DNA of 64,000 nucleotides from a virus (IMGVR_UViG_3300033067_001119:10453-74452), one strand, 5' to 3'. Positions 1 to 64,000 are shown, numbered from the stretch's first letter. Translations and numbers: made by a program. Notes: a model not told the origin generated them from the letters alone.

Positions 1-274
1 TCGATGGCCTTGCGGGTGATGGCGTAGCCGAGGGCGACCTCGATATGCACGAACGCCCAAGTGAAGCGCTCGCCCGCGTTGTTGTCGAACTGCGTTGCCG
101 CGCCTTCATCCTTAAGGAACGGCAGCGCCACGAAGGCCATCTGGGTCGAACGCTCGACAGCCATCTGGCTCTTGTGGGTCTTGAAGACCTTGTCCCACTG
201 TCGTGGGATCATCTCATAGGAGCCCCGGACGTCAAACAGTCCCGGCAGGAGTTCCGAGCGGATGCTCGCAAGTG
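1..274 (-). CDS. major capsid protein, N-terminal part (truncated by window edge)
   Basis: Hand translation from ATG 274: MPIALASIRSELLPGLFDVRGSYEMIPRQWDKVFKTHKSQMAVERSTQM...GERFTWAFVHIEVALGYAITRKAI. Resembles podoviral capsid N-termini and lies directly downstream of the scaffold and decoration genes. Confidence 0.8.
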
Positions 275-295
275 CAATGGGCATCTATAACTCCC

Positions 296-883
296 TTATG
301 CCAAGCCCGTCGACTGGTTGTTGAATGTCACCACGCACCAACCATACGCGGTCGACGGGTCAGACCCGTTGCCCACGATGCCGAAGTTGCCGGAGGTCGT
401 GCACGGGGCAACGACACGGAACGGAAGCGTGTTAGTGGTGTTGAGGGTGGACTGGTCGACGGTGGCACCGGAAACTCCGGTGGCTGTCGAACCCGTGCCG
501 ATGGCGTAGCCGACGTTCTCGCCGATGTTGGCGGTAACGATGCTGGTGTTGAGCGCCGCCGCGAGGAAAAGCGCGTTCCGAGCGTCGATGATGTAGGCCG
601 TAGCCGGGCCATAGGCCGAGCCGGGCCAGTAGGGCAGCCACGCCGGAGGACCGCCAGCGACAGGCGTATACATGCAGCCGTCGAAGATACCTGCGACCGT
701 CGAGGTATTGTTCGCGCCTTGCACGATAGCGCCGGTGGTGGGGTCTAGGCAGACGGGGTCGCCGCGATAGATTTTGGTACCATTGGACGAAAGGATGGTG
801 CCCGTGGACAGCTGATAGTCCGGTGCGCCACCGCCGAGGTACCCGATGTGTCGGAAGCCAAACTTAGCTTGTGTGTTCGCCAC
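296..883 (-). CDS. capsid decoration/cement-type virion protein
   Basis: 195 aa, G/T/N-rich beta-type sequence, GTG start, immediately upstream of the capsid gene. Confidence 0.6.
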   Translation of the reverse strand: MANTQAKFGFRHIGYLGGGAPDYQLSTGTILSSNGTKIYRGDPVCLDPTTGAIVQGANNTSTVAGIFDGCMYTPVAGGPPAWLPYWPGSAYGPATAYIIDARNALFLAAALNTSIVTANIGENVGYAIGTGSTATGVSGATVDQSTLNTTNTLPFRVVAPCTTSGNFGIVGNGSDPSTAYGWCVVTFNNQSTGLA

Positions 884-1043
884 AGGAACGCTCCGGTCTT
901 AACGGGGCTTTTCCTAGCGCGCGTGGCCGGAATGATCGCCTTGGGAATTGTGAGCAGCGCCCTGCGCGGTGCTGTTAGCTTGCCGAAGCTCTCGGCCTAA
1001 ATTCGATCAACCCAGCACGGGGATCGTTTGATGCTGTCTTCGC

Positions 1044-1072
1044 CTATACACCATCCCTTGATGAAGCGTCAA
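1044..1072 (-). promoter_or_regulatory. sigma70-like promoter for capsid genes
   Basis: TTGACG-N17-GTATAG on minus strand, about 160 nt upstream of the GTG at 883. Confidence 0.45.
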
Positions 1073-1084
1073 TAGCTGCCACTA

Positions 1085-1777
1085 TTAGGCCGCATCCTGC
1101 TTGCGCTTCGCATCGCGCGCAAAGCACGCGGTGAAGGCGTAGTTGCCGACGTGGGTGATCTCGTACGCAATCGAAGCCCACACCTTGCCGCCGCACTCGC
1201 GCCAGCGCCGACAGAACGAGATGTCTTCCGACACCTTGCCTTCAGGGGTTCGCATCTGGTCGAAGAAACCGAGCGTGCGGCCGGGCTTGTTCGGGTCGCG
1301 CATGGTGGCCAGCGTGATGTGCGGATAGATCAGCTCCGGGAATTGTTCGATCATCTTGGTGACCGCGTCCCGGCGGATCAGGAAGCAGCCGGTGCCGAGC
1401 GCCTCCACTTCGATGAAGCCGGGGCGGAAGTCCCCCTTGGCCTCCAGCCCGCTCGCCACCCAGTCAATCGGCAGCGTCTTCTTCGGGTAGATAGCTCCCA
1501 CCACCGGCTCATCCAGCAGCAGCATGTCGACGATCATGTCGGGCTCAAAGCCCATGTCGTCGTCGATCATCAGCAGGTGGGTGAAGTCCGGCACCGCGTC
1601 GTAGAAATACGACAGAACGGCGTTGCGCAGCTCTTCGATGTCGGGCCACGAGAACGTCGAGATGTGCGTCTGGATGCCCTTGCTGATCATCGTGACGGCA
1701 AGGCGGTGGCTGCTTTCAAATGTCGCAGCATTGATGTTCCCCCGGAAGGAGGGGATGAAGCAAAAGACCTTGGCCAT
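1085..1777 (-). CDS. GT-A fold (family 2-like) glycosyltransferase
   Basis: LLMIDDDM (DxD), VVGAIYPKK, LGTGCFLIRR, SEDISFCRRW, ITHVG motifs. Confidence 0.8.
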   Translation of the reverse strand: MAKVFCFIPSFRGNINAATFESSHRLAVTMISKGIQTHISTFSWPDIEELRNAVLSYFYDAVPDFTHLLMIDDDMGFEPDMIVDMLLLDEPVVGAIYPKKTLPIDWVASGLEAKGDFRPGFIEVEALGTGCFLIRRDAVTKMIEQFPELIYPHITLATMRDPNKPGRTLGFFDQMRTPEGKVSEDISFCRRWRECGGKVWASIAYEITHVGNYAFTACFARDAKRKQDAA

Positions 1778-1948
1778 TTACGGTGAGACCCTGATGACTG
1801 GATAGATCAAATGGTCGGGCCACATGGGCCAAACGTCGATGCCGGTCGCTGTGCGGCGGTAGTAGACCGGAAGGGCGCGCACATCCTTCGGGAGCTTGTC
1901 CCACTCCTCGATCTGGATGAGAGCGCGCCCGTCCGGCTCCAGCCTCAA
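1778..1948 (-). CDS. small hypothetical protein (56 aa)
   Basis: TTG start after GGAAGG; fills the intergenic gap; MRLEPDGRALIQIEEWDKLPKDVRALPVYYRR... Confidence 0.45.
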   Translation of the reverse strand: MRLEPDGRALIQIEEWDKLPKDVRALPVYYRRTATGIDVWPMWPDHLIYPVIRVSP

Positions 1949-2658
1949 TCGCCTTCCTCCTCTGTCGGATACTCCGGCGTCGGGATGTCGAGGCCCGGGT
2001 CGATGGACATCCGCATGCCCATGCTGGGACCGGCGAAGTTGTTGCGGCTGCGGGCCACGCCAGCGCCGGGCAGCTGCGCCTGCGTCATGCGGAGCGCGTC
2101 GGTGCGGTCGCGGACCTGAGCCTTGGCGCGCTGCTTGTCCTCCTCCATGGCCTCCATGGTCAGGGACGCCGGGCGCTCTTCCAGCCGCAGACCCTCGATC
2201 ACGATGGCTCCGTCATATTCCGGAGGTGTCCAGTGGCCCGGGTGGCGCGACGCCGGGACCGGCCGCCAGCCGTTCTCGAACATCTGCAGGTCGCCCTTGA
2301 TGATCTCTTGGATGCCCTGATTGAGGACGGTGACCTGATTCCACTGGTAGGACCAACCCGGCGGGATGAAGTGTGCGGGCACCTCGAACTTGTCGACGGT
2401 AGCTGTGCGGCGGCGTGTCAGCCGCTCGCCATTGTGGCCAACCGCAACCACCGCACCGCGGCGCGTGGTCTCTCGGGCCGTATCGCGGGTGCCCTCGGCG
2501 CGCGGAGCAGGACGCGGATTGGTCCGCTGCACCGGAGCCTCGGCACGCACCTCTGGCTGCACCCGTGCAACGCGGGCCTTGGCTACCTTGCGCACTGGAG
2601 CCTGCTTGGCCCTCGGCGGCACCGGGCGCGGAGCGCCATCTTCAACTGGCTGGTTCAT
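1945..2658 (-). CDS. head-module hypothetical protein
   Basis: Long ORF between scaffold and capsid genes; ATG 2658 follows GGAG. Confidence 0.65.
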   Translation of the reverse strand: MNQPVEDGAPRPVPPRAKQAPVRKVAKARVARVQPEVRAEAPVQRTNPRPAPRAEGTRDTARETTRRGAVVAVGHNGERLTRRRTATVDKFEVPAHFIPPGWSYQWNQVTVLNQGIQEIIKGDLQMFENGWRPVPASRHPGHWTPPEYDGAIVIEGLRLEERPASLTMEAMEEDKQRAKAQVRDRTDALRMTQAQLPGAGVARSRNNFAGPSMGMRMSIDPGLDIPTPEYPTEEEGD

Positions 2659-2669
2659 GTATAATCTCC

Positions 2670-3677
2670 TCACGCCTCGATGTTGTTGCGGTCGTAGAGC
2701 CCTGCGGCCTTACCGGCAGCCTTGCGGCGCGCCATCTCCACCAGCCCAATGGGGTCGCCGACCTTCCAGCGCCCCTTGCCGGTGGGGTCCGGGTAATTCC
2801 AGACCAGCGTGCCGTCCGTCGCCGATTCGGCCTCCCGCTTGGTCAGTCTCACCTCGGTGCCACCTCCGTTCAGCGCCCCGGACGGACCGCCTCCCGGAGC
2901 CGCAGCCGAGCTTGGACGTCTGCCGTCCTTGCCCGGAGCTGCTGGCTTGATGCCTTCCTCGATCCGCCGAAAATACTCCTCGCTCTCGATGGCGATGCCA
3001 TCTGCAACAGCGAGATTGTGGGCCGCCAGCATGCGCGCATTGGCAACCGTGTCGGTGGCGCACTCGGGATGCGCCCGCACCCACGCCGCACTCTTGGGGG
3101 TGAGCTTGCCACCCGCGATAAAGGCCTCCACAGGGTCTGCAGGGGGTCGCTGGGAGGGCTCTCGATGCCGGGTCTCCTGAGCAGGCCTGCGCTTGGTAGC
3201 CTCCTCCAGATCGTCCTTGGCCTCGCTGAGGCGGGTTATGCGTGATTCAGCCGCAGCCATCTTGCGCTGGGCCCGTGCCTGAGCTGAGAAATCTCCGGCC
3301 TCGGAGGCTCTGACGTATTCCTGCTCAGCCGCATCGGCCTCCGCCTGAGCTGCCGCAAGGCCCGACAGGACCGTATCGAGCTGGCTGGAAACAACCTGCG
3401 TCTCCGCGGTCTGGGCGCGCCTCAGCGCCTCGTCCCGCTCACGGGCGATACGCTCGTTGTCGCTCTCCACCGCCGTGACGCGCTGCGTCATGGTGGCGAA
3501 CTGGCTCTTGAGGTCCGCTACCGGGTCGACGTCGCCGCCGGTACCTCCGGCTGGCGCGGCCGGTGTCTTGACGACTTGCCCCTCGCCCGGCTCAGCGCCG
3601 ACCTGAACGGTGATCTCCTCCTCGGGCTCATTACCTGAGCCCAAGTCCATCTGCAGCATGCTGTCTTCGCCAGCCAT
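2670..3677 (-). CDS. capsid scaffolding protein
   Basis: Acidic, Ala/Glu-rich coiled coil; position between portal and capsid genes; start moved to MAGEDS (ATG 3677). Confidence 0.65.
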   Translation of the reverse strand: MAGEDSMLQMDLGSGNEPEEEITVQVGAEPGEGQVVKTPAAPAGGTGGDVDPVADLKSQFATMTQRVTAVESDNERIARERDEALRRAQTAETQVVSSQLDTVLSGLAAAQAEADAAEQEYVRASEAGDFSAQARAQRKMAAAESRITRLSEAKDDLEEATKRRPAQETRHREPSQRPPADPVEAFIAGGKLTPKSAAWVRAHPECATDTVANARMLAAHNLAVADGIAIESEEYFRRIEEGIKPAAPGKDGRRPSSAAAPGGGPSGALNGGGTEVRLTKREAESATDGTLVWNYPDPTGKGRWKVGDPIGLVEMARRKAAGKAAGLYDRNNIEA

Positions 3678-3688
3678 TTTCGTTCCCC

Positions 3689-4102
3689 TCAGTAGTAGAT
3701 TTCCGGGTCCTCGACCTTCATCAGGATGCGAGTGTCCGAGAAGATGCGGCAAGGCACCTCGTTGATGAAGAGCGCGTTGCCATCGGCCGGGATCGCCATC
3801 ACCCAGTCACCGACCTTCAGCTTGTCGCCGTTGAACTTGGCGATGTTGTCGTCCTTGAAGGCACCCTTGCCCATCGCCACGACGAGGAAGACGTTGCCCT
3901 GAAAGCGGTCCTCCTCGATGATCTTGTCAGGCATGAAGATGCCGCCCTTGGTCTTGGCCGGACGGATGTATTGCGCCACCAGCACCTGCGAGTGGAAGAC
4001 GTAGGTGTTGTGCTTGCCGAGCGCAGACATGATCGCCTTCTTGGGGTCTGTCGACGCCTCGGCGATCTCGCGCATCTTGCGCATGGCATTGGACGAAGCC
4101 AT
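3689..4102 (-). CDS. groES: GroES/Cpn10-like co-chaperonin
   Basis: VLV...KTKGGIFMP...VVAMGKG...LKVGDWV...RIFSDTRILMKV matches the Cpn10 pattern. Confidence 0.8.
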   Translation of the reverse strand: MASSNAMRKMREIAEASTDPKKAIMSALGKHNTYVFHSQVLVAQYIRPAKTKGGIFMPDKIIEEDRFQGNVFLVVAMGKGAFKDDNIAKFNGDKLKVGDWVMAIPADGNALFINEVPCRIFSDTRILMKVEDPEIYY

Positions 4103-4773
4103 CAGTCTGTTTCCCTTGCGATTGGATGTTGGACAGGCGTGAAAGAGAGATTGACCGGCTCATAGACGACCGGGCCATCCCATGGATAGGCCATGGAGCC
4201 CAGCACCGGCCGGTCGATCAGCAGGCGGCGGCGCACATACTCGGTGAAGTCGAGCTTGCAGGTGACGGCGGCGTCAGCCCACCGACGCGGTATGCGGACA
4301 GTCAGCGGCACCTCGATGTCGATGGTGTCGCCCTCGAAATTGAGCTTCTCCCACTCTTCCGGGGTGCGCTTCTCCTCCGCCATCCATTCCTGCGGCATGA
4401 TGACCATGGAAGAGCCAGCCTTCGCCGACTCAGCCCAGTTCTCAGCCAACTTCCTTGGTCCATCAAGCTCAGCCCGAGACTGCTCAACTGATGTCTCTAC
4501 AAGGACCAAACCATCAATGGTGATGTGTCCATCTAGCTCAAGATGGGGAGGTAGTTTCCAGTAACGGAGGAAGGGGACGAAACGCCAGCCGGGCTTGATT
4601 GGCCGATCCGATGGCACCCATTGAAAAACGCGGCCAACAGGGCGTTCGAGCTTCTCAACCAGATCAAAGTCTTGGTTGGAAGAGGCCGTCTTTGACGATG
4701 TCTTCTTCGGCTTGCGCGCCGCCGTCTTTGCCCTGCGTGGGCGAGCCATGGGAGCATCCCTTGTTGCCATCAC
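4102..4773 (-). CDS. hypothetical protein
   Basis: 223-aa ORF abutting both neighbours in the operon. Confidence 0.6.
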   Translation of the reverse strand: MMATRDAPMARPRRAKTAARKPKKTSSKTASSNQDFDLVEKLERPVGRVFQWVPSDRPIKPGWRFVPFLRYWKLPPHLELDGHITIDGLVLVETSVEQSRAELDGPRKLAENWAESAKAGSSMVIMPQEWMAEEKRTPEEWEKLNFEGDTIDIEVPLTVRIPRRWADAAVTCKLDFTEYVRRRLLIDRPVLGSMAYPWDGPVVYEPVNLSFTPVQHPIARETD

Positions 4774-4793
4774 CCGAGCATCGGGTGCGGTGG

Positions 4794-5051
4794 TTAACCG
4801 TCGAGCCTCTTTTGGACCTGTTGAGCGTGACTGATCGCAATGTCGAGACCATCGATGCGGCCAACGATCTCGCGGTAGGTCGGGTAGTCCTTGACTGATC
4901 CCTTGGCGAGCTGCTCTGCGATCAGGGCGCGCTCCCTCTTCAGGATCGACACCACGGTCGTTGCCAGATGCGGATGGTCGTCACGCTGCGTGGTGACGAC
5001 GTCTCCAGCTTCAAGCGACAGGACGCCAGCATTGGGGCGGGCAAGGGCCAT
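4794..5051 (-). CDS. hypothetical protein
   Basis: 85-aa ORF, translationally coupled (ATG overlaps upstream stop). Confidence 0.6.
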   Translation of the reverse strand: MALARPNAGVLSLEAGDVVTTQRDDHPHLATTVVSILKRERALIAEQLAKGSVKDYPTYREIVGRIDGLDIAISHAQQVQKRLDG

Positions 5052-5626
5052 CAGTAGTCCTCGGCCTTCTCCAGACGGCCTTTGCCGCCGCCTGCGCCGC
5101 CGTGCATCTTCGGGCCCATGTTGGCCTTGAAGGAGACCTGCACGCCGCCGCCGGTGGCGAAGGTCACCTGACGCGGACGATGGATGTCCTTGATGTCGTT
5201 CTGGCCGGGCAGGTGCTGCACCTTGGTGCCGACCTTCATGCCCTTGGATTTCACGCCGCCGCCCTTGGCCCGCATTGGCATGCCCGGAGGAGGACCTCCC
5301 GGACCCATGGGGCCGCCCGGACCACCCGGGGGCATCGGAGGTCCAGCCATCGGCGGAGCGCCCGGAGGCGGCCCCGGAGGAGGCGGCGGAGGCATCATGA
5401 CGGGAGGCTCGGGCGGTGGCTGCTGCTGCCCGCCGGTGATGACGTTGACAGTGACGCCCTTGCCCTTCACGCCGCCGCCAGATGCCCGCATCGGGCGATC
5501 AGCGCGAATGCGCGCCATCGGGCTCTCGTCGCCGATCTCCGATCCGGAATATGCTGAGGTGAGGTCGCCAGCGCGAGCGCGGGATACGTTGGACTGCCGG
5601 AATTTCTTGAATGGATGCCCGCTCAT
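5051..5626 (-). CDS. basic, Pro/Gly-rich putative internal virion protein with three A-x-G-G motifs
   Basis: ATG 5626 after GGAG; RASGG, RAKGG and FATGG flank a polyproline tract. Confidence 0.6.
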   Translation of the reverse strand: MSGHPFKKFRQSNVSRARAGDLTSAYSGSEIGDESPMARIRADRPMRASGGGVKGKGVTVNVITGGQQQPPPEPPVMMPPPPPPGPPPGAPPMAGPPMPPGGPGGPMGPGGPPPGMPMRAKGGGVKSKGMKVGTKVQHLPGQNDIKDIHRPRQVTFATGGGVQVSFKANMGPKMHGGAGGGKGRLEKAEDY

Positions 5627-5668
5627 TGGATACTCCTCCAAGGCCCCGGGCGGCGGCAAGCCTGCTGC

Positions 5669-5893
5669 CTATATCGCATCGTTTTGAGATTTGGGCAACT
5701 GCCGCGGCGGTGTCGATGCTTTCGGGTTGCCGAGCTGCCACAAATCACAGACCGCGCCCCAGCGCACCCGTCCATAGACCCGATCACAGCCGCTGTCTTC
5801 GATGATGACGAACCTGCACGACTTGCAGAACCTCACCTGATCGTAGTTCTTGGCACGGTAGTTGGCCTCGGCCTTGTCTACAGGTTCAGCCAC
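5669..5893 (-). CDS. small Cys-rich protein, HiPIP-like spacing
   Basis: Y-x9-CxxCxF...GC...V.G.V...C.LW. Confidence 0.45.
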   Translation of the reverse strand: MAEPVDKAEANYRAKNYDQVRFCKSCRFVIIEDSGCDRVYGRVRWGAVCDLWQLGNPKASTPPRQLPKSQNDAI

Positions 5894-8800
5894 AGCGCTA
5901 TCACCTCTTCATCGTCTCGCTCGATCTCCCGCATGCGCATCACGGTAGCGTCGATGCGCTCCGGCTGCGGCGGGTCTCGCAGGAAGTCCTTGCCGAAGAT
6001 GTCCTCCAGCACGCGCAGGATACGTTCCTTGTCGCGCGCCTCGTCGATGTCGATCTGCGGGTGGCCCTGCGCCAGCCGGTACTGATTCCACAGCCTGCGC
6101 CACGCCGGTCCAACGTCCTCGTCCGGCGGGATGAACGGGATGAACGGAGGGATGAGGGTGTCCCACGGCAGAAGGCCTCCGCCGCGGCTGAACAGGGGAT
6201 GCGGAGGCTGCCATGCCTGCGGCGGCACCCACAGATTGCCGGAAACAACGAAGATGTACGGCCTGTAGATGCCGTCATCGCCACGCATGACCGCGCCCGC
6301 GCGCTCACGCCTCGGGTGAGGAGGCTGCGGCGGCTGCACCAAGAAGCCGGTTTCGGCAAAGCGGCGATAGACCTCCGCGATATTGACCTGCGGCATGATC
6401 GCGCCAGCCTTGGCAAAGCGCATGCGCGGGAAGACATCCGGGGTCTGGTACCAGTTGATGACTTGAGCGACGAAGGTGAAGATGTCCTCGATGCCATCCT
6501 CGCCGCGCATGATAGCGCCAGCTCTCTCGGGCCGCGGGTGCGGGGGCTGCCAAGACTGATTCTCGAACCCAAAGTCGAAGAAGTTCTGGTAGAGGGCTTC
6601 GATGTTGAAGGCCGCCTCTGGATTGCGGAACGAGCGATGCGGAGGCTGCCATGGCTGGACTGGCCAGCCCTCTATGAACGGCGGGATCGGCTGCGGCGCT
6701 TGGTTGCCGTCGTCACCGATCAGGATCGCGCCCGCCTTTTCCCTGCGCGGGTGTGGAGGCTGCGGTGGCTGGACGTAGAAGCCGAAATCCCGGAACTGCG
6801 AGTAGACCGCAAACAGCGACTTGCTGCGGATGGCCGAGTAACGCTGCCCCGTGAAGCTGTGCCGGATCATCGGCGGCTGCACTTCCCAGCCCATCGGGAA
6901 GTAGTTCATGAAGCGGAACTGCGTTCCATCATCTTTCGGGGCGATAGCCGCAAAGCGCTGCCGGACCTTCGGGAAGAACGGCGGCTGCCACGGCTGGACA
7001 TGCCACGCAACACCGACATGGACGGAGAACTCGGCGTAGATGCCGTCATCCTTCGGGGCGATAGCGCCAGACTTCTCCGGGCGGGGATGCGGAGGCTGCG
7101 TGGGCTGAACCTCAAAGCCGAAGTCGAAGAAATTCTTAAACGTCGGCTCAACAAGCGACAGAAAGGGCGCTAGAGCCCCAAACTTTTCCGGCTTGAAGTG
7201 AGGTGGTGGCGGGGGCTGAACTTCCCAGCCAAAATTACGCCACGCATTGAATTTGTCTTGGTTGCCGTCATCGCCGCGCAGGATCGCCGCCGCTCTCTCT
7301 GGCTTAGGATGAGGCGGCTGAGGCGACTGAACCTCTCCACCCACTCCAATCCAGTAAGAGAATGTTCCGGTGATACCAGCGTCGCCAAGCATGATCGCCC
7401 CGACCTTTTCCGGGCGAGGATGCGGGGGCGGAGGCGGCTGAACTTCGAATCCAAAATCATAGAAAGCGGCAAAAGTAGATTGCGTACCATCGTCGCCACG
7501 CATGATCGATCCGGCCCTTTCAGGACGAGGATGCGGGGGCTGCCAGTCTTGGTTCTGCCAGCCCTGCGGGTACTGGAGTGGAGGCGTATAAATATCCAAA
7601 ATACCGTCGTCGCCGAGCATAATTCCCGCAGATCGCTCAGGGCGGGGATGCGGAGGCTGCGTGGGCTGAATAGGAAAGCCGAGCGGGGAAAATTGCCGGA
7701 GTGTATCCACCCCATCGCTGCCTCCGGCGAGGATGCCGCCCTTTCGGCGAGCTGGCGACGCATACACCGAAATTTCGGTTTGAAAGTAAGCCGAAACAGC
7801 CAGCGTTCCGGTGATGATGATGGCACCGCCAGCACCCACGCCTCCCGTAAGTGTTCCAGACGTTGACTTGCCGCCAGCACCGCCGCCGCCGCCGGGCCAC
7901 CCGCCTGCCCCGCCTGCGACCGATGTCGAGCTGCTGTTTGTGCCACCACCAGCACCACCGCCACCGCCGCGCATGTCGGAGGTGCCAGCACCACCAGCGC
8001 CTCCGTTAGTTCCAGAGCCCCCCGCCCCGCCGGAGGACGCCGAGCCGCCAGCGGCACCAGTGGTGGAAACAGAACTCGCCGTCCCCTGCACACCGGCAGC
8101 GGCATTTGTCGCCGCAGCAGCGCCACCACCACCATTGTTAGTCGAGCCGCCGCCCGCGCGACCATCAGCGCCCGCCCGCTTGGTGTCGCCAATCGCCGAA
8201 GTCGTCGTAGCGCCGGTTCCGGCTGTTCCGCTAGGACCATTGCCGCCGTCTGCGCTGGCACCGTTCGCGCGCAACTGCGCCCCAATCGTGCTGTTGCCCT
8301 TTCGGTTGCCAACCGTGACCGATAGCGCGCCGCCGGGGGTAATAGTGAGAGCATTGACCTTCGAATAGCCGCCCGAGCCACCGGAGCCACCGGAGCCATT
8401 CGTCGCACCGTTTCCTCCGGATGAGCCGCCGCCCCATGCCTCTCCAAAAGCCCCCGACGAACTCCAGTTCGAGGGAATGTTCGCGTTAAGAGTGATCGTT
8501 CCGGTGTTGGCGCTATCGCCGACAATGATGATCTGGTCCGGATCGCTTCCGGTGTATGTGATCTTGATGAGGCCGTATCCGCCGCGCGCTGCGCTGCCTG
8601 CTGCACTAGCGCCGCTGCCGCCGCCCGGGTTGCCGCCATTGCCGCCAACGCCGCTTGTGTTGCTAAAGGCACCCCCGCCTGCGCCGCCGTTGTCCCAATC
8701 ATCGCCGCCTGCGCCGCCGTTGGTAGTGGTGCCAGTGCCAGCACCACCGCCACCGGACCCGACGCCGCCTGCGGTGCCATTGTTGCCTGATGTGCCGCCA

Positions 8801-9315
8801 GCGCCGCCAGCAACTCCGCCTACGCTGTTGCCACCTGTGCCACCCGTATCCGTGACTGCGTTGCTGCCCACGGTGCCGCCGCCGTTTCCGCCGCCACCAC
8901 CACCGCCCTTGTTGAAAACACCATTGCCGCCCTTCTTGCCAGCACCGGCCGGACCAGCGCAACCGCCGCCGCCGCCATTGCCGCCACCGGAAAAGGAACC
9001 TGCGCCACCGGCAAACGTAGTGTCGCCGACTTGGGTCGTGCCGCTGCTTCCGCCAGCCGCAAGCACGGTCGCGGTCGACGAGAACCACGTATCACCACCA
9101 CTGGAGCTTCCACTGATGCCTGCCTTGCCGATATTGAATGCAACCGGCGTGCCCGACGTCAGAGATTGGGAATTTTTTACTGCATAGCCACCGCCGTTAC
9201 CGCCGGACCCGGACCCACCATAAGCACCGCCGCCGAAGCATTCGACCTTGGCATTAACAGTGCTCGCCGGGTTGAAAGCCCCTGCGCCCTGACCGATGAT
9301 ATAGATCGTCGTCAT
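5878..9315 (-). CDS. large fibre-like virion protein: two Gly-rich domains plus ~14 copies of a ~38-aa Pro-rich repeat
   Basis: 1145-aa ORF; poly-Gly N-terminal half; repeat consensus (F/W)xVQPPQPPHPRPERAGAIMRGDDG in the C-terminal half. Confidence 0.75.
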   Translation of the reverse strand: MTTIYIIGQGAGAFNPASTVNAKVECFGGGAYGGSGSGGNGGGYAVKNSQSLTSGTPVAFNIGKAGISGSSSGGDTWFSSTATVLAAGGSSGTTQVGDTTFAGGAGSFSGGGNGGGGGCAGPAGAGKKGGNGVFNKGGGGGGGNGGGTVGSNAVTDTGGTGGNSVGGVAGGAGGTSGNNGTAGGVGSGGGGAGTGTTTNGGAGGDDWDNGGAGGGAFSNTSGVGGNGGNPGGGSGASAAGSAARGGYGLIKITYTGSDPDQIIIVGDSANTGTITLNANIPSNWSSSGAFGEAWGGGSSGGNGATNGSGGSGGSGGYSKVNALTITPGGALSVTVGNRKGNSTIGAQLRANGASADGGNGPSGTAGTGATTTSAIGDTKRAGADGRAGGGSTNNGGGGAAAATNAAAGVQGTASSVSTTGAAGGSASSGGAGGSGTNGGAGGAGTSDMRGGGGGAGGGTNSSSTSVAGGAGGWPGGGGGAGGKSTSGTLTGGVGAGGAIIITGTLAVSAYFQTEISVYASPARRKGGILAGGSDGVDTLRQFSPLGFPIQPTQPPHPRPERSAGIMLGDDGILDIYTPPLQYPQGWQNQDWQPPHPRPERAGSIMRGDDGTQSTFAAFYDFGFEVQPPPPPHPRPEKVGAIMLGDAGITGTFSYWIGVGGEVQSPQPPHPKPERAAAILRGDDGNQDKFNAWRNFGWEVQPPPPPHFKPEKFGALAPFLSLVEPTFKNFFDFGFEVQPTQPPHPRPEKSGAIAPKDDGIYAEFSVHVGVAWHVQPWQPPFFPKVRQRFAAIAPKDDGTQFRFMNYFPMGWEVQPPMIRHSFTGQRYSAIRSKSLFAVYSQFRDFGFYVQPPQPPHPRREKAGAILIGDDGNQAPQPIPPFIEGWPVQPWQPPHRSFRNPEAAFNIEALYQNFFDFGFENQSWQPPHPRPERAGAIMRGEDGIEDIFTFVAQVINWYQTPDVFPRMRFAKAGAIMPQVNIAEVYRRFAETGFLVQPPQPPHPRRERAGAVMRGDDGIYRPYIFVVSGNLWVPPQAWQPPHPLFSRGGGLLPWDTLIPPFIPFIPPDEDVGPAWRRLWNQYRLAQGHPQIDIDEARDKERILRVLEDIFGKDFLRDPPQPERIDATVMRMREIERDDEEVIALWLNL
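6130..7715 (-). repeat. ~14 degenerate protein-level tandem repeats of ~38 aa
   Basis: A QPxQPPHPxPE[RK]xG[AS]IxxGDDG-type core counted about 14 times in the translation, several copies degenerate. Confidence 0.85.
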
Positions 9316-9318
9316 CGC

Positions 9319-10029
9319 TCAATACTCGCAGGTCGCGGCGCCGATCACGCCGAACAGGGACACGTCGATGGAGCGCAGCGACATCACCGCGACCTCGGCA
9401 AAGCCGATGCCATCGACATCGTTGGCGGTGATCGTGCTGGAGCCAGCAGTAATTCGGGAGGCTGAAGTCGCGATGCTGTTGGCCTCGAACGCGCCCGCGC
9501 TGAAGGCGTTGTTCTTGGTCGCGTTCACCCACGTTATGTTGGTGCCGACGCCGCTAGTCTCGGTAAATCCAGAGCACGCAATCAGGCCACCGTTCTGCTC
9601 CACCCGGATCGAGCTGCTCACCGCCTGCGTGGCTGACTGCGTCGCCGTCGTGGCGGTCGCCAGAACAGGATCGCCAGCATCCGCGCCGATCACCCGGTAG
9701 ACGGAGACGCCGACGATGTTGATGAAGGGATTGGACGCGAAGGTCACGACCAGATCGGCGGTCGTCCCCGTCGGCAGCCGGGCGTAATAGATGCTGCACA
9801 GCGGATTGAAGGCCCCGGACAGGTTCGCAGCACAGGCCTTTGTTGCCGTCACACCGCCAATCGTCACCGACGTCGGCTCAGGCCCGGAGGCCATGAACAG
9901 CGACAGCGCAAGAACGACAAGCCGATCATCCTGCGGCGCGCCGATCACGAGCCCCGGGATCGTCGAGACGACGGTCGGGCTCGTGATCAGGTCGGAGGCG
10001 TCGTCCGTGAGTGTGATGCTGGCAGGCAG
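9319..10029 (-). CDS. putative virion/fibre-associated beta-rich protein
   Basis: Frame stays open upstream of GTG 9948 to CTG 10029, which follows GGAGG by 5 nt; T/A/S/V-rich. Confidence 0.6.
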   Translation of the reverse strand: MPASITLTDDASDLITSPTVVSTIPGLVIGAPQDDRLVVLALSLFMASGPEPTSVTIGGVTATKACAANLSGAFNPLCSIYYARLPTGTTADLVVTFASNPFINIVGVSVYRVIGADAGDPVLATATTATQSATQAVSSSIRVEQNGGLIACSGFTETSGVGTNITWVNATKNNAFSAGAFEANSIATSASRITAGSSTITANDVDGIGFAEVAVMSLRSIDVSLFGVIGAATCEY

Positions 10030-10051
10030 CTCTGCCTCCTGAGGGGCTCGG

Positions 10052-11707
10052 TTACTCCTTCAGGGCTTGTATCACGGCTTCGACCGGATCGCACCACACC
10101 CCCTGCTGCTTCTGGCGGAAGATGCGGATGGAGGGGTACCACGGCGATTTCTCGTTCCAGATCGCTCCCGGCCGCTCGCACATGAAGTGCCATGTGCCGC
10201 CGTCACGCTGCATGATCAAATAGGTCGGCTTGCCCATGGCTCCGGCGAGATGAGCGATGGCGGTGTCGACCGTTACCACGACATCGAGGTTGGCCAGCAG
10301 CGCCGCCGTTTCATCCCATGTCGGCTTCTTGGGGAGGATGTCTGTGACCCACTTGATGGTGTAGTGGCCGTCAATCTGCTCGCGCTCTGGCCCGATCTGC
10401 AGATTGACGAACGTAGGATTGTCCGGCAGCGTGAGCAGCGGGGCCAAATCCTTAAGGTGCATCGACTTGGCCCTGCCGTAGCGGCCGATCCACGACCCCT
10501 CGCGGATGCCGCTCGACCAGCACAGCCCGATCTTGCGCGCCCCGTAGGGCAGCTTGGAGCCGTATAGAGCCACGCCATAAGGGTCTGGCTTGATGTAGGC
10601 CCCACGCCACGGCACGCTCTCAATCGTCGTCCCGAACAGGTCTGGGAGGCTCAGCGTGGGAATGTGGACATCGAAGGGCTTCAGGCCTGTAGCGGCGGGA
10701 TAGTCCATCGCCCTCGGGCCCACCTCGACGCCCGGGAAGCTGCGCGCGAACAGGCTCACCAGCGAGTCCAAGGTCTCCAGCCGGATGGTGTGGCCGCAGG
10801 CCTGCAGCTCCGTCAGGTAGCGCACCGTCGCCAGCGCGTCACCATGGCCCATTTCCTGATGGACGTGCACCACCAGCGGCGGGCCGTTGAGGTGCTCCCG
10901 GGTCATCTTCGGCCGCTGGAAGCGGTTCATGATCAGCCGCATCGATTCGTCGGCCTCGTGATCGCCGCGCGCCTCGCTCATCGGCCAGCCCTCGGCATAG
11001 CGTCCGATGGCGTGCAGGGCGAGCGACATATTCCACCTGATCTGGGCCGCGGCGTGGTTGCCGGGAGATGCCAGCGCCTTCTCATAGAGCGCAATCGCCT
11101 CCTCGTGCCGCGATTCCCGGTAGGCGATCATGCCCATCACATGGAGGGCTTCACCGGCCAGATCGCCATCCACCAGCGGGGCTGCCATGTCGGCCGCAGT
11201 CACGTAGTCGCCCACGTTGATGGCGAGCGCAGCACGGTCGATGCGGGCACGCGGATTGTCCGGGTCGACGGACACCTGCATGTCGTACGCCTCAGCCGCC
11301 GCCTCCTCCTCGCCCAGAGCCGCGCAGGACAGTCCCAGAGCGCGCCACGCATCCGGGCACTGCGGGTCCATCCGCGTTGCGATCTCCGCTTCAATCTTGG
11401 CGTTCTTCAGCATGTTCATCGGCAGCAGCGCGTGAACGATGAAGCGCAGGCGATAGTCGACGCAGAGCGGGTCCGCATGGACAGCGCGCTGCCACCAGTC
11501 ACAGGCTTCGCCATGGCGCTGGTTCTTCACCGAGCGTTGCGCCATGAAATCGCAGGCCTCGCCCAGCGCCACCCGGTCAATCGCCGTCGTCGGCGGGTCG
11601 CTGGCCTTCATGATCATCCGGTAGAGGGTTTCAGCGGTGCTGAACTCGCCGCCCTCTACATGGAGGCGGGCATGCTCCACCATCTTCTGGACGTTCTGCT
11701 TGCTCAC
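10052..11707 (-). CDS. TPR-repeat protein fused to a GT-B (family 9-like) glycosyltransferase
   Basis: N-terminal TPR helices; EMGHGDALATVRY, IPTLSLPDLF, IGLCWSSG, LDVVVTVDTAIAHLAGAMGKP motifs. Confidence 0.8.
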   Translation of the reverse strand: MSKQNVQKMVEHARLHVEGGEFSTAETLYRMIMKASDPPTTAIDRVALGEACDFMAQRSVKNQRHGEACDWWQRAVHADPLCVDYRLRFIVHALLPMNMLKNAKIEAEIATRMDPQCPDAWRALGLSCAALGEEEAAAEAYDMQVSVDPDNPRARIDRAALAINVGDYVTAADMAAPLVDGDLAGEALHVMGMIAYRESRHEEAIALYEKALASPGNHAAAQIRWNMSLALHAIGRYAEGWPMSEARGDHEADESMRLIMNRFQRPKMTREHLNGPPLVVHVHQEMGHGDALATVRYLTELQACGHTIRLETLDSLVSLFARSFPGVEVGPRAMDYPAATGLKPFDVHIPTLSLPDLFGTTIESVPWRGAYIKPDPYGVALYGSKLPYGARKIGLCWSSGIREGSWIGRYGRAKSMHLKDLAPLLTLPDNPTFVNLQIGPEREQIDGHYTIKWVTDILPKKPTWDETAALLANLDVVVTVDTAIAHLAGAMGKPTYLIMQRDGGTWHFMCERPGAIWNEKSPWYPSIRIFRQKQQGVWCDPVEAVIQALKE

Positions 11708-12414
11708 ACCGGCATCCCCAAGAAGTTGTTTCCGCGGATCACCTCGACGTTGTAGCCGAGGCTCTCGATGAAGTTGCCGAGCACAAAGCGGTTGGTGCGC
11801 GGGTGGTCGGCCTCCACCAGCAGGATCGGCTTGCAGCGCTCGATGGTGCGCCGTGCGCCGCGGATGACAGACAATTCCGCCCCCTCGACGTCGACCTTGA
11901 TGAAGCTGATGTTGCCGGGCCGAAACATGAAGAACGCAGGCATCCGGTCGTCCAGCGGGCTGATCGGCACCTTCGTGACCATCGCCTTGGGCTGCTCGCT
12001 GTGGGCAATGCCGAGCGACACGCCGCCGAAATTGGCTGGCTGCTCCAGATCAAGCACCGGGACATCGATTTCGCCGGTGTATTCGCCAAGCGCGCTCGTC
12101 GACAGGACGATCTTCCGGGCGGTCTCCACCTCCGCAGCTGAAACGGTCCTGTACAGGCAGGAGAAGACCGGTGGCTGCGGTTCGAAGGCGAAGACGCCCT
12201 TGCTGTGCCTCGCCAGCGGGAGCGTCCAGCAGCCGAAATTAGCGCCCACGTCGACCGCGTAGCCGGGCTCGCGCTCATCCAGCATCTTGCAGATCAGTTC
12301 GATCTGATCATGCTCCGGAGACGTGGCCGTGAGCTTGAGCCAGCCATACTGGCCCGTGTCGGTGTCGGGCACAAACATCGGCCCATACACCGTCTCCAGC
12401 CTCTGGATGGTCAT
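11704..12414 (-). CDS. FkbM-family SAM-dependent methyltransferase
   Basis: VDVGANFG, FAFEP, FIKVDVEGAE motifs. Confidence 0.85.
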   Translation of the reverse strand: MTIQRLETVYGPMFVPDTDTGQYGWLKLTATSPEHDQIELICKMLDEREPGYAVDVGANFGCWTLPLARHSKGVFAFEPQPPVFSCLYRTVSAAEVETARKIVLSTSALGEYTGEIDVPVLDLEQPANFGGVSLGIAHSEQPKAMVTKVPISPLDDRMPAFFMFRPGNISFIKVDVEGAELSVIRGARRTIERCKPILLVEADHPRTNRFVLGNFIESLGYNVEVIRGNNFLGMPV

Positions 12415-12926
12415 GCAGGCTCCGCAGGCGGCAGCCCGGCCATCTCATTGGAAACTATCTCGGTCTTGGCGGGCTCGATCCAGAGCCTGCCGCCGCAGGA
12501 CGGGCAGTGCGCCCACTCCCTGTTGACGGAGGCGGAGCAGTGCATGCAGTTCGAGGGGGCTGGTTTCTCTTTCGGGTGCGTGCGGCTCACCTCGTCACCG
12601 ACGAAGCCGTCGTCATACAGGCGCACCTTGCCGGTGCCGCCACAGCGATGGCCCCGGGAGCCATCGCCAGCACCCCCGCAATCCGGACAATCGATCATTA
12701 TCCAGTGCTGGTGAGGTTCGCCCTCCTTGACCGTGTGCTCTACATGCTCGCCGAAGTCCTCGACGTGGCGATTGCACCCGAAGGCCCTGTCGGTCTCAAT
12801 CCCCAGCAGGGCACACGCCCCCTTATTCTTTGGGGCGGTCCAGTTGACGATGACTTCGTTGGTGCCTCTGTAAGCCGTCTCTCTGCGGACGGTCCAGTGC
12901 TGGCATTGATAGCAGTTTCCACTCAT
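12411..12926 (-). CDS. Zn-finger protein
   Basis: Multiple CxxC motifs including CPDCGGAG...CGGTG and a C-terminal double zinc ribbon. Confidence 0.6.
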   Translation of the reverse strand: MSGNCYQCQHWTVRRETAYRGTNEVIVNWTAPKNKGACALLGIETDRAFGCNRHVEDFGEHVEHTVKEGEPHQHWIMIDCPDCGGAGDGSRGHRCGGTGKVRLYDDGFVGDEVSRTHPKEKPAPSNCMHCSASVNREWAHCPSCGGRLWIEPAKTEIVSNEMAGLPPAEPA

Positions 12927-12959
12927 GAGCGGCGCGCCTGTTCTGAGTTAGCCGGGCCC

Positions 12960-13244
12960 TTAATAGCAGCGCCAAGCGCCGATGTTAATCCTTTGTTGCA
13001 GCCGGTACGCATGTTCTTTCATCTCTGCCCGCTTCTCCGCTGGCACGCAGGGCTGACCGTAGCACTTCAGGCAGATCAACTTCATGCAGCCACGGCACAG
13101 CTCGACGTGGTTCATCATTTCCTTCATCGAGGGGAAGTCAGTGATGGTCTGGCAGTGGAAACATTTCGACGAATGCTCCTCCCGGACCAGCTTGCCGTCC
13201 TCGGTATAGAAGCCGACCGCGCCGGGCTTGACGATTGCGGGCAT
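12960..13244 (-). CDS. small Zn-binding protein
   Basis: ATG 13244; CFHC...CRGC...CLKC...C. Confidence 0.55.
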   Translation of the reverse strand: MPAIVKPGAVGFYTEDGKLVREEHSSKCFHCQTITDFPSMKEMMNHVELCRGCMKLICLKCYGQPCVPAEKRAEMKEHAYRLQQRINIGAWRCY

Positions 13245-13317
13245 CTCGCTCTCACAAAAAAGACCGGACGCCTTGATAGCGCCCGGTCCAGCGGTTCGCA
13301 AGGCTCTCGGGTAGAGA

Positions 13318-13794
13318 TCAGCGTTCGATGAGGTTGATGTTGCCGACTGCCGACGAGGTGAAGTTCGACGACAGGGTACGCAGGCCGACACCGACGAGGT
13401 TGGTCGCCGGGATGATGATGTTGTCGCCGTCGTCGAGGGCGCGCCAGCGGTACGAACCGCGCTGGTTGATCGCCCAGTTCTTGAGGTTCAGACCGGCACC
13501 GGCCGTGGTGTAGGTCAGCTCGGTGGTGGCGGTGTTGGCGAAGATGGTGACCGCGGTACCGTCAGCTGGATCGAGTTTGTTGAGGACGACGGTGGTGGCG
13601 GTGAGGATGGCGGTCGAGGAGAATACGCTGAGGTCCCACTGGCACTGGCAGTCGGTCGACGCGAGCGCACCCGTCTGCCCCATTTCGATTTCGTAGACCT
13701 GAACTCGGCGGGAGCCCACCGACCAAAGTGCACCGGCAGTCTTGTACGTTCCGGCGACGGTGCCCTGAAGAACTGGGGCGGAATAGTTAGCCAT
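13318..13794 (-). CDS. putative virion structural protein
   Basis: 158 aa, T/A/G-rich, first gene after a promoter. Confidence 0.6.
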   Translation of the reverse strand: MANYSAPVLQGTVAGTYKTAGALWSVGSRRVQVYEIEMGQTGALASTDCQCQWDLSVFSSTAILTATTVVLNKLDPADGTAVTIFANTATTELTYTTAGAGLNLKNWAINQRGSYRWRALDDGDNIIIPATNLVGVGLRTLSSNFTSSAVGNINLIER

Positions 13795-13850
13795 GGACGC
13801 ATGTCCCCCGGTTGATAAAACACTCTTCCAACCGGCGCGGTCCGGAAACT

Positions 13851-13879
13851 GCTATACGACGACTTTAGCGAAATGGCAA
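13851..13879 (-). promoter_or_regulatory. sigma70-like promoter
   Basis: TTGCCA-N17-TATAGC in the gap downstream of the portal gene. Confidence 0.5.
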
Positions 13880-13883
13880 GACA

Positions 13884-16550
13884 TCACCCCACCCATGGTA
13901 GGGCTGCCGCCACTCCGCTCCTATTAGCAGGTTCGATCTCGATGATCTTGCCGTCCGGGCCGCGCCTGAACTCGACCGGAGCCGCGGCAAGACGCGCCAG
14001 CTCCGCCATGTCTTCAGGCGGCTTGTAGCCCGGGACGATCTCCAGCGAGACCGAGTTGTCCTTCGAATCGCGGATGACACGGCGCGGCGCAACACGCTGC
14101 TGGAGCAGCGCCTTCATGCCAGCCAGCATCTGCTCCATCATGTCGCTGCCGCCGCCCTCGTCGGCCTCCTCCTCGTAGACGCGACCGCCCGAGGCTCGCT
14201 TCTTCTTCGCGGCCTTTGGCTTCGGCGGGTGCTTGGCAACGTGGTCCTTGGTGTCAGCCTGCTGCTTGGCAACGCCAACTTTCGCACCCTCCAGCTCGGT
14301 GTTGGCGTGATCGACGCCGACCTGATGCTGGTGCTGCTGCTCGGCAAGGCTCGCCTCGCGGTGACCGAGCCCGACCTTCTCGTGCTCCAGCTGCAGATGG
14401 CCTCGGTCGATGAAGGCGTCGTGGACGCGCTTCTCGTGCTCGCTGGCCTTCTCGCGGGCATCCAGAGCATGCTCGCCGGTGGCGATCTGGAGTTCGGCCT
14501 CCGCCTTCATGCGCTCGTCCTCGTTGGCAGCGAGCGTGCGCGCCAGATCGATCTCCTTGCCCTTGATGGTGGCCTCGGCCTTGGCCTGCTCGGCCGGTAT
14601 CTTGAGCTTGGCCATCTCCATGTCGGCGTCGACCTTCTTGGCCTTGACGTCGGCCTCTTTGGCCTTCGCCATCGCCTCGACCGTCTTCGGGTCCGGCGGC
14701 GCATTCGGGTCCGGCGGCTTGATCAGGCCCTCCGGGTCCTCGCGCATTGCCTGCAGGACGCGGCGCAGCGTCTCGTCCGGGTCCATCTTCGCGCCCAGAG
14801 GCGTCGAGATCAGCTCCGCCAGCGCCGTGGCGCGCATGATGCGGTGGATGTGGCTCGGGACGTTGGGGTCGGATTTCGGCACCAGCGAGTATTTGTCGAC
14901 CGCCTGCAGCAGCTTCTGCACGTTCCAGAAGCTCTTGGCGTCCTTGTTGCCGCGCCAGAACGCCTCCGGGGTCTCCTTGAACAGGTCGACCAGCATGGAC
15001 AGCTCTTCGTCCATGGCGCGATGCTGGCCCTTGTGGGCCGCCGCCATGACCTGCGTAGCCTGCTCGATGTGGGCGAGCATGGTGCCGACAGGCACGTTGC
15101 TCATGCCCTCGCCGACCGGGATGTCGGGCGCTCCGCCGACCGCCTTGGACTGCTGAGTGATGCTTTCGACCAGCTTCATCAGGCCCGGCGTGACGTCCTT
15201 GCAGGGCAGCTCCTTGACCACGCTGGCGATGTCGCGACCGGCGGTCTCGATCTCGATGGCTGTACCCGGGGACAGACGGAAGTCGCTTGTCAGCTGGCGT
15301 CCTGCCAGCTTGTCGACGATGAAGGCCGGGAAGTTGGCGTACATGCCAGCATCGAGCATCAGCCGCCATGCCGCCGTCATCGCATCGGTGGAGTTGCCGA
15401 GGATCGAGGCGAGGCCGGTGCCGTAGAAGCCGGGGCCGGGGACGTACGGGTATTTCACGTACATCTTCTTGCGGTTGCAGTCCTCGTCTTCCGGCTTCCA
15501 GTCGCGGCGGATGGCGAGGATTTCGCGGCTGTCCTTGTCCATCGTCACGAGATACGGCAGCGCGATGCCCTCGTTGCGGTAGGCGGTCGGCGCGAACTCC
15601 GGCAGGTCCAGCTCGCACTGGATTTCCCAGACCGTGTAGGGCTGGTCCTCGGGGCGATCCTTGCGCAGCGCCACGCCCTGCGTTGCCGCGATCTCCTCAT
15701 CGACCTGCGTCGGTTCAGGTGTCGGCGGCGTCAGGGCAACCTTCCGGTAGATGCCCTTCATCTGGTACTTCTTCATCACCGACTGGCGCATCGAGATGAC
15801 GTGCGTGATGCGCTCGCAGGAGGCGAGGTCCTTGGTCGCATCCGAGACGATCAGGTGCTCTGGCGATACCGCCTCCGAGCACGGCCGCTTCTTGATCGGG
15901 TGGTTGTAGATTTTCTTGAAGCCGGAGCCGCCGAAGTAGCAGCCCCACAGCAGCATGTGCGACGTCTCCGGCGCAAACTCGGTCGCCGTCGTCGTCAGGA
16001 AGTAGTTCATGTCCCGCTGGAAGGCTTCCGCCAGCTGGTCGTCATTGCGACCGGGGATCGGCTTGTAGTTGGCGATCTTGCAGGGGCCCTCGGCAGGCAG
16101 CAACTCAGCCTGCGCGTTCGCCCAGCCCTTCAGCAGGGCCTCCAGCATCAGCGGGTTGGTGACGACCGACTGGCCATCCACGGCCGAGGAGCCATCGCCT
16201 ACGTCCGGCTGCTGCGACTTGAGGCCCAAGAGCGACAGACGGTCGGCGCGGTCGGCAAGCCACTCGGAGCGGGACTGGTCGTCGGCCTGCACGGCCTCCA
16301 TCAGGTCGTTGGCGATGACCAGCAGCTTCCCCTCGTCGATCTTGTCAGCGAGGTTGGCGTAGAATTTGGTCGGATCGTCGGCATCCTTGTCGGTGCCGGA
16401 TCGCGGCGGGTTGAGCCGGACGACTACGCCACCGTCGTCTTGGTCGATGGCGAGATGCCCGCCGGGAAGCTCCCTGACCGCATCATCCTCGTCATCGATG
16501 ATGATGCGGATGCCGTCCTGCTCGAACACCTGCGGTGCAGAAATGGCCAT
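13884..16550 (-). CDS. portal protein (P22-like) with long C-terminal coiled coil
   Basis: 888 aa; GSGFKKIY...PEHLIV, YPYVPGPGFYGTGL motifs; downstream of terminase; C-terminal barrel-like coil. Confidence 0.85.
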   Translation of the reverse strand: MAISAPQVFEQDGIRIIIDDEDDAVRELPGGHLAIDQDDGGVVVRLNPPRSGTDKDADDPTKFYANLADKIDEGKLLVIANDLMEAVQADDQSRSEWLADRADRLSLLGLKSQQPDVGDGSSAVDGQSVVTNPLMLEALLKGWANAQAELLPAEGPCKIANYKPIPGRNDDQLAEAFQRDMNYFLTTTATEFAPETSHMLLWGCYFGGSGFKKIYNHPIKKRPCSEAVSPEHLIVSDATKDLASCERITHVISMRQSVMKKYQMKGIYRKVALTPPTPEPTQVDEEIAATQGVALRKDRPEDQPYTVWEIQCELDLPEFAPTAYRNEGIALPYLVTMDKDSREILAIRRDWKPEDEDCNRKKMYVKYPYVPGPGFYGTGLASILGNSTDAMTAAWRLMLDAGMYANFPAFIVDKLAGRQLTSDFRLSPGTAIEIETAGRDIASVVKELPCKDVTPGLMKLVESITQQSKAVGGAPDIPVGEGMSNVPVGTMLAHIEQATQVMAAAHKGQHRAMDEELSMLVDLFKETPEAFWRGNKDAKSFWNVQKLLQAVDKYSLVPKSDPNVPSHIHRIMRATALAELISTPLGAKMDPDETLRRVLQAMREDPEGLIKPPDPNAPPDPKTVEAMAKAKEADVKAKKVDADMEMAKLKIPAEQAKAEATIKGKEIDLARTLAANEDERMKAEAELQIATGEHALDAREKASEHEKRVHDAFIDRGHLQLEHEKVGLGHREASLAEQQHQHQVGVDHANTELEGAKVGVAKQQADTKDHVAKHPPKPKAAKKKRASGGRVYEEEADEGGGSDMMEQMLAGMKALLQQRVAPRRVIRDSKDNSVSLEIVPGYKPPEDMAELARLAAAPVEFRRGPDGKIIEIEPANRSGVAAALPWVG

Positions 16551-16597
16551 GATGCCCTCGGGTTTGCCCGAGAAGTCATACCACAGTCAGCAAAAAG

Positions 16598-16828
16598 TCA
16601 AAACGGGCGTCGTTTCTTGGCGATCTCGCGCGGCTTTCCCGTATCCATCGCATACAGGCCCAGCTCCCGCAGGATTTGCCGCAGGATGTCGATCACCATC
16701 GAGGCGACAACGCCCCAACACACCGCGGTGGGGATATTCACCTCGCCCCACTCGCACAGCTTGATCGCAATGACGATGGGACCAATCATAGCCAGAAAAG
16801 TGAGGACGAAGGCGAGGAGGGATTTCAT
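16598..16828 (-). CDS. small membrane protein
   Basis: ATG 16828; two hydrophobic segments. Confidence 0.5.
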   Translation of the reverse strand: MKSLLAFVLTFLAMIGPIVIAIKLCEWGEVNIPTAVCWGVVASMVIDILRQILRELGLYAMDTGKPREIAKKRRPF

Positions 16829-17094
16829 CGATGGATCACCGACCTGCCGCCTCCGGGCGAGGTGCGCTCCAGCAGCGTCCGCTGGGCCACGCCGCAGCCG
16901 AGGTACATGCGGGAGGCGTCGGACCCGGCAAATGCCACCCCGAAGTCGACAGGGCCCACCGCAACCAGCACCAGCGCCATGACGTCGCCGTTCTTGGCGC
17001 TCTCCAGCGCCCCCTCCAGCAGCTCGATGCACTGCTTCTGAGCCGGGCTCATGACGGCCTCGCCGTTGGGCTTTAGCAGGGTCGGCTTAGCCAT
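16825..17094 (-). CDS. hypothetical protein
   Basis: 89-aa coupled ORF. Confidence 0.6.
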   Translation of the reverse strand: MAKPTLLKPNGEAVMSPAQKQCIELLEGALESAKNGDVMALVLVAVGPVDFGVAFAGSDASRMYLGCGVAQRTLLERTSPGGGRSVIHR

Positions 17095-17473
17095 TCTCTT
17101 CCTCCATCATCCGCGTCAGCTGACGCTTGGTTGCATTCGGGAGCTTGTAGCCGCGCCCCCAGAGCGTTTCAATGTCCATCCCGCGTGGCTTCAGGAGCTT
17201 GCGCAGGCGGCATACCACCACAGCGACAACCTCCGGAGCTGGCGGGTTGTTGGCGTTGTCGGAATACAGCGCCAGCATCATCGATTCCTTGGTCGCCTCC
17301 GGGACGCGAATCAGGTGCGACAGCACCTTGGCCTCCAGCGGTCGCAGCCCGAGGCTCTTCGGCACCGTCGCGGGCACGCCAATGACCCTCTCCAGCTGCC
17401 GGAGGCGCTCCCGCAGCATGTCGACCTCGTCGCGCAACTGGCGCTCTGTGGCTTCCATCATTTGCACGGCCAT
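17087..17473 (-). CDS. OmpR/CtrA-type winged-helix DNA-binding protein without receiver domain
   Basis: VAVVVCRLRKLL...IETLWGRGYKL resembles the trans_reg_C/CtrA C-terminus; N-terminal coiled coil instead of a receiver. Confidence 0.7.
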   Translation of the reverse strand: MAVQMMEATERQLRDEVDMLRERLRQLERVIGVPATVPKSLGLRPLEAKVLSHLIRVPEATKESMMLALYSDNANNPPAPEVVAVVVCRLRKLLKPRGMDIETLWGRGYKLPNATKRQLTRMMEEENG

Positions 17474-17640
17474 ACCGGGAGATCGCCGAAGAACCACGCC
17501 ACCAGAGCCAGCAGCGCCGCCATCAGGATGAAGCCGTCATACAGGCGCTCGAACGGATGATCCTCCGGCTGGTGCTCCATCACGCGTCCCAGCGTGAGGC
17601 CTATGATAGCGCCAGTGGCGAGCGGCATTATGAACTGCAC
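17458..17640 (-). CDS. small membrane protein
   Basis: Two hydrophobic segments in 60 aa. Confidence 0.45.
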   Translation of the reverse strand: MQFIMPLATGAIIGLTLGRVMEHQPEDHPFERLYDGFILMAALLALVAWFFGDLPVWPCK

Positions 17641-17915
17641 TTTGCCCTCGCGATCTTGTCGCTGTTGCGCTTTTGAGCCGTGAGGTTCACGCCGCCAACA
17701 TCAGGACGAACAGTCACCACGGTGTTTCCGCTGATCTCGAAGCGGACGCCCTCCGAGCGGAGCGTGACAGCCCCGTAGGCTGCTGGCCATGCACACAGAT
17801 CAGCGATGTGGCTGCGGACGATCTCGACGTTGAGGCCCATGGCCCGTTCCATGTAGCGCAAAACGGCGTGGTCGCTTACTCGAACAGGCTCCTTGGAAAG
17901 TGATGCAATCTTCAT
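17628..17915 (-). CDS. hypothetical protein (SDHAVLRYMER motif)
   Basis: 95-aa ORF after GGAGG. Confidence 0.55.
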   Translation of the reverse strand: MKIASLSKEPVRVSDHAVLRYMERAMGLNVEIVRSHIADLCAWPAAYGAVTLRSEGVRFEISGNTVVTVRPDVGGVNLTAQKRNSDKIARAKCSS

Positions 17916-17995
17916 GGCCTCCCTCCCTGCCGGGGATCAGTCTTCCATAGGTTGCGCTGCGTCGTCTAGTGTTTCACCTGTTCGACGCGTATGGA

Positions 17996-18202
17996 TTAGG
18001 CGGCCTCGTATCGTTTGGACGATTTGTTGTATTCGATAGCGTTCGGGTGTGCGGCCTGGAACATCGCGAGGTCGGCGGATGCCTGTGGCGTTGAGATGCC
18101 GAACTTCCGCTCTATGTGCTCCCGGTTGATAAAGCCAAACACGCGGACGGTCTCGCCGATCCACTCCTGACGCTGCCGGACGAACCAATTGCACTCGCTC
18201 AC
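17996..18202 (-). CDS. stand-alone winged-HTH resembling the N-terminal domain of CapW/BrxR-type WYL regulators
   Basis: INREHIERKFGISTPQASADLAMF...NAIEYNKSSKRYEA. Confidence 0.55.
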   Translation of the reverse strand: MSECNWFVRQRQEWIGETVRVFGFINREHIERKFGISTPQASADLAMFQAAHPNAIEYNKSSKRYEAA

Positions 18203-18214
18203 GCCAGAATCTCC

Positions 18215-18355
18215 TCTGCGCGGCAGCCGGCCAGGTTCCCGGATGGAACGCTTGAACGCATAGACGCAGCCTTAGAGGATGGCGAGAAACGGTCGGATCT
18301 CGTCCGGGAAGCCGTAGAGAGAGAGCTAAAACGGCGAGAACGACTCACGCGCTAA
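18215..18355 (+). pseudogene. ribbon-helix-helix (CopG-like) fragment with no evident start codon
   Basis: PARFPDGTLERIDAAL...KRSDLVREAVERELKRRE; opposite strand to its neighbours. Confidence 0.35.
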
Positions 18356-18527
18356 CCTTTCCCTTCCTTGCCGCATGTGCGGGGCTCCCACCCGCTGCGA
18401 CGGTTGCCTTCTGCCTTGGCAGAATCTCGCCGTCTCTTTCGGATCAGAGCGTTTCGTCGTCCGACCGACGCCCGGTGCCTACGCGCAGGCATTCGGGGAC
18501 TTCAAACCTTTTCCTTCTGCGCCGTGA

Positions 18528-18803
18528 CTAAAAGCTACCGTCCAATGCCCGTTCAACGCGCTTTAGATAGCCAAGGAACATCTGCTCGACTGGCGTTATG
18601 TCCTTGTTCTTGAGGTCAACAATCGCCCTACGGGTCTCCTCGTAGACGGCGGCCCGCCAACAGTGACTTGTAGCGAACTTGCGGGTGCAGGGGACCGGAG
18701 CATCGTCCGGGTGGCATGTGCATGTGCGGCTGTCCGCTTTGGCTTCCTTGGCTTGATCCGGCCGGGGGCCAGAACCATCCATTTCGCCCGCATAATGTCC
18801 CAT
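18528..18803 (-). CDS. hypothetical protein
   Basis: ATG 18803 after AAGGAAAAGG; CxCH...C...HC. Confidence 0.5.
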   Translation of the reverse strand: MGHYAGEMDGSGPRPDQAKEAKADSRTCTCHPDDAPVPCTRKFATSHCWRAAVYEETRRAIVDLKNKDITPVEQMFLGYLKRVERALDGSF

Positions 18804-18988
18804 TAAACCTTTTCCTTCTGCGGTGGCTGGGCGCATGGCTCGATACCCCAGACCTTCAGGCAGTGCTCCAGCGGGTAGTAATACTCCAGCTTCATCTTGG
18901 CCTCATCGACCGCTCCGGCGCGATGCAGTGTTCTGAGGTAGCTCTTAACTGCCCACCAGATGTCGGCATCGACCTCGACATTTGCCAT
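18803..18988 (-). CDS. hypothetical protein
   Basis: Coupled 61-aa ORF. Confidence 0.5.
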   Translation of the reverse strand: MANVEVDADIWWAVKSYLRTLHRAGAVDEAKMKLEYYYPLEHCLKVWGIEPCAQPPQKEKV

Positions 18989-19356
18989 CAGCCCTCACCC
19001 TTCCTGAACTCGTCTACAGCCTTCTGGGCGAGCCCACGAGCGTCGTTGTAGCCAGCGGCGATCTTCTCCAGCACAGCGAAAAAACCGCGCCCATGGACCT
19101 CGTAGCGGCGCTGACGCCATGCCTCGTTGTAGCGGCGCTCTGCGGCGTCGCTTTTCTCCTTCACCCGGGCGGGGTCGTGGTGCTTGCAGTAGGCCTTGTC
19201 CGGGCCCCAGCCGCGCAGCTTGCTGCACTGGCGAGGCAGCTCCCGAGAGCGCACCACAGTGGCGCAACACCGGCGATAGTCCGGCGATGCACCAATGGGA
19301 TCGGCCGCCCAGATGCCGTAGCCCTTAAGATACAGCCGGTTTTCCTGCTCGCTCAT
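18988..19356 (-). CDS. hypothetical protein (CC...C...YCKHH)
   Basis: Coupled 122-aa ORF. Confidence 0.6.
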   Translation of the reverse strand: MSEQENRLYLKGYGIWAADPIGASPDYRRCCATVVRSRELPRQCSKLRGWGPDKAYCKHHDPARVKEKSDAAERRYNEAWRQRRYEVHGRGFFAVLEKIAAGYNDARGLAQKAVDEFRKGEG

Positions 19357-19544
19357 GGCCGATCACCTAGAGCCAAGTTGAGCAAGCGAACAGCCTCTGC
19401 GATCTGGGAGTATTCTCGCTGATGCCGAAGGATTATCTCCAGCGGCCAGCCCTCGGAAAACTCAATCTTCAAAGCATGTGGCCAGCCCTCGGAGCCATTG
19501 CCAGAGCGCTTTTCGTATAGCTCGATGCCTGTCACCCGCTTCAT
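19353..19544 (-). CDS. hypothetical protein
   Basis: Coupled 63-aa ORF. Confidence 0.5.
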   Translation of the reverse strand: MKRVTGIELYEKRSGNGSEGWPHALKIEFSEGWPLEIILRHQREYSQIAEAVRLLNLALGDRP

Positions 19545-19545
19545 C

Positions 19546-19824
19546 TCACTTCCCGAAGCTGTCGCCGCTGTCGCCCCACGTCGGCACGTTCATCGTGGCC
19601 ATCTCGACGCCCTCCCACGGATCAAGACCGTGGGCGCTGCGCCACTGCTGGCGCATCAGGCGGGCGCGCTCAACGGTGTAGGAGACTGATTCGCGGATGT
19701 AGTTCGGGGGCGGGTTCGGCCCACCCCACTCGCGGGCCGCGCGCAGATCGGCGGCCTCCACGACCATGGCGTGGTCGATCTCGCCGGTTGATTCGTTGAT
19801 CAGGAGGTCCATGGGGGATGGCAT
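19546..19824 (-). CDS. hypothetical protein
   Basis: Coupled 92-aa ORF. Confidence 0.55.
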   Translation of the reverse strand: MPSPMDLLINESTGEIDHAMVVEAADLRAAREWGGPNPPPNYIRESVSYTVERARLMRQQWRSAHGLDPWEGVEMATMNVPTWGDSGDSFGK

Positions 19825-20087
19825 CAGATCACCCCCGCGGCGGCGTAGAAGGCGTGGCTGTAGCTGATGCGGCCCCAGCTCGGGTGGTCGGAGAACGCAT
19901 TCACGGGGCTCTGGCCCTCGTACAGGGGCTCCTCCTGCACATACTCGATAACCGCCGAATCATCATTGCGAACGATCAGGCGCGCCAACGTGGTGATGCG
20001 ATAGAAGGCACGACCTGCCTCGGCGGAGCGCTCGTAGTTGTTGACGCCCGAGAGGTATAGCGGCTTGGTGTGCAACAGTTTGGCCAT
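19824..20087 (-). CDS. hypothetical protein
   Basis: ATG 20087 after GGAG, directly downstream of a promoter-hairpin element. Confidence 0.6.
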   Translation of the reverse strand: MAKLLHTKPLYLSGVNNYERSAEAGRAFYRITTLARLIVRNDDSAVIEYVQEEPLYEGQSPVNAFSDHPSWGRISYSHAFYAAAGVI

Positions 20088-20100
20088 TGACGATCTCCGT

Positions 20101-20165
20101 GAGCCCCAATGGCTCGACCCGCACCTTATCGCACATCCCGGAGCGCCGGTCAACAGGATGTTTAC
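20101..20165 (-). promoter_or_regulatory. promoter plus GAGCC-N5-GGCTC hairpin (copy 1 of 4)
   Basis: GTAAAC-ATCCTG-TTGACC-N17-GATAAG then GAGCCATTGGGGCTC. Confidence 0.65.
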
Positions 20166-22669
20166 GCTGCCCTCCGCTTCCGTGCCCCCGGGTACAGGTT
20201 CTTCGGCACCGGCTTGTGCTTGGCGCGCTCGGTCTCCTCGTAGCGGATTTCGCTGTCGTTGCGCAGCAGGCCGAGGTCCCGCAGGTGCTTGATGCCCTGC
20301 GTCATGGCGTCCGTCAGATCGTCGTGCTTGCCCTTGGGGAAGATCGCCATTTCGTCGATCAGGTCCTGCCCCCACTGCCGGAGCGGAAAGGGGATGTAGA
20401 CCAGCTCTTGGCTGAACGCTGGCTGCACCGACTGCGCCCGCGCCCACTTGTCGCCCCTGGGCTCGATCAGCTGCACTGCCCAGCCTGCGTGCGGGTGCGA
20501 ATTGGCCAACGACTGTGCGGCCGAGATGCCCGCCGACTTGTTCTCGATCAGGAGCCGATCCGCCTTGCGCCGGGTGCAGGTGTCGGCCAGCCACTCCACA
20601 AGCCCCCAGCTGCGCATCTGGCGCTCGCGGAACGCAATCGCCTTCTCGCCCGGCTGCAGGGTGATCTTGGGCCCCGAGAACTTCAGGATGCGCCGCCACG
20701 CCTCGATCACCATGACGCGATTGTAGCCCTCCTCGTTCTGGAAGATGCCAAGGCAGACCGCCGCGCTCGGGTCGCTGTTCTCCTTCTGCCCGTAGGCCGA
20801 ATCAACCGACACCACGACGTAGCTGAAGATCGGGAATTTGCCGTCTGCCGGGCTCCACGGCTGCCACCACTCGCGCTCGAAGATCGAGCCGCCGCGGGTC
20901 TCTGGCGTCTGCTGGTACTGGGAGTTGGACGATGCTAGCCCCCAGACCACATAATTGCCGGTCGTGGTGGTTAGGCCGTAGACCTCCTCAGTCGCGTCCG
21001 GCTCAATCGATATTACCCGCTCCCGGCCGGTGAACATGCGCGAGTTGATCGCACTCTCGATGATCCGGTCGCGCCATTTTGTGGGCTGCACCTGATGCAG
21101 AAAACGCTGATACAGAGACAACATGGAAGACCGGCCAGTTGGGCCAGCTTTGAGCCAATAGGAACGCACCGGCGCATGCCCTTTTGCCCTCTGCCGGTGG
21201 CGCATCCCATAATCGAGCCCCAACAGGCTCAAATTAGCCTCCAGCTTCTCGCACAGGGGCAAATTCTTGCCTGCAGACTGGGTAAATGAGATCAGAGCGC
21301 TGGCGCTATTATGTTCGCGGCGCAGGTTGAGAGAAACGGTACCCTCACCATCAAAGAACCCAGCCAACCAACCTGCCGCCCGAACCTCGTCTGGGGCCAG
21401 CTGCGGTATTGCTGGCGGGCATACTCGACGCAACTCACCGCCAATCCATGCTGGGGCATAGGGGGGATGAGCGGCATCATTGCGCCCGGTCCACCACCTA
21501 TGGTTCGCGGTGCAGCGGATTGTTCGACCGCTGTCGAATGTGACCTTGACGCAAGGCTGGAGTGATTTGTGGACATCCAGAACGGTGGCCTCTTGGTATC
21601 GAGCGCGCCGCCTGTTGTCACCGATCCTGAACCCCACAATCTTGTCCCCCGGCACAACGGTGCCGATGGGCCTCATTGACAGATCGGCCATCAAGATCGG
21701 GGCTTCATACGGGTTGCAAGCCCAAGCGAACTTGCTCGCGTCGGACTTCATGGTCGGGATGATGTGCTCCGGGAAGCGCTCCGGCCACGCCAGCTCACCG
21801 TCGCAGTCCTGCGGGCGTGGCTTCCAGCGGGGATCGACCCAGCCGATGCTGGTGGCGAGCGGCTGCCCGTTGTCGTCGGCCTGCCAGACGTACTCCATCG
21901 GGATCAGCAGGTGGCACCAGCCATCCATCGAGCTAATGATCTCGCCGGAGACGTCCTCCTCGTTCACCCGCTGCATGATGACGACCTTCGCGCCGGTCTC
22001 CATGTTGTTGAGGCGGGACGACAGTGATTCGCGGAACCAGCGGATGGTCTCCTGCCGGACTGCCTTGGACTCCGATTCCTTGACGTTGTGCGGGTCGTCG
22101 ATGATGGCCCGGTCGCCGCGCTCGCCGGTGCCGACGCCGCCAACCGAGGAGGCCAGCTTCCAGCCGTGCCGCATGTTGGTGACCTTGGTCTCGCCGACCT
22201 TCCGCAGCTGGACGCGGTCGCCGTACATTTCCTGATATTCCGGGCAGGTCAGCAGGTCCTTGAAGCGACCGTTGTCGCGCTCCGTCAGCATCGAGGAGTA
22301 GCTGAAGGTCACATAGCGGATGTGAGGCTTGTTCATCGGGCCCCACTCCCACGCGGGCCAGAAGACGTCCGTCAGCAGGCTCTTCATGAAGCCCGGCGGG
22401 ACGTTGATCAGGAGCTTGGTGATCTCCCCGAAGGTGACCGCCTCAAGGTGCTCGCAGATCGCTTCCAGAGCCCACCCATCGACAAACTTGGTCCCCGGCT
22501 CCAGAACTGACCAGAAGTAGCGGACGAACTCCAGCAGGCCTCCCCGCCATACGCCATCGGCATCCCGGTATCCGCGCCGCTGCTGCAGCTTCTTGGCCTG
22601 CCGACGACGCATCACGGCCATCAGCTTGGCAAACTCGGCGTGCTCAGGCTGGGAGAGCGGCTGATTCAC
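20162..22669 (-). CDS. terL: terminase large subunit containing an intein
   Basis: LLINVPPGFMKS Walker A, IIDDP Walker B, C-terminal nuclease VSVDSA...HDDLTDAM. Confidence 0.95.
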   Translation of the reverse strand: MNQPLSQPEHAEFAKLMAVMRRRQAKKLQQRRGYRDADGVWRGGLLEFVRYFWSVLEPGTKFVDGWALEAICEHLEAVTFGEITKLLINVPPGFMKSLLTDVFWPAWEWGPMNKPHIRYVTFSYSSMLTERDNGRFKDLLTCPEYQEMYGDRVQLRKVGETKVTNMRHGWKLASSVGGVGTGERGDRAIIDDPHNVKESESKAVRQETIRWFRESLSSRLNNMETGAKVVIMQRVNEEDVSGEIISSMDGWCHLLIPMEYVWQADDNGQPLATSIGWVDPRWKPRPQDCDGELAWPERFPEHIIPTMKSDASKFAWACNPYEAPILMADLSMRPIGTVVPGDKIVGFRIGDNRRRARYQEATVLDVHKSLQPCVKVTFDSGRTIRCTANHRWWTGRNDAAHPPYAPAWIGGELRRVCPPAIPQLAPDEVRAAGWLAGFFDGEGTVSLNLRREHNSASALISFTQSAGKNLPLCEKLEANLSLLGLDYGMRHRQRAKGHAPVRSYWLKAGPTGRSSMLSLYQRFLHQVQPTKWRDRIIESAINSRMFTGRERVISIEPDATEEVYGLTTTTGNYVVWGLASSNSQYQQTPETRGGSIFEREWWQPWSPADGKFPIFSYVVVSVDSAYGQKENSDPSAAVCLGIFQNEEGYNRVMVIEAWRRILKFSGPKITLQPGEKAIAFRERQMRSWGLVEWLADTCTRRKADRLLIENKSAGISAAQSLANSHPHAGWAVQLIEPRGDKWARAQSVQPAFSQELVYIPFPLRQWGQDLIDEMAIFPKGKHDDLTDAMTQGIKHLRDLGLLRNDSEIRYEETERAKHKPVPKNLYPGARKRRAA
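20924..21718 (-). mobile_element. 265-aa intein with LAGLIDADG-type endonuclease
   Basis: Starts FAWA|C, has block B TANH and WLAGFFDGEG, ends ...ASSN|S(+1)QYQQ; lower GC than the flanks. Confidence 0.9.
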
Positions 22670-22878
22670 CAGTACCGCCTCGGCGGGGGAAGGTCGACGC
22701 GCTCAGCCGGGCCCGTCCAGCCGCAGCAGCAGGACACCGCCATCCAGATCAGTGGCCAGTAATCCCGCTTGGTCCGATATACAGGCGGGCTGGAAGTCCA
22801 GTAGGCGCGCGGGTCGACATAGGCGTATGCGATGCGCTCGACGCCTTTGACGATGAGGTTCTCGGCCTGCACGACCAT
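22666..22878 (-). CDS. hypothetical protein
   Basis: ATG 22878 after GGAG; overlaps the terL start by 4 nt. Confidence 0.45.
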   Translation of the reverse strand: MVVQAENLIVKGVERIAYAYVDPRAYWTSSPPVYRTKRDYWPLIWMAVSCCCGWTGPAERVDLPPPRRYW

Positions 22879-22918
22879 CTCCAAAGCACCAGCACGGTGC
22901 CGCTCGAATATACAGCAC

Positions 22919-22941
22919 AAAAAAGACCCCGCAAGCGGGGT
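22919..22941 (-). terminator. rho-independent terminator
   Basis: ACCCCG-CTTG-CGGGGT followed by CTTTTTT on minus strand. Confidence 0.6.
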
Positions 22942-22990
22942 GCGCTCACGGGGCCAATCCCTCTGGGGTTGCGCCGTTGCGAGGGTCAGT

Positions 22991-23242
22991 TCAGGCGGCC
23001 TCTTTGGCCTTAGCCTCTTTTGACCGCGCCTTCTTGGCGCTGCTCTTGATCTCCTCAAAGCTGTCGCCGCCGCTGACAGCGCCAGCCGAGGCCAGCGTCT
23101 CCTGCTGGGCGTTGACGTGCTCCTCGGCCTCCCGGATCACCTCCGCCATCCGCATGCGCTGGGACGGGGTAATGACACCCTCGCCAATCGCATCGATCAG
23201 CTTCTGCAGGAACTCTTCCGAATCAATCCAGCGCTTGGTCAT
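22991..23242 (-). CDS. hypothetical protein
   Basis: 83-aa ORF after GGAGAG. Confidence 0.55.
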   Translation of the reverse strand: MTKRWIDSEEFLQKLIDAIGEGVITPSQRMRMAEVIREAEEHVNAQQETLASAGAVSGGDSFEEIKSSAKKARSKEAKAKEAA

Positions 23243-23315
23243 GGGTCTCTCCTCAGTCGTTGCAGCGTTTCGTAGCAGTACAACGCCAACGCGGCAGCAA
23301 GGCAGGCGGTTCCCA

Positions 23316-23492
23316 TCACGTCCGACCCATTACGCGATTGCGGCGTGCGCCACGGTAGGTCTCTGCCGCGCGAGGTTGTCTGCGCGGAGATTTGATGGCC
23401 GAGCCTGCCGCCTTGATGCGTCGCCCAGATGCCTCAATCTGGTTGATCAGATCAATATCAAGACGCCGCTGAAGTGTTCTCGCGTAGCTCAT
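23316..23492 (-). CDS. small basic hypothetical protein (58 aa)
   Basis: ATG overlaps the terS stop; hand translated. Confidence 0.4.
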   Translation of the reverse strand: MSYARTLQRRLDIDLINQIEASGRRIKAAGSAIKSPRRQPRAAETYRGARRNRVMGRT

Positions 23493-24055
23493 TCGACCTC
23501 CTCATCTTCCCGTTTGCTCAAATCCTCAATCGCCTTCACCGCCGGTTCCGGCAGCCCGAGCTGCAGCGCCATCTCCACCAGCTTGGCGTTCAGCTCCTCG
23601 TCCGTCATGCGGGCAAAGTCGCCGGGCCCGCCAACCTCCGTCCGCTGCACGAACATGCCGATATCCTGCCCGATCAGGTGCAGCCCACGCAGTGCCGACT
23701 GCCTATCCGGGCGGTACACTTGATTACCGTTTGCGTCGAGTAACGGGTCACCGTTCCGTTTGTATACCGGGTCTCCCCTCATTGCTGAGGCTACTGTTCC
23801 TCTGAGGTACTGGAGAACGAAGGCTCTATCCATTGCCTCGTGTTTTACTGCTCTATTTGCAGCTTGGCGGCGTACTTCTTCGCGTTCTGCTTGGATTTCC
23901 TCGATGCGTCCGGCTATATCGGGTCTGGAGAAGAAGCGGCTTGCTGCACCTGCGTTGTACTTGAGGCCCATGCCTTCGTAGGCTTCCTGCTGGGTGGCTC
24001 CGTTGGCACGAGCGACAGCAGCGATCTCCCAGTGTGTGCGCTTTAGTACAGGCAT
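23489..24055 (-). CDS. terS: terminase small subunit
   Basis: N-terminal HTH (QQEAYEGMG...AASRFFSRPDIAGRIEEIQ), ALRGLHLIGQDIGMF; upstream of terL. Confidence 0.8.
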   Translation of the reverse strand: MPVLKRTHWEIAAVARANGATQQEAYEGMGLKYNAGAASRFFSRPDIAGRIEEIQAEREEVRRQAANRAVKHEAMDRAFVLQYLRGTVASAMRGDPVYKRNGDPLLDANGNQVYRPDRQSALRGLHLIGQDIGMFVQRTEVGGPGDFARMTDEELNAKLVEMALQLGLPEPAVKAIEDLSKREDEEVE

Positions 24056-24189
24056 GGGGGTACTTAACATTGTGGTAAGTCAAACGGTAGGGGGTCATGC
24101 CCGGATTGTCAGGAACAGGGTGGCTGCCATCAGGACGATGGTGAGCACCCCACAGGCCATGAAACCATACCGGCAGAAGTCGATCAGGG

Positions 24190-24744
24190 TCATAGATTGT
24201 GCCCTATCTTGGCTGCATCCAGCGCCTTGGCGATGACTTTCCGGGCCTTCACCAGCTCCTCATTCTTGACGCTGATGAAGATGGTGGTCTTGGAGCGGTT
24301 AGGCCTTGGGGCGGCCGGGACGACCTCCTCAATGTCGGGCAGCTCGATGTTGTCGAGGCCAAGGGGCTCCAACGGAAAGTCCAGAGACCGCAGGGTGGCC
24401 AGCTCCGCCTCCAGCAGATCGACGTCCCAGCCGGTGCCAGACTGGGCGATGGAGTTGTCGGCGATCCGCAGGGCCCGCGCCTGCTCGGGGGTCAGGTGCT
24501 TCAGCCTGATGACAGGGACCTCCTCCAGACCCAGCGCCTCGGCCGCCAGCAGCCTGCCGTGACCGGCTATCACCGTGCCCTGCTCATCAACAAGGATGGG
24601 ATTGACGAAGCCGAACTGGCTCATCGACGACTGCAGCATCGCCACCTGCTCGGGCGAATGGGTCTTGGCATTGCTCGGGTAGGGGTTGACGCTCTCGATG
24701 CCAACCATCTCCACCTTGATCGCACTATCGCTTTTTCTTGCCAT
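24190..24744 (-). CDS. ParB/Srx-like N-terminal domain protein
   Basis: PYPSNAKTHS...FGFVNPILVD...IAGHGRLLAA...LRIADN. Confidence 0.85.
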   Translation of the reverse strand: MARKSDSAIKVEMVGIESVNPYPSNAKTHSPEQVAMLQSSMSQFGFVNPILVDEQGTVIAGHGRLLAAEALGLEEVPVIRLKHLTPEQARALRIADNSIAQSGTGWDVDLLEAELATLRSLDFPLEPLGLDNIELPDIEEVVPAAPRPNRSKTTIFISVKNEELVKARKVIAKALDAAKIGHNL

Positions 24745-25000
24745 GATCCCTCGGCTGCGCCGTCTCGACAGGTGGAGGCCCCGACTTGCGCAGGTTCTCG
24801 ATTATCCGGACCAGACCAGCTCCCTCCATCGGAGCCCCAAAGCCGCCTCGCCCGAAAAAGGCATCCGCATTGATCTCCGCGGTCCTGCTTACGAGGTAGC
24901 CATCGACCTGCCACTCCAGCACCACCTTGACGCTGAGCGGCCAGCTCTGATCCGGGTCGTGCATCTTGGCGCGGCCGGTGTCGGATTGAGGTCCATCCAT
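24725..25000 (-). CDS. hypothetical protein
   Basis: ATG 25000; overlaps the ParB start. Confidence 0.5.
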   Translation of the reverse strand: MDGPQSDTGRAKMHDPDQSWPLSVKVVLEWQVDGYLVSRTAEINADAFFGRGGFGAPMEGAGLVRIIENLRKSGPPPVETAQPRDHGKKKR

Positions 25001-25402
25001 CTTCTGTCCTGTGGGGTGGATGGCGACCCGGAAAGCATCACCAAACCGGGTCGCCATGCTTGCCTGCGGGAGCGGAGCCCGAGGCAAAACCATCCTAGAG
25101 ACTTACCCGAAAAAATCAACCTTTTGTTGACGTCCCAAGTGTGATGTTAGCTGTAGATATGCAGCACAAGCAGCGCCGCCATGAGAACGATGACCGCAGC
25201 CGCCGTCCACAGAGCGGCCCTTGTCAATAGCGTTGCTGTAGCGTTTGGCATGGGTCGAGCATGTCCCGGTGTGATGAAAGGGAAAGGTTAGTGGGGGCCG
25301 GTCACAATCCAAACCAGCAGCCCGACGAACGCTATCCGCAGGCCCCACTCGTAAAGTTTGCCGTGGGGCACGTATTCGTTTTCGTCGCGTTCAAACATTG
25401 GC

Positions 25403-25567
25403 TTACCGATCTGTTGCGAGCGAGTCAGATATTCGACGCCAGAGCTTGCCGGTTATAACCGTAGCATTTGACTGCTCATTCAGGTGAGGACTGTCGCGCA
25501 CGGCTTTCAGCAGCCTTTCAAATTCCAAAATTCTTGCCGCAGCGTTCGCATGTGTAGATGTAGCCAT
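25403..25567 (-). CDS. hypothetical protein (54 aa)
   Basis: ATG after AAGGAG. Confidence 0.45.
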   Translation of the reverse strand: MATSTHANAAARILEFERLLKAVRDSPHLNEQSNATVITGKLWRRISDSLATDR

Positions 25568-25687
25568 GTATCGGCTCCTTAATGATGCCGTCCGGGTAGT
25601 CGTGGAAGTCGGCGCTGCCTTTCGACGCCTCGCAAATTGCACTCTTGCTAAGGCGGGTCCACGCTAAGAGCACTGTCCATGCACGCT

Positions 25688-25894
25688 TCATGTGTCTCGC
25701 CCTTGCTGCTGAACTGCGCCGATCTTGTCCTCTAGAATCGCAAGCAACTCGTCATAGCGGACCTGTAGCAATTCCGGGTCAGCTTGGTCGTATGGGCCGG
25801 GCAGACCACAAACCGCGCGCATGATCTCGCGAACCGGGTGGCCGGGCTTGTATAGGTTGGGTGCGTCTTGTGGATGTCTGTCATCGGCGCTCAT
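25688..25894 (-). CDS. hypothetical protein
   Basis: 68-aa ORF in accessory cluster. Confidence 0.5.
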   Translation of the reverse strand: MSADDRHPQDAPNLYKPGHPVREIMRAVCGLPGPYDQADPELLQVRYDELLAILEDKIGAVQQQGRDT

Positions 25895-25910
25895 GTTCTG
25901 TCCTGCCTGT

Positions 25911-26372
25911 CTACAGGGGAATTTTCGGTGAAGCCGCGGGCTTCTGTTGTTTCAGTGCTGCCTTTTTCTCGTTCCACTCCCGGCGCTGAATTATTGCCGC
26001 GATAGCAGCGTCGAACTCCTCGCGGTGCGCTTCAATCACCCCGGCGATGGCTTGCAGCTCGTCCTTGAGTAGCTGGCCCCGGTCTGTGCGGGCGCGCCAG
26101 TAAGCTGAACCTCGCTCCCATTCGATCTCGCGCTGCATAGCAAGGCGCGGATCGTCGTCCCACGTTCCCCATCGCTGCGCGGTATCCGAGCAGGTCATGC
26201 AGGTCAGCATGGCGCAACGCTGCTTGCCCATATCCTTTAGCCGCTGGAAAAATTCGTCGCGCGTTAAAGACTTGACCTTGGATGCGTCGTAACCGCATTC
26301 GGTTATCGCCCCATCGAGCCCGCGCCGCCACGGGAGGCTCGGCCTGATTATGTGGTCAACCGGTTCTTTCAT
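25911..26372 (-). CDS. hypothetical protein (C...CxTC)
   Basis: ATG 26372 after GGAGGG. Confidence 0.6.
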   Translation of the reverse strand: MKEPVDHIIRPSLPWRRGLDGAITECGYDASKVKSLTRDEFFQRLKDMGKQRCAMLTCMTCSDTAQRWGTWDDDPRLAMQREIEWERGSAYWRARTDRGQLLKDELQAIAGVIEAHREEFDAAIAAIIQRREWNEKKAALKQQKPAASPKIPL

Positions 26373-26560
26373 GTCTTTCCCCTCCGACGCGCGACGCTCA
26401 CTCCTCGTCGCCTTCAAAATTCCAATCGACGCCTTGCTCCGCACCCGGCCAGCGCGAGGCGATGAAGCCGTGAACCGCCGTTATCCCGATGAAGGGACCG
26501 TGGCGCTCGCCGTCAGGTCCGATGATGTAGCGCATCATTTGCCGTCACCGATGGTCTGGA

Positions 26561-26797
26561 TTAAGTCTCGTTGACCGGCGTCAGTTCGCGGATGCGCTTG
26601 TCAAGAATCCACACCACATCCTCGCCCATAGCGACGCTCTGATGAGGTAGCAGGCGCAGCAGCGTGGCAAGATTGTCATAGGCTTCAGCCTTGGGCTTCA
26701 GGCGGTCGATGACGGATCGCAAGCTGCGGATTTCCTCCTTGCAGCGGTTCATCATTTCGATTGCTTCCTTGTTGGTGATCGTGTCGCCGGGCATCAT
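26561..26797 (-). CDS. coiled-coil hypothetical protein
   Basis: 78 aa after GGAG. Confidence 0.55.
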   Translation of the reverse strand: MMPGDTITNKEAIEMMNRCKEEIRSLRSVIDRLKPKAEAYDNLATLLRLLPHQSVAMGEDVVWILDKRIRELTPVNET

Positions 26798-26803
26798 GCT
26801 CTC

Positions 26804-27137
26804 CTAGTTGAGGATTTTCATTCCGAGAACCTTGCGCATCTCCGGCGACAGCTGCCTTGCGGCTTCCTGCCCTGACGGGCTGCGCATCCATTCGTCGCTT
26901 TCGTCCTTGGTCGCATCAAACTCGCCACTGGCGACGCGAGCGGCGAATTTCGCGAAGCCGGCGGCTGTCAGCTCCGAATACAATTGCGTGATCGGACAGA
27001 CAATAGGTGTCCGCATAGTCGTCAAATTCGCCGGTTGCCGCGCGCACGGCGAAAGCCTCATACTTCGCGGCGTTCGCTGGCGATGCCTGGGCGGCGATCT
27101 TGCGCAGTTCGCTTGCTAGTCTCTCGCGGGTTTTCAT
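26804..27137 (-). pseudogene. hypothetical gene apparently split by a 1-nt frameshift near 27003
   Basis: Frame A (MKTRERL...GEFDDYADTY) continues in frame B (VCPITQL...GEFDATK); the halves share a RxAxGEFD repeat. Confidence 0.55.
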
Positions 27138-27165
27138 GTTGTGCCCTTGGTGGTGTAGTAGGTTG

Positions 27166-27396
27166 TCAAAATTGCTCGTTCTCTTTCACAATCGCCGTGA
27201 TCGGTGCGCGCCAAACCATCGGGTTTGTTCGCATTCCTTGTGCAATGAACTCGGCGCAGCGGAACGCATCCGCCATGCCCTCGGCGCGCACGGCAAACTT
27301 CTGCGTTCGGTCGCCGGCAGCGAGCTGGTCCTTGTCAGCTCCGTTGCCCGTGGAATGCGGCCACGCCTCGATTGTCACCAGCCAGCGGTCGGTCAT
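27166..27396 (-). CDS. hypothetical protein
   Basis: 76-aa coupled ORF. Confidence 0.55.
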   Translation of the reverse strand: MTDRWLVTIEAWPHSTGNGADKDQLAAGDRTQKFAVRAEGMADAFRCAEFIAQGMRTNPMVWRAPITAIVKENEQF

Positions 27397-27578
27397 CGCT
27401 TCGTGTCCTCGGCGGTCTTGAAGGAATGGTTGCGCTCTCGCTCTGCGAGGTGGGCCGCCTTTTCTTCGGGCGTCCGCTTGCGATACCAGTGAGTGAGCGG
27501 CGTGAAGCGGACTTCGTAATCGTCCACCATGCCCTCATAATATTTGCCGGGCGGGAAGCCCCGTTTCCACTCAGCCAT
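27393..27578 (-). CDS. hypothetical protein
   Basis: ATG 27578 after GGAGAG. Confidence 0.5.
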   Translation of the reverse strand: MAEWKRGFPPGKYYEGMVDDYEVRFTPLTHWYRKRTPEEKAAHLAERERNHSFKTAEDTKR

Positions 27579-27626
27579 TCGGCTCTCCCTTGGCAGACGC
27601 ATGTGCGGTCTTGGGGGCGAGGTTGT

Positions 27627-27851
27627 TCATGGATTCAGGGTGTAAATTTCTTGGGCTAGATGCAGCGGAATTATCACGTCGGCTCGATCATCCTCGTAGA
27701 TGACGCTTGCGACCAGATAGAACCCCATTGGCCCCGGAAGCTGGTTAACGCCAATGCCCATTACTCCTTTGGCACCAGCCCTATAGTGATCGCCCGCTGG
27801 CGTGATTATGCCTGTCAGTCTATCGCCTACGACCAGTAGTTCTCGGCTCAT
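27627..27851 (-). CDS. hypothetical protein
   Basis: 74-aa coupled ORF. Confidence 0.55.
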   Translation of the reverse strand: MSRELLVVGDRLTGIITPAGDHYRAGAKGVMGIGVNQLPGPMGFYLVASVIYEDDRADVIIPLHLAQEIYTLNP

Positions 27852-28054
27852 CGCTTCTCTCCTTCGGCAGACGCCTGTGCGGTCTTAAGGGAACGGATGA
27901 TTGCTGCGGCGCTGCCAAGGGTTATTGAGAACCGCTTGTCTGGCATGTGAGACTCTATCTCTAGCGCGCATTCCTCAATGATGCCGTTCCGTATCTCGGC
28001 GTCGGATGGCTGCGCGGCTAACCACGCCAAGATGCTATCTTGCCCCTCGATCAT
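27848..28054 (-). CDS. hypothetical protein
   Basis: 68-aa coupled ORF. Confidence 0.5.
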   Translation of the reverse strand: MIEGQDSILAWLAAQPSDAEIRNGIIEECALEIESHMPDKRFSITLGSAAAIIRSLKTAQASAEGEKR

Positions 28055-28085
28055 TGGTCCCCCTTGGCAGACGCATGGGCGAACA

Positions 28086-28346
28086 TCACGCGCTCCCCTT
28101 GCTGCGCATCACCTGTTCAATAGCTTGGGCGTTGCCCGTCTCGATGTTCTTGATGACGATCTCAAGGGCGCGCTCGCGTGTCATGGTGCGCTGATCCTGC
28201 ATCGCCATCAGCTTGCCCACCATGTTCGCTGCGACCGCTAGAATTTCCTCCGCGCTCATGGCGTTGGCGTAGCGCCCGATGATCGCCGCCATGTCCTGAT
28301 AGGCGGCCTCGTGTTCCGGCTTGGCCTGTACGACGCGACCGCTCAT
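28086..28346 (-). CDS. hypothetical protein
   Basis: ATG 28346 coupled to the upstream stop. Confidence 0.55.
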   Translation of the reverse strand: MSGRVVQAKPEHEAAYQDMAAIIGRYANAMSAEEILAVAANMVGKLMAMQDQRTMTRERALEIVIKNIETGNAQAIEQVMRSKGSA

Positions 28347-28669
28347 GTCCCCACCTTCTCGCTTGTGCCATCCCAAACGAACTCGCCGTCAGCGCCGACC
28401 GGGAAGTGCGCGCTGCATCCGCAGCAAAACGTCCCACTATAGAAGTCCGGCTGGCGGGCATAGGTCTCTGCGAGCGTTTGCCCCATCGTGGTGACGACGC
28501 CGCATTTCAGGTGCTTGTAGGATCGCCTGACGGGCCGCACAAAGCCCTTGGCGCGCTCCTCCTCGGCCAGCACGACGTAATCGTTCTGCTGCCCGTTTGG
28601 TTTCAGGTTGCGATGCTCGGGGTAGATTTGCCGACCATCGGTAAGCGTGCGGCGCGGTGCGTCAGTCAT
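28343..28669 (-). CDS. Zn-ribbon hypothetical protein
   Basis: YKHLKCGVVTTM...GTFCCGC. Confidence 0.65.
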   Translation of the reverse strand: MTDAPRRTLTDGRQIYPEHRNLKPNGQQNDYVVLAEEERAKGFVRPVRRSYKHLKCGVVTTMGQTLAETYARQPDFYSGTFCCGCSAHFPVGADGEFVWDGTSEKVGT

Positions 28670-28980
28670 TGGTCGGTCTTTCCTATGTCGTCAGTCAGGG
28701 CGGTCCGGATACGGTCGTGCGCGTCGTAGCCGAGACCGCCCCTGCGGTTCAGCCATTCAAGCGTCTCTCTCGCCTTCGCAAGCCGCGTCGAAGCCGCTTC
28801 CGCCCGGTCGAATAGGCGCTGGTTTTCTGCGGCGTAACTGTCGCAGACGCGCACCATTTCAGCATTCTCGGACTGTGCCTTCACAAGCTGTGAAAGCGCA
28901 CTATCGCGCTCGCGAGCCGTAACGGCCAAGAGCCTCGCCAGCAGCCGCGCCCCGATCAGAAAGTCGTCAATCATTTTCAT
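28666..28980 (-). CDS. coiled-coil hypothetical protein
   Basis: ATG 28980. Confidence 0.5.
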   Translation of the reverse strand: MKMIDDFLIGARLLARLLAVTARERDSALSQLVKAQSENAEMVRVCDSYAAENQRLFDRAEAASTRLAKARETLEWLNRRGGLGYDAHDRIRTALTDDIGKTDQ

Positions 28981-29083
28981 CGCGTCCCCCACATCAGCAA
29001 AACCAGAGCCGGAAACAGGCAGGCCATCGCAGGCACGCGCCACCACTCCGATTGCTCCCACTTTTTATCGCGCTCGTAATCGG

Positions 29084-29359
29084 TCATGGCGACGCCGGAT
29101 GCTGGGGATCGGGCGAATGGTCGAACTCGTAGCCCGGCCAATCGGGGAACTGCGGCATCTCCCCATGGGCGTCATGATGACGTAGTATCATCCACGCCAG
29201 CCGGGCGATGTAGAGCGGAATCTGGAACTTGCCGTGCTCATACTTGCGCAGGCGAAACTCGTTGTTGCTGTCGGTGCCGGTGTAGCCAATCAAGCGAGCG
29301 AACTCGACCCGGTCCATGCCGATGGTGCCCCTGATTCGCGCCAGTTCCTTGCCGTCCAT
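29084..29359 (-). CDS. XRE-type helix-turn-helix protein
   Basis: ELARIRGTIGMDRVEFARLIGY...LRKYEHGK..IP. Confidence 0.65.
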   Translation of the reverse strand: MDGKELARIRGTIGMDRVEFARLIGYTGTDSNNEFRLRKYEHGKFQIPLYIARLAWMILRHHDAHGEMPQFPDWPGYEFDHSPDPQHPASP

Positions 29360-29360
29360 G

Positions 29361-29618
29361 TCAGCACCATCCCCTTCGGATCGCGTAGCGGAGCCAGTTG
29401 TTGTAGCCGGTCGACACCAGCCCGTAGCGGGACCAGTACCAGTCCTCGTAAGTGTCGACGGCAGCATACCATGCCCAGCGGGCGTGCCGGACGCCCCAGA
29501 GCCTCGCCAAGGGGTTTGCCGGGTCGGGCAGGGTCCAGCCCCGCCTGAGCCCACAATCGAACCAGAGGCAATCTCTGGTCGTCTGGAGGTATGTGTAGCC
29601 CCAGTCTGCCGTTCCCAT
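29361..29618 (-). CDS. Trp/Tyr-rich hypothetical protein
   Basis: ATG 29618, downstream of a promoter-hairpin element. Confidence 0.5.
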   Translation of the reverse strand: MGTADWGYTYLQTTRDCLWFDCGLRRGWTLPDPANPLARLWGVRHARWAWYAAVDTYEDWYWSRYGLVSTGYNNWLRYAIRRGWC

Positions 29619-29651
29619 TGCCGCCTTCCTACGCCTTGGTGCTTTTCTCCG

Positions 29652-29716
29652 GAGCCCCAATGGCTCGCAGGCAGGACCATCTCATATCCTGATGTCGCAG
29701 TCAACAGCTAGTTTAC
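29652..29716 (-). promoter_or_regulatory. promoter plus GAGCC-N5-GGCTC hairpin (copy 2 of 4)
   Basis: GTAAAC-TAGCTG-TTGACT-N17-GATGGT then GAGCCATTGGGGCTC. Confidence 0.6.
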
Positions 29717-30018
29717 TTCAGGGCGCGCTTCAGCAGCTCGACGTCGGCGTAGATCAGCCGGGTCATCTTCTTGCCGGAGGCCTGCCCGAGGCCGGGATAC
29801 ATGATCGCCAGCCGGATCAGATCATTGGCGGTGTCGGCCTTGGCGACGTGGTCGCGGTGGAAAGCATACTGCTCGTAGTCGCCAAATGCTCGGCTGAGGC
29901 TGGCGTTGCGCACCTTGCGGTCCATATCGGCCATGGCAGCCGCCCAGATCGACGACGGCTTCAACTCCATCAGCTTGGTGCCGTATCTTTCGAGCAGGAC
30001 ACTTGGCATGGCCTTCAA
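29713..30018 (-). CDS. hypothetical protein
   Basis: 101-aa ORF. Confidence 0.55.
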   Translation of the reverse strand: MKAMPSVLLERYGTKLMELKPSSIWAAAMADMDRKVRNASLSRAFGDYEQYAFHRDHVAKADTANDLIRLAIMYPGLGQASGKKMTRLIYADVELLKRALK

Positions 30019-30024
30019 TCCATC

Positions 30025-30080
30025 AAAAATGGCCCGGGAGGGCTGTCTGGGGCTGGGGGCTGACGATCAGCCCTCCCGGG
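30025..30080 (-). terminator. probable terminator after the DUF932 gene
   Basis: 13-bp inverted repeat CCCGGGAGGGCTG/CAGCCCTCCCGGG followed by ATTTTT on minus strand. Confidence 0.5.
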
Positions 30081-30090
30081 TTTGGGCCGC

Positions 30091-31146
30091 TTACGCGGCT
30101 TCCAGAACCTCCCGCCAGTCGTTGGCCGGGAGATCGATCAGCTTGCCGCCCATGGCCTCGAACTCCACAGAACGGTCGTAGTCGGCGATGCCGTGCGCCT
30201 GATGGGTGACGGCATTGACGATGCCCCAGCGGGATAGGTCGCCGCCCTCGATCAGGGAGCGCAGGATGCCGCCGCGCTCGCCGTCAGTGACGCCCAGCTT
30301 GCGCGAGAGGACCTCGACGGCCTTGACCGGGTCGCCGGTGACACCCTGCTGGGTGAGGCCCTGCAGCTGCTCCAGCTTCTTGGTGAAGAAGTCGGAGGAC
30401 AGATAGCCAGCGACGGTGTCGCGGACCTTGAGCAGGATCGCCTTGTCGTCGGCGGCGCGGGTGTCGTCCTTGTAGAGGTCCTCGTTGTCGTCGATCCGGC
30501 GGCCGATGTGGGACGCGCGGAACGTCTCGGGCAGGATCAGCCCGTTCAGGCAGGCGAGGCGGTAGAACATCGCCTTGACGCTGACGGAGCCGTGGCCGGT
30601 CTCGCTGTTGGAGATGATCAGCCCGGCCTGCACAACGTCGCCGCGCTTGACCTCGCCGACCAACCGGTCAGTCGTGACCTGCAGGTACATCCGGCGCTCG
30701 GTGATCTGGCTCGATGCCACCTTGATGCCGGGGACGCTCAGGAGCACGGGCAGCGCAACTTCGGCGATCTCCTCGTGGTCGATGCGCTGGTATTTGTTGG
30801 AGTGCAGCGAGCGCATGTTGCCGCTGAGGGCGCGGACGAGGCGCTTGTCGTTGGTGCACTTGCTGAGCCAAGTGTTGACGTTGTCGGCGAGGAGCTTGGG
30901 GCTCTCGGCGAGCATGCGGTCATAATACTTGGCGGGGATGTCGGTGTAGCCACCGATCTGGTCGTGAGCCATCGGACGGATGGGCATCACGGAGTAGGAC
31001 GAGTCGCTGGTGGGAACCTGCATCTCGACGTTCTCACCCTGAACCACCATTTCGAGGCCCTTGGAGGGAACGATGTAGTCCTGCTTGGCGGCAGCGTTCG
31101 ATTCGATCTGCGCGGCCAGCTGGGTGAGGGAAAGTCCGGTCTTCAT
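30091..31146 (-). CDS. DUF932-family protein
   Basis: MKTGLSL.QLA...LHSNKYQRIDH...GLIISNSETGHGSVSV...RLACLNG; has its own promoter. Confidence 0.75.
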   Translation of the reverse strand: MKTGLSLTQLAAQIESNAAAKQDYIVPSKGLEMVVQGENVEMQVPTSDSSYSVMPIRPMAHDQIGGYTDIPAKYYDRMLAESPKLLADNVNTWLSKCTNDKRLVRALSGNMRSLHSNKYQRIDHEEIAEVALPVLLSVPGIKVASSQITERRMYLQVTTDRLVGEVKRGDVVQAGLIISNSETGHGSVSVKAMFYRLACLNGLILPETFRASHIGRRIDDNEDLYKDDTRAADDKAILLKVRDTVAGYLSSDFFTKKLEQLQGLTQQGVTGDPVKAVEVLSRKLGVTDGERGGILRSLIEGGDLSRWGIVNAVTHQAHGIADYDRSVEFEAMGGKLIDLPANDWREVLEAA

Positions 31147-31170
31147 GATGCTTTTGCTCCTTGTTGCGCC

Positions 31171-31237
31171 GAGCCCCAATGGCTCGCGACCCCCGCTGTA
31201 TCTCACAACGGAGGCCGCGTGTCAACAGGATGTTTAC
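31171..31237 (-). promoter_or_regulatory. promoter plus GAGCC-N5-GGCTC hairpin (copy 3 of 4)
   Basis: GTAAAC-ATCCTG-TTGACA-N17-GATACA then GAGCCATTGGGGCTC. Confidence 0.7.
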
Positions 31238-31318
31238 TCAGGCCGCCTGCTTCGCTGTCAGCTTGGCAAACACGCGCACGCCTTGTTTTACAGGGTCACG
31301 CCTGCGACAACATGTCCA

Positions 31319-31480
31319 TCAGTGGTCGTCGGGAAATTTGTCTGCCATCTCGGCCAACATCTTGGTTTCGGCCCTGCTGACCAGCTCATGCAACACCATC
31401 AGCTCCTCGGCGTCGAGCAGCGATACATGCGCCAGCAAATTCTCGATGACCTGCCGATACTCCTGCGCGCGAGTGTTCAT
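31319..31480 (-). CDS. hypothetical protein (53 aa)
   Basis: ATG overlaps the helicase stop. Confidence 0.45.
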   Translation of the reverse strand: MNTRAQEYRQVIENLLAHVSLLDAEELMVLHELVSRAETKMLAEMADKFPDDH

Positions 31481-32310
31481 ATCGCCTGCCCTCCACCGTG
31501 CTGCTCGCGGAAGATGCCGGTCTCCTCGTCGACCAAGAAAATGCAGTGGCCGAGCCTGCCGCCGAACGGACGTTCGCGAACCTTTGCCGAGATCACCGTC
31601 GCCTCCGGCTTGCCGGGGTCGGCCTTCAGGATCAGTCCGTTGTCGCACTTGTTGAACCAGTGCGCGCTGCCCTCGATGTCGTACAGCGTCGGCGTGCGCG
31701 TCTTGCCGTCCTTGGCGATGTCCTTTGTTGGGTGGGCAACCATGAACATGGTGCAGCCGGTCTCGCGGGCAAACATCTTCACCCGCATCAGGCAGCGCCC
31801 GATGTAGTCGGTCATGTTCTCGTCGCGAGCCCGCGCACGCTCCAGCTCGTTCCACGGATCGATCAGGACGTAGTTGATCTTGTCCTTCAGCCAAGCGTGG
31901 TAGGCGTTGTCCAGTATCCACTCAATCGTCCGCGGCTCCTCGCCGTAGTGGTGATAATCCGAAGACTGGACGAAGCAGTGGCTCGCAGCGAACTTCGCAA
32001 ACTGCCGGTCTTGGTTGTTGAACATCCGCTGCAGCTTCTGCAACAGGTTGGCCTCGTTCTCCGGGACATACATCCACGCCCGGTGATTGTGCACCCAGCA
32101 CAGGTTGATGATCAGGTTGAACAGGAACGTCGACTTGCCGCTGCCGGGGTTGCCGGTGCAGACGATGAACTGCCCGGGATAGATTTTGAGGATCGCATCC
32201 AGCTCCACCCAGCCGGTCGACTTGGCGGACGTGAGCAGCGATTCGCGCTGCGGAAGTTCAGCGAGCGAGTAGTAGCCGGGGATGCCATGGCGGGGAAATG
32301 GGATCGTCAT
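31477..32310 (-). CDS. SF4 (DnaB/T7 gp4-like) helicase domain
   Basis: TGNPGSGKST Walker A, VLIDPWN Walker B, MVAHP, YDIEGSAHWFNKCD. Confidence 0.85.
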   Translation of the reverse strand: MTIPFPRHGIPGYYSLAELPQRESLLTSAKSTGWVELDAILKIYPGQFIVCTGNPGSGKSTFLFNLIINLCWVHNHRAWMYVPENEANLLQKLQRMFNNQDRQFAKFAASHCFVQSSDYHHYGEEPRTIEWILDNAYHAWLKDKINYVLIDPWNELERARARDENMTDYIGRCLMRVKMFARETGCTMFMVAHPTKDIAKDGKTRTPTLYDIEGSAHWFNKCDNGLILKADPGKPEATVISAKVRERPFGGRLGHCIFLVDEETGIFREQHGGGQAI

Positions 32311-33035
32311 ACCAGCACCGACCTGATGTCGAACTGCGGTGCAGCGACAACAGCCCCTCCGTTCACAAAATTTTCAAACCGGCGCTGGGACAGGTACCGG
32401 CAGCTATCGACCCAGAACTGTGGATCACGGACACTGGCCTTGTATTGATCAATGGCTTTGCAGGCGTCGTTCCGGTCCTCTGGTGAGAGAGCCCTCCACT
32501 GCTTCCATGCGTCTGCCTTTGACCCCTTTGCGTACCGGCTCCAAAACCGGTCTTCAAAATCCTGAGAGTACGGAGGCTTCTTCCGCAGCGATGCGCCAGC
32601 ATCGCCAAGAGATTCTTTCTTCTCTAGTCTAGTCTTCTCTATTAGGCTTCGATCATCTTTAAGCGACGCTTGAGCCACATTGTTTATTTCCAATGGCTTA
32701 TGAGCCGAGGAACGTACCTCAGCGGACTTGAGACCTCCCTTAGAAGCGTTGAGGCGGTTCTCTGAAACTTTTTCGAGTTCTTTTTTTGCCCGAGAATTGC
32801 TGAGACGACCCTCTGAGAGGGCCAGCTTACCGTCGTCTAGGAGGGCTTTAAGGTTGGCCCGGAACGACCTGATCGACTGCTTGCAGCGACCGGCTATGCC
32901 GTGCTCGTTGAGCTTGATCGGACCCTCGGCCAAATAGATCAGCTGACAGACGACATGGTAGACCCGATACGGACCATCATCGAGGTCCTCGGTGCCATCC
33001 ATCCAGTCTGGAATGTCGTGCTTGTAGAAGTCCAT
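32307..33035 (-). CDS. replication initiator (YdaU/DUF1376-like N-terminus)
   Basis: MDFYKHDIPDWMDGTEDL...GPY, followed by a helicase; AT-richer central segment. Confidence 0.7.
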   Translation of the reverse strand: MDFYKHDIPDWMDGTEDLDDGPYRVYHVVCQLIYLAEGPIKLNEHGIAGRCKQSIRSFRANLKALLDDGKLALSEGRLSNSRAKKELEKVSENRLNASKGGLKSAEVRSSAHKPLEINNVAQASLKDDRSLIEKTRLEKKESLGDAGASLRKKPPYSQDFEDRFWSRYAKGSKADAWKQWRALSPEDRNDACKAIDQYKASVRDPQFWVDSCRYLSQRRFENFVNGGAVVAAPQFDIRSVLV

Positions 33036-33068
33036 TGGAACAACCCCTTCCTGAGCGGATTGGGGCTG

Positions 33069-33097
33069 TTGACGGGAGAAGGGTAAACCCTTATTTT
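33069..33097 (+). promoter_or_regulatory. sigma70-like promoter, antisense to the replication operon
   Basis: TTGACG-N17-TATTTT. Confidence 0.5.
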
Positions 33098-33103
33098 ACT
33101 CCC

Positions 33104-33178
33104 GCACACTACCCAATCGCCATCATCGATTGGTTTCAGGCCCCGAGAGGTTCACCGCCTCCGGGGCCTTTTCTTTTA
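33104..33178 (+). ncRNA. candidate ~75-nt counter-transcribed small RNA
   Basis: Promoter, hairpin CCAATCG-N7-CGATTGG, then GC hairpin plus TTTTCTTTT terminator; no ORF. Confidence 0.5.
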
Positions 33179-33200
33179 TCACTCCGAATCCACCTTGGAG

Positions 33201-33782
33201 TCAATCCCAGCTGATCCTGCTGATGGTCGCCGGGCCCCTATGATCGCCGTCAAAAACGAACCAAGCGAAGGGCACGGTGTTGGTCGAGCGCGGCCCTTCC
33301 CAGCCCTCCCTGTGCATGAAGGGAAGTCGGTTTCGGAAGATATGGACGCGCGCTAGATGCCCCCGGTCGAGGCACCAGAGCCGCGCCCGGCCCAGCTCCG
33401 TTTTCTGGTTTCCAGCCTCAAGGAAGGATAGCCGTAGTAGGGCGACGACGTAGGGACACAACATGAGGGCATGCCTGACGTGGATCGACGCAGCAGCATA
33501 TGGCGGGTTCATCACAATGCCGTCGACGCCAGATGGCACCTTCCGCGCCTGCAGGAAGTCGTAGGCTCCGGTCTGGAATGGGTAGTCCCGGTACTCGATG
33601 TCGGTGGCGACGACAGCATGTCCGGCATCCAATAAAATTTCTGCGATGGCACCCAGCCCGCAGTGTGGCTCCCAGATGCCATGGGGAAGGCGCTCGGCGC
33701 GAATCAGTGCGCGGGTGGCCTCCGGTGGGGTGCTGTAAAAATCCAGACCGCGCTCCGCGAGCGCGTGCCGTATCTTAACCAT
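33201..33782 (-). CDS. small N6-adenine DNA methyltransferase-like protein
   Basis: DFYSTPPE, IWEPHCGLGAI, ATDI, DFL, IVMNPPY. Confidence 0.75.
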   Translation of the reverse strand: MVKIRHALAERGLDFYSTPPEATRALIRAERLPHGIWEPHCGLGAIAEILLDAGHAVVATDIEYRDYPFQTGAYDFLQARKVPSGVDGIVMNPPYAAASIHVRHALMLCPYVVALLRLSFLEAGNQKTELGRARLWCLDRGHLARVHIFRNRLPFMHREGWEGPRSTNTVPFAWFVFDGDHRGPATISRISWD

Positions 33783-34254
33783 GAATAGGGAGGCTTTTGC
33801 GGTAATCTTCTCGCGCGGCGACAGCCTCCTCCAAAGTGGGATAGGTGCCGATGGTGATGTTCTTCCAGTTGAAGCCAATGACAGCACGATAGCCATCCCG
33901 GAACCTCTTTATCCCGGGAGCGCCGCTGGTGTTGTTTTTGTTGAGACCCTTCCGATTATGAAGGTTTACTAGAGGGGTGGTTACCCGAAGATTCACCCAC
34001 CTATTGTCGGCCTCTTGGCCATTGCGGTGATCTGTATGGCTTTTCTTCGGTGGCCACTTTCCAGTCATAAACAGCACCGCGAGGTGGTGACCGTAATAGG
34101 CCTCGTAGTCGATGGTGATCGTGACATAACCGCTTGCCATGACATAACCAGCGACATCGCCAACCTTCTTGTTGGCTCGGTCTATCTTGTAGGTGAACGC
34201 GCCCGTCTCTGGGTCATAATCCAACACCTGCTTCAGCCGCTCCTGCGTGAGCAT
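33775..34254 (-). CDS. HNH homing endonuclease with AP2-like C-terminus
   Basis: LTQERLKQVLDYDPETG...HTDHRNG..ADNRWVNLR; lower GC. Confidence 0.85.
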   Translation of the reverse strand: MLTQERLKQVLDYDPETGAFTYKIDRANKKVGDVAGYVMASGYVTITIDYEAYYGHHLAVLFMTGKWPPKKSHTDHRNGQEADNRWVNLRVTTPLVNLHNRKGLNKNNTSGAPGIKRFRDGYRAVIGFNWKNITIGTYPTLEEAVAAREDYRKSLPIHG

Positions 34255-34259
34255 ATTTC

Positions 34260-34703
34260 CTACTCCCAATCCCAAACACTGATGATCAGGCCCGGGTACG
34301 GCCCGTAATACTTCCGGAAGCTGGAGACGATGATCTGGCTGTCGTCTTTCCAGACGATCTTGTTGAGGGCGTCGCAGACCACCTTGCTGATGTTGTCGAA
34401 GTCGGGCTTCCCGGTTGGCATCAGATCGCCTGTAAGGGCCGCCTGTCGCTTTTTCTTACTCCAGCTGTCTGGGATGGCCATGCAGGCCTCGATCCGCACA
34501 GAGACGGCTCCCAACCTCATTGGCAAGGTGCCCATGCGGCGGGCCGCCTCGACTGCTACGGTCTCCTCGTAGGTCTTGGTCTTCTTGTCGGTCCAGACAC
34601 GGACGAACTCACCAGCTCGCCCAAAACGCGGACGACCCTTGCCCCGGGGCTGGCCGGAGACAAGGATCGTGACGAACGCGCCGGGCGTATCAGTGCTTGA
34701 GAT
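34260..34703 (-). CDS. rusA: RusA Holliday-junction resolvase
   Basis: QPRGKGRPRF...KPDFDNISKVVCDALN..VWKDDSQI; frame is open to ATC 34703, well upstream of the ORF-track start 34535. Confidence 0.85.
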   Translation of the reverse strand: MSSTDTPGAFVTILVSGQPRGKGRPRFGRAGEFVRVWTDKKTKTYEETVAVEAARRMGTLPMRLGAVSVRIEACMAIPDSWSKKKRQAALTGDLMPTGKPDFDNISKVVCDALNKIVWKDDSQIIVSSFRKYYGPYPGLIISVWDWE

Positions 34704-35415
34704 CGCCCTGCTCCGCGGCCTGCTGGCGCTTGTACTCTTCCCGGGTCATGGCGACGCCGGAGGCGGGCTGATCGAAAGCCGCAGCATCCTTGGCCTGCTC
34801 CGCCTCGCGCTTGGCCTTCTTCTCAGCCTGCTCCGTCAGGTCCTTCTGCACCTCCGGGTGCAACTTGGTGATGCCGCTCTTGACCCGGATTTCGGTGGCG
34901 TCGTGGTAGCCCTGCATGTACCGGCCATGCTGCGGGGTGGAGGGGTCGTAGGATGGCTTGGCGCTCTTGCCGCTCATGCTGTCGGTCTTGCCTTCCTCGT
35001 AGGCGCGGTCCTCGGCAGGCACCCGCTCGTCCTGCGAGAACAGGTCCAGCTGGGCCCCGAGATCGCAGCCCAGCCAGCGGGCGATCTGCAGGTTGCGAGC
35101 AATCGCCGCCTTCTTCTTTTTCTCGCCGTCTGCCGCCTGAATTTCAAAGGCGCAATCGAAGTCGACCTTCAGGAACCCGTCAGCCTTGGCGGTCTTGTAG
35201 GCATTGCGCAGGTTGGCGGTTGCCTTCGCCACCTTGTCCTTCAGGTCAGCGACCTTCGACAGGTGATGCAGGAACAGCGCCCGGTTCTGCTCGTCGGTGT
35301 CGTTGGCTCCCGGAGCCTTGACGGTGTCGGCCTTCGGGGCGGTCTTGGCGCGGCGTTCGGCCTTTGCGGCTGCCTTCTGGACGTCTTCCTTGGTCGGCTT
35401 CTTGCGGGGGGCCAT
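34690..35415 (-). CDS. GapR-like nucleoid protein with RMF-like C-terminal segment
   Basis: DLKDKVAKATANLRNAYKTAKADGF (GapR-like); RAYEEG...GKS...Y...RYMQGYHDA (RMF-like). Confidence 0.45.
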   Translation of the reverse strand: MAPRKKPTKEDVQKAAAKAERRAKTAPKADTVKAPGANDTDEQNRALFLHHLSKVADLKDKVAKATANLRNAYKTAKADGFLKVDFDCAFEIQAADGEKKKKAAIARNLQIARWLGCDLGAQLDLFSQDERVPAEDRAYEEGKTDSMSGKSAKPSYDPSTPQHGRYMQGYHDATEIRVKSGITKLHPEVQKDLTEQAEKKAKREAEQAKDAAAFDQPASGVAMTREEYKRQQAAEQGDLKH

Positions 35416-35445
35416 GCAGCAGTTCTCCGGTGATGTGAGAGGGGG

Positions 35446-35658
35446 TTAGCCGAACAGGGACGGCAGCAGCTTGGCCTTGGATATACCGGTCGCCTTGCTC
35501 AGCGCCAGCACATACCGGGTCGGAACCGCCTTCCAGCGGGTGACCGCCTGCTTGGAGATGCCGACCATCTCGCCCAGTTGCTTCTTGGTGTACCCGTGGC
35601 CGTCAGGCTTTGGGGCAATAAGCCGCTCGAAGGCGGCCTCGTCAGTCAGTTTTGCCAT
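35446..35658 (-). CDS. Cro/YdaS-like HTH regulator
   Basis: TKKQLGEMVGISKQAVTRWKAVP...LSKATGIS...LLPSLF. Confidence 0.8.
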   Translation of the reverse strand: MAKLTDEAAFERLIAPKPDGHGYTKKQLGEMVGISKQAVTRWKAVPTRYVLALSKATGISKAKLLPSLFG

Positions 35659-35664
35659 TTGGGC

Positions 35665-35693
35665 AACATACCGCCGTTCACGGAATCGGTCAA
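35665..35693 (-). promoter_or_regulatory. leftward promoter giving a near-leaderless cro mRNA
   Basis: TTGACC-N17-TATGTT; predicted +1 falls at about the cro ATG (35658). Confidence 0.55.
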
Positions 35694-35699
35694 CTGAAT

Positions 35700-35766
35700 G
35701 TATACTGGCGTTGACAACACCATCAGGGTGGAGTACACACGTTGTTGACCGGAGCCATGGGGGCTC
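35700..35766 (+). promoter_or_regulatory. rightward promoter plus GAGCC-N5-GGCTC hairpin (copy 4 of 4)
   Basis: GTATAC-TGGCG-TTGACA-N17-TACACA then GAGCCATGGGGGCTC and GGAGG RBS. Confidence 0.6.
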
Positions 35767-35779
35767 GGAGGAACATCGC

Positions 35780-36124
35780 ATGACAAACCTTCAAGACCTT
35801 CGCACCGCCTACGACACCGCTAAGTCCGCCCACCTTACTGCGCAGGCGCTGGAGCGTGATACGCGCCGAGATGCTTATAACGCCGGGGTGGCGCTTACCA
35901 CTGCCGCCTGCGAGGCGGTGAGGCCTCACTTCACCGAAAACACCGTCTTTACCCGCCGAAGCGGGAAGGAAATCATGATTGTTGGGTTCCGCTCCAACGT
36001 CTGGAATCCCGACCTGATCTTGGCCGTCTATGTCGAGCGGATCAAATCCGGCGCTTGGGGAAAGACTCGGAACACCAGTTCGGTCGTCTGGAATTTCGAA
36101 ACAAACTCTTGGGTCGAACAGTGA
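35780..36124 (+). CDS. hypothetical protein
   Basis: ATG after GGAGG; first gene of the rightward operon. Confidence 0.65.
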   Translation: MTNLQDLRTAYDTAKSAHLTAQALERDTRRDAYNAGVALTTAACEAVRPHFTENTVFTRRSGKEIMIVGFRSNVWNPDLILAVYVERIKSGAWGKTRNTSSVVWNFETNSWVEQ

Positions 36125-36214
36125 TCGCCCGCCTCCTCGAATACACCTGCTACGCCATCATCTTTGGCGGCGTGGCTTTCCTCTGGATCGCAACACCCGC
36201 AGGGATGCAGTGAG

Positions 36215-36640
36215 ATGACCTACTTCGTAAAATCGCGGTCCGGGCGCGACCTTTTTAAGTCGCAGTTCTCAACTGCCAAGGAGGCTCTTGAAGAAGCCGT
36301 TAAGGGCGGCGCGTACCTCCGCGACGCGGACCTCAGCGGCGCGTACCTCCGCGGCGCGGACCTCCGCGGCGCGGACCTCCGCGGCGCGGACCTCAGCGGC
36401 GCGGACCTCGGCAAGCAGTGGATAGTACAGGGGACAACTCGCAGCGACGGTTACGCATTTTCCCTTCAAAAACTGAGGGAGGACAAAGAGCCAATGGTGA
36501 AAGCCGGGTGTCGCTATTTTACTCTGGGGGAGGCTCACGCCCACTGGGAAGCTACACGCAAGGGTCAGAAACTTCTCGAAGAGACCAGAGAGATCGTTCG
36601 CTGCATGGTCAACATTGCTCACATTCGAGGGCTGATCTGA
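36215..36640 (+). CDS. pentapeptide-repeat protein
   Basis: A(D/Y)L(R/S)G repeats; C-terminal [13 protein letters not shown]. Confidence 0.85.
36308..36412 (+). repeat. 7 tandem 15-nt units encoding pentapeptide repeats
   Basis: ggcgcg(g/t)acctc(c/a)gc-type units. Confidence 0.9.
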
Positions 36641-36834
36641 TGCCTGCCCTCTGGATCACCATCGACGACATTGACGGGAAGAGCGTGGTCAAGGGCCCGC
36701 TCTATCCCGACGAGATCGACACCATGGGCATGCTCATGCGGCTGTCCCGCGGTGACATCGCCACCATCACCTTCACCAATGCGTCGCCGTTGGCGCAGAT
36801 GAAGGCCAAGCTGGAGACCAAGCCCGATGTCTGA
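36640..36834 (+). CDS. hypothetical protein
   Basis: Coupled 64-aa ORF. Confidence 0.5.
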   Translation: MPALWITIDDIDGKSVVKGPLYPDEIDTMGMLMRLSRGDIATITFTNASPLAQMKAKLETKPDV

Positions 36835-37729
36835 CACCTTCAACCCACGCGCCGTCCCCGGCGGCAACCAAGCCCCGGACTATGCCCAGCTTGAAGCCGA
36901 GCGCCTCGCCTCCGACTATGTCGGGCTCACGAGCGCACTGGACGAGCTGCTGGCGGAGGCTGCCGCCTTTCCCCCGGGCGTCAACGACGACGCCGAGGCG
37001 TTGGCGCGCGGGGCCATGATCAAGAAGCTCCGGGACCTCGACAGCCGCGCCGAGGGCGTCCGGGTGCTGGAGAAGGAGCCCCACCTGCGCCGCGGCAACG
37101 CGGTCGACAGCTTCTTCAACGTGCTCCGCGACAAGATCGGCAAGCGCAACAAGAACGACCGCTCCGCCAAGCCGGGTGCCATCGACATCCTGCAGGGCGA
37201 CATCAACGACTACCAGAACCGGAAGATCGCCGAGGAGCGCGCCCGGCAGGAGGCTGCGCGCCGGGAGGCCGAGCGCGTCGCCCGGGAGGCCGAGGAACAG
37301 GCCCGTAAAGCCGCAGCGGAGGCCGCTGAGAGGGTTGCCGCTGCCGAGCGGGCTAGGAAGGCCGAGAACATTGCCGCGCGCCAGCAGGAGGCGGACGAGC
37401 AGCTGAGGGCCGCCGACATGGCGAAGGCCGAGGCTGAGCGCACCGCCGCTCGGGCCGAGGAGGCCCGTCTGGCCTCCCTCGCCAAGCCCTCCGACATCGC
37501 CCGGGTCCGCGGCAGTGACGCGAGTGGTGCAGGCGTCCTGCTGACCGTGGGGCAGGAGCCCTACGCCATGCTGGTCGACCGCGCCAAGGTGAACATGGAG
37601 TTGTTGCGCCCCTACTTCACCGACGCCGAGATCGAGAAGGCGCTGCGTGGCTGGGCCAAGGCCACCGGGCACCGTGTCGCAATGGAGGGGGCCGAGATCG
37701 GCCACCGCAACAAGGGAGTGACCCGATGA
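36827..37729 (+). CDS. coiled-coil recombination-module protein
   Basis: 300 aa, A/E/R-rich coil, upstream of ERF and exonuclease genes. Confidence 0.6.
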   Translation: MSDTFNPRAVPGGNQAPDYAQLEAERLASDYVGLTSALDELLAEAAAFPPGVNDDAEALARGAMIKKLRDLDSRAEGVRVLEKEPHLRRGNAVDSFFNVLRDKIGKRNKNDRSAKPGAIDILQGDINDYQNRKIAEERARQEAARREAERVAREAEEQARKAAAEAAERVAAAERARKAENIAARQQEADEQLRAADMAKAEAERTAARAEEARLASLAKPSDIARVRGSDASGAGVLLTVGQEPYAMLVDRAKVNMELLRPYFTDAEIEKALRGWAKATGHRVAMEGAEIGHRNKGVTR

Positions 37730-38208
37730 AGCGCCCCCACATCCCGTTGACCGTCCGCGTCGCTGTCGCCGAGCGTCAAGTCCGCGCCACCGGCAGCATC
37801 TTCTGGCCCCTGTACCTGTCCGCCATGGACAAGGACAGCGGCCTGACGGAGCCGTGGTCGCTGACGCGCCGCCTGCGGGTGCTGCTGAACGAGTTGTTCG
37901 CGGACCAGCCCTTCCAGCTGGATCACGACCCGGCGCTGGTGCTGCGCAAGTTCAACAGGCGCACCGGCAAGTACACCCCGGACGCCAACAACCCGGACTA
38001 TCTGGTCTACCGCACCACGGCAGACCACCAGCAGAAGACGACCGGCCGCAAGCCGGGCGCGCTGAAGACCATCACCACCAAGGGCTCCGACATCGGCCTG
38101 AAGACCAAGTTCGCCCGGCTGGAGCGGAAGACGAGAAAGCGCAAGCAGAAGATCGCTTCGCGCCCCTTCCCCAAGACCCGGAGGAAGATCAATGCCAAGA
38201 AAAAGTAA
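37726..38208 (+). CDS. degenerate HNH-like nuclease
   Basis: QLDHDPAL...DANNPDYL...DHQQKT with a basic tail. Confidence 0.5.
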   Translation: MKRPHIPLTVRVAVAERQVRATGSIFWPLYLSAMDKDSGLTEPWSLTRRLRVLLNELFADQPFQLDHDPALVLRKFNRRTGKYTPDANNPDYLVYRTTADHQQKTTGRKPGALKTITTKGSDIGLKTKFARLERKTRKRKQKIASRPFPKTRRKINAKKK

Positions 38209-38695
38209 CCGCCCTCTACGGGAATACGAGGTCGAGCAGCGCAAGGCTGGGTTTGCCGGGGCGCGCATGGCTATCGAGGACAGGTCGCGGGCTCTCGCCG
38301 ACATTGCCAAGGTGATCGGCACGCATCGCCACACTATCACCATGGCGCTGGCTGTTCTCAGCCATGGCACGTCGGAGGAAATCGCGGCTACCGAAAGCGG
38401 GATGGCTCCGCTGCGCGCCACCTACACCGCCATCATGAAGCGGGTGCCTCCGGAGGAGCGCCGGTCGACCATCCGCAAGCCAGCGCAAACCGAAAACGTC
38501 CTCGGCGCGCGTGAAATAGACGCCGGGGTCTGGAAAAACCTGCGTGCGGCAATAGAGGCCGTGCAGTCGCTGCCGAGCCCGAAGGATACCGCGGCGTCGG
38601 TGCGCCGGAACGCAATGCGGACCGAATATATCAGTCGAAACCTCCTCGTCGCGCTGACGTGGATCACGGAGTTCTCCGATGAAATCACCCGATAA
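38192..38695 (+). CDS. hypothetical protein, possible HTH
   Basis: 167-aa coupled ORF. Confidence 0.55.
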   Translation: MPRKSNRPLREYEVEQRKAGFAGARMAIEDRSRALADIAKVIGTHRHTITMALAVLSHGTSEEIAATESGMAPLRATYTAIMKRVPPEERRSTIRKPAQTENVLGAREIDAGVWKNLRAAIEAVQSLPSPKDTAASVRRNAMRTEYISRNLLVALTWITEFSDEITR

Positions 38696-39515
38696 GACGC
38701 CGCCCAAGATCGTCACGCTGACGGTCGAGGATGCTGTGGCGCTGTTGGAATCCAACACGCTCAACCGGCCGCTGAACGACCAGCACGTCAAGCGAATTGC
38801 CCGCCAGATCATGGATGGCAAGTGGCGCTTCAATGGCGACACCATCAAGATCAGCAGAAAGCGCTCGATCCTCGATGGGCAGCATCGGCTGTGGGCGATC
38901 ATCGAGGCGAAGACGCCGGTCCAGACCATCGTTGTCTACGACATCGAGGAGGAGGCCTTCGCCACCATCGACACCATCCGCAAGCCCCGTTCCGGCTCCG
39001 ACATCCTCACGCTGATCGGTGCCAAGAACAACCGCAGCACAATCTCGGTCGGGCTGCAGTGGCTGATCCGCTGGCAGCGCAAGACGCTGGAGGAATACCG
39101 CGCGCCGCAGAACCGGCTGGAAAACAGCGACATCGAGGAGGCCTTCAAGAACAACCCCGGCATCGCCCGCGCTGCTGAAGTAGCAAGCCGCCTGCGCGGG
39201 GTCGCAAACCCCGGCCTCCTGTGCTTTTTCTACTTCATCCTGACCAACAGGAACCCTGACTTGGCCGAGCGGTTCATCCATACTATGGCCAACCCCGCCG
39301 GTGCCGGGATCAATGATCCTTTCTTCCGGCTCCGGAGCTATTTCATGAGCCGGGACCGCAAGGATCACCTTGTCTCGATTGCCCTGATGATCAAGGCCTC
39401 CAATGCTGCGTATGAGGACCGGGAGGTGAAGCTGCTCACATGGAAGAATCAAGGCTCCAGCGCAGAGCCATTCCCCAAGCTCAACGTCGGGCACTCAGAC
39501 GTCAACCATCGATAG
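38679..39515 (+). CDS. ParB-like (DGQHR-type) domain protein
   Basis: NRPLNDQHV...GKWRFNGDTI...LDGQHRLWAI. Confidence 0.7.
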   Translation: MKSPDKTPPKIVTLTVEDAVALLESNTLNRPLNDQHVKRIARQIMDGKWRFNGDTIKISRKRSILDGQHRLWAIIEAKTPVQTIVVYDIEEEAFATIDTIRKPRSGSDILTLIGAKNNRSTISVGLQWLIRWQRKTLEEYRAPQNRLENSDIEEAFKNNPGIARAAEVASRLRGVANPGLLCFFYFILTNRNPDLAERFIHTMANPAGAGINDPFFRLRSYFMSRDRKDHLVSIALMIKASNAAYEDREVKLLTWKNQGSSAEPFPKLNVGHSDVNHR

Positions 39516-39523
39516 GAAACGCC

Positions 39524-40375
39524 ATGGACGTAAACACCGAATCCACTACACCTAAGCCGAAGAAGGCCGTCGCCAAGAAGGCCGCAACCCGCGCTGTCTC
39601 AACAGAGGTGCGGGCAACTCCGCCTGTTACGCTGGATCAGCAGATCGTTCTGGCTGCCGCCGATCCGCGCGTAGACGTCGCCAAGATGAAGGAGCTGACC
39701 ACGCTCCGCCGTCAGCTGCGCATGGAGGAGGCCGAGGAGACCTTCAAGCATGCGCTGGCCGAGGCGCAGCGCGAGATGCGGCCCATCGAGGCTGACGCCA
39801 ACAACCCCTCCACCCACAGCAAATACGCGACCCTCTATGCGGTCGACAAGGCGCTGCGGCCGATCTATTCGCGGCACGGGCTGTCGATCAGTTTCAACAC
39901 CGCGGACTGCCCGCTGCCGGGCCACACCCGGGTGCTTGCCTACGTCGAGCGTGGGCTGTTCACGCGCGAGTACCAGTACGACGTTGCCGTAGATGCGAAG
40001 GGTCCAAAGGGCAACGACGTCATGAACAAGACGCACGCCGGAGGCTCTGCTTTGTCCTACGGCAAGCGCTACCTGCTGCTGATGATCTTCAACGTCACTA
40101 TCGGCGATCCCGGCCGCCGCGCCGACGACGACGGCAACGCCGCCGGTGGCATCGAGGTCATCACCAAGAAGCAGGCTGAGGAGATCACGCGACTGCTGAA
40201 GGAGGCCAAGGGTGATCCGGTGAAATTCTGTACCGCCTTCGGCGTCCCCAGCATCGAGAGCCTTCCTGCCAGCAGTTTTGCTGACGCCAAGGGCCGCATC
40301 GCCGCCTTCAAGAAGGTGCGCGAGTTGCGCGAGAAGGAAACAGCCTCTGACTTCCCGGGAGACAGGCCGCTATGA
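39524..40375 (+). CDS. erf: ERF-family single-strand annealing protein
   Basis: HSKYATL.AVDKALRPIYSRHGL...HAGGSALSYGKRYLL.MIFN...DDDGN. Confidence 0.85.
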   Translation: MDVNTESTTPKPKKAVAKKAATRAVSTEVRATPPVTLDQQIVLAAADPRVDVAKMKELTTLRRQLRMEEAEETFKHALAEAQREMRPIEADANNPSTHSKYATLYAVDKALRPIYSRHGLSISFNTADCPLPGHTRVLAYVERGLFTREYQYDVAVDAKGPKGNDVMNKTHAGGSALSYGKRYLLLMIFNVTIGDPGRRADDDGNAAGGIEVITKKQAEEITRLLKEAKGDPVKFCTAFGVPSIESLPASSFADAKGRIAAFKKVRELREKETASDFPGDRPL

Positions 40376-40983
40376 GCATGGAGATCATCGACTGCGAGCA
40401 GGGCTCGGAGGAGTGGTTCCGAGCCCGCATGGGCCTCCCCACAGCTAGTCAGTTCGCCACGGTAATGGCGCGCGGCAAAGGCGGCGGCGAGAGCCTCACG
40501 CGCCGCAAATACATGCTGCAGCTGGCTGGTGAAATCCTCACCGGCGAGCCGATGGAGAGCTACAGCAACGCCCATATGGAGCGCGGCAAGGAGATGGAGG
40601 AGCAGGCGCGCAACCTGTACTCCTTCCAGACCAACTACGATCTCCAGCGGGTGGGCTTCATCCGCAATGGCAAGAAGGGATGCAGTCCCGATGCTCTTGT
40701 CGCAGCCAACGGCATGGTGGAGATCAAGACCACGCTGCCGCACCTGCTGATTGACATTTTTCTACGCGGGGAATTTCCACCCGAGCATAGACACCAGTGT
40801 CAAGGAGGGCTATGGATAGCCGAAAGAGAGTGGATCGACATAGCAATCTTTTGGCCAAAGATGCCGCTCTACACCCAAAGAATCCACCGAGACGAGGTTT
40901 TCATCTCAGCGTTGGCCGTGGCGGTAGATGAGTTCAACGACGAGTTGGCCGACGTAGTTCAGAGGATGCGGAGCCATGGCTAG
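40372..40983 (+). CDS. YqaJ/lambda-exonuclease family nuclease
   Basis: EQGSEEWFRARMG.PTAS, HMERGKEME, GCSPDAL, VEIK, QCQGGLW. Confidence 0.9.
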   Translation: MSMEIIDCEQGSEEWFRARMGLPTASQFATVMARGKGGGESLTRRKYMLQLAGEILTGEPMESYSNAHMERGKEMEEQARNLYSFQTNYDLQRVGFIRNGKKGCSPDALVAANGMVEIKTTLPHLLIDIFLRGEFPPEHRHQCQGGLWIAEREWIDIAIFWPKMPLYTQRIHRDEVFISALAVAVDEFNDELADVVQRMRSHG

Positions 40984-41557
40984 ATCGTGTTCAGTTACCG
41001 ACTGCGAAGGAGCCTACGAAGCTAAGGGCTTTTGCGCCAAACACTACAAGCGATGGAAGCAGCACGGGGACCCAAGCCTCACCTTGATAAAATCCACCCC
41101 CCGTGGGGCACCGATGGCTTTCATAGAGAGGTGCTTAACACACGAAGGGAATGACTGTCTTGTTTGGCCATTCAATCGATGTGGGCGCAGTGGCATTCCG
41201 CAAATAACGATTAGTCGAACCACACGAAGCCCCGCTCGCATTATCTGTGAGAAAGTTTATGGACCTCCACCGACACCCAAGCACGAGGCCGCGCATAGCT
41301 GCGGGAACAGCCACCTCGGATGCGTCAACCGTAACCACATCCGCTGGGCCACCCACGCCGAAAATGAGATGGACAAACGGAAGCACGGCACCGCTCCCAT
41401 CGGGGAAGCTCACGGCATGGCTAAAATAACCGACGAGATTGCTCTGGAGATTATCCATTCAAAAGAAAGCCTCACCAAAGTCAGCGCTAGATTCGGGATC
41501 AGCTATGGCACCGCTGGGAAAATTCGCCGCCGCGAAAAATGGAAACATCTAGGATGA
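40976..41557 (+). CDS. HNH homing endonuclease
   Basis: CSVTDC...FCAKHY; EAAHSCGN..LGCVNRNHIRWATHAEN; lower GC. Confidence 0.85.
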   Translation: MARSCSVTDCEGAYEAKGFCAKHYKRWKQHGDPSLTLIKSTPRGAPMAFIERCLTHEGNDCLVWPFNRCGRSGIPQITISRTTRSPARIICEKVYGPPPTPKHEAAHSCGNSHLGCVNRNHIRWATHAENEMDKRKHGTAPIGEAHGMAKITDEIALEIIHSKESLTKVSARFGISYGTAGKIRRREKWKHLG

Positions 41558-42072
41558 CCCAGCCCCCTCGCCATTTCCGCTTCGTCTGGAAGGATGGAGT
41601 GTTCGTGCCCTACGGCACCCGCCTCGCCGTCTATTGCGATCAGCAGTTCGGCGAGGGCGAGATCATCACGTTCGAGCGTCACGAGGAGCGCTCGACCGCC
41701 AGCCATAATCACTACTTCGCCTCTATCAACGAGGCGTGGCAGAACCTGCCCGAGGGCGACGAGCGCTTTCCCACACCGGAGGCCCTGCGCAAATGGGCGC
41801 TGATCCGATCCGGTTACTGCACCGAGAAGACGGTAGTGCTGAAGACGTCGGAGGAGGCGCAGGCGGTCGCCGCCTTCATGGGCAGCGCCGAAGGCACCGT
41901 TGTTGTCGTCCGCGACAACGTCGTGAAGCGCTACACGGCCAAGTCGCAGTCGGTGAAGTCGATGAACAAGGAAGAGTTTCAGCGCTCCAAGGTAGATGTG
42001 CTCGACACCATCGCCGAGCTGCTGGAGGTGAAGCGCAAGGAGCTGGAGAAGATCGCGGGGAGGGTGGCGTGA
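41554..42072 (+). CDS. NinB/Orf-like recombination protein
   Basis: ERSTASHNHYFA...EALRKW...SQSVKSMNKEEF pattern; located in the recombination operon. Confidence 0.55.
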   Translation: MTQPPRHFRFVWKDGVFVPYGTRLAVYCDQQFGEGEIITFERHEERSTASHNHYFASINEAWQNLPEGDERFPTPEALRKWALIRSGYCTEKTVVLKTSEEAQAVAAFMGSAEGTVVVVRDNVVKRYTAKSQSVKSMNKEEFQRSKVDVLDTIAELLEVKRKELEKIAGRVA

Positions 42073-42236
42073 CCGTCTCACTTTTTAATCTTTTCTCCAA
42101 ACTGCCCAGCGTGGCATGCTTCGTCAGCGCCGGTGTGCTCGCTTATGCCGACAAGCCTTGGTTTGTCTGGGGAGCGTTCCTATTCGTTGGGTGGGGCGTA
42201 TTCACCACGGTCACGACAGGCAAGGACGGCAAATGA
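42069..42236 (+). CDS. small membrane protein
   Basis: GTG start, two hydrophobic segments. Confidence 0.45.
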   Translation: MTVSLFNLFSKLPSVACFVSAGVLAYADKPWFVWGAFLFVGWGVFTTVTTGKDGK

Positions 42237-42388
42237 GCTGGTTCATCATGCTGATGGTGTCGGGGCGGCTGATGTACATCGGCCCGTTCTCCGAGACTGA
42301 ATGCAAGGCAACCAAGCAGACCATCTTCAGCGACACCACCGCCCTGTGCGTCGAGAGGAGGATCATCGATGTCAGACGTCCGGCCTAA
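42233..42388 (+). CDS. small hypothetical protein
   Basis: Coupled 51-aa ORF. Confidence 0.4.
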   Translation: MSWFIMLMVSGRLMYIGPFSETECKATKQTIFSDTTALCVERRIIDVRRPA

Positions 42389-42662
42389 GCTGGCACAAGC
42401 GATCTGGTCCGGCGTACCGGTAACGGGGCGCTATGAGGCAGACATCGTCAACACTCTGCTGGGCGGCTGGTCCCGTCACGAGATCGACAAGGCACTCAAA
42501 TGGCTGGTCGAGCGTGGCCACCTGCGGAGGTGCGGCGACGCCGTGCGCCCGCTCTACGCTCGCCCGGAACGGAGCATCCGGTACGACAACATCCGCCCGC
42601 TCCACGGCATGACTGCCGCGCTGCTGGCCATGCATTCCAACTTCACGGAGGATAGAAGATGA
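42369..42662 (+). CDS. hypothetical protein, possible winged helix
   Basis: 97 aa after GAGGAGG. Confidence 0.5.
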   Translation: MSDVRPKLAQAIWSGVPVTGRYEADIVNTLLGGWSRHEIDKALKWLVERGHLRRCGDAVRPLYARPERSIRYDNIRPLHGMTAALLAMHSNFTEDRR

Positions 42663-43057
42663 GTTCGCTGCAAATGACCCTGTCAGAACAGGTCGACCGT
42701 CTCGTTGCCGAGAACCAGCACCTGCGCGTTAAGTCCGAGAACGACGACAAGACCATTCACCTGCTGAAGGAGCAGTACACGCTGCTCGCCGATCAAGTGG
42801 ACGGCATCAACGCCCGCGCCGAGCGTGAGATCGAGCGCTCCCGCACCATCGCTCGCGACTCCATCATGAACATGCAGATCGACCGGGATCAGGCTCAGGT
42901 CGCCTACCGGGAGATCGAGAGCCTGCTGCTGCAGGCGACCGATACCATCACGCAAGCGCTGCGGGCGCGCGTAGGAAACGAGACGCCAGAGAAAATGCCA
43001 GCAGCAGACCTGCCGCATATTCAGGACGACAGGCTCCCGGCCGTCAGCGTCGGCTGA
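42659..43057 (+). CDS. coiled-coil hypothetical protein
   Basis: 132-aa coupled ORF. Confidence 0.6.
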   Translation: MSSLQMTLSEQVDRLVAENQHLRVKSENDDKTIHLLKEQYTLLADQVDGINARAEREIERSRTIARDSIMNMQIDRDQAQVAYREIESLLLQATDTITQALRARVGNETPEKMPAADLPHIQDDRLPAVSVG

Positions 43058-43060
43058 AAC

Positions 43061-43099
43061 AAAAAACCCGCCACGACCAGTCAAGGTCGGGCGGGTTTT
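43061..43099. terminator. bidirectional rho-independent terminator
   Basis: AAAAAA-CCCGCC-ACGACC...GGTCG-GGCGGG-TTTT between convergent operons. Confidence 0.75.
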
Positions 43100-43103
43100 G
43101 TAT

Positions 43104-43174
43104 TGGCACCGGTGCAAGGTACTGCCCCCTGCGTCACGGGTTTGGAGTCCGCATAGCGCCTTGCGCCCACCGGT
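43104..43174 (-). tRNA. tRNA-Trp(CCA), short D-arm
   Basis: Loop CT-CCA-AA; encoded CCA. Confidence 0.85.
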
Positions 43175-43177
43175 AAT

Positions 43178-43251
43178 TGGTACTGCCTGATGGTTACGCT
43201 CCATCGTGTCGCGGTCCACAGCCGCGCGCTCTGCTATTGAGCTAAGGCAGC
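43178..43251 (-). tRNA. tRNA-His(GTG), G1-U72/A73, no G-1
   Basis: Loop CT-GTG-GA. Confidence 0.9.
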
Positions 43252-43257
43252 ATGAAA

Positions 43258-43328
43258 TGGTCCCGAAGCCCTGTGTCGATCAGGGCTGGCAGCCGTATGA
43301 AAGCTGCGTCCTCGCCGGAGGCATCGGG
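43258..43328 (-). tRNA. tRNA-Met or Ile2 (CAT), short D-arm
   Basis: Loop TT-CAT-AC. Confidence 0.7.
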
Positions 43329-43329
43329 A

Positions 43330-43400
43330 TGGCAGCGGCACACAGTGTCGAACTGTGCTCTCAGGTTTCAAAGACCCAATCCCTCACCGGAGGTGCCGCA
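43330..43400 (-). tRNA. tRNA-Gln(TTG)
   Basis: Loop CT-TTG-AA. Confidence 0.8.
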
Positions 43401-43405
43401 TCAAA

Positions 43406-43481
43406 TGGTAGAGCCTGCGGGTGCTGCCCCCGCTTCCCCGCTTTGAAAGAGCAGGCATCCTAGCTGGTAGACGAAGGCTCC
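43406..43481 (-). tRNA. tRNA-Glu(TTC)
   Basis: Loop CT-TTC-AA. Confidence 0.85.
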
Positions 43482-43482
43482 G

Positions 43483-43557
43483 TGGAGCAGGCAGGGAGAA
43501 TCGAACTCCCTTGGAACGCCTTGGAAGGGCGACGACCAGCCAATGGCCCATACCTGC
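43483..43557 (-). tRNA. tRNA-Gly(TCC)
   Basis: Loop CT-TCC-AA. Confidence 0.9.
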
Positions 43558-43598
43558 GTAATTCGCAATTCGCCGCGAATTACGGCGAATTGCGGAAT

Positions 43599-43686
43599 TG
43601 GCGGAAGGCCGGAGACACGATCACCACACCGTTGCCAGTGCCATGCCCTTAGCAGGGGCCGCCAGCGCCTCGCTGGTTGACCTTCC
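43599..43686 (-). tRNA. tRNA-Ser(GCT), long variable arm
   Basis: Loop CT-GCT-AA; G73. Confidence 0.85.
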
Positions 43687-43688
43687 AT

Positions 43689-43765
43689 TGGTGCCCACGG
43701 GAAGATTCGAACTCCCCTAGTCCAGCTACGGTACCCCGCTTAGGAGGCGGGGCCGGTACGTGGGC
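43689..43765 (-). tRNA. atypical tRNA-Arg(CCT) lacking a D-arm at the normal position
   Basis: 7-bp acceptor, loop CT-CCT-AA, canonical T-loop, ~17-nt insert before the T-arm. Confidence 0.55.
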
Positions 43766-43769
43766 AAAT

Positions 43770-43846
43770 TGGAGCCCCGAGGGTGAGTCGAACACCCGCC
43801 GGATCGCGTTTAGAAGACGCGCGCTCTTCCGCTGAGCTATCGGGGC
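43770..43846 (-). tRNA. tRNA-Arg(TCT)
   Basis: Loop CT-TCT-AA. Confidence 0.9.
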
Positions 43847-43848
43847 AT

Positions 43849-43922
43849 TGGAGATGCGAGCGCGAGTCGAACGCGCTTCCTCGGCTTTGCAGGCCGGTCC
43901 ATGGCCGTTCTGGCATCGCATC
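43849..43922 (-). tRNA. tRNA-Cys(GCA)
   Basis: Loop CT-GCA-AA; U73. Confidence 0.9.
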
Positions 43923-43926
43923 ATGT

Positions 43927-43996
43927 TGGCTGCGGACGAGGGTCTCGAACCCGCTTCACCCGGTTCAGAGCCGGGCTTACTCCCTGAGTATCCGCA
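43927..43996 (-). tRNA. tRNA-Gln(CTG), short D-arm
   Basis: Loop CT-CTG-AA. Confidence 0.85.
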
Positions 43997-43999
43997 AAA

Positions 44000-44076
44000 T
44001 GGTCTGGATGGCAGGCTTCGATCCTGCGGCCCCTCGCTTCCGAAGCGAGTGCTCTTCCGGGCTGAGCTACATCCAG
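44000..44076 (-). tRNA. tRNA-Pro(CGG)
   Basis: Loop TT-CGG-AA. Confidence 0.9.
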
Positions 44077-44081
44077 ATGAA

Positions 44082-44158
44082 TGGTGATCCCGCGAGGATT
44101 CGAACCCCGACCTCCCAGATTCGTAGTCTGGCGCATTATCCAGTTGTGCTACGGGACC
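44082..44158 (-). tRNA. tRNA-Arg(ACG)
   Basis: Loop CT-ACG-AA. Confidence 0.9.
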
Positions 44159-44162
44159 GTTT

Positions 44163-44237
44163 TGGCGCTGCATGGGAGAATTGAACTCCCGTTCTCCGCG
44201 TGAGAGGCGGGCATCCTGACCACTAGACGAATGCAGC
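44163..44237 (-). tRNA. tRNA-Glu(CTC)
   Basis: Loop CT-CTC-AC. Confidence 0.9.
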
Positions 44238-44242
44238 ATGAT

Positions 44243-44317
44243 TGGCTCTGCTCCGAGGAATCGAACCTCGCTCGCATGCGTTAACAGCGCAGCCGCACAC
44301 CTTGTGCGTTGAGCAGA
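44243..44317 (-). tRNA. tRNA-Asn(GTT)
   Basis: Loop CT-GTT-AA; G73. Confidence 0.9.
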
Positions 44318-44324
44318 ACAGAGA

Positions 44325-44396
44325 TGGTGGAGTGACGGAGAGTTGAACTCCGGACGGCAATCTTGCAAGGATCGCCTGCAGCCCGCTGCTCACCCC
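44325..44396 (-). tRNA. tRNA-Ala(TGC), short D-arm
   Basis: Loop CT-TGC-AA; G3-U70 identity pair. Confidence 0.85.
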
Positions 44397-44400
44397 ATGT

Positions 44401-44476
44401 TGGTGCCCTGCGCCTGATTCGAACAGGCCTCCTGCGCTCTTCAGGCGCGTGCAATCACCAGATTTGCTAACAGGGC
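44401..44476 (-). tRNA. tRNA-Phe(GAA)
   Basis: Loop CT-GAA-GA. Confidence 0.9.
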
Positions 44477-44505
44477 GAATTGTGGGATTTTCCCACAATT
44501 CAAAT

Positions 44506-44579
44506 TGGAGCGGCCAGTCGGTTACGATCCGACGTCTCATCGTTGGCAACGATGAACTCTGCCATTGAGCTATGGCCGC
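44506..44579 (-). tRNA. tRNA-Gly(GCC)
   Basis: Loop TT-GCC-AA; U73. Confidence 0.9.
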
Positions 44580-44580
44580 G

Positions 44581-44665
44581 TGGTGGGTAACCCGTGAATC
44601 GAACACGGCATGCCCGAAGGCGCAGCTTTTACAGAGCCGCTCAGTCACCAGACTTGGCGTTACCC
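44581..44665 (-). tRNA. tRNA-Tyr(GTA), long variable arm
   Basis: Loop CT-GTA-AA. Confidence 0.9.
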
Positions 44666-44670
44666 GAGAT

Positions 44671-44745
44671 TGGTTGCGGGAAAGGGACTTGCACCCCTGA
44701 CCTCCGAGTTATGAGCCCGGCGAGCTGCTACTGCTCCACCCCGCG
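44671..44745 (-). tRNA. initiator tRNA-fMet(CAT)
   Basis: 5' CGCGGGG, C1.A72 mismatch, loop CT-CAT-AA. Confidence 0.9.
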
Positions 44746-44749
44746 ATAA

Positions 44750-44822
44750 TGGTGCGCCGCTTGAACTCGGTCGCGCATCGACAAGTACATCCGTTGTTCG
44801 ATGGAATTAGCGCTTGTAGCAC
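44750..44822 (-). ncRNA. atypical CCA-ending tRNA-like element, no assignable anticodon
   Basis: Ends GTTCAAG...GCGC-A-CCA; long hairpin CATCGAACAA/TTGTCGATG with a 9-nt loop. Confidence 0.45.
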
Positions 44823-44825
44823 ATC

Positions 44826-44916
44826 TGGCGGGCGAGGGGTAGTAACGCTCTCCATGCCCGGTGGGCACCTTTGGTTTTCGAGACCAAGCTGGGGACTTCC
44901 CGCAGTTCTCTCGCCC
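44826..44916 (-). tRNA. tRNA-Ser(CGA), long variable arm
   Basis: Loop CT-CGA-AA. Confidence 0.85.
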
Positions 44917-44920
44917 GTGT

Positions 44921-44996
44921 TGGTGGTCCCCCGGTGATTCGAACACCGTGTCTCCCGCTTCGGAGGCGGGTGCCTTGTCCATCCGGCTCGGGGACC
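44921..44996 (-). tRNA. tRNA-Arg(CCG)
   Basis: Loop CT-CCG-AA. Confidence 0.9.
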
Positions 44997-44997
44997 G

Positions 44998-45375
44998 TTA
45001 CTTCCTGCCCTTGCGGCGCACGTTGCCGCGGGCGTCGTAGTTGCCGGTCGGCCAGTAGCGGTTCATCTTCACCTCGCCGACCAGGCCGTCGTCGGTGAAT
45101 ACCGCCGGGCCCTTCAGCGTCTTGCCGTCGACCGCCTGCTCGAACGCAAGGTAGCTTCCGCCCGCATCCGGGCTCGCTGGGTTGACGAAAAACAGATCGA
45201 GGTCCGTTGGCTCATCCAGCGGGACGGGCACTCCAGCAGCCTCGCAGGCCCGGTAAAGGGCATCCCTGTATTGCTGGATTACCGCCTGATGCATCCGCCG
45301 GTGCGGTGCGTCGTGTATCCAGAGACGGAGCAGCGCCGGGAAGCGCTGGCCGTCATACTGTACCTTGATCTTCAT
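44998..45375 (-). CDS. divergent RusA-like protein inside the tRNA array
   Basis: SPDAGGSYLAFEQAVDG...VFTDDGLV echoes RusA PDxDN..K...D...DD..V. Confidence 0.45.
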   Translation of the reverse strand: MKIKVQYDGQRFPALLRLWIHDAPHRRMHQAVIQQYRDALYRACEAAGVPVPLDEPTDLDLFFVNPASPDAGGSYLAFEQAVDGKTLKGPAVFTDDGLVGEVKMNRYWPTGNYDARGNVRRKGRK

Positions 45376-45385
45376 GGTGGGCCTT

Positions 45386-45474
45386 TGGTGGAAGCGGCGG
45401 GCTGGGTGAGCCCGCTAATCACTCTGTTATGAGCAGAGGGTCTCCGCTTTTCGACTTCACTTCCCTCTGACGTT
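45386..45474 (-). tRNA. tRNA-Met or Ile2 (CAT), overlapped by the GIY-YIG 3' end
   Basis: Acceptor GGAAGTG/CGCTTCC-A-CCA, loop CT-CAT-AA, aberrant T-arm. Confidence 0.7.
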
Positions 45475-45952
45475 GCCACTGCAGGATCGCGGCTTGGCGC
45501 AGTCTCTCCCTATGCTCCGGCGATTTGGTGCGCCCCTTGTGGGCTAGGCCACCCTTTCGCCCGTTCTCACGAAGCTGCTCTTTGGCAAGAGAAAATATCC
45601 CAGTTCCACGATCTCGATTTGCGACCCCGCCCCGGCTTTGACTTTTGGACGCGAATGCGCCCTTGCGGGCGTTCTCCGCGGTAAATCCACCAACACCACC
45701 GCGACGCATATTGTAGGTGCGCGACACACGGTAATCGGCGGTCAATTCCACTTCTTTTGCGTAAGCCTCAGCACTGGTGTCAAAAACGAACAACACGTCC
45801 TTGCGGAAGGAACGCTTGCCATGCTTCCGGATCGCAGCGCGGATAGCTCGACCACTCCCGAAGTATCCATCATTCGGATTGTCCGTCTTGTGGACACCGA
45901 CGTAGGTCTTGCCGTTGGCCAGATTAGTGATGCGGTAGACGGTGAACATCAC
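45419..45952 (-). CDS. free-standing GIY-YIG (Seg-like) homing endonuclease
   Basis: FTVYRITNLANGKTYVGVH...YFGSG...KHG...AYAKEVEL. Confidence 0.9.
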   Translation of the reverse strand: MMFTVYRITNLANGKTYVGVHKTDNPNDGYFGSGRAIRAAIRKHGKRSFRKDVLFVFDTSAEAYAKEVELTADYRVSRTYNMRRGGVGGFTAENARKGAFASKSQSRGGVANRDRGTGIFSLAKEQLRENGRKGGLAHKGRTKSPEHRERLRQAAILQWQRQREVKSKSGDPLLITE

Positions 45953-45957
45953 CGCAC

Positions 45958-45986
45958 TATATCACAGGCCTTCCCATCTGGCTCAA
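45958..45986 (-). promoter_or_regulatory. internal promoter upstream of the GIY-YIG gene
   Basis: TTGAGC-N17-GATATA. Confidence 0.4.
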
Positions 45987-45995
45987 CGTGCGAAT

Positions 45996-46072
45996 TGGTC
46001 GGAGCGGCAGGATTTGAACCCGCGTATGCCTGCTCCCAAAGCAGGTGGTCGGCCAGACTGACCCACACTCCG
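45996..46072 (-). tRNA. tRNA-Pro(TGG)
   Basis: Loop TT-TGG-GA. Confidence 0.9.
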
Positions 46073-46175
46073 ATGTTCCCTCTCGTGGCGACGACGATGC
46101 GTCTTATCCGGCGCAGAAGTGTGGGACCTTGGTCACCACAGCGCTACCTCCAGTACGCCACGCCCCGGGGGACAT
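46073..46175 (-). ncRNA. candidate ~100-nt structured RNA between tRNA-Asp and tRNA-Pro
   Basis: Paired termini (ATGTcCCC/GGGaACAT, CGTGGCG/CGCCACG) enclosing internal stems; no CCA, no ORF. Confidence 0.5.
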
Positions 46176-46178
46176 GAT

Positions 46179-46253
46179 TGGCGATCCTGTCGGGTTACGA
46201 TCCCGATTTGCTCCCGTGACAGGGGAGTAGCTTAGCCACTAGCTGACAGGACC
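46179..46253 (-). tRNA. tRNA-Asp(GTC)
   Basis: Loop CT-GTC-AC; G73. Confidence 0.9.
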
Positions 46254-46254
46254 T

Positions 46255-46330
46255 TGGTGTGCGTGGGGTGATTCGAACACCCGCTGTACAGGTTCTCGGC
46301 CTGCTCTCTCTGCCACTGGAGTACACGCAC
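46255..46330 (-). tRNA. tRNA-Leu(GAG), C33, short variable loop
   Basis: Loop CC-GAG-AA; A73. Confidence 0.8.
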
Positions 46331-46335
46331 ATTGT

Positions 46336-46411
46336 TGGTACACCCTCGGAGAATCGAACTCCGCCCTCATGGTTTAAGAGACCAGCGCACGAACCAACAT
46401 GCTCAGGGTGT
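46336..46411 (-). tRNA. tRNA-Lys(CTT)
   Basis: Loop CT-CTT-AA. Confidence 0.9.
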
Positions 46412-46416
46412 GTGAG

Positions 46417-46499
46417 TGGAGGACGTCGGAGGTTACGATCCTCATGCGACGCGGTTTAAAAGACCGGCCCAAAGCCACTCTGGTTTACGCTCGACGTCC
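46417..46499 (-). tRNA. tRNA-Lys(TTT), enlarged D region
   Basis: Loop CT-TTT-AA. Confidence 0.75.
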
Positions 46500-46504
46500 G
46501 TATC

Positions 46505-46708
46505 TCAGGACGCCGGTTTGCTGATGTTCTTCTCTTCGCACACCACGATGGTGCCGGTGTCGCGGAAGTGATGCACCCAGCGTCGCCGCAGGCGCACGGG
46601 CACAAGCCCAAACTGGCAGTGGACGCATGGCGATGCTGCAGCCGCCCATTCCTTCCATGCCTTCATCGAAGTCTCGACGAGAGGCCAGTCCGTTGCTGCC
46701 GTAGTCAT
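46505..46708 (-). CDS. small hypothetical protein inside the tRNA array
   Basis: ATG after GGAGAG; CxxC...HH...C. Confidence 0.5.
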   Translation of the reverse strand: MTTAATDWPLVETSMKAWKEWAAAASPCVHCQFGLVPVRLRRRWVHHFRDTGTIVVCEEKNISKPAS

Positions 46709-46721
46709 GGCGCTCTCCTGT

Positions 46722-46796
46722 TGGTGCTCGGAAGCGGCTTGCAACCGCCATGCGAGGCGTACGACGCGGCCTGCCCGCACCTTGCTAAGCCCGAGC
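46722..46796 (-). tRNA. degenerate tRNA-like gene (possible Thr CGT loop)
   Basis: 7-bp acceptor GCTCGGG/TCCGAGC-A-CCA and T-arm intact; anticodon stem poorly paired. Confidence 0.45.
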
Positions 46797-46800
46797 CTGT

Positions 46801-46874
46801 TGGTAGTCCCTGCTGGTTCTGCCCCAGCGTCGCACGGTTATCGGCCGCGCATTCTGCTATTGAACTAAGGGACC
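46801..46874 (-). tRNA. tRNA-Ile(GAT), C33
   Basis: Loop CC-GAT-AA. Confidence 0.85.
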
Positions 46875-46878
46875 GTGA

Positions 46879-46953
46879 TGGTACGCGCTGCAGGTGCTGC
46901 CCCTGCCGCCTCCAGCGTGTCGAGCTGGCGATCTGCTGATGATCTAAGCGCGC
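46879..46953 (-). tRNA. tRNA-Val(GAC), C33
   Basis: Loop TC-GAC-AC. Confidence 0.85.
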
Positions 46954-46958
46954 ATGAA

Positions 46959-47032
46959 TGGTAGTCCCTGACGGTACCTCCCCGCCTTCACCAGCGTGTA
47001 AAACTGGCGCATCAATTTAATGCTTAGGGACC
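46959..47032 (-). tRNA. tRNA-Val(TAC)
   Basis: Loop TT-TAC-AC. Confidence 0.8.
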
Positions 47033-47033
47033 A

Positions 47034-47110
47034 TGGTACCCGCGGCGTGATTTGAACACGCACTGTAACTTGTTTTGAGCAAGTGGCCTCTGCCGTTGGG
47101 CTACGCGGGC
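47034..47110 (-). tRNA. tRNA-Leu(CAA), short variable loop
   Basis: Loop CT-CAA-AA. Confidence 0.85.
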
Positions 47111-47114
47111 ATGG

Positions 47115-47191
47115 TGGTGTCCGCCCGGAGATTCGAACTCCGAACCTTCGCATTCTGAGTGCGACGCCTCTGCCAGTTGGGCTAGGCGGAC
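47115..47191 (-). tRNA. tRNA-Leu(CAG), short variable loop
   Basis: Loop CT-CAG-AA. Confidence 0.85.
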
Positions 47192-47192
47192 A

Positions 47193-47269
47193 TGGAGCCC
47201 GGCCGGGGTTACGATCCCCGTCCTCGCCCTTACCGGGGGCGTGTGCTGGCCATTGATCACTAGCCGGGC
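47193..47269 (-). tRNA. tRNA-Thr(GGT), C33
   Basis: Loop CC-GGT-AA. Confidence 0.85.
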
Positions 47270-47350
47270 ATGTAGGCGGGAGCGTCCTAACCAACTAGAC
47301 GAACAGGCCTGACGGCCCGTGGTGGATTCGAACCACCGTTTCTCCCTGCT
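47270..47350 (-). ncRNA. circularly permuted tRNA-like gene (3' half precedes 5' half)
   Basis: AGCA-GGGAG-AAAC-GGTGG-TTCGAAT-CCACC-ACGGGCC-GTCA-GGCCTGT-TC-GTCT-AGTTGGTTA-GGAC-G-CTCCC-GCCTACAT. Confidence 0.75.
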
Positions 47351-47425
47351 TGGAGCCCATGCCGATGCTCGAACTCGGCTCTCACCCTTACAAGGGGCGC
47401 GCGTCGCCATCTACGCTTCATGGGC
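47351..47425 (-). tRNA. tRNA-Thr(TGT)
   Basis: Loop CT-TGT-AA. Confidence 0.9.
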
Positions 47426-47428
47426 AAA

Positions 47429-47503
47429 TGGTGCTGCCTCGGTGCCTCGAACACCGGTCACCGCTTTACGAGGGCGGCGCTCTTCCTGTTGAGCTAAGGC
47501 AGC
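47429..47503 (-). tRNA. tRNA-Thr(CGT)
   Basis: Loop CT-CGT-AA. Confidence 0.9.
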
Positions 47504-47709
47504 GCATGCGCACGCGGGTGGATGATCTTGTAGGCCTCGTAGTTGACGGGTTGATCATGCAACATCGTGCGATCTGCGGATTTGATCTTGTTGATCCAAA
47601 AGCGCGCCTCTTGGGCGCTGTAATGGTTTTCGAGAAACCGCTTCAGCTTGCGCGGATTCTCGGAAACCTGAACCACCTTCCCGTCCGGGAGGATGAACTT
47701 TAGGGCCAT
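47494..47709 (-). CDS. hypothetical protein (71 aa)
   Basis: ATG 47709 after AAGGGA; 3' end overlaps tRNA-Thr(CGT). Confidence 0.5.
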   Translation of the reverse strand: MALKFILPDGKVVQVSENPRKLKRFLENHYSAQEARFWINKIKSADRTMLHDQPVNYEAYKIIHPRAHALP

Positions 47710-48000
47710 CAGATTTCCCTTGAGCCGTTGCCGGTGGCGCGCAGTGAAGCCGCTTTCCCCGGAGGTCTTGTCGCCGGTCGTCCCACGAATGGGGCCTGCA
47801 CACAAGGGCCTTTGCTCTCGGTGTCCGGCTGGGAGATGCAACTATCTTGGGGGAAGGTTGCGGGTATTTTCTCTCTGCCGGTAGTCGGCAGGAGGTTCGG
47901 TACCCGCTGCCGGTTAGTCTTTGCGCCCCTTGGGGCTATCGATCATGGATTCCAAGCACGCAAACGACCACGTCCGCTGATTTAGCGGCGTGGCGGCTGG
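47710..48000 (-). ncRNA. candidate ~290-nt structured RNA/leader at the head of the tRNA operon
   Basis: Dense hairpins (GCGGGTA/TACCCGC enclosing CTGCCG/CGGCAG; CCGCT/AGCGG; GCCCC/GGGGC; CCCA-TTCG-TGGG); no credible ORF. Confidence 0.4.
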
Positions 48001-48031
48001 TGTATGGGTATATGACTGTCTCATGATCTTC

Positions 48032-48301
48032 CTACGAGCCAAGGGCCCGGTAACTTATGGGGCGCGGTCCTACACCCTCAGCATGGGAACTGTCAACAGC
48101 GTTCTCTGCAAACTTCGCAAATTCGTGATTGTTCCACACCGAGGTAAGCAGCGCCGTGAATGGGTCAGGAGCCCGGTTGTAGGTGCCGACAGTGGCGCGC
48201 AACGCTCTGGCGGTGCTGGCCAAATCGTGTGCCGCCTCGCGAACCTGATCGCACAGGCCGCCATCCATTCCCAGCATTCTCTTCACCACATTTACGGTCA
48301 T
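48032..48301 (-). CDS. hypothetical protein
   Basis: ATG after GGAGG; end of the lysis cassette. Confidence 0.55.
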   Translation of the reverse strand: MTVNVVKRMLGMDGGLCDQVREAAHDLASTARALRATVGTYNRAPDPFTALLTSVWNNHEFAKFAENAVDSSHAEGVGPRPISYRALGS

Positions 48302-48303
48302 CG

Positions 48304-48483
48304 CTACCTCCCTACATGGGGAGCCAAGATCGAAGCCAACGCCTGAAGGGCCGTTTTGGTTTCAATCATTGCGGTCAGAGATTCTTTCATAATCTCGCGA
48401 CGTTCTTGCCGTTCCATCCACCACATTGCTGCAAATATCACGGCTGGACCAGCAGCAGCTATGTCCTTAATCCAGTCCGGCAT
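48304..48483 (-). CDS. small membrane protein (59 aa), lysis cassette
   Basis: Hand translated MPDWIKDIAAAGPAVIFAAMWWMERQERR...; one TM segment plus coil. Confidence 0.55.
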   Translation of the reverse strand: MPDWIKDIAAAGPAVIFAAMWWMERQERREIMKESLTAMIETKTALQALASILAPHVGR

Positions 48484-48501
48484 TCCACAAACCTCGCCCC
48501 C

Positions 48502-48717
48502 TCAGATCGGCTCGTTGAACTCGTCGATCATCTCGTCGAGCGACTTCTCAGTTTCGTCCAGCTGCTCTTGCGTGACGGTGCCGTTGCGAAAGCTGTCGAT
48601 CAGCCCCTTGATTGCCGTGAACACCGGGCCAGCGTTCCTGCCGACTGCGACAGCAGTCTCTGCGATGGAGATGCCCTTGGCGATCAGCGCCATGACTGCG
48701 AGGACGTCCATGATCAA
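48502..48717 (-). CDS. small amphipathic protein, lysis cassette
   Basis: Coupled 71-aa ORF. Confidence 0.55.
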   Translation of the reverse strand: MIMDVLAVMALIAKGISIAETAVAVGRNAGPVFTAIKGLIDSFRNGTVTQEQLDETEKSLDEMIDEFNEPI

Positions 48718-49133
48718 GCTCCCGGTGCCAGAGGAATGGTCTGCCCGGCCTCTGCAGCCTTGGCCCTGACGATGCCGATGATCTCCGTCATCTGGTTGAA
48801 CACCACGACGGCGTTGACCTGATCGTTGTTCTTCACGAACGAGCGCAGCTCCCCGAGGTATGGCTTGAGCTGCAGCGTGTAGACCTGCACCGTCCTGATC
48901 TGCTGTACGCAGACATCAGGAATCAGTCGCTGGATGCACGAGCGCTTCCATGCATTGAGACCGGCGAACAGCACCTTGAGGCCGCTCTCCATCTGGTTGA
49001 GGCGCGTCTTCGTGACAGGATTTGCGACCGACGCTGTGCTGAAGTGCACGGCGGTCTTGATGCTCTCCAGCGTTGGCGTGGTGCACGCCGAAACCGAGAG
49101 AGCGAGCGCGAGTATGATTGCGATCCGCTTCAT
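48714..49133 (-). CDS. lipoprotein, putative spanin component
   Basis: Signal peptide with lipobox LSVSA-C; downstream of holin and endolysin. Confidence 0.6.
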   Translation of the reverse strand: MKRIAIILALALSVSACTTPTLESIKTAVHFSTASVANPVTKTRLNQMESGLKVLFAGLNAWKRSCIQRLIPDVCVQQIRTVQVYTLQLKPYLGELRSFVKNNDQVNAVVVFNQMTEIIGIVRAKAAEAGQTIPLAPGA

Positions 49134-49477
49134 CCGATCACCTGTTCTGCTTTCTTGGCAACTGCCGATGCCTCCCCCGGAGCAGGAGAGATATTTGGCT
49201 GATTCGGGTCTACGGCAAGCGCGGCGATGTTCTGCGGAGCTGAGCGGCTCACCTGAACGTCGACGCCCTCCATCGACCCGGCGTCCTTCACGGTGCTTGC
49301 GTTGCTAAGGAAGGGCGTCATCGCTGCCGCCATCAGGCCGCCAACGAAGGTAGCAATAGCGCCGATGGCCTTAGCTGTGGCCACGCCGATAACGGCATCG
49401 AGGGCGCTGATGCCCGTGGCGGTGAAGCTGAGCATCGCCAGTATCATCAGCACAACCTGCTTGGCATTGATATTCAT
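49130..49477 (-). CDS. putative holin
   Basis: Two N-terminal TM segments, adjacent to the endolysin. Confidence 0.6.
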   Translation of the reverse strand: MNINAKQVVLMILAMLSFTATGISALDAVIGVATAKAIGAIATFVGGLMAAAMTPFLSNASTVKDAGSMEGVDVQVSRSAPQNIAALAVDPNQPNISPAPGEASAVAKKAEQVIG

Positions 49478-49478
49478 G

Positions 49479-50168
49479 CTATCCCCCTAGATTAAATGTC
49501 TTCCAAGTCTGAGGCCCGCATACTCCATCAACCACTATGTGATGCGTGAGTTGATAGCCCTTCAGCGCCGTCTCCGTCATGATCCCAAAATCACCGTCGA
49601 CGCTCTTGCCAGTAAAGCCTAGCCTTATCTGCAGCAGCCTCACGGTGTCTCCGTGGTCTCCCTTCCGGATCGTTGGCGGCATCGTCGCCAGCGGCTGCGG
49701 CAGGTGCGGAGGGTAGTCCGTCTCGGCCGCAGGCGCAGGCTTGGAGGAGCCGTCGAACTTCCACAGCCTCTCGTTGTCGTAGTGAGACTTATCTGATTTC
49801 ACGGAAATATGACAGTGGTGATCGTGCGGATTCACTCCGGCGTACCTGCGCCATGCCCACGGGCTCGGGCCCTCGTTGCCGGACGCGATACGGTGGTTGG
49901 AGATGATGTACTTGATGCGGTCATCACGGCTGTCGAGCAATGCCTGCGCGAGCTTGTAGCTGTCGCAGCCGCTCGCCGGATCGTGGGTAATGTCCTCTGC
50001 AGTGACGACGCCGATTGCGCCGTCCTTCACCCACGGATTATGGTCGGAGCTGCGGGATGCGTGCGCGGCATCACCGATGGTGCCGTCGTTTTCCTTGCGG
50101 CGGTTGGGCCATTCGGCGTTCACCTGCTCCCGCAAAATCAAGAGGCTCTTTGCAACACGCCAAGACAT
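49479..50168 (-). CDS. endolysin: Zn-peptidase-like catalytic domain plus peptidoglycan-binding domain
   Basis: SDHNP...EDI...HxHCHIS; C-terminal IRKGDHGDTVRLLQ...DGDFG..TETALKGYQ...DGVCGPQTW. Confidence 0.8.
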   Translation of the reverse strand: MSWRVAKSLLILREQVNAEWPNRRKENDGTIGDAAHASRSSDHNPWVKDGAIGVVTAEDITHDPASGCDSYKLAQALLDSRDDRIKYIISNHRIASGNEGPSPWAWRRYAGVNPHDHHCHISVKSDKSHYDNERLWKFDGSSKPAPAAETDYPPHLPQPLATMPPTIRKGDHGDTVRLLQIRLGFTGKSVDGDFGIMTETALKGYQLTHHIVVDGVCGPQTWKTFNLGG

Positions 50169-50218
50169 TTGCCTGCTCCATCATCCTCGCAGCCGTCTGG
50201 CTGCTGGTGCCCTATCCC

Positions 50219-53200
50219 CTAGGGACGCTGCTGTTCCTCGTCGGCGCGTGTTGGGCTGGGGCCCTGAAGTCGTCGCACCGTATTCCCAAGGATCGACTGG
50301 TTGCGCATCAGGTACGACGGGAGGGGAGCCTTTGGCGGCAGTAGCCGCGGGGCCTCGTCCTCCAGATTATCCAGAGACCGGCCGACCTTCTTTGCGTTGC
50401 GCATTTCGGTGAAGCGTTCGCCGCCCTTCTCCAGAAGATGCTTGACGCCGATGCCAGCAAAGCCACCTTCGGCACCGCCGGTAAGGATTGAACCGATGCT
50501 GGCCATGATGGCGGCGCCGTACTTGCGCAGTGCCCCCATAATCGCTGGCGTCGTGTCCGAGTTTGTGCGGGCGTATTTCGGGATGATGGTGAGGCGTAGC
50601 GCCTTTGCGTAGCGGTCCATCATGGCGCGCTGCTCTTCCGTGTAGAGAGCCTTGGCGACCGACGCGCCCTTGCCATGCAGCAGCTCGCTGATGTTGTTGA
50701 CGACGGCCTGCTGCCCCTTCCCCGAGCGGCCCTCGGTATTTGCAATCGTCTTCTGCCAGACACCCTGACGAACCGCAGCCATCGCTGGGCTGCCAGAGCC
50801 TGTCACGCGCTCGATGGCTGTAATCATGCGCGCCACGTTGCCCGGATTACCGCCACCGATGGCATTGAAAACGACGCTGGAGACTTCCTCCGGAGTAGCG
50901 GTGCCTTCGACAATGCGACGGAAGGTCGCCTGCTGGCCACCGCCGATGCCCTGCCCGCCAAACGCGCTGTCAAACATCTGTTGGGCCTGCTCGGCATCGC
51001 GCGTCGCCGGGTGAGACGCAATCGACCTCTCCAGATCGCGGATGCCCTGCGCGTGAGAGCGCATCGCGGCCCGCTCCTGTGGAGTAAACATGCGCTGCGC
51101 CAGCGAGGAGCCAACGAAATCCAAGATGCCCTGAGCCGACTTTGCCGGGTCAATCTCTCCGGCGGAGTTCCGCGCCTGAGATGCCTTCTGCCACATCGCC
51201 TGCCGGATGGCGCTCCAGCCATCCGAATCAGCACCCAGCACCTGCTCCAGCCGGTCGGCAAGACGTACCGGGGTGCCGGAGTTGCCGATCTTGCCGGTGC
51301 CGATGATCATGTTGGCGATTTCTTCCGGCGTTGCGTTGCGCTCGGTGATGCGCCGCATGGCGGTGCCCACGTCGTCCCCAGCGCCCCGTGGGGTGAAGGT
51401 CTGACGATAGCGCGCATAGGATGCCCTCGCCTCCTGCAACGCAGCCAGTGCCCTTGGATCGCCCGAGAAAAGGCCCTCTGTGATGGCTCGCTCGATCTGG
51501 GCGTCGAAGGCATCCATGATGCCCTGCATGGCGCGGGCGTCGGTCGCTCCGTTGGGTCCCGAGGCGCGGGCAGCCTGATAGTAAGCCACCAGCTTCTTGC
51601 GCATCTGGTCGACACCCTTGAGACTCACAGCGGTGACTTCGGCCGGGTCCGGAGCTGCGCGCGGATCGGCGCGGTTCTGGATGCGCGGAGCCGACATCTG
51701 GTCGAGGTCGCGGATTGCTCGCGATGCCACCGGCGTCAGCTGGTCGTCGATGATGATCGGATTTTCGCGCAGCGTCAGATCGTTCTGGACGCGGTTTCCC
51801 ATACCGCGCACGGCATCGACCCTGAACTCGCCGGGGAGGCGACCGAACTCATCGTAGCGGGAGCGAAATTCTCCGCGGTTTGCTGCGGCTGCATCTCGCA
51901 CGTTCTGGCCGACGACCTCGCCCATCTCGCGCGGGTTCTCGATAGGCTGAGCCGGGCCACGCACCGCCTCATTGATGGCGCGACCTTGGTCTGCGACCAT
52001 CCCGCGCTGAGCTTCGGCTTCAGTATTGGAGCGATGCAAAACACGATCTACGATGGTCTTCGCCTGCTGAAGACGATCACCCATCTCCCCCGTGATGGCA
52101 GAGGCAGCCTCGTTGGGATCGCTGACAGGGTGCGCTCCGCCCAAGCCGGTGCCAATCTCTCGCCCGGCTTCCTGAGTCCTTCCGTACTGGTCATCGAAGA
52201 ACGTGGCCGCCTTGTCCTGCGCTGGCTTGCCATACGCGCCGCGCGCCGACAGGTCTTCGTACCGGATCGCATCCAAATCCTGCGTGGCCTGCCCCTTGGA
52301 CAGTGGAATTTTGAACTCAGCCGCCACATCCTTGTTGGCAGCTACTTCCGGCGGAATAGGCGGCCGGACAGGCAGCGCACGAGGCACCGCAAACAGGCCG
52401 CCTCCGGGCGCGCCGGGCGTCATGAATTGAACCGCCCGCATCGCATCCGGACCGCCACGTCCGAGGGCGGCATCGTATTCTTTCTGGCTCCCCGCCTCGC
52501 GGGCAGCTACGGCATCATGCGAGCTGTCAACAGCGCCCTTGATGCCCTGCCACGCCTCTTTCGCCATCCATAGCGGGCCGCCCGGCGTTGCCTTCTCCCA
52601 CATGTTTGAGATGCGGTCGCTCCACGTCTTCTTCGGAGCCTCGGCAGGAGCATCATCCCATTTCACGCCACCAGCATCGGCGGCGTCATCATCCCACTTC
52701 ACCCGGCCGCCCTCGGCGCGGTTCTTCACCGGCACCGTGGTGTCTTCCTCGCGCAGCCAGCGCTTGAACTGAGGGATGTCCATCTCGGTCATGTGCCCAA
52801 TGCGGTCACGGCCACGACCATCAGAGAAAGCTGCGTGGTAGGCTGCCTCGGCCTGCGCCTTGCTGCCAAATCCGAGGAAGCACTTGTGCTCGTCGAAGCC
52901 GCCGGTGTGAAGATCGTTCTGGTCGATCACGAAGACCTTCGGGCTCTTCAGGTGAGGCCCGAGATAGACGTCGACGTGCGCACCATCTCCGCCGGTCGTG
53001 TTGCGGATGTAGCCGTAGTGGTGCGGGAGCCGGGATTTCCACGCCTTGCCGGTGCGCGCATCCTTGCCGCTACGATACGAGCCACGCGGGTTCTCGATGG
53101 AGATGTCGAGCCCGTGAACCCTGATGTGGCCCTTCCTGTAGTTGCCCGCGCGCTTCTGTCCGTCGCTCGGGTTGCGATTGACGGCACTGGCCTGCTCGGC

Positions 53201-53221
53201 GATTTGAGCGGAGAGGCTCAC
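50219..53221 (-). CDS. large ejection/polyvalent protein with N-terminal inorganic-pyrophosphatase-like domain
   Basis: GNYRKGH...ISIENP.GSYRSG...HYGYI..T.G.DG.HVDVYLG...FDEHKCFLGF, then RAEGG and a long helical region. Confidence 0.75.
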   Translation of the reverse strand: MSLSAQIAEQASAVNRNPSDGQKRAGNYRKGHIRVHGLDISIENPRGSYRSGKDARTGKAWKSRLPHHYGYIRNTTGGDGAHVDVYLGPHLKSPKVFVIDQNDLHTGGFDEHKCFLGFGSKAQAEAAYHAAFSDGRGRDRIGHMTEMDIPQFKRWLREEDTTVPVKNRAEGGRVKWDDDAADAGGVKWDDAPAEAPKKTWSDRISNMWEKATPGGPLWMAKEAWQGIKGAVDSSHDAVAAREAGSQKEYDAALGRGGPDAMRAVQFMTPGAPGGGLFAVPRALPVRPPIPPEVAANKDVAAEFKIPLSKGQATQDLDAIRYEDLSARGAYGKPAQDKAATFFDDQYGRTQEAGREIGTGLGGAHPVSDPNEAASAITGEMGDRLQQAKTIVDRVLHRSNTEAEAQRGMVADQGRAINEAVRGPAQPIENPREMGEVVGQNVRDAAAANRGEFRSRYDEFGRLPGEFRVDAVRGMGNRVQNDLTLRENPIIIDDQLTPVASRAIRDLDQMSAPRIQNRADPRAAPDPAEVTAVSLKGVDQMRKKLVAYYQAARASGPNGATDARAMQGIMDAFDAQIERAITEGLFSGDPRALAALQEARASYARYRQTFTPRGAGDDVGTAMRRITERNATPEEIANMIIGTGKIGNSGTPVRLADRLEQVLGADSDGWSAIRQAMWQKASQARNSAGEIDPAKSAQGILDFVGSSLAQRMFTPQERAAMRSHAQGIRDLERSIASHPATRDAEQAQQMFDSAFGGQGIGGGQQATFRRIVEGTATPEEVSSVVFNAIGGGNPGNVARMITAIERVTGSGSPAMAAVRQGVWQKTIANTEGRSGKGQQAVVNNISELLHGKGASVAKALYTEEQRAMMDRYAKALRLTIIPKYARTNSDTTPAIMGALRKYGAAIMASIGSILTGGAEGGFAGIGVKHLLEKGGERFTEMRNAKKVGRSLDNLEDEAPRLLPPKAPLPSYLMRNQSILGNTVRRLQGPSPTRADEEQQRP

Positions 53222-56200
53222 TGCACTTCCTTCCCGTCGTCCTGATAGACCACCTTGCCGCCCCTCACGATGACCTTGCGTCCGTTCATGGTGCCAGTGC
53301 GGCCCTCTTGCAAACCTCCAGCCTGCGCGGCTCCACCTGCTGGGGCCCCCGCGCTGCCATGACCCTGCTCGACAGACTTCGGTCCGTAATGCTGGCGATA
53401 GTATTCCTGCATGCGTGCAGGCGATCCCTTCGCCATCTCGATTTCATTGAGCATCGTGTCGAGTACGCGGTTAAACGTGCGCGGATCGCCCGCCGTGTTG
53501 AGCAGCTCCGACGCATGGTGACGCGACGAGTCCGTGGTGATGTTTGCGCCACGGGCCATGACGGCGGCATAAGTGTTAACGATAGCCTGCACGCGCGCAT
53601 ACAGCTCGGCCTGATCTGGGTTGAGCGTGTTCTTTGAGTAGCCCTCGATGAGCTTGTTGAACGGCATGAAGCCTGTGCGCGGCAGGCGCTCGATGACACC
53701 GCGAACGAGCTTGATTGCGCCCTCTGCTTCCATTGCAGCCGCGCCCATCTTGGCTTCCATATTTCCGAGAGTACGGGACCCAGCCTTGCGACCCTCGAAC
53801 TCGACGATGCGCTGGGCCAGCTCTTCATCGGAAATTTTCATGTCCGTCTGAATGTTTTTGATCTGGCGCTCGATCTTCAGCCGGGCAGCAGGTCCCTTGC
53901 CCTGAAGCTGGGTGCGGTCGCCGGAAATGACATATCGCCGGGCGATATCGGCAGCTTCTTCGTCAGTAAAGCCACTGTCTTTCTTTGCGCCCTTCGGAGT
54001 GACCTTGGCATCTCCCGCAAGCGGTTTGCCAGTCAGGCCATCAACCATCTTTCCAGACGCGGCATCCATAGCCACAGGGCGCTCTACACCGCTCTCATCA
54101 ACGTACTGACCGGCATAGGACCACTTTGAGCGATCAAGGTTGGCCCGAGCAGTCGCCTCTGATGCTCGGTTGTGGGTCTCTACTTCGCCCTGCTTCCGCT
54201 CACCCATCCACCGGTCATAGGCGGTCTTGTTAGCCTCCGCGGCCAGCTTCTGCGCTTCCATCGCCGCCTTACGATCAGCGTTCTCTGCCTGCCCGTAGGC
54301 GCTCAGGCCAGCCAGCCCGCCCTCGCCGATGCCAACCCCGAGGTGCGGCGAGCGTGACGCCAGCATGCCGAGCCCGGCCGCCAGCAGGCCTGTCTTGGCG
54401 TTCGGCGACAGGAGCCCGAGACCGAAGCTGCGGCGCGGTTCCACCGCATCCGGGGTGGCGTAGTACGGGTCGGGCGGGCGTGGGGTCAAGGAAGCCCTAC
54501 CGACCCCACGGGTAGGCGTTGCGTTCTCCGGGGTATCCTCGTCGCCCTCGTCGCTCTGGGCGACTGCAGGAGGCTCTCCGGGGCCGAATGTGCTGCCGTG
54601 GAGGCGGAAGTCGCCATATGGATTGGACGGGTCCTCCACCGGCCGCACTGGCGTCTTCATTTGCGCTGCAGCAACGGCTGGCACGCCCTCCGGACCTCCA
54701 TCAGGAACCGTGTTGACGCCTACCAAGCTGCTCGGCTGGACGTAGTTGTGAGCGATCCCCCGGATGTTCTCGTCATCCGGAATGCCGAGAAAGCGCTCAT
54801 CAAAGTCCGGCCCTCCGCCCCCGGCGAACCCCGCCACGCCGCCGCCCCCAGCATATCCATTGCGCCGGTCGCGCTCCCAGAGCATCTGGCTGCGATCCAG
54901 AGGCCCATGCGGGCGTCCGCCGCCGAAGATGGTGCGGGCGTTGTCGGCAAAGTCGGCAGCCCCCGCCTTGAAATGATCCCACCCGGTCGACCTTGGCTCG
55001 CCGCTCCAGCGCTCCTCAAACGATGGCGGGTTTCCTGCGACGCCGCCGCCCTGCGCGTAGTCGAGGCTGTAGTCCCCAGCATCCAGCCCCGGGAGCGGCG
55101 CAATGCTGCTGCCGCCGTAGGCGTCGCCAGCCATAAAACTGCCACCACCCCAAGCGTCTCCGCTCATCGGATCGCCAGCTGCGTAGGCGTCCTGCGCACC
55201 ACCCCAATCCCGCTTCCAGTCCCCGCCCCCGCCAAGACCAGCCAACCCCTTGGCGAGGTCTCCAGCGCCACCCTGCTGGTTTGGCGCAGACGGCACATGA
55301 GGCTGCGGAGCGCCCGAGCCCGCGTGGATGTTCATCTGCGGTATCCAGCCGCCAGCGTTGCCCCATGGTGACGTCGGGACACCGCCGCCAGCGTAGCCCA
55401 TCACGCCGCCGCCACCGGCGCGCAGGATGCCGCCTCCTCGATTCGCGAAGGCTCCAGCCGCGGCAATGCCGAGGCCAGCGATCTGCGTCCATGGGTTGGG
55501 TGGCGGAGCCGTAGTCTGGCTGCTGGAGGTGCCGCCGAGGTTCGAGCCGACGCCAGTGCCGACGCCAGCCAGCCACTGCGTCTGCTGGTATGGGAAGGCC
55601 TGCGCCTGCGCATACTGCTGATAGAGACGATCCAGCTCAGCCTGCTTGGTCGCCTGCTGCTGCGTGCCGAGGCCATACTGGATTTGCGCCGCCTGCAGCC
55701 CTGCGTTCTGGCCACCGAGGCCGTACTGGGCCTGCGCGTTCGCTCCGGCGAGACCGGTCTGCTGCTGGCGTTGCGCGGCGGCGAGAGCCTGCCCGTATCC
55801 CGCGCTCTCCAGCCCGGCCGTCGTCGAGGCCAGCGTGCGCGCCTGCTGACCTGCGAGGATACCGCGCGCCACGCCGGTGGCATTGCCGCCTAGCGCTCCC
55901 TGCGCAATCTGGTTTCCGGTGAGCTGCGCGTGCTGCTGGCCGAAGTCATGCTGCAGCTGCTGCGTCGTCGCGTTGATGACGCTCTGCTGGTAGGGGTCAT
56001 AATAGCGAGCAATGTCCCCAGCCGTAATCGGGCCAGAGGAAGCATTGGCCTGCTGCGAGGCGGCGAGAAGGTATGGATTGGCGTATCCGGCCGCCGTGTT
56101 GGCGGTGCCGACGCCGAGGTTCTGCTGGGCGTTGTTGCCCGCAGTCAGCTGGCCAGAGTAGGCCTGATATGGGGTGGAGGCTACGCCTGACGCGCGATCC

Positions 56201-56283
56201 AGAATCGAACGATACAGTCCCCCGGCTTGGGCGTCTGGAGCGCTGTAGGAGTTGTTCGTGGTAGTGTTCGAGCCTTTTCCCAA
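53218..56283 (-). CDS. DNA ejection/internal virion protein
   Basis: Likely TTG start 56283 (MGKGSNTTT...); Q/A/G-rich coils and several A-x-G-G motifs. Confidence 0.7.
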   Translation of the reverse strand: MGKGSNTTTNNSYSAPDAQAGGLYRSILDRASGVASTPYQAYSGQLTAGNNAQQNLGVGTANTAAGYANPYLLAASQQANASSGPITAGDIARYYDPYQQSVINATTQQLQHDFGQQHAQLTGNQIAQGALGGNATGVARGILAGQQARTLASTTAGLESAGYGQALAAAQRQQQTGLAGANAQAQYGLGGQNAGLQAAQIQYGLGTQQQATKQAELDRLYQQYAQAQAFPYQQTQWLAGVGTGVGSNLGGTSSSQTTAPPPNPWTQIAGLGIAAAGAFANRGGGILRAGGGGVMGYAGGGVPTSPWGNAGGWIPQMNIHAGSGAPQPHVPSAPNQQGGAGDLAKGLAGLGGGGDWKRDWGGAQDAYAAGDPMSGDAWGGGSFMAGDAYGGSSIAPLPGLDAGDYSLDYAQGGGVAGNPPSFEERWSGEPRSTGWDHFKAGAADFADNARTIFGGGRPHGPLDRSQMLWERDRRNGYAGGGGVAGFAGGGGPDFDERFLGIPDDENIRGIAHNYVQPSSLVGVNTVPDGGPEGVPAVAAAQMKTPVRPVEDPSNPYGDFRLHGSTFGPGEPPAVAQSDEGDEDTPENATPTRGVGRASLTPRPPDPYYATPDAVEPRRSFGLGLLSPNAKTGLLAAGLGMLASRSPHLGVGIGEGGLAGLSAYGQAENADRKAAMEAQKLAAEANKTAYDRWMGERKQGEVETHNRASEATARANLDRSKWSYAGQYVDESGVERPVAMDAASGKMVDGLTGKPLAGDAKVTPKGAKKDSGFTDEEAADIARRYVISGDRTQLQGKGPAARLKIERQIKNIQTDMKISDEELAQRIVEFEGRKAGSRTLGNMEAKMGAAAMEAEGAIKLVRGVIERLPRTGFMPFNKLIEGYSKNTLNPDQAELYARVQAIVNTYAAVMARGANITTDSSRHHASELLNTAGDPRTFNRVLDTMLNEIEMAKGSPARMQEYYRQHYGPKSVEQGHGSAGAPAGGAAQAGGLQEGRTGTMNGRKVIVRGGKVVYQDDGKEVQ

Positions 56284-56357
56284 ATCATTTTTCCACCTCC
56301 CGGCACGGGAAGCTATTCGCGGCAAACGCACGTCTGCCAGTGGAAGATGGAGACTAT

Positions 56358-56870
56358 TTACACGACACTGGCAAATTCTCCAAACAGAGACTTCATCCCT
56401 GAGCAATAAGCAGCATAGGCCTCCTCTGGGGCTTCAAAAACTCCAAACCTGATTGACTTGCCATTCTTCATGGCTTTCGCCTCAAACAGCGTTCCACTTG
56501 TCCCATAACGGTAGACCCCCCGATAGCCGGAGGCGGCTTTAATGGTTTTGCGCATATTGGCTAAGTTCTGAGAATGTGTGGCCGACCGCAGATTCGCAAT
56601 CCAATTGTGACAACCGTCGCCATCTTCATGATCAATCTTTGGAGGAGGCTGCTCGCCATAATAATGCGCCCACGCCAATCGGTGGGCAAAATGCAGCCCT
56701 CCATCAAACCTAACTACAATATATTTTCGACCGCCGGTGCTCGTAAAAACACACCCGGCCTCTTCGCCGACCTGTATCCGAATTGACGTCTTCAGAAGCC
56801 AGTTGAATTTTCCGGTTTTTGGATCAAAACTAAGAACCTCCCGCAACCTCTCAACATCAATCTGGCGCAA
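56358..56870 (-). CDS. HNH homing endonuclease with AP2-like C-terminus
   Basis: LREVLSFDPKTG...AHRLAW...IDHEDGDGCHNWIANLR...SGYRGV; low GC; start uncertain. Confidence 0.85.
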   Translation of the reverse strand: MRQIDVERLREVLSFDPKTGKFNWLLKTSIRIQVGEEAGCVFTSTGGRKYIVVRFDGGLHFAHRLAWAHYYGEQPPPKIDHEDGDGCHNWIANLRSATHSQNLANMRKTIKAASGYRGVYRYGTSGTLFEAKAMKNGKSIRFGVFEAPEEAYAAYCSGMKSLFGEFASVV

Positions 56871-57348
56871 CGGATGTTGGCGACGTTTTTTTCGGCATGT
56901 TGTAGGCAAAGTAAGCTCCAACGGGATCGGCCAACTGGCGCTTGTAAAGGCCAACCTTGGCCTCGGTTCTGATGTTCGAGACTACACCTATGACAAGTGG
57001 TATGCCAAGTTCGTCGGAACACCGCTTGCCAAAATTGACCAGCTCTTTGGCGTTGGTGGAGCGCCTAAACTCGGGCCGCACATAAGAAAACAATTCTTCC
57101 AAGCAGAAGTCGTTCGTGTACCAAAATGATGAGATCAGCATGAAGATCGCGCCCTCGATGGCTCCAGTGGGCCCGAGCGCTCCAATCAATGCACCCTGCT
57201 GCTTGAAGGCGCGCTCCAACATCGCGGCAACCTTGGCCTCATCCATCGAGAACATGGCATTCTCAGCATGAAGCTCGCGGCACAGCTCCATCAATTCGGG
57301 GGCATCAGCTGGCGTAGCCTTGCGCACTCTGGATGTTATGATGGTCAA
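56857..57348 (-). CDS. GNAT-fold virion assembly protein (T7 gp13/P22 gp14-like position)
   Basis: VRKATPAD...EELFSYVRPEFRRS; adjacent to ejection genes. Confidence 0.65.
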   Translation of the reverse strand: MTIITSRVRKATPADAPELMELCRELHAENAMFSMDEAKVAAMLERAFKQQGALIGALGPTGAIEGAIFMLISSFWYTNDFCLEELFSYVRPEFRRSTNAKELVNFGKRCSDELGIPLVIGVVSNIRTEAKVGLYKRQLADPVGAYFAYNMPKKTSPTSVAPD

Positions 57349-57599
57349 TTTACAGTCCCCGGCTTGGTCTGTTCGGCGATGATCTTGCCGAGCGCCTCGT
57401 GCAGCTGCTGGGCGACGTAGAGGTCCATGCGCAGCAGCGCCGAGACATACGAATCAGGGTCCACCTTGAGGCGACCCTCCTGATCCACGGTCCCGCTCAC
57501 GACGAACCGGTGCGTCGAGAACGACAGGTTCACGTTGCCGTTGAGGAAACCTGAGACGTCCAGATTGTTCACGAAGATCACGGTCGGGTTGTTGCTCAT
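57345..57599 (-). CDS. hypothetical protein
   Basis: 84-aa coupled ORF. Confidence 0.55.
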   Translation of the reverse strand: MSNNPTVIFVNNLDVSGFLNGNVNLSFSTHRFVVSGTVDQEGRLKVDPDSYVSALLRMDLYVAQQLHEALGKIIAEQTKPGTVN

Positions 57600-57601
57600 G
57601 T

Positions 57602-60600
57602 TCAGTCCTGCGCCGGGGGATCGAGGTTCTTCAAGGTATGGATCAGCTTCTGTCGCTCAGAAGTCTGCCATGCGTCAAGGTTGCGGTGGCCCTGCTCGAC
57701 GTCGCCCCAGCGATCAACGATGTCCTCCGGGCTCACCACAAACTCACCGTCCGCGGCATAGATCGGTACCGCGTCGCCTGCGATCTCGCGCATGCGGGAC
57801 GGCTTGCTCTTGGGGAACATCGCCGAGAGCTTCTTCATCCCGGCCTCGGTGTTGCCCTCGCCCATGCCGCTGACGTGGTCGGCGGTGAGCACGTAGGAGC
57901 CGTTCGGCACCTTCATCGGCCGCTTGTCTGCCCGGCCTCCGGTCGCACCGGTGATGGGACCGACATGTACCTTGCCGCCCTTCGCCCGCTTGATCTGGCG
58001 CGCGACGTTCATTGCCGAATCAACCACCGCCCCACCCCTCAAGAATGCCCCGGCCTTACCTGACAGCACGAGATCGCGCGCCTGCTCTGGCGAAATTCGC
58101 AGGCGGCGCGAGGCCTCCATGATCTGCTGCGTCAGGATTTCCAGCTTAGGAGCGCCGAGCGCGCTTTCTACACCTGTTTGCGGCCCAAGTGCAGTCCACA
58201 GCCTCGCTTGCGCTGGGACGCGCTGCTCACTGACGCCGCCGCCCTCGGCATACTTGCGGTGGATGCGCAGCTTGCTGTCGTCGAACACGACGTAGTTGTG
58301 GGTGCTCTTGGGAGGGACGCGCCCGTAGGTCGTGCGAGACCCGGCATCGAGGTAGCGCATCGCGGGGATGCCCAGTTCGCGGAGATGCTTGCTGGCATTT
58401 ACCGCCATCTCACGCTCATCCTTTGGCGGCTGACCGGTGAGCTTCTTACTCTCGTCGAAGCCGACGTGCTTATAGATTTGTTTGCCCTCGAATGGGTGGT
58501 GCCCCATCGTCTGCAGCATCAGCAGCTTGCCTTCCAGAGCCTGCCGCTCGCTCTCACGAAACCTGCGGAAGTATCGCGACGCTGGGTCTCCCCGGCCACC
58601 CTTATCCAACTGCTTTTCAATAGCCTCGATCTGACTCTTGACGCCCTCCTCCAGCCCCGGCCCGACACGCTCCTGCACGTATCCGCTCTGCTTATGGAAC
58701 GGGTTGTCGTAGTCGAGCAGGTGCGCAGGATCAGCCTCCAGACCCTGCTTGTACATGAAGCCTTTGGCGCGCTTCTCGTCGTTCAGGTAGGCGATGCGGC
58801 GGTCGTATTCCTTGATCAGGTTCTCGGAGGCCTTGTCGAAGGGGCCGTTCTTGATCAGGTGGTCGCGCATCCTGCCGTATTCGAACGCCAGCTTCGCTGC
58901 GTCACCACCGGCGTCTGCAAGGTGCGAGCCGAGGACGTGGCTCTGCTCGCGCAGGCCGTACTTCCGCAGCAGCGGGTCCTGCATCACAGACAGCGCGATC
59001 CGGTAGCGCTCGGCAACCGGCTCATGACCCGCCGTGTAGAGACCGTGCCCGTAGGCTTGGTTGCCCTCGCCCTTACCGACCGCGCTCAGGCTGGGCTTGT
59101 TGTAGTCGTGCGGGCTTCCGGTGTAGACATCAATCGGAGCCTTGCCGCGGTCGTACATCGTCCAGTCTGGCATAAGGCCAACCTTCTGGTCCGCGTAGAT
59201 TGTATCTACTCCAGAGGCATTCCTGTTTTTTTCGCCATGGGGTCCATAGTTGACCCACGAGTTCTGGCCGCGCGTCTCGCTGGTCATCGCCGGGCGCGCT
59301 ATGTCCGAGTACATCGCCGAGTGACTGCGCCATGCGTTGTCCTCCCCTGCCGCCCGGAAGCCATGACCATGCTGGAGGTGGCCGAAGTAGTCGTGAACCA
59401 CCCGAAACATGTCGTTGGCGAGCATCTCGTGATCGCCTATCTTCTCGCCCATTGGCCGCAGCAACGGATTGTCGCTGATCTTGCTCAGCGTCCCGTGGCC
59501 GGAGGATGTGGGGAAGAACCACAGATGATTGTTTTCAGCGACGTCATGCGCCGCCAGACGGGGGTTCTTCGCGTACGGGTCTGGCATGCCCGCAGGGATT
59601 GGCTCGATTTTAAGGCCCGTCGATTTGATCGCTTCGTACTGCGCCTTCGTCTCGTTTATCATCGCCTCGTAGGCGTTCTTCACGGCCGGGCTGTCCGGCT
59701 CGTGCTTCATTTCCTCGTAGGCCTGAGCGATGGACTTCGAATGCTCGGGATCAACCGGTCGAAACTCTGTGGGTGGAGCGTACTCGACCTCGGGCCGATG
59801 GGCCCGCATGTAGGCTTCGGCGACGTCGTGGATTTTGCCGATGGGACCGGGCTGGAGGTAACCGTGCCCCTCGATGTACTGAGGCTTGACCGGGAGGCCC
59901 TCTATCGGCTTGCGCTCTCCGGCCCACCGCGCTGCCGCTCGCGCCGCTTCTTCCAAGCTCGCTCCTCGTCCAGCTGATCCTCCCAGTCCTCCAGAGACAT
60001 CTCCGGCGGCTTGCGGCGCAGGTCCTCCTCCGAGTACCTCAGAACCAGCCTCTTGGATTGGTCGTTCATGGACAAGCTCCCTTGGGGTCTCCGCTATAGC
60101 CGGGGCTTCCGGCGCTTTCATGGCGCGCCTGCCGGGGCGAACCGGCCCGGACCCCATGGCACCGCGTGGCGCGCCCACCAGAGGGCCTCCCATCGTGCCT
60201 ATGGCAGTCATCAGGCCCTGCCCGGCGGCCTCCTCCATGGCCTCCCCAGCCTCGGGAGAGCGGTCTCCGGGAAGGGGCATCCGCTTGGCGGCTTCGACGA
60301 TGTCGCGCGGCTGGTCCCACAGCATGGCCTTGGGCATTCCGGCGACGCTCTGGATGGTCGCCCGCGCCAGCTTGTTCGGGTAGGCCTCGGACTCGGTGCG
60401 CTCCGGGTCCTCGATGCCGACAGGCGCGCCCATCGGGTCGAACACCTGACCGCCATCAGCAAAGCCAAATCGCAGCCCGGCCTTGACGCCGTAACCGCGT
60501 GACAGCGGAGAGACGTGCCCACCGACAAAAGCGGGTCCAGCGCTGACCTCTACGTTATGCCGGTATGGCTCCTCATAGTAAGAGCCGCGAACTGGGAGGG

Positions 60601-60739
60601 ATGGAGACGGCGGCTCCGGCGGTGGCTTCGTGATAGGCAGCAGCGGGTGCTGCGCCACCTGACCGCCCTCCGCACGCTTCCGCCGCCGCAGCTCGCGGGC
60701 AATGCGGAGAGCTGGAATGCTGGAGGAGTTGATCGGCAT
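57602..60739 (-). CDS. multi-domain ejection/polyvalent protein
   Basis: Domains separated by A-x-G-G motifs; HDYFGH domain; TGSPH...IG-type GKGEGNQAYGHGLY ART-like domain; C-terminal GP...GG..D...GSYV...GEFVV domain. Confidence 0.7.
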   Translation of the reverse strand: MPINSSSIPALRIARELRRRKRAEGGQVAQHPLLPITKPPPEPPSPSLPVRGSYYEEPYRHNVEVSAGPAFVGGHVSPLSRGYGVKAGLRFGFADGGQVFDPMGAPVGIEDPERTESEAYPNKLARATIQSVAGMPKAMLWDQPRDIVEAAKRMPLPGDRSPEAGEAMEEAAGQGLMTAIGTMGGPLVGAPRGAMGSGPVRPGRRAMKAPEAPAIAETPRELVHERPIQEAGSEVLGGGPAPQAAGDVSGGLGGSAGRGASLEEAARAAARWAGERKPIEGLPVKPQYIEGHGYLQPGPIGKIHDVAEAYMRAHRPEVEYAPPTEFRPVDPEHSKSIAQAYEEMKHEPDSPAVKNAYEAMINETKAQYEAIKSTGLKIEPIPAGMPDPYAKNPRLAAHDVAENNHLWFFPTSSGHGTLSKISDNPLLRPMGEKIGDHEMLANDMFRVVHDYFGHLQHGHGFRAAGEDNAWRSHSAMYSDIARPAMTSETRGQNSWVNYGPHGEKNRNASGVDTIYADQKVGLMPDWTMYDRGKAPIDVYTGSPHDYNKPSLSAVGKGEGNQAYGHGLYTAGHEPVAERYRIALSVMQDPLLRKYGLREQSHVLGSHLADAGGDAAKLAFEYGRMRDHLIKNGPFDKASENLIKEYDRRIAYLNDEKRAKGFMYKQGLEADPAHLLDYDNPFHKQSGYVQERVGPGLEEGVKSQIEAIEKQLDKGGRGDPASRYFRRFRESERQALEGKLLMLQTMGHHPFEGKQIYKHVGFDESKKLTGQPPKDEREMAVNASKHLRELGIPAMRYLDAGSRTTYGRVPPKSTHNYVVFDDSKLRIHRKYAEGGGVSEQRVPAQARLWTALGPQTGVESALGAPKLEILTQQIMEASRRLRISPEQARDLVLSGKAGAFLRGGAVVDSAMNVARQIKRAKGGKVHVGPITGATGGRADKRPMKVPNGSYVLTADHVSGMGEGNTEAGMKKLSAMFPKSKPSRMREIAGDAVPIYAADGEFVVSPEDIVDRWGDVEQGHRNLDAWQTSERQKLIHTLKNLDPPAQD

Positions 60740-60772
60740 CAGATATACTTCCACCCATTAGTCGAGGAGCAA

Positions 60773-61444
60773 ATGGATAAACCGAGCAAAAAGACACTGG
60801 AGCGGTTGTACTTCAGGGAGAGAAAGTCCCCAGAAAAGATCGGCCTGATTTACGGCAAGCATGGTCGCACCGTTCGCGACTGGATGTATGGCTATGGGAT
60901 TAAACTGCTCGGTCCAACTCATCTCACCACCGGCAAACCAGCACCTTGGAACAAGGTCAAATCGGAGCGCGAACAACTAAGATTCCGCACAGTGAACATT
61001 GGCAGGATACCCCACAACAAGGGGAAGGGGAATATCTCCTTCAGATGCAAGGCATGTGGGGTGGAAGTCATCGACAAACCGTACCGCAGGAAACTGACCT
61101 GCTCAAAGGCCTGTCGAGACAGAATGATGACCGAGGCCCGAGGGGAGAACCACTGGAATTACAAAGATGGAGGGATTGCCAGCATTCAGCGGGAGCGAAT
61201 GTGGGCCAAAACGACAGAGTGGAGAAAGAAGGTTTTAGAGCGGGATGGATTTAAGTGCGCGAGGTGTTCGGCCACCAAACGCCTTGTGGCTCATCACCTT
61301 GATGGCTGGGCCAAACATCCAGAATTGCGCCACGACCCCGATAACGGAGTTACCCTGTGCCATGATTGCCATTGGTCATTCCACCGGGCCTCATCTCATA
61401 AAGCCGCAACGAGAGCCATGTTCGAGAGATGGATCAGAATGTAG
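60773..61444 (+). CDS. HNH endonuclease inserted antisense in the virion operon
   Basis: ATG 60773 after GAGGAG; CARC...AHH...DNGVTLCHDCH; low GC. Confidence 0.85.
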   Translation: MDKPSKKTLERLYFRERKSPEKIGLIYGKHGRTVRDWMYGYGIKLLGPTHLTTGKPAPWNKVKSEREQLRFRTVNIGRIPHNKGKGNISFRCKACGVEVIDKPYRRKLTCSKACRDRMMTEARGENHWNYKDGGIASIQRERMWAKTTEWRKKVLERDGFKCARCSATKRLVAHHLDGWAKHPELRHDPDNGVTLCHDCHWSFHRASSHKAATRAMFERWIRM

Positions 61445-61658
61445 CTAGAGCCACTCTCACCCAGACATTGGCCTGCACACAAACGTACAAATGAGTGGCG
61501 TCATAGGCAATCATGCCAGCCGTTCCTGCGGATGCAGCTGTCGCGGGCGCAGGCTGCCAGTTGACGATGCCGTTCTTCAGCGCCTGATAGATCAGGCCGA
61601 GGTTCTTGACGCCCTCGATCTGCGTGGAATTTAGGGTATCGAGATCGGCGGAGGCCAT
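61434..61658 (-). CDS. small virion protein
   Basis: 74 aa coupled to the tail hub gene. Confidence 0.55.
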   Translation of the reverse strand: MASADLDTLNSTQIEGVKNLGLIYQALKNGIVNWQPAPATAASAGTAGMIAYDATHLYVCVQANVWVRVALATF

Positions 61659-63718
61659 CAGCGTCTCCCTGCTTCACCGTAGCGGAAGCGAATATGGCCG
61701 AGGCGCGAGAAGGTGCCAAGGTCAGAGCCCGACACTGTAACGCTCATCAGGCCGCCGCGCATGCGGGTCGAGATGTACTGCTGGCCCTGCAGGAAGGTGT
61801 AGCTGTACGTCTGCGGGGTGTCGCCGGGGAAGTTGACGATGTTGAACGTCAGCTGGATTTGCGCGTTCTGCGACTGGCCGTACTCGCCAAAGATGAAGTC
61901 CGGCCTGATCTGGTCGATGACCGGATAGACCTCACCCTCGGCCAGCTTGAAGTAGCCGGTGGTGTAGGTCCACATCAGCGGCGCATTGTCGGCGTCGTTG
62001 CCGGTCTCCTGCTGATAGATGATGCCGCCCGATGTTGCCGCTATCGGAGCCCCGAAGACGTTCTGGTCGATCCACGCCGAGCGCGGCATCGCGCCAGAGG
62101 TGAACGTCGCCCACGGCTGGCCGGGCTCGGTGATGTTCATGATGACGGCGCAATCGCACTCGCCGTTGACGCTCGCGGTCGACGGGAACTGCCATCCCAC
62201 CTCGTTAAAGGCGGTGTTCGGCATCGCGCGGACATTGTCGATGTAGTCCATGTTCAGGTTCTGGAAAACGAAATCCCAGACCGGGCACGGCATCACCTCG
62301 ACGCCAGCTCCGGCGTAGCGGTAGAAGTTGGACGTCCCCATCCAGTAGACGCCGCCACGCAGCTGCTGCACGGCATGCTTGCTTGCAGCTCCAGCCCCAG
62401 CGCCAATCCGGTTGAAGCCGTAGACGTTGGGGAAGCCGATGAAGTTCATGATCCACAGGTCGAGGTCGGTCCAGATCAGGTTCTGGTTCGACACCGCCAT
62501 GCCAGCCACGATCTTGGAGCCCAGCGGGATACGGAAGTTGCGCGCGAGGTTGGTGTCGCTCGGCGTCCAGTCGAAGAAGTTGCCGCTGTCGCTCCACTGC
62601 ACCAAGAGCGGGTCCTGAACGATGCCGATCTGCTCCGGGATGGTGGAGCCGTAGGCGATCAGGATTTGCGCCGACGTCGAGACGAACATGCCAGAGTTGT
62701 AGGCGGGGCCCGTCGAGATCAGGGTCATGGTCGCAAAGCCGCCGGTCGGCTGCCAGTAGTAGATGCCGCCGTCCTCCGGGCATGCCAGCAGGATTTCGCC
62801 CCAGTTATCCGTAGTCCAGTCCGTGGCCGTGATCGGCGTGCCGCTCTGCGAGCCGGGCACGACGCCGGTGCCGTAGCCGCCAGCTCCATATGCGCCGAGC
62901 CCGTAGCCTGTGCCGACTGCGGTCGGACCCTGCGAGATGTAGTAGACGATTTCGGCGTTGCCGCCGTTCATGCTGAAGGTGGAGCCAGCGTTCGCCTGCG
63001 AGCCAGCCAAGATGGTGAAGGTGTTGGCGGTCGGCACCGTCAGGGCGTCATAAAGCCCATCGATGGTTACGCCATTGCCAGTCGTGGAGAGGGGGAAGAC
63101 AATGCCGTCGCCAACAGCCATCCCGTGCGCAGTGAAGTTCACCGTCACCGTCGCGCTGCCGTTGGTCGTAGTGAAGGTCGGCACCGCGCCACCATTGGTG
63201 ACGTTGGCGGTCGCATCCGTAGCAGCGCGGATTTTATACTTGGTGGTGCCGGTGATCACCTCAATCGGGTAGAGGCCCGACAGGATGACACCACCCACCG
63301 CAATGGGCGTATTGAACAGGACGCTGTCGAAGACGGTGACGTTGGAGATGTTGGCGTCATCCACCTCCACCAGAGGATCGCCGATGGCGGTGGTGAACTT
63401 TGGCGCGAAGTCAGACGTCAGGGTCTGCGGCGTCAGCGCCTGAATTGTCCGCGTTGCAGGAGTGCTGCCCTCGATGACTGCCAGCTGCGTGGTGGTTGCC
63501 ACTGCAAGACGGTCGACCTTGTTGAGGTCCTGCCACGCATGCAGGTCGCGCGGCACGCCAGCGACGGCCAGAAGATAGAACTTGGTCCATCCGCCATACT
63601 TCTGCGCCAGACCATCACGGAACCGGGTCAGCGACGACGAGGAGTACCCCGCCTCCAGCAGCAGCTGGGTGCGCTCGACATTGATCCCGGGGATTAGCTT
63701 TACGCCTGCAAAGGGCAT
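61658..63718 (-). CDS. tail hub/nozzle protein (P22 gp10-like DNA stabilisation protein)
   Basis: 686 aa; VKLIPGIN...RFRDGLAQKYGGW, VQWSDSGNF.DW.P...NLA, beta-propeller-like; podoviral position. Confidence 0.75.
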   Translation of the reverse strand: MPFAGVKLIPGINVERTQLLLEAGYSSSSLTRFRDGLAQKYGGWTKFYLLAVAGVPRDLHAWQDLNKVDRLAVATTTQLAVIEGSTPATRTIQALTPQTLTSDFAPKFTTAIGDPLVEVDDANISNVTVFDSVLFNTPIAVGGVILSGLYPIEVITGTTKYKIRAATDATANVTNGGAVPTFTTTNGSATVTVNFTAHGMAVGDGIVFPLSTTGNGVTIDGLYDALTVPTANTFTILAGSQANAGSTFSMNGGNAEIVYYISQGPTAVGTGYGLGAYGAGGYGTGVVPGSQSGTPITATDWTTDNWGEILLACPEDGGIYYWQPTGGFATMTLISTGPAYNSGMFVSTSAQILIAYGSTIPEQIGIVQDPLLVQWSDSGNFFDWTPSDTNLARNFRIPLGSKIVAGMAVSNQNLIWTDLDLWIMNFIGFPNVYGFNRIGAGAGAASKHAVQQLRGGVYWMGTSNFYRYAGAGVEVMPCPVWDFVFQNLNMDYIDNVRAMPNTAFNEVGWQFPSTASVNGECDCAVIMNITEPGQPWATFTSGAMPRSAWIDQNVFGAPIAATSGGIIYQQETGNDADNAPLMWTYTTGYFKLAEGEVYPVIDQIRPDFIFGEYGQSQNAQIQLTFNIVNFPGDTPQTYSYTFLQGQQYISTRMRGGLMSVTVSGSDLGTFSRLGHIRFRYGEAGRR

Positions 63719-63729
63719 CGATCTCCCTC

Positions 63730-64000
63730 TCAGGTCTTGATTACGTCAATGCCCGTGACGAGGGAAGGCTGGACGTTGTTGTGGGCTTGACCGCCACCCG
63801 CCGCGACGTTGGTGATGGCAACACCAGTGGTGGCTGCGACGTTCTGGAGCGAGTCGACGCCGTACTGGGCCGCGGTACTTATAACAGCAACGCCCCCGAT
63901 ATTTGCGGAGAACCCCGACCTCCCAAAGCCGTGAGTGTGCCCCGGATCAGCCAGAGTGTTTGCGTGCGTGTGCGCCGCGAGCTGAGCGGTGGTCAGGGGG
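63730..64000 (-). CDS. tail collar/short fibre protein, C-terminal part (truncated by window edge)
   Basis: Hand translation LTTAQLAAHTH...DPGHTH...GGGQAHNNVQPS...IKT*. Confidence 0.75.
   Translation of the reverse strand, partial: PLTTAQLAAHTHANTLADPGHTHGFGRSGFSANIGGVAVISTAAQYGVDSLQNVAATTGVAITNVAAGGGQAHNNVQPSLVTGIDVIKT

Follow-up and report, generated by a model that had tools for sequence, protein, structure and literature searches.

An 81-base element at positions 47350..47270 on the minus strand of the window (the 64,000-nucleotide stretch of viral DNA analysed) is a real, selected and structured RNA, beyond what chance would give. It is probably a conserved, non-decoding and Ro-independent mimic of the tRNA body that would be freed by the processing of neighbouring tRNAs and would act in trans. 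It is a minimal, Ro-independent form of the permuted tRNA mimics of the YrlA type, and this minimal form is new.

Structure of the element

The element fills exactly the gap between the genes for tRNA-Thr(UGU) and tRNA-Thr(GGU), as the reading made earlier from the sequence alone (the sequence-only reading) had placed it: from the coordinates assigned to the neighbours by ARAGORN (Table 1), it begins one base past the encoded CCA of tRNA-Thr(UGU) and stops one base before G1 of tRNA-Thr(GGU). Read on the minus strand, it runs A GCA GGGAG AAAC GGTGG-TTCGAAT-CCACC ACGGGCC GTCA GGCCTGT and continues as TC GTCT-AGTTGGTTA-GGAC G CTCCC GCCTACAT. The order of the parts is a closing-stem strand, AAAC, the T arm, a 7-bp acceptor-like hairpin with a GUCA loop, the D arm and the other closing-stem strand; the anatomy given earlier, a 3' half, a capped acceptor and a 5' half, is correct to the base.

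In RNAfold the minimum free-energy structure and the centroid are the same rotated cloverleaf (-33.9 kcal/mol, z = -3.07), with 3 of 200 shuffled sequences equally stable. Sequence and fold together bear out the 7/7 acceptor pairs with one G-U, the canonical T and D arms and the pairing of CTCCC with GGGAG that had been described. Beyond the closing stem, the GC of the 5' AGCA is able to pair with the GC of the 3' tail, with one A bulged. The tRNA tertiary positions can all be found by reading (U8, A14, G15 with C48, G18G19, and T54-psi55-C56 within TTCGAAT), and the C of AAAC can make the 15-48 Levitt pair with G15. The element scores 75.7 bits with covariance model R1 and 66.2 bits (E about 1e-17) with the leave-out model R2, which was built from unrelated examples only, the copies from the window, from the related phage L002 and from L153 being left out. 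ARAGORN calls no tRNA at 47270-47350, the Rfam tRNA model (RF00005) gives the isolated element only a truncated match of 13.4 bits against a gathering score of 29 bits, and no curated Rfam family calls the element in a search of 6 kb around it.

Table 1. Parts of the element and its flanking tRNA genes, in window coordinates
Feature	Position	Strand	Basis
Whole element, rotated (permuted) tRNA-like RNA, 81 nt	47270..47350	-	Sequence, MFE fold, models R1 and R2
5' end AGCA, immediately 3' of the tRNA-Thr(UGU) CCA; AGTA in L002	47347..47350	-	Sequence, fold
GGGAG closing-stem strand, equivalent to tRNA positions 39-43	47342..47346	-	Pairs with CTCCC at 47278-47282; helix 1 covaries class-wide
AAAC, equivalent to a 4-nt variable region; kept in L002 and most class members	47338..47341	-	Sequence reading
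T arm, GGTGG TTCGAAT CCACC	47321..47337	-	Three compensatory pairs relative to ATGGG/CCCAT in L002; T helix 98.8% paired in the class
Acceptor-like hairpin, ACGGGCC, GUCA loop, GGCCTGT; 7 bp, one G-U, without a free end	47303..47320	-	Sequence, fold
U8-C9 linker and Glu-type D arm, TC GTCT AGTTGGTTA GGAC	47284..47302	-	Sequence
G26 equivalent and CTCCC closing-stem strand, equivalent to positions 27-31	47278..47283	-	GGACGCTCCCGC identical in L002
3' tail GCCTACAT, also the 5' leader of tRNA-Thr(GGU)	47270..47277	-	GCAATTCAC in L002; beyond GC not conserved
Upstream neighbour tRNA-Thr(UGU), CCA encoded	47351..47425	-	ARAGORN; Rfam tRNA 40.5 bits
Downstream neighbour tRNA-Thr(GGU)	47193..47269	-	ARAGORN

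Conservation in a related phage

An orthologue is present at 16625-16713 of L002, a related IMG/VR phage of 70 kb with a syntenic tRNA array and a neighbouring protein that is 64% identical (30-64% for the neighbouring proteins overall). It occupies the same site, just upstream of Thr(GGU)-Leu(CAG)-Leu(CAA), and in both phages the element sits between Thr isoacceptors; the relative thus has the same element in the same place instead of the two intact tandem tRNAs that the sequence-only reading had named as telling against it. The orthologue reads A GTA GGGGG AAAC ATGGG-TTCGAAT-CCCAT CTGGAGC C-ACCGGTGCACC, followed by GGTCCAG TC GTCT-AGTGGTTG-GGAC G CTCCC GCAATTCAC. Three T-stem pairs and three acceptor pairs are altered on both strands between the two copies and are compensatory, in what amounts to one comparison since the exact orthologue is found in two genomes only. 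The acceptor linker is 12 nt in L002 compared with 4 in the window, and the D arm and GGACGCTCCCGC are unchanged. The two elements are 82% identical, the surrounding working tRNAs 61-84%, and model R2 gives the orthologue 66.0 bits. Within its own phage the window element is closest to tRNA-Glu(CUC), but the acceptor and the T arm differ and in neither phage is the element a copy of tRNA-Glu; recent copying of the resident tRNA-Glu was accordingly dropped as an explanation.

L002 is the only related phage found to carry this tRNA array. A search of IMG/VR with an exact-junction pattern gave zero matches, a clade-specific degenerate pattern returned the contig of L002 only, and the closer protein relatives found through a 139-aa neighbour protein (contigs L123-L128) have no tRNA array at that place, indicating that the array is lineage-specific and that no further orthologues are available.

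L002 contains a second rotated T/AS/D module at 17653-17806 on the plus strand (R1 40 bits, R2 42.8 bits), which occupies precisely the space between tRNA-Pro(tgg) and tRNA-Met, stands on a long basal stem (TTTCGAG...CTCGAAA and CCGGTG/CACCGG) and has flank motifs in common with the L153 element. A motif search of the window for its counterpart was negative; a GIY-YIG endonuclease ORF is present at that place instead.

The tRNA array and the source genome

The source genome is a 74,452-bp IMG/VR virus record with a GC content of about 62%, rated 100% complete by CheckV and known from a metagenome only. It carries an SU10-type portal, a terminase and ERF and YqaJ recombination genes, with endonuclease ORFs near the tRNA array. 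A cultured-phage collection, searched by megablast with 12 kb and by blastn with 801 nt, yielded generic tRNA matches only and no close relative.

ARAGORN reports 23 tRNAs on the strand of the element in the window, including tRNA-Cys(GCA). It misses four CCA-ending tRNA-like genes at 46722-47033 (minus strand). Three of them resemble genes for Val(TAC), Val(GAC) and Ile(GAT) and have an odd T arm or T loops that are not canonical (GGCAGCA, GGCAGAA); Rfam tRNA calls only one of the four (46804-46874, 42 bits). The tRNA set of the phage is larger and stranger than the 23 calls suggest.

A GIY-YIG (SegE-like) endonuclease ORF lies within the array (45419-45952, minus strand) and an HNH endonuclease ORF near it (40976-41557, plus strand). 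Both are possible homing elements, which could explain the differences between the arrays of the window and L002. A 1000-aa protein encoded at 50219-53221 (minus strand), 64% identical in L002 and found in other relatives too, has an N-terminal inorganic pyrophosphatase domain (InPase, PF18823), which is unusual for what appears to be a block of virion or ejection proteins. Pfam and PHROG scans of 28 window proteins matched recombination, replication, methylase, endonuclease and structural functions and nothing RNA-related, neither near the array nor elsewhere among the 28.

A wider class of rotated modules

A loose pattern (a T loop, then TCGTCTAG within 15-45 nt) matched over 119 contigs of IMG/VR. 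When the 7 nt that follow the T stem are compared with the 7 nt that precede TCGTCTAG, the number of complementary pairs is distributed bimodally: the background peaks at 1-4 pairs, and 24 cases form a separate group at 6-7. A tighter pattern yielded 51 loci in metagenome contigs, 41 of them with at least 6/7 acceptor pairs; acceptor strands swapped between sequences form a mean of 3.0/7 pairs. When 65 distinct sequences are aligned under guidance of the model, 93.9% of cells are paired (64.5% when shuffled), the covariation score is 0.741 (0.190 when shuffled, 0/500 shuffles being as high) and 17 of the 21 pairs show both-sided changes, statistics that are partly conditioned on the query because a canonical T loop and a D arm of the Glu type were built into the search patterns, and because the sequences were aligned by fitting them to the model. 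With the partners slid, 35-54% of cells are paired. In the acceptor-like helix class-wide covariation extends to 7/7 pairs, with 95.9% of cells paired. Compensatory covariation, the lack of which had been put forward as an argument against the element, is thus found both in the comparison with L002 and class-wide. A MAFFT alignment of 24 minimal-class sequences misplaced the 5' acceptor strand; pairs were counted on anchor-defined segments and on the model-guided alignment.

Junctions between ordinary tRNAs, the expected false positives, score at most 36 bits with R2. The tRNA-Asn/tRNA-Glu(ctc) junction of the window (44207-44275, minus strand) gives 36-38 bits with the rotated-module models because the Asn 3' acceptor strand is largely complementary to the Glu 5' acceptor strand, and is probably a dimeric-tRNA false positive of the kind about which Chen et al. 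(PMC4201824) caution. In 185,579 prokaryotic genomes the same pattern matched at five places, three of them true modules, so that the Glu-type subclass is essentially viral. At ten loci Rfam at its gathering thresholds reports tRNAs only, and neither of the two groups into which the modules fall therefore reaches a curated family.

Members of the minimal group have no extra parts, only a 5-bp closing stem and an acceptor helix capped by UUCG- or GNRA-type loops, and usually begin 0-10 nt 3' of a tRNA. As a working class they were defined by the 5-bp closing stem, a capped acceptor helix of 7-8 bp without NCCA, a tRNA at a distance of a few nt and no TROVE gene in the genome. The window element has 5/5 closing-stem pairs, 7/7 acceptor pairs, 4 nt between its closing stem and the end of the upstream tRNA and 8 nt from that stem to the next tRNA, and a TROVE gene is found in none of the four complete or near-complete genomes of this group (those of the window, L002, L115 and L017). 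The handle-bearing group has a V hairpin (GGGTTATC), a long basal stem and NCCA after the 3' acceptor strand, and is often encoded away from tRNAs. A TROVE gene is present in both of its complete jumbo-phage genomes, and these modules look like ordinary phage Y RNAs.

In handle-bearing modules L018, L063, L067, L079, L132, L134, L040, L046 and L062 an encoded N-CCA abuts the 3' acceptor strand and is followed by a short spacer and the 5' strand, and a TROVE protein is encoded in three of the five contigs tested. The N-CCA suggests that RNase P opens these modules to a CCA end, as it does the YrlA RNA of Mycobacterium smegmatis (below). Three metagenome or viral loci (L133, L165 and L092) have daisy-chained modules, in which the series T arm, capped acceptor hairpin, D arm and short hairpin is followed by another T arm and capped acceptor hairpin; successive tRNA-like bodies appear to be joined there via sealed acceptor helices.

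Relationship to YrlA and other tRNA-like RNAs

In the account of Chen et al. (2014; PMC4201824), YrlA (RF02553) is defined by this arm order, by a GNCGAAN0-1G Ro60-binding motif near the 5' end and by a Ro60 (TROVE) gene at most 4 kb away on the same strand as the RNA. These RNAs are presented there as Ro60/Rsr-bound tRNA mimics of bacteria and phages, found in 254 bacteria and 22 phages and sometimes encoded beside tRNAs. They are likened to circularly permuted tRNAs with closed acceptor stems, and the crystal structure is L-shaped (PMC4201824; bioRxiv 10.1101/312249). The sequence-only reading, which knew of no phage example, overlooks these RNAs, since their report from 22 bacteriophages (PMC4201824) means that the rotated topology was already known, phages included.

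YrlA is the best Rfam match of the isolated element, at 20.7 bits against a gathering score of 69; the match covers model positions 30-81 (cmscan), which are the T, acceptor-like (AS) and D hairpins. In the 6-kb Rfam search YrlA gave no match at E <= 1. In both RNAs the variable region, T arm, closed acceptor-like stem-loop and D arm follow in the same order, the flanks form the equivalent of the anticodon stem and the nucleotides of the tRNA tertiary contacts are kept. The element differs from YrlA in its lack of the GNCGAAN0-1G motif, the long basal stem and the V hairpin, in having a Glu-type D arm (GUCU/GGAC, where the YrlA consensus is GCUC/GAGC), and in being wedged base-to-base between two tRNAs. 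Only AGCA lies 5' of the closing stem and only GCCTACAT 3' of it, and neither holds the Ro-binding motif. The TROVE family (PF05731) has no match at E <= 1 in the complete 74,452-bp genome (control searches matched). Three of the four testable features of YrlA membership are thus missing from the element, and the architecture is common to both.

The M. smegmatis YrlA RNA is described as being about 147 nt long, bound by Rsr and encoded beside rsr, and its 7-bp acceptor stem as cut by RNase P in vitro and in vivo, with CCA gained (PMC4201824). The acceptor-like stem of the element has the same length of 7 bp, which is what makes that RNA an RNase P substrate; however, its 4-nt loop and the different linker of L002 argue against a conserved design for cleavage and CCA addition.

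Circularly permuted tRNA genes occur in red and green algae and in some archaea, where a bulge-helix-bulge motif, a splicing endonuclease and a circular intermediate lead to true tRNAs, and these genes retain a proper 7-nt anticodon loop. The element resembles them in that its 3' half lies upstream of its 5' half and its acceptor strands are joined by a short linker, but no bulge-helix-bulge can be drawn from AGCA/GCCTACAT, loop and anticodon are not conserved and the three ligase families searched are absent. The two-piece permuted tmRNA of alpha-proteobacteria and others shares the permuted gene order of a bacterial tRNA-like domain, but tmRNA has a free CCA end, a tag reading frame and pseudoknots and lacks a true D stem. 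It was rejected for the element, which at 81 nt has no coding part or tag; ARAGORN, which detects permuted tmRNA, finds none in the window. Eukaryotic mascRNA/MEN-beta (RF01684) is likewise a non-decoding, tRNA-shaped RNA excised from a longer transcript by tRNA-processing enzymes, the release route proposed here, but is unrelated to the element in sequence, with a normal arm order and an acceptor end that is free and can carry CCA. An attP-type tRNA fragment was dropped as a candidate; both halves co-vary, which is not required of an att site.

Alternative explanations

That the element is a working tRNA is very unlikely. A permuted tRNA gene would have its ends joined in the anticodon loop and its acceptor re-opened to give a decoding tRNA, an outcome proposed in the sequence-only reading that now retains very little probability. 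Processing of the neighbours would leave a 5' phosphate facing a 3' hydroxyl, and the joined 7-nt loop CT-ACA-TA that had been foreseen is indeed reported when ARAGORN is forced to tRNA-Cys(ACA) on the halves joined in silico; the anticodon stem of that product is mismatched, however, and its D stem disturbed. The joined form of L002, with the same faults, would be Val(CAC), so that the anticodon is not conserved. If the natural 5-bp stem is kept instead, the joined loop grows to 12 nt (window) or 13 nt (L002). Across the class the leftover end nucleotides vary in number and sequence. Among the phage's own genes, the T4 Rnl1-type, Rnl2-type and RtcB ligase families (PF09511, PF09414 and PF01139) are absent from the complete genome, in agreement with the earlier statement that no ligase is seen in the window. 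In addition, the array already contains a tRNA-Cys(GCA), A34 in an ACA anticodon would be anomalous, and the bulge-helix-bulge motif is missing. Less probable still is a functionless remnant of rearranged tandem tRNA-Glu genes. The textbook route to circular permutation is tandem duplication followed by loss of both ends, which would yield such an arrangement, and the D arm is of the Glu type. The element is not a copy of the resident tRNA-Glu, whose acceptor and T arm differ, and against decay stand the conservation of the element with compensatory changes in L002, whose neighbouring proteins are only 30-64% identical, a degree of conservation equal to that of working tRNAs, and membership of a covarying class.

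It is also unlikely that the product is an RNA in two pieces. By analogy with M. smegmatis YrlA, RNase P may nick the hairpin 5' of G1, between GUCA and GGCCUGU, after which the upstream piece would be trimmed and given CCA and the nicked complex would be open at both the acceptor and the anticodon ends. The proposal starts from the length of the helix, 7 bp, which is the length measured by RNase P; the element adds a 5-bp T stem, its loop G-UCA is one base off a discriminator and CCA, and the related modules of Ro60-encoding jumbo phages have NCCA directly after the 3' acceptor strand. If the element is such a substrate, the closed form would not be the end product. On the other hand, the loop has only 4 nt and the 12-nt linker of L002 is without a clean CCA; many minimal members have hyperstable UUCG or GNRA tetraloops on 7-8 bp, suggesting selection for a closed end, and a cut in the loop would leave tRNA-Thr(UGU) with a 41-nt structured trailer. 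Comparably improbable is a purely cis-acting element of the polycistronic tRNA transcript, a spacer that guides folding or processing of the neighbours, for example as a site that recruits RNase P or RNase Z or as a barrier to mispairing between the similar Thr isoacceptors, with no role once released. Such a spacer would suit the way in which the element directly abuts tRNAs at both of its ends in the window and L002, its position between Thr isoacceptors in both phages and the start of many class members 0-10 nt after a tRNA. Against it, the flanking tRNAs of other contigs are mutually unrelated (Pro/His, Glu/Val, Pro/Ala), most tightly packed tRNAs of the same array need no spacer, related modules also occur away from tRNAs, and the elbow nucleotides and D- and T-stem sequences are fully conserved, which is more than a spacer needs. 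A true Y RNA, working with host Ro60/Rsr or with a Ro60-like protein of the phage that has diverged beyond the reach of the Pfam TROVE model, is decidedly improbable. It would account for the YrlA topology and best Rfam match, and the related jumbo-phage modules co-occur with TROVE genes; however, the complete genomes of the window phage and L002 and two further complete or near-complete minimal-module genomes have no TROVE match, the YrlA score lies far below its gathering threshold, and the element has neither the Ro-binding motif nor, with only 4 and 8 nt beyond the 5-bp stem, room for a Ro-binding helix.

Proposed release and action

An anticodon-less, acceptor-capped tRNA mimic, the structural part of the other alternative in the sequence-only reading, agrees with all of the structural evidence; a decoy for defence proteins, the rest of that alternative, would be one possible role. 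In the favoured model, a non-decoding mimic acting in trans, the element is a four-way junction. Its T arm is canonical, its acceptor-like helix of 7 bp is closed off by a tetraloop, and a D arm and a 5-bp equivalent of the anticodon stem, made by the element's own 5' and 3' ends, complete it. The zero-nucleotide spacing suggests that it is co-transcribed with the array as part of a polycistronic tRNA operon. Cleavage by RNase P at G1 of tRNA-Thr(GGU) would set its 3' end, and endonucleolytic 3' processing past the CCA of tRNA-Thr(UGU) would set its 5' end, on the assumption that this tRNA can be separated from a structured trailer. An activity of the RNase Z/BN type could carry out endonucleolytic 3' processing after CCA. 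The product would be a tRNA-like, L-shaped RNA of about 70-80 nt, neither aminoacylated nor decoding. It may tie up a factor of the host or phage that recognises the tRNA elbow, the D and T stems or the acceptor/T minihelix; by analogy with the YrlA domain, the conserved elbow and D and T stems would bind such a factor.

The Glu-type D helix (U11-A24, U13-G22 and a 4-nt variable region) is suggestive, though in part imposed by the search patterns. A broader and more tentative possibility is that a separate family of mimics, sealed, anticodon-less and independent of Ro60, is widespread in the tRNA operons of phages; its members would be excised by the host enzymes that process tRNAs and would act in trans on a factor that reads tRNAs. 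In view of their 'augmented D helix' and canonical elbow, that factor could be a defence protein that senses or cleaves tRNAs, GluRS or its regulators, or the processing and modification enzymes themselves.

Implications

Phage tRNA arrays are usually read only as a supply of tRNAs for codon usage or against defence. The element shows that they also carry non-decoding, tRNA-shaped RNAs. Such modules escape tRNA finders, do not reach the thresholds of Rfam and may be taken for tRNA genes that are broken or permuted, which is relevant to annotation. In Y RNAs the tRNA-like domain is thought to recruit an elbow-binding effector to Ro60; the occurrence of the module alone in phages without detectable Ro60 implies that the domain has a function of its own, which is the question posed by YrlA. 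Being small, recurrent in viral and metagenomic contigs and bounded by defined processing sites, the minimal form offers a tractable handle for finding the partner. If sealed mimics of this kind are widespread and act in trans, they would constitute a new class of phage counter-defence or host-takeover RNA.
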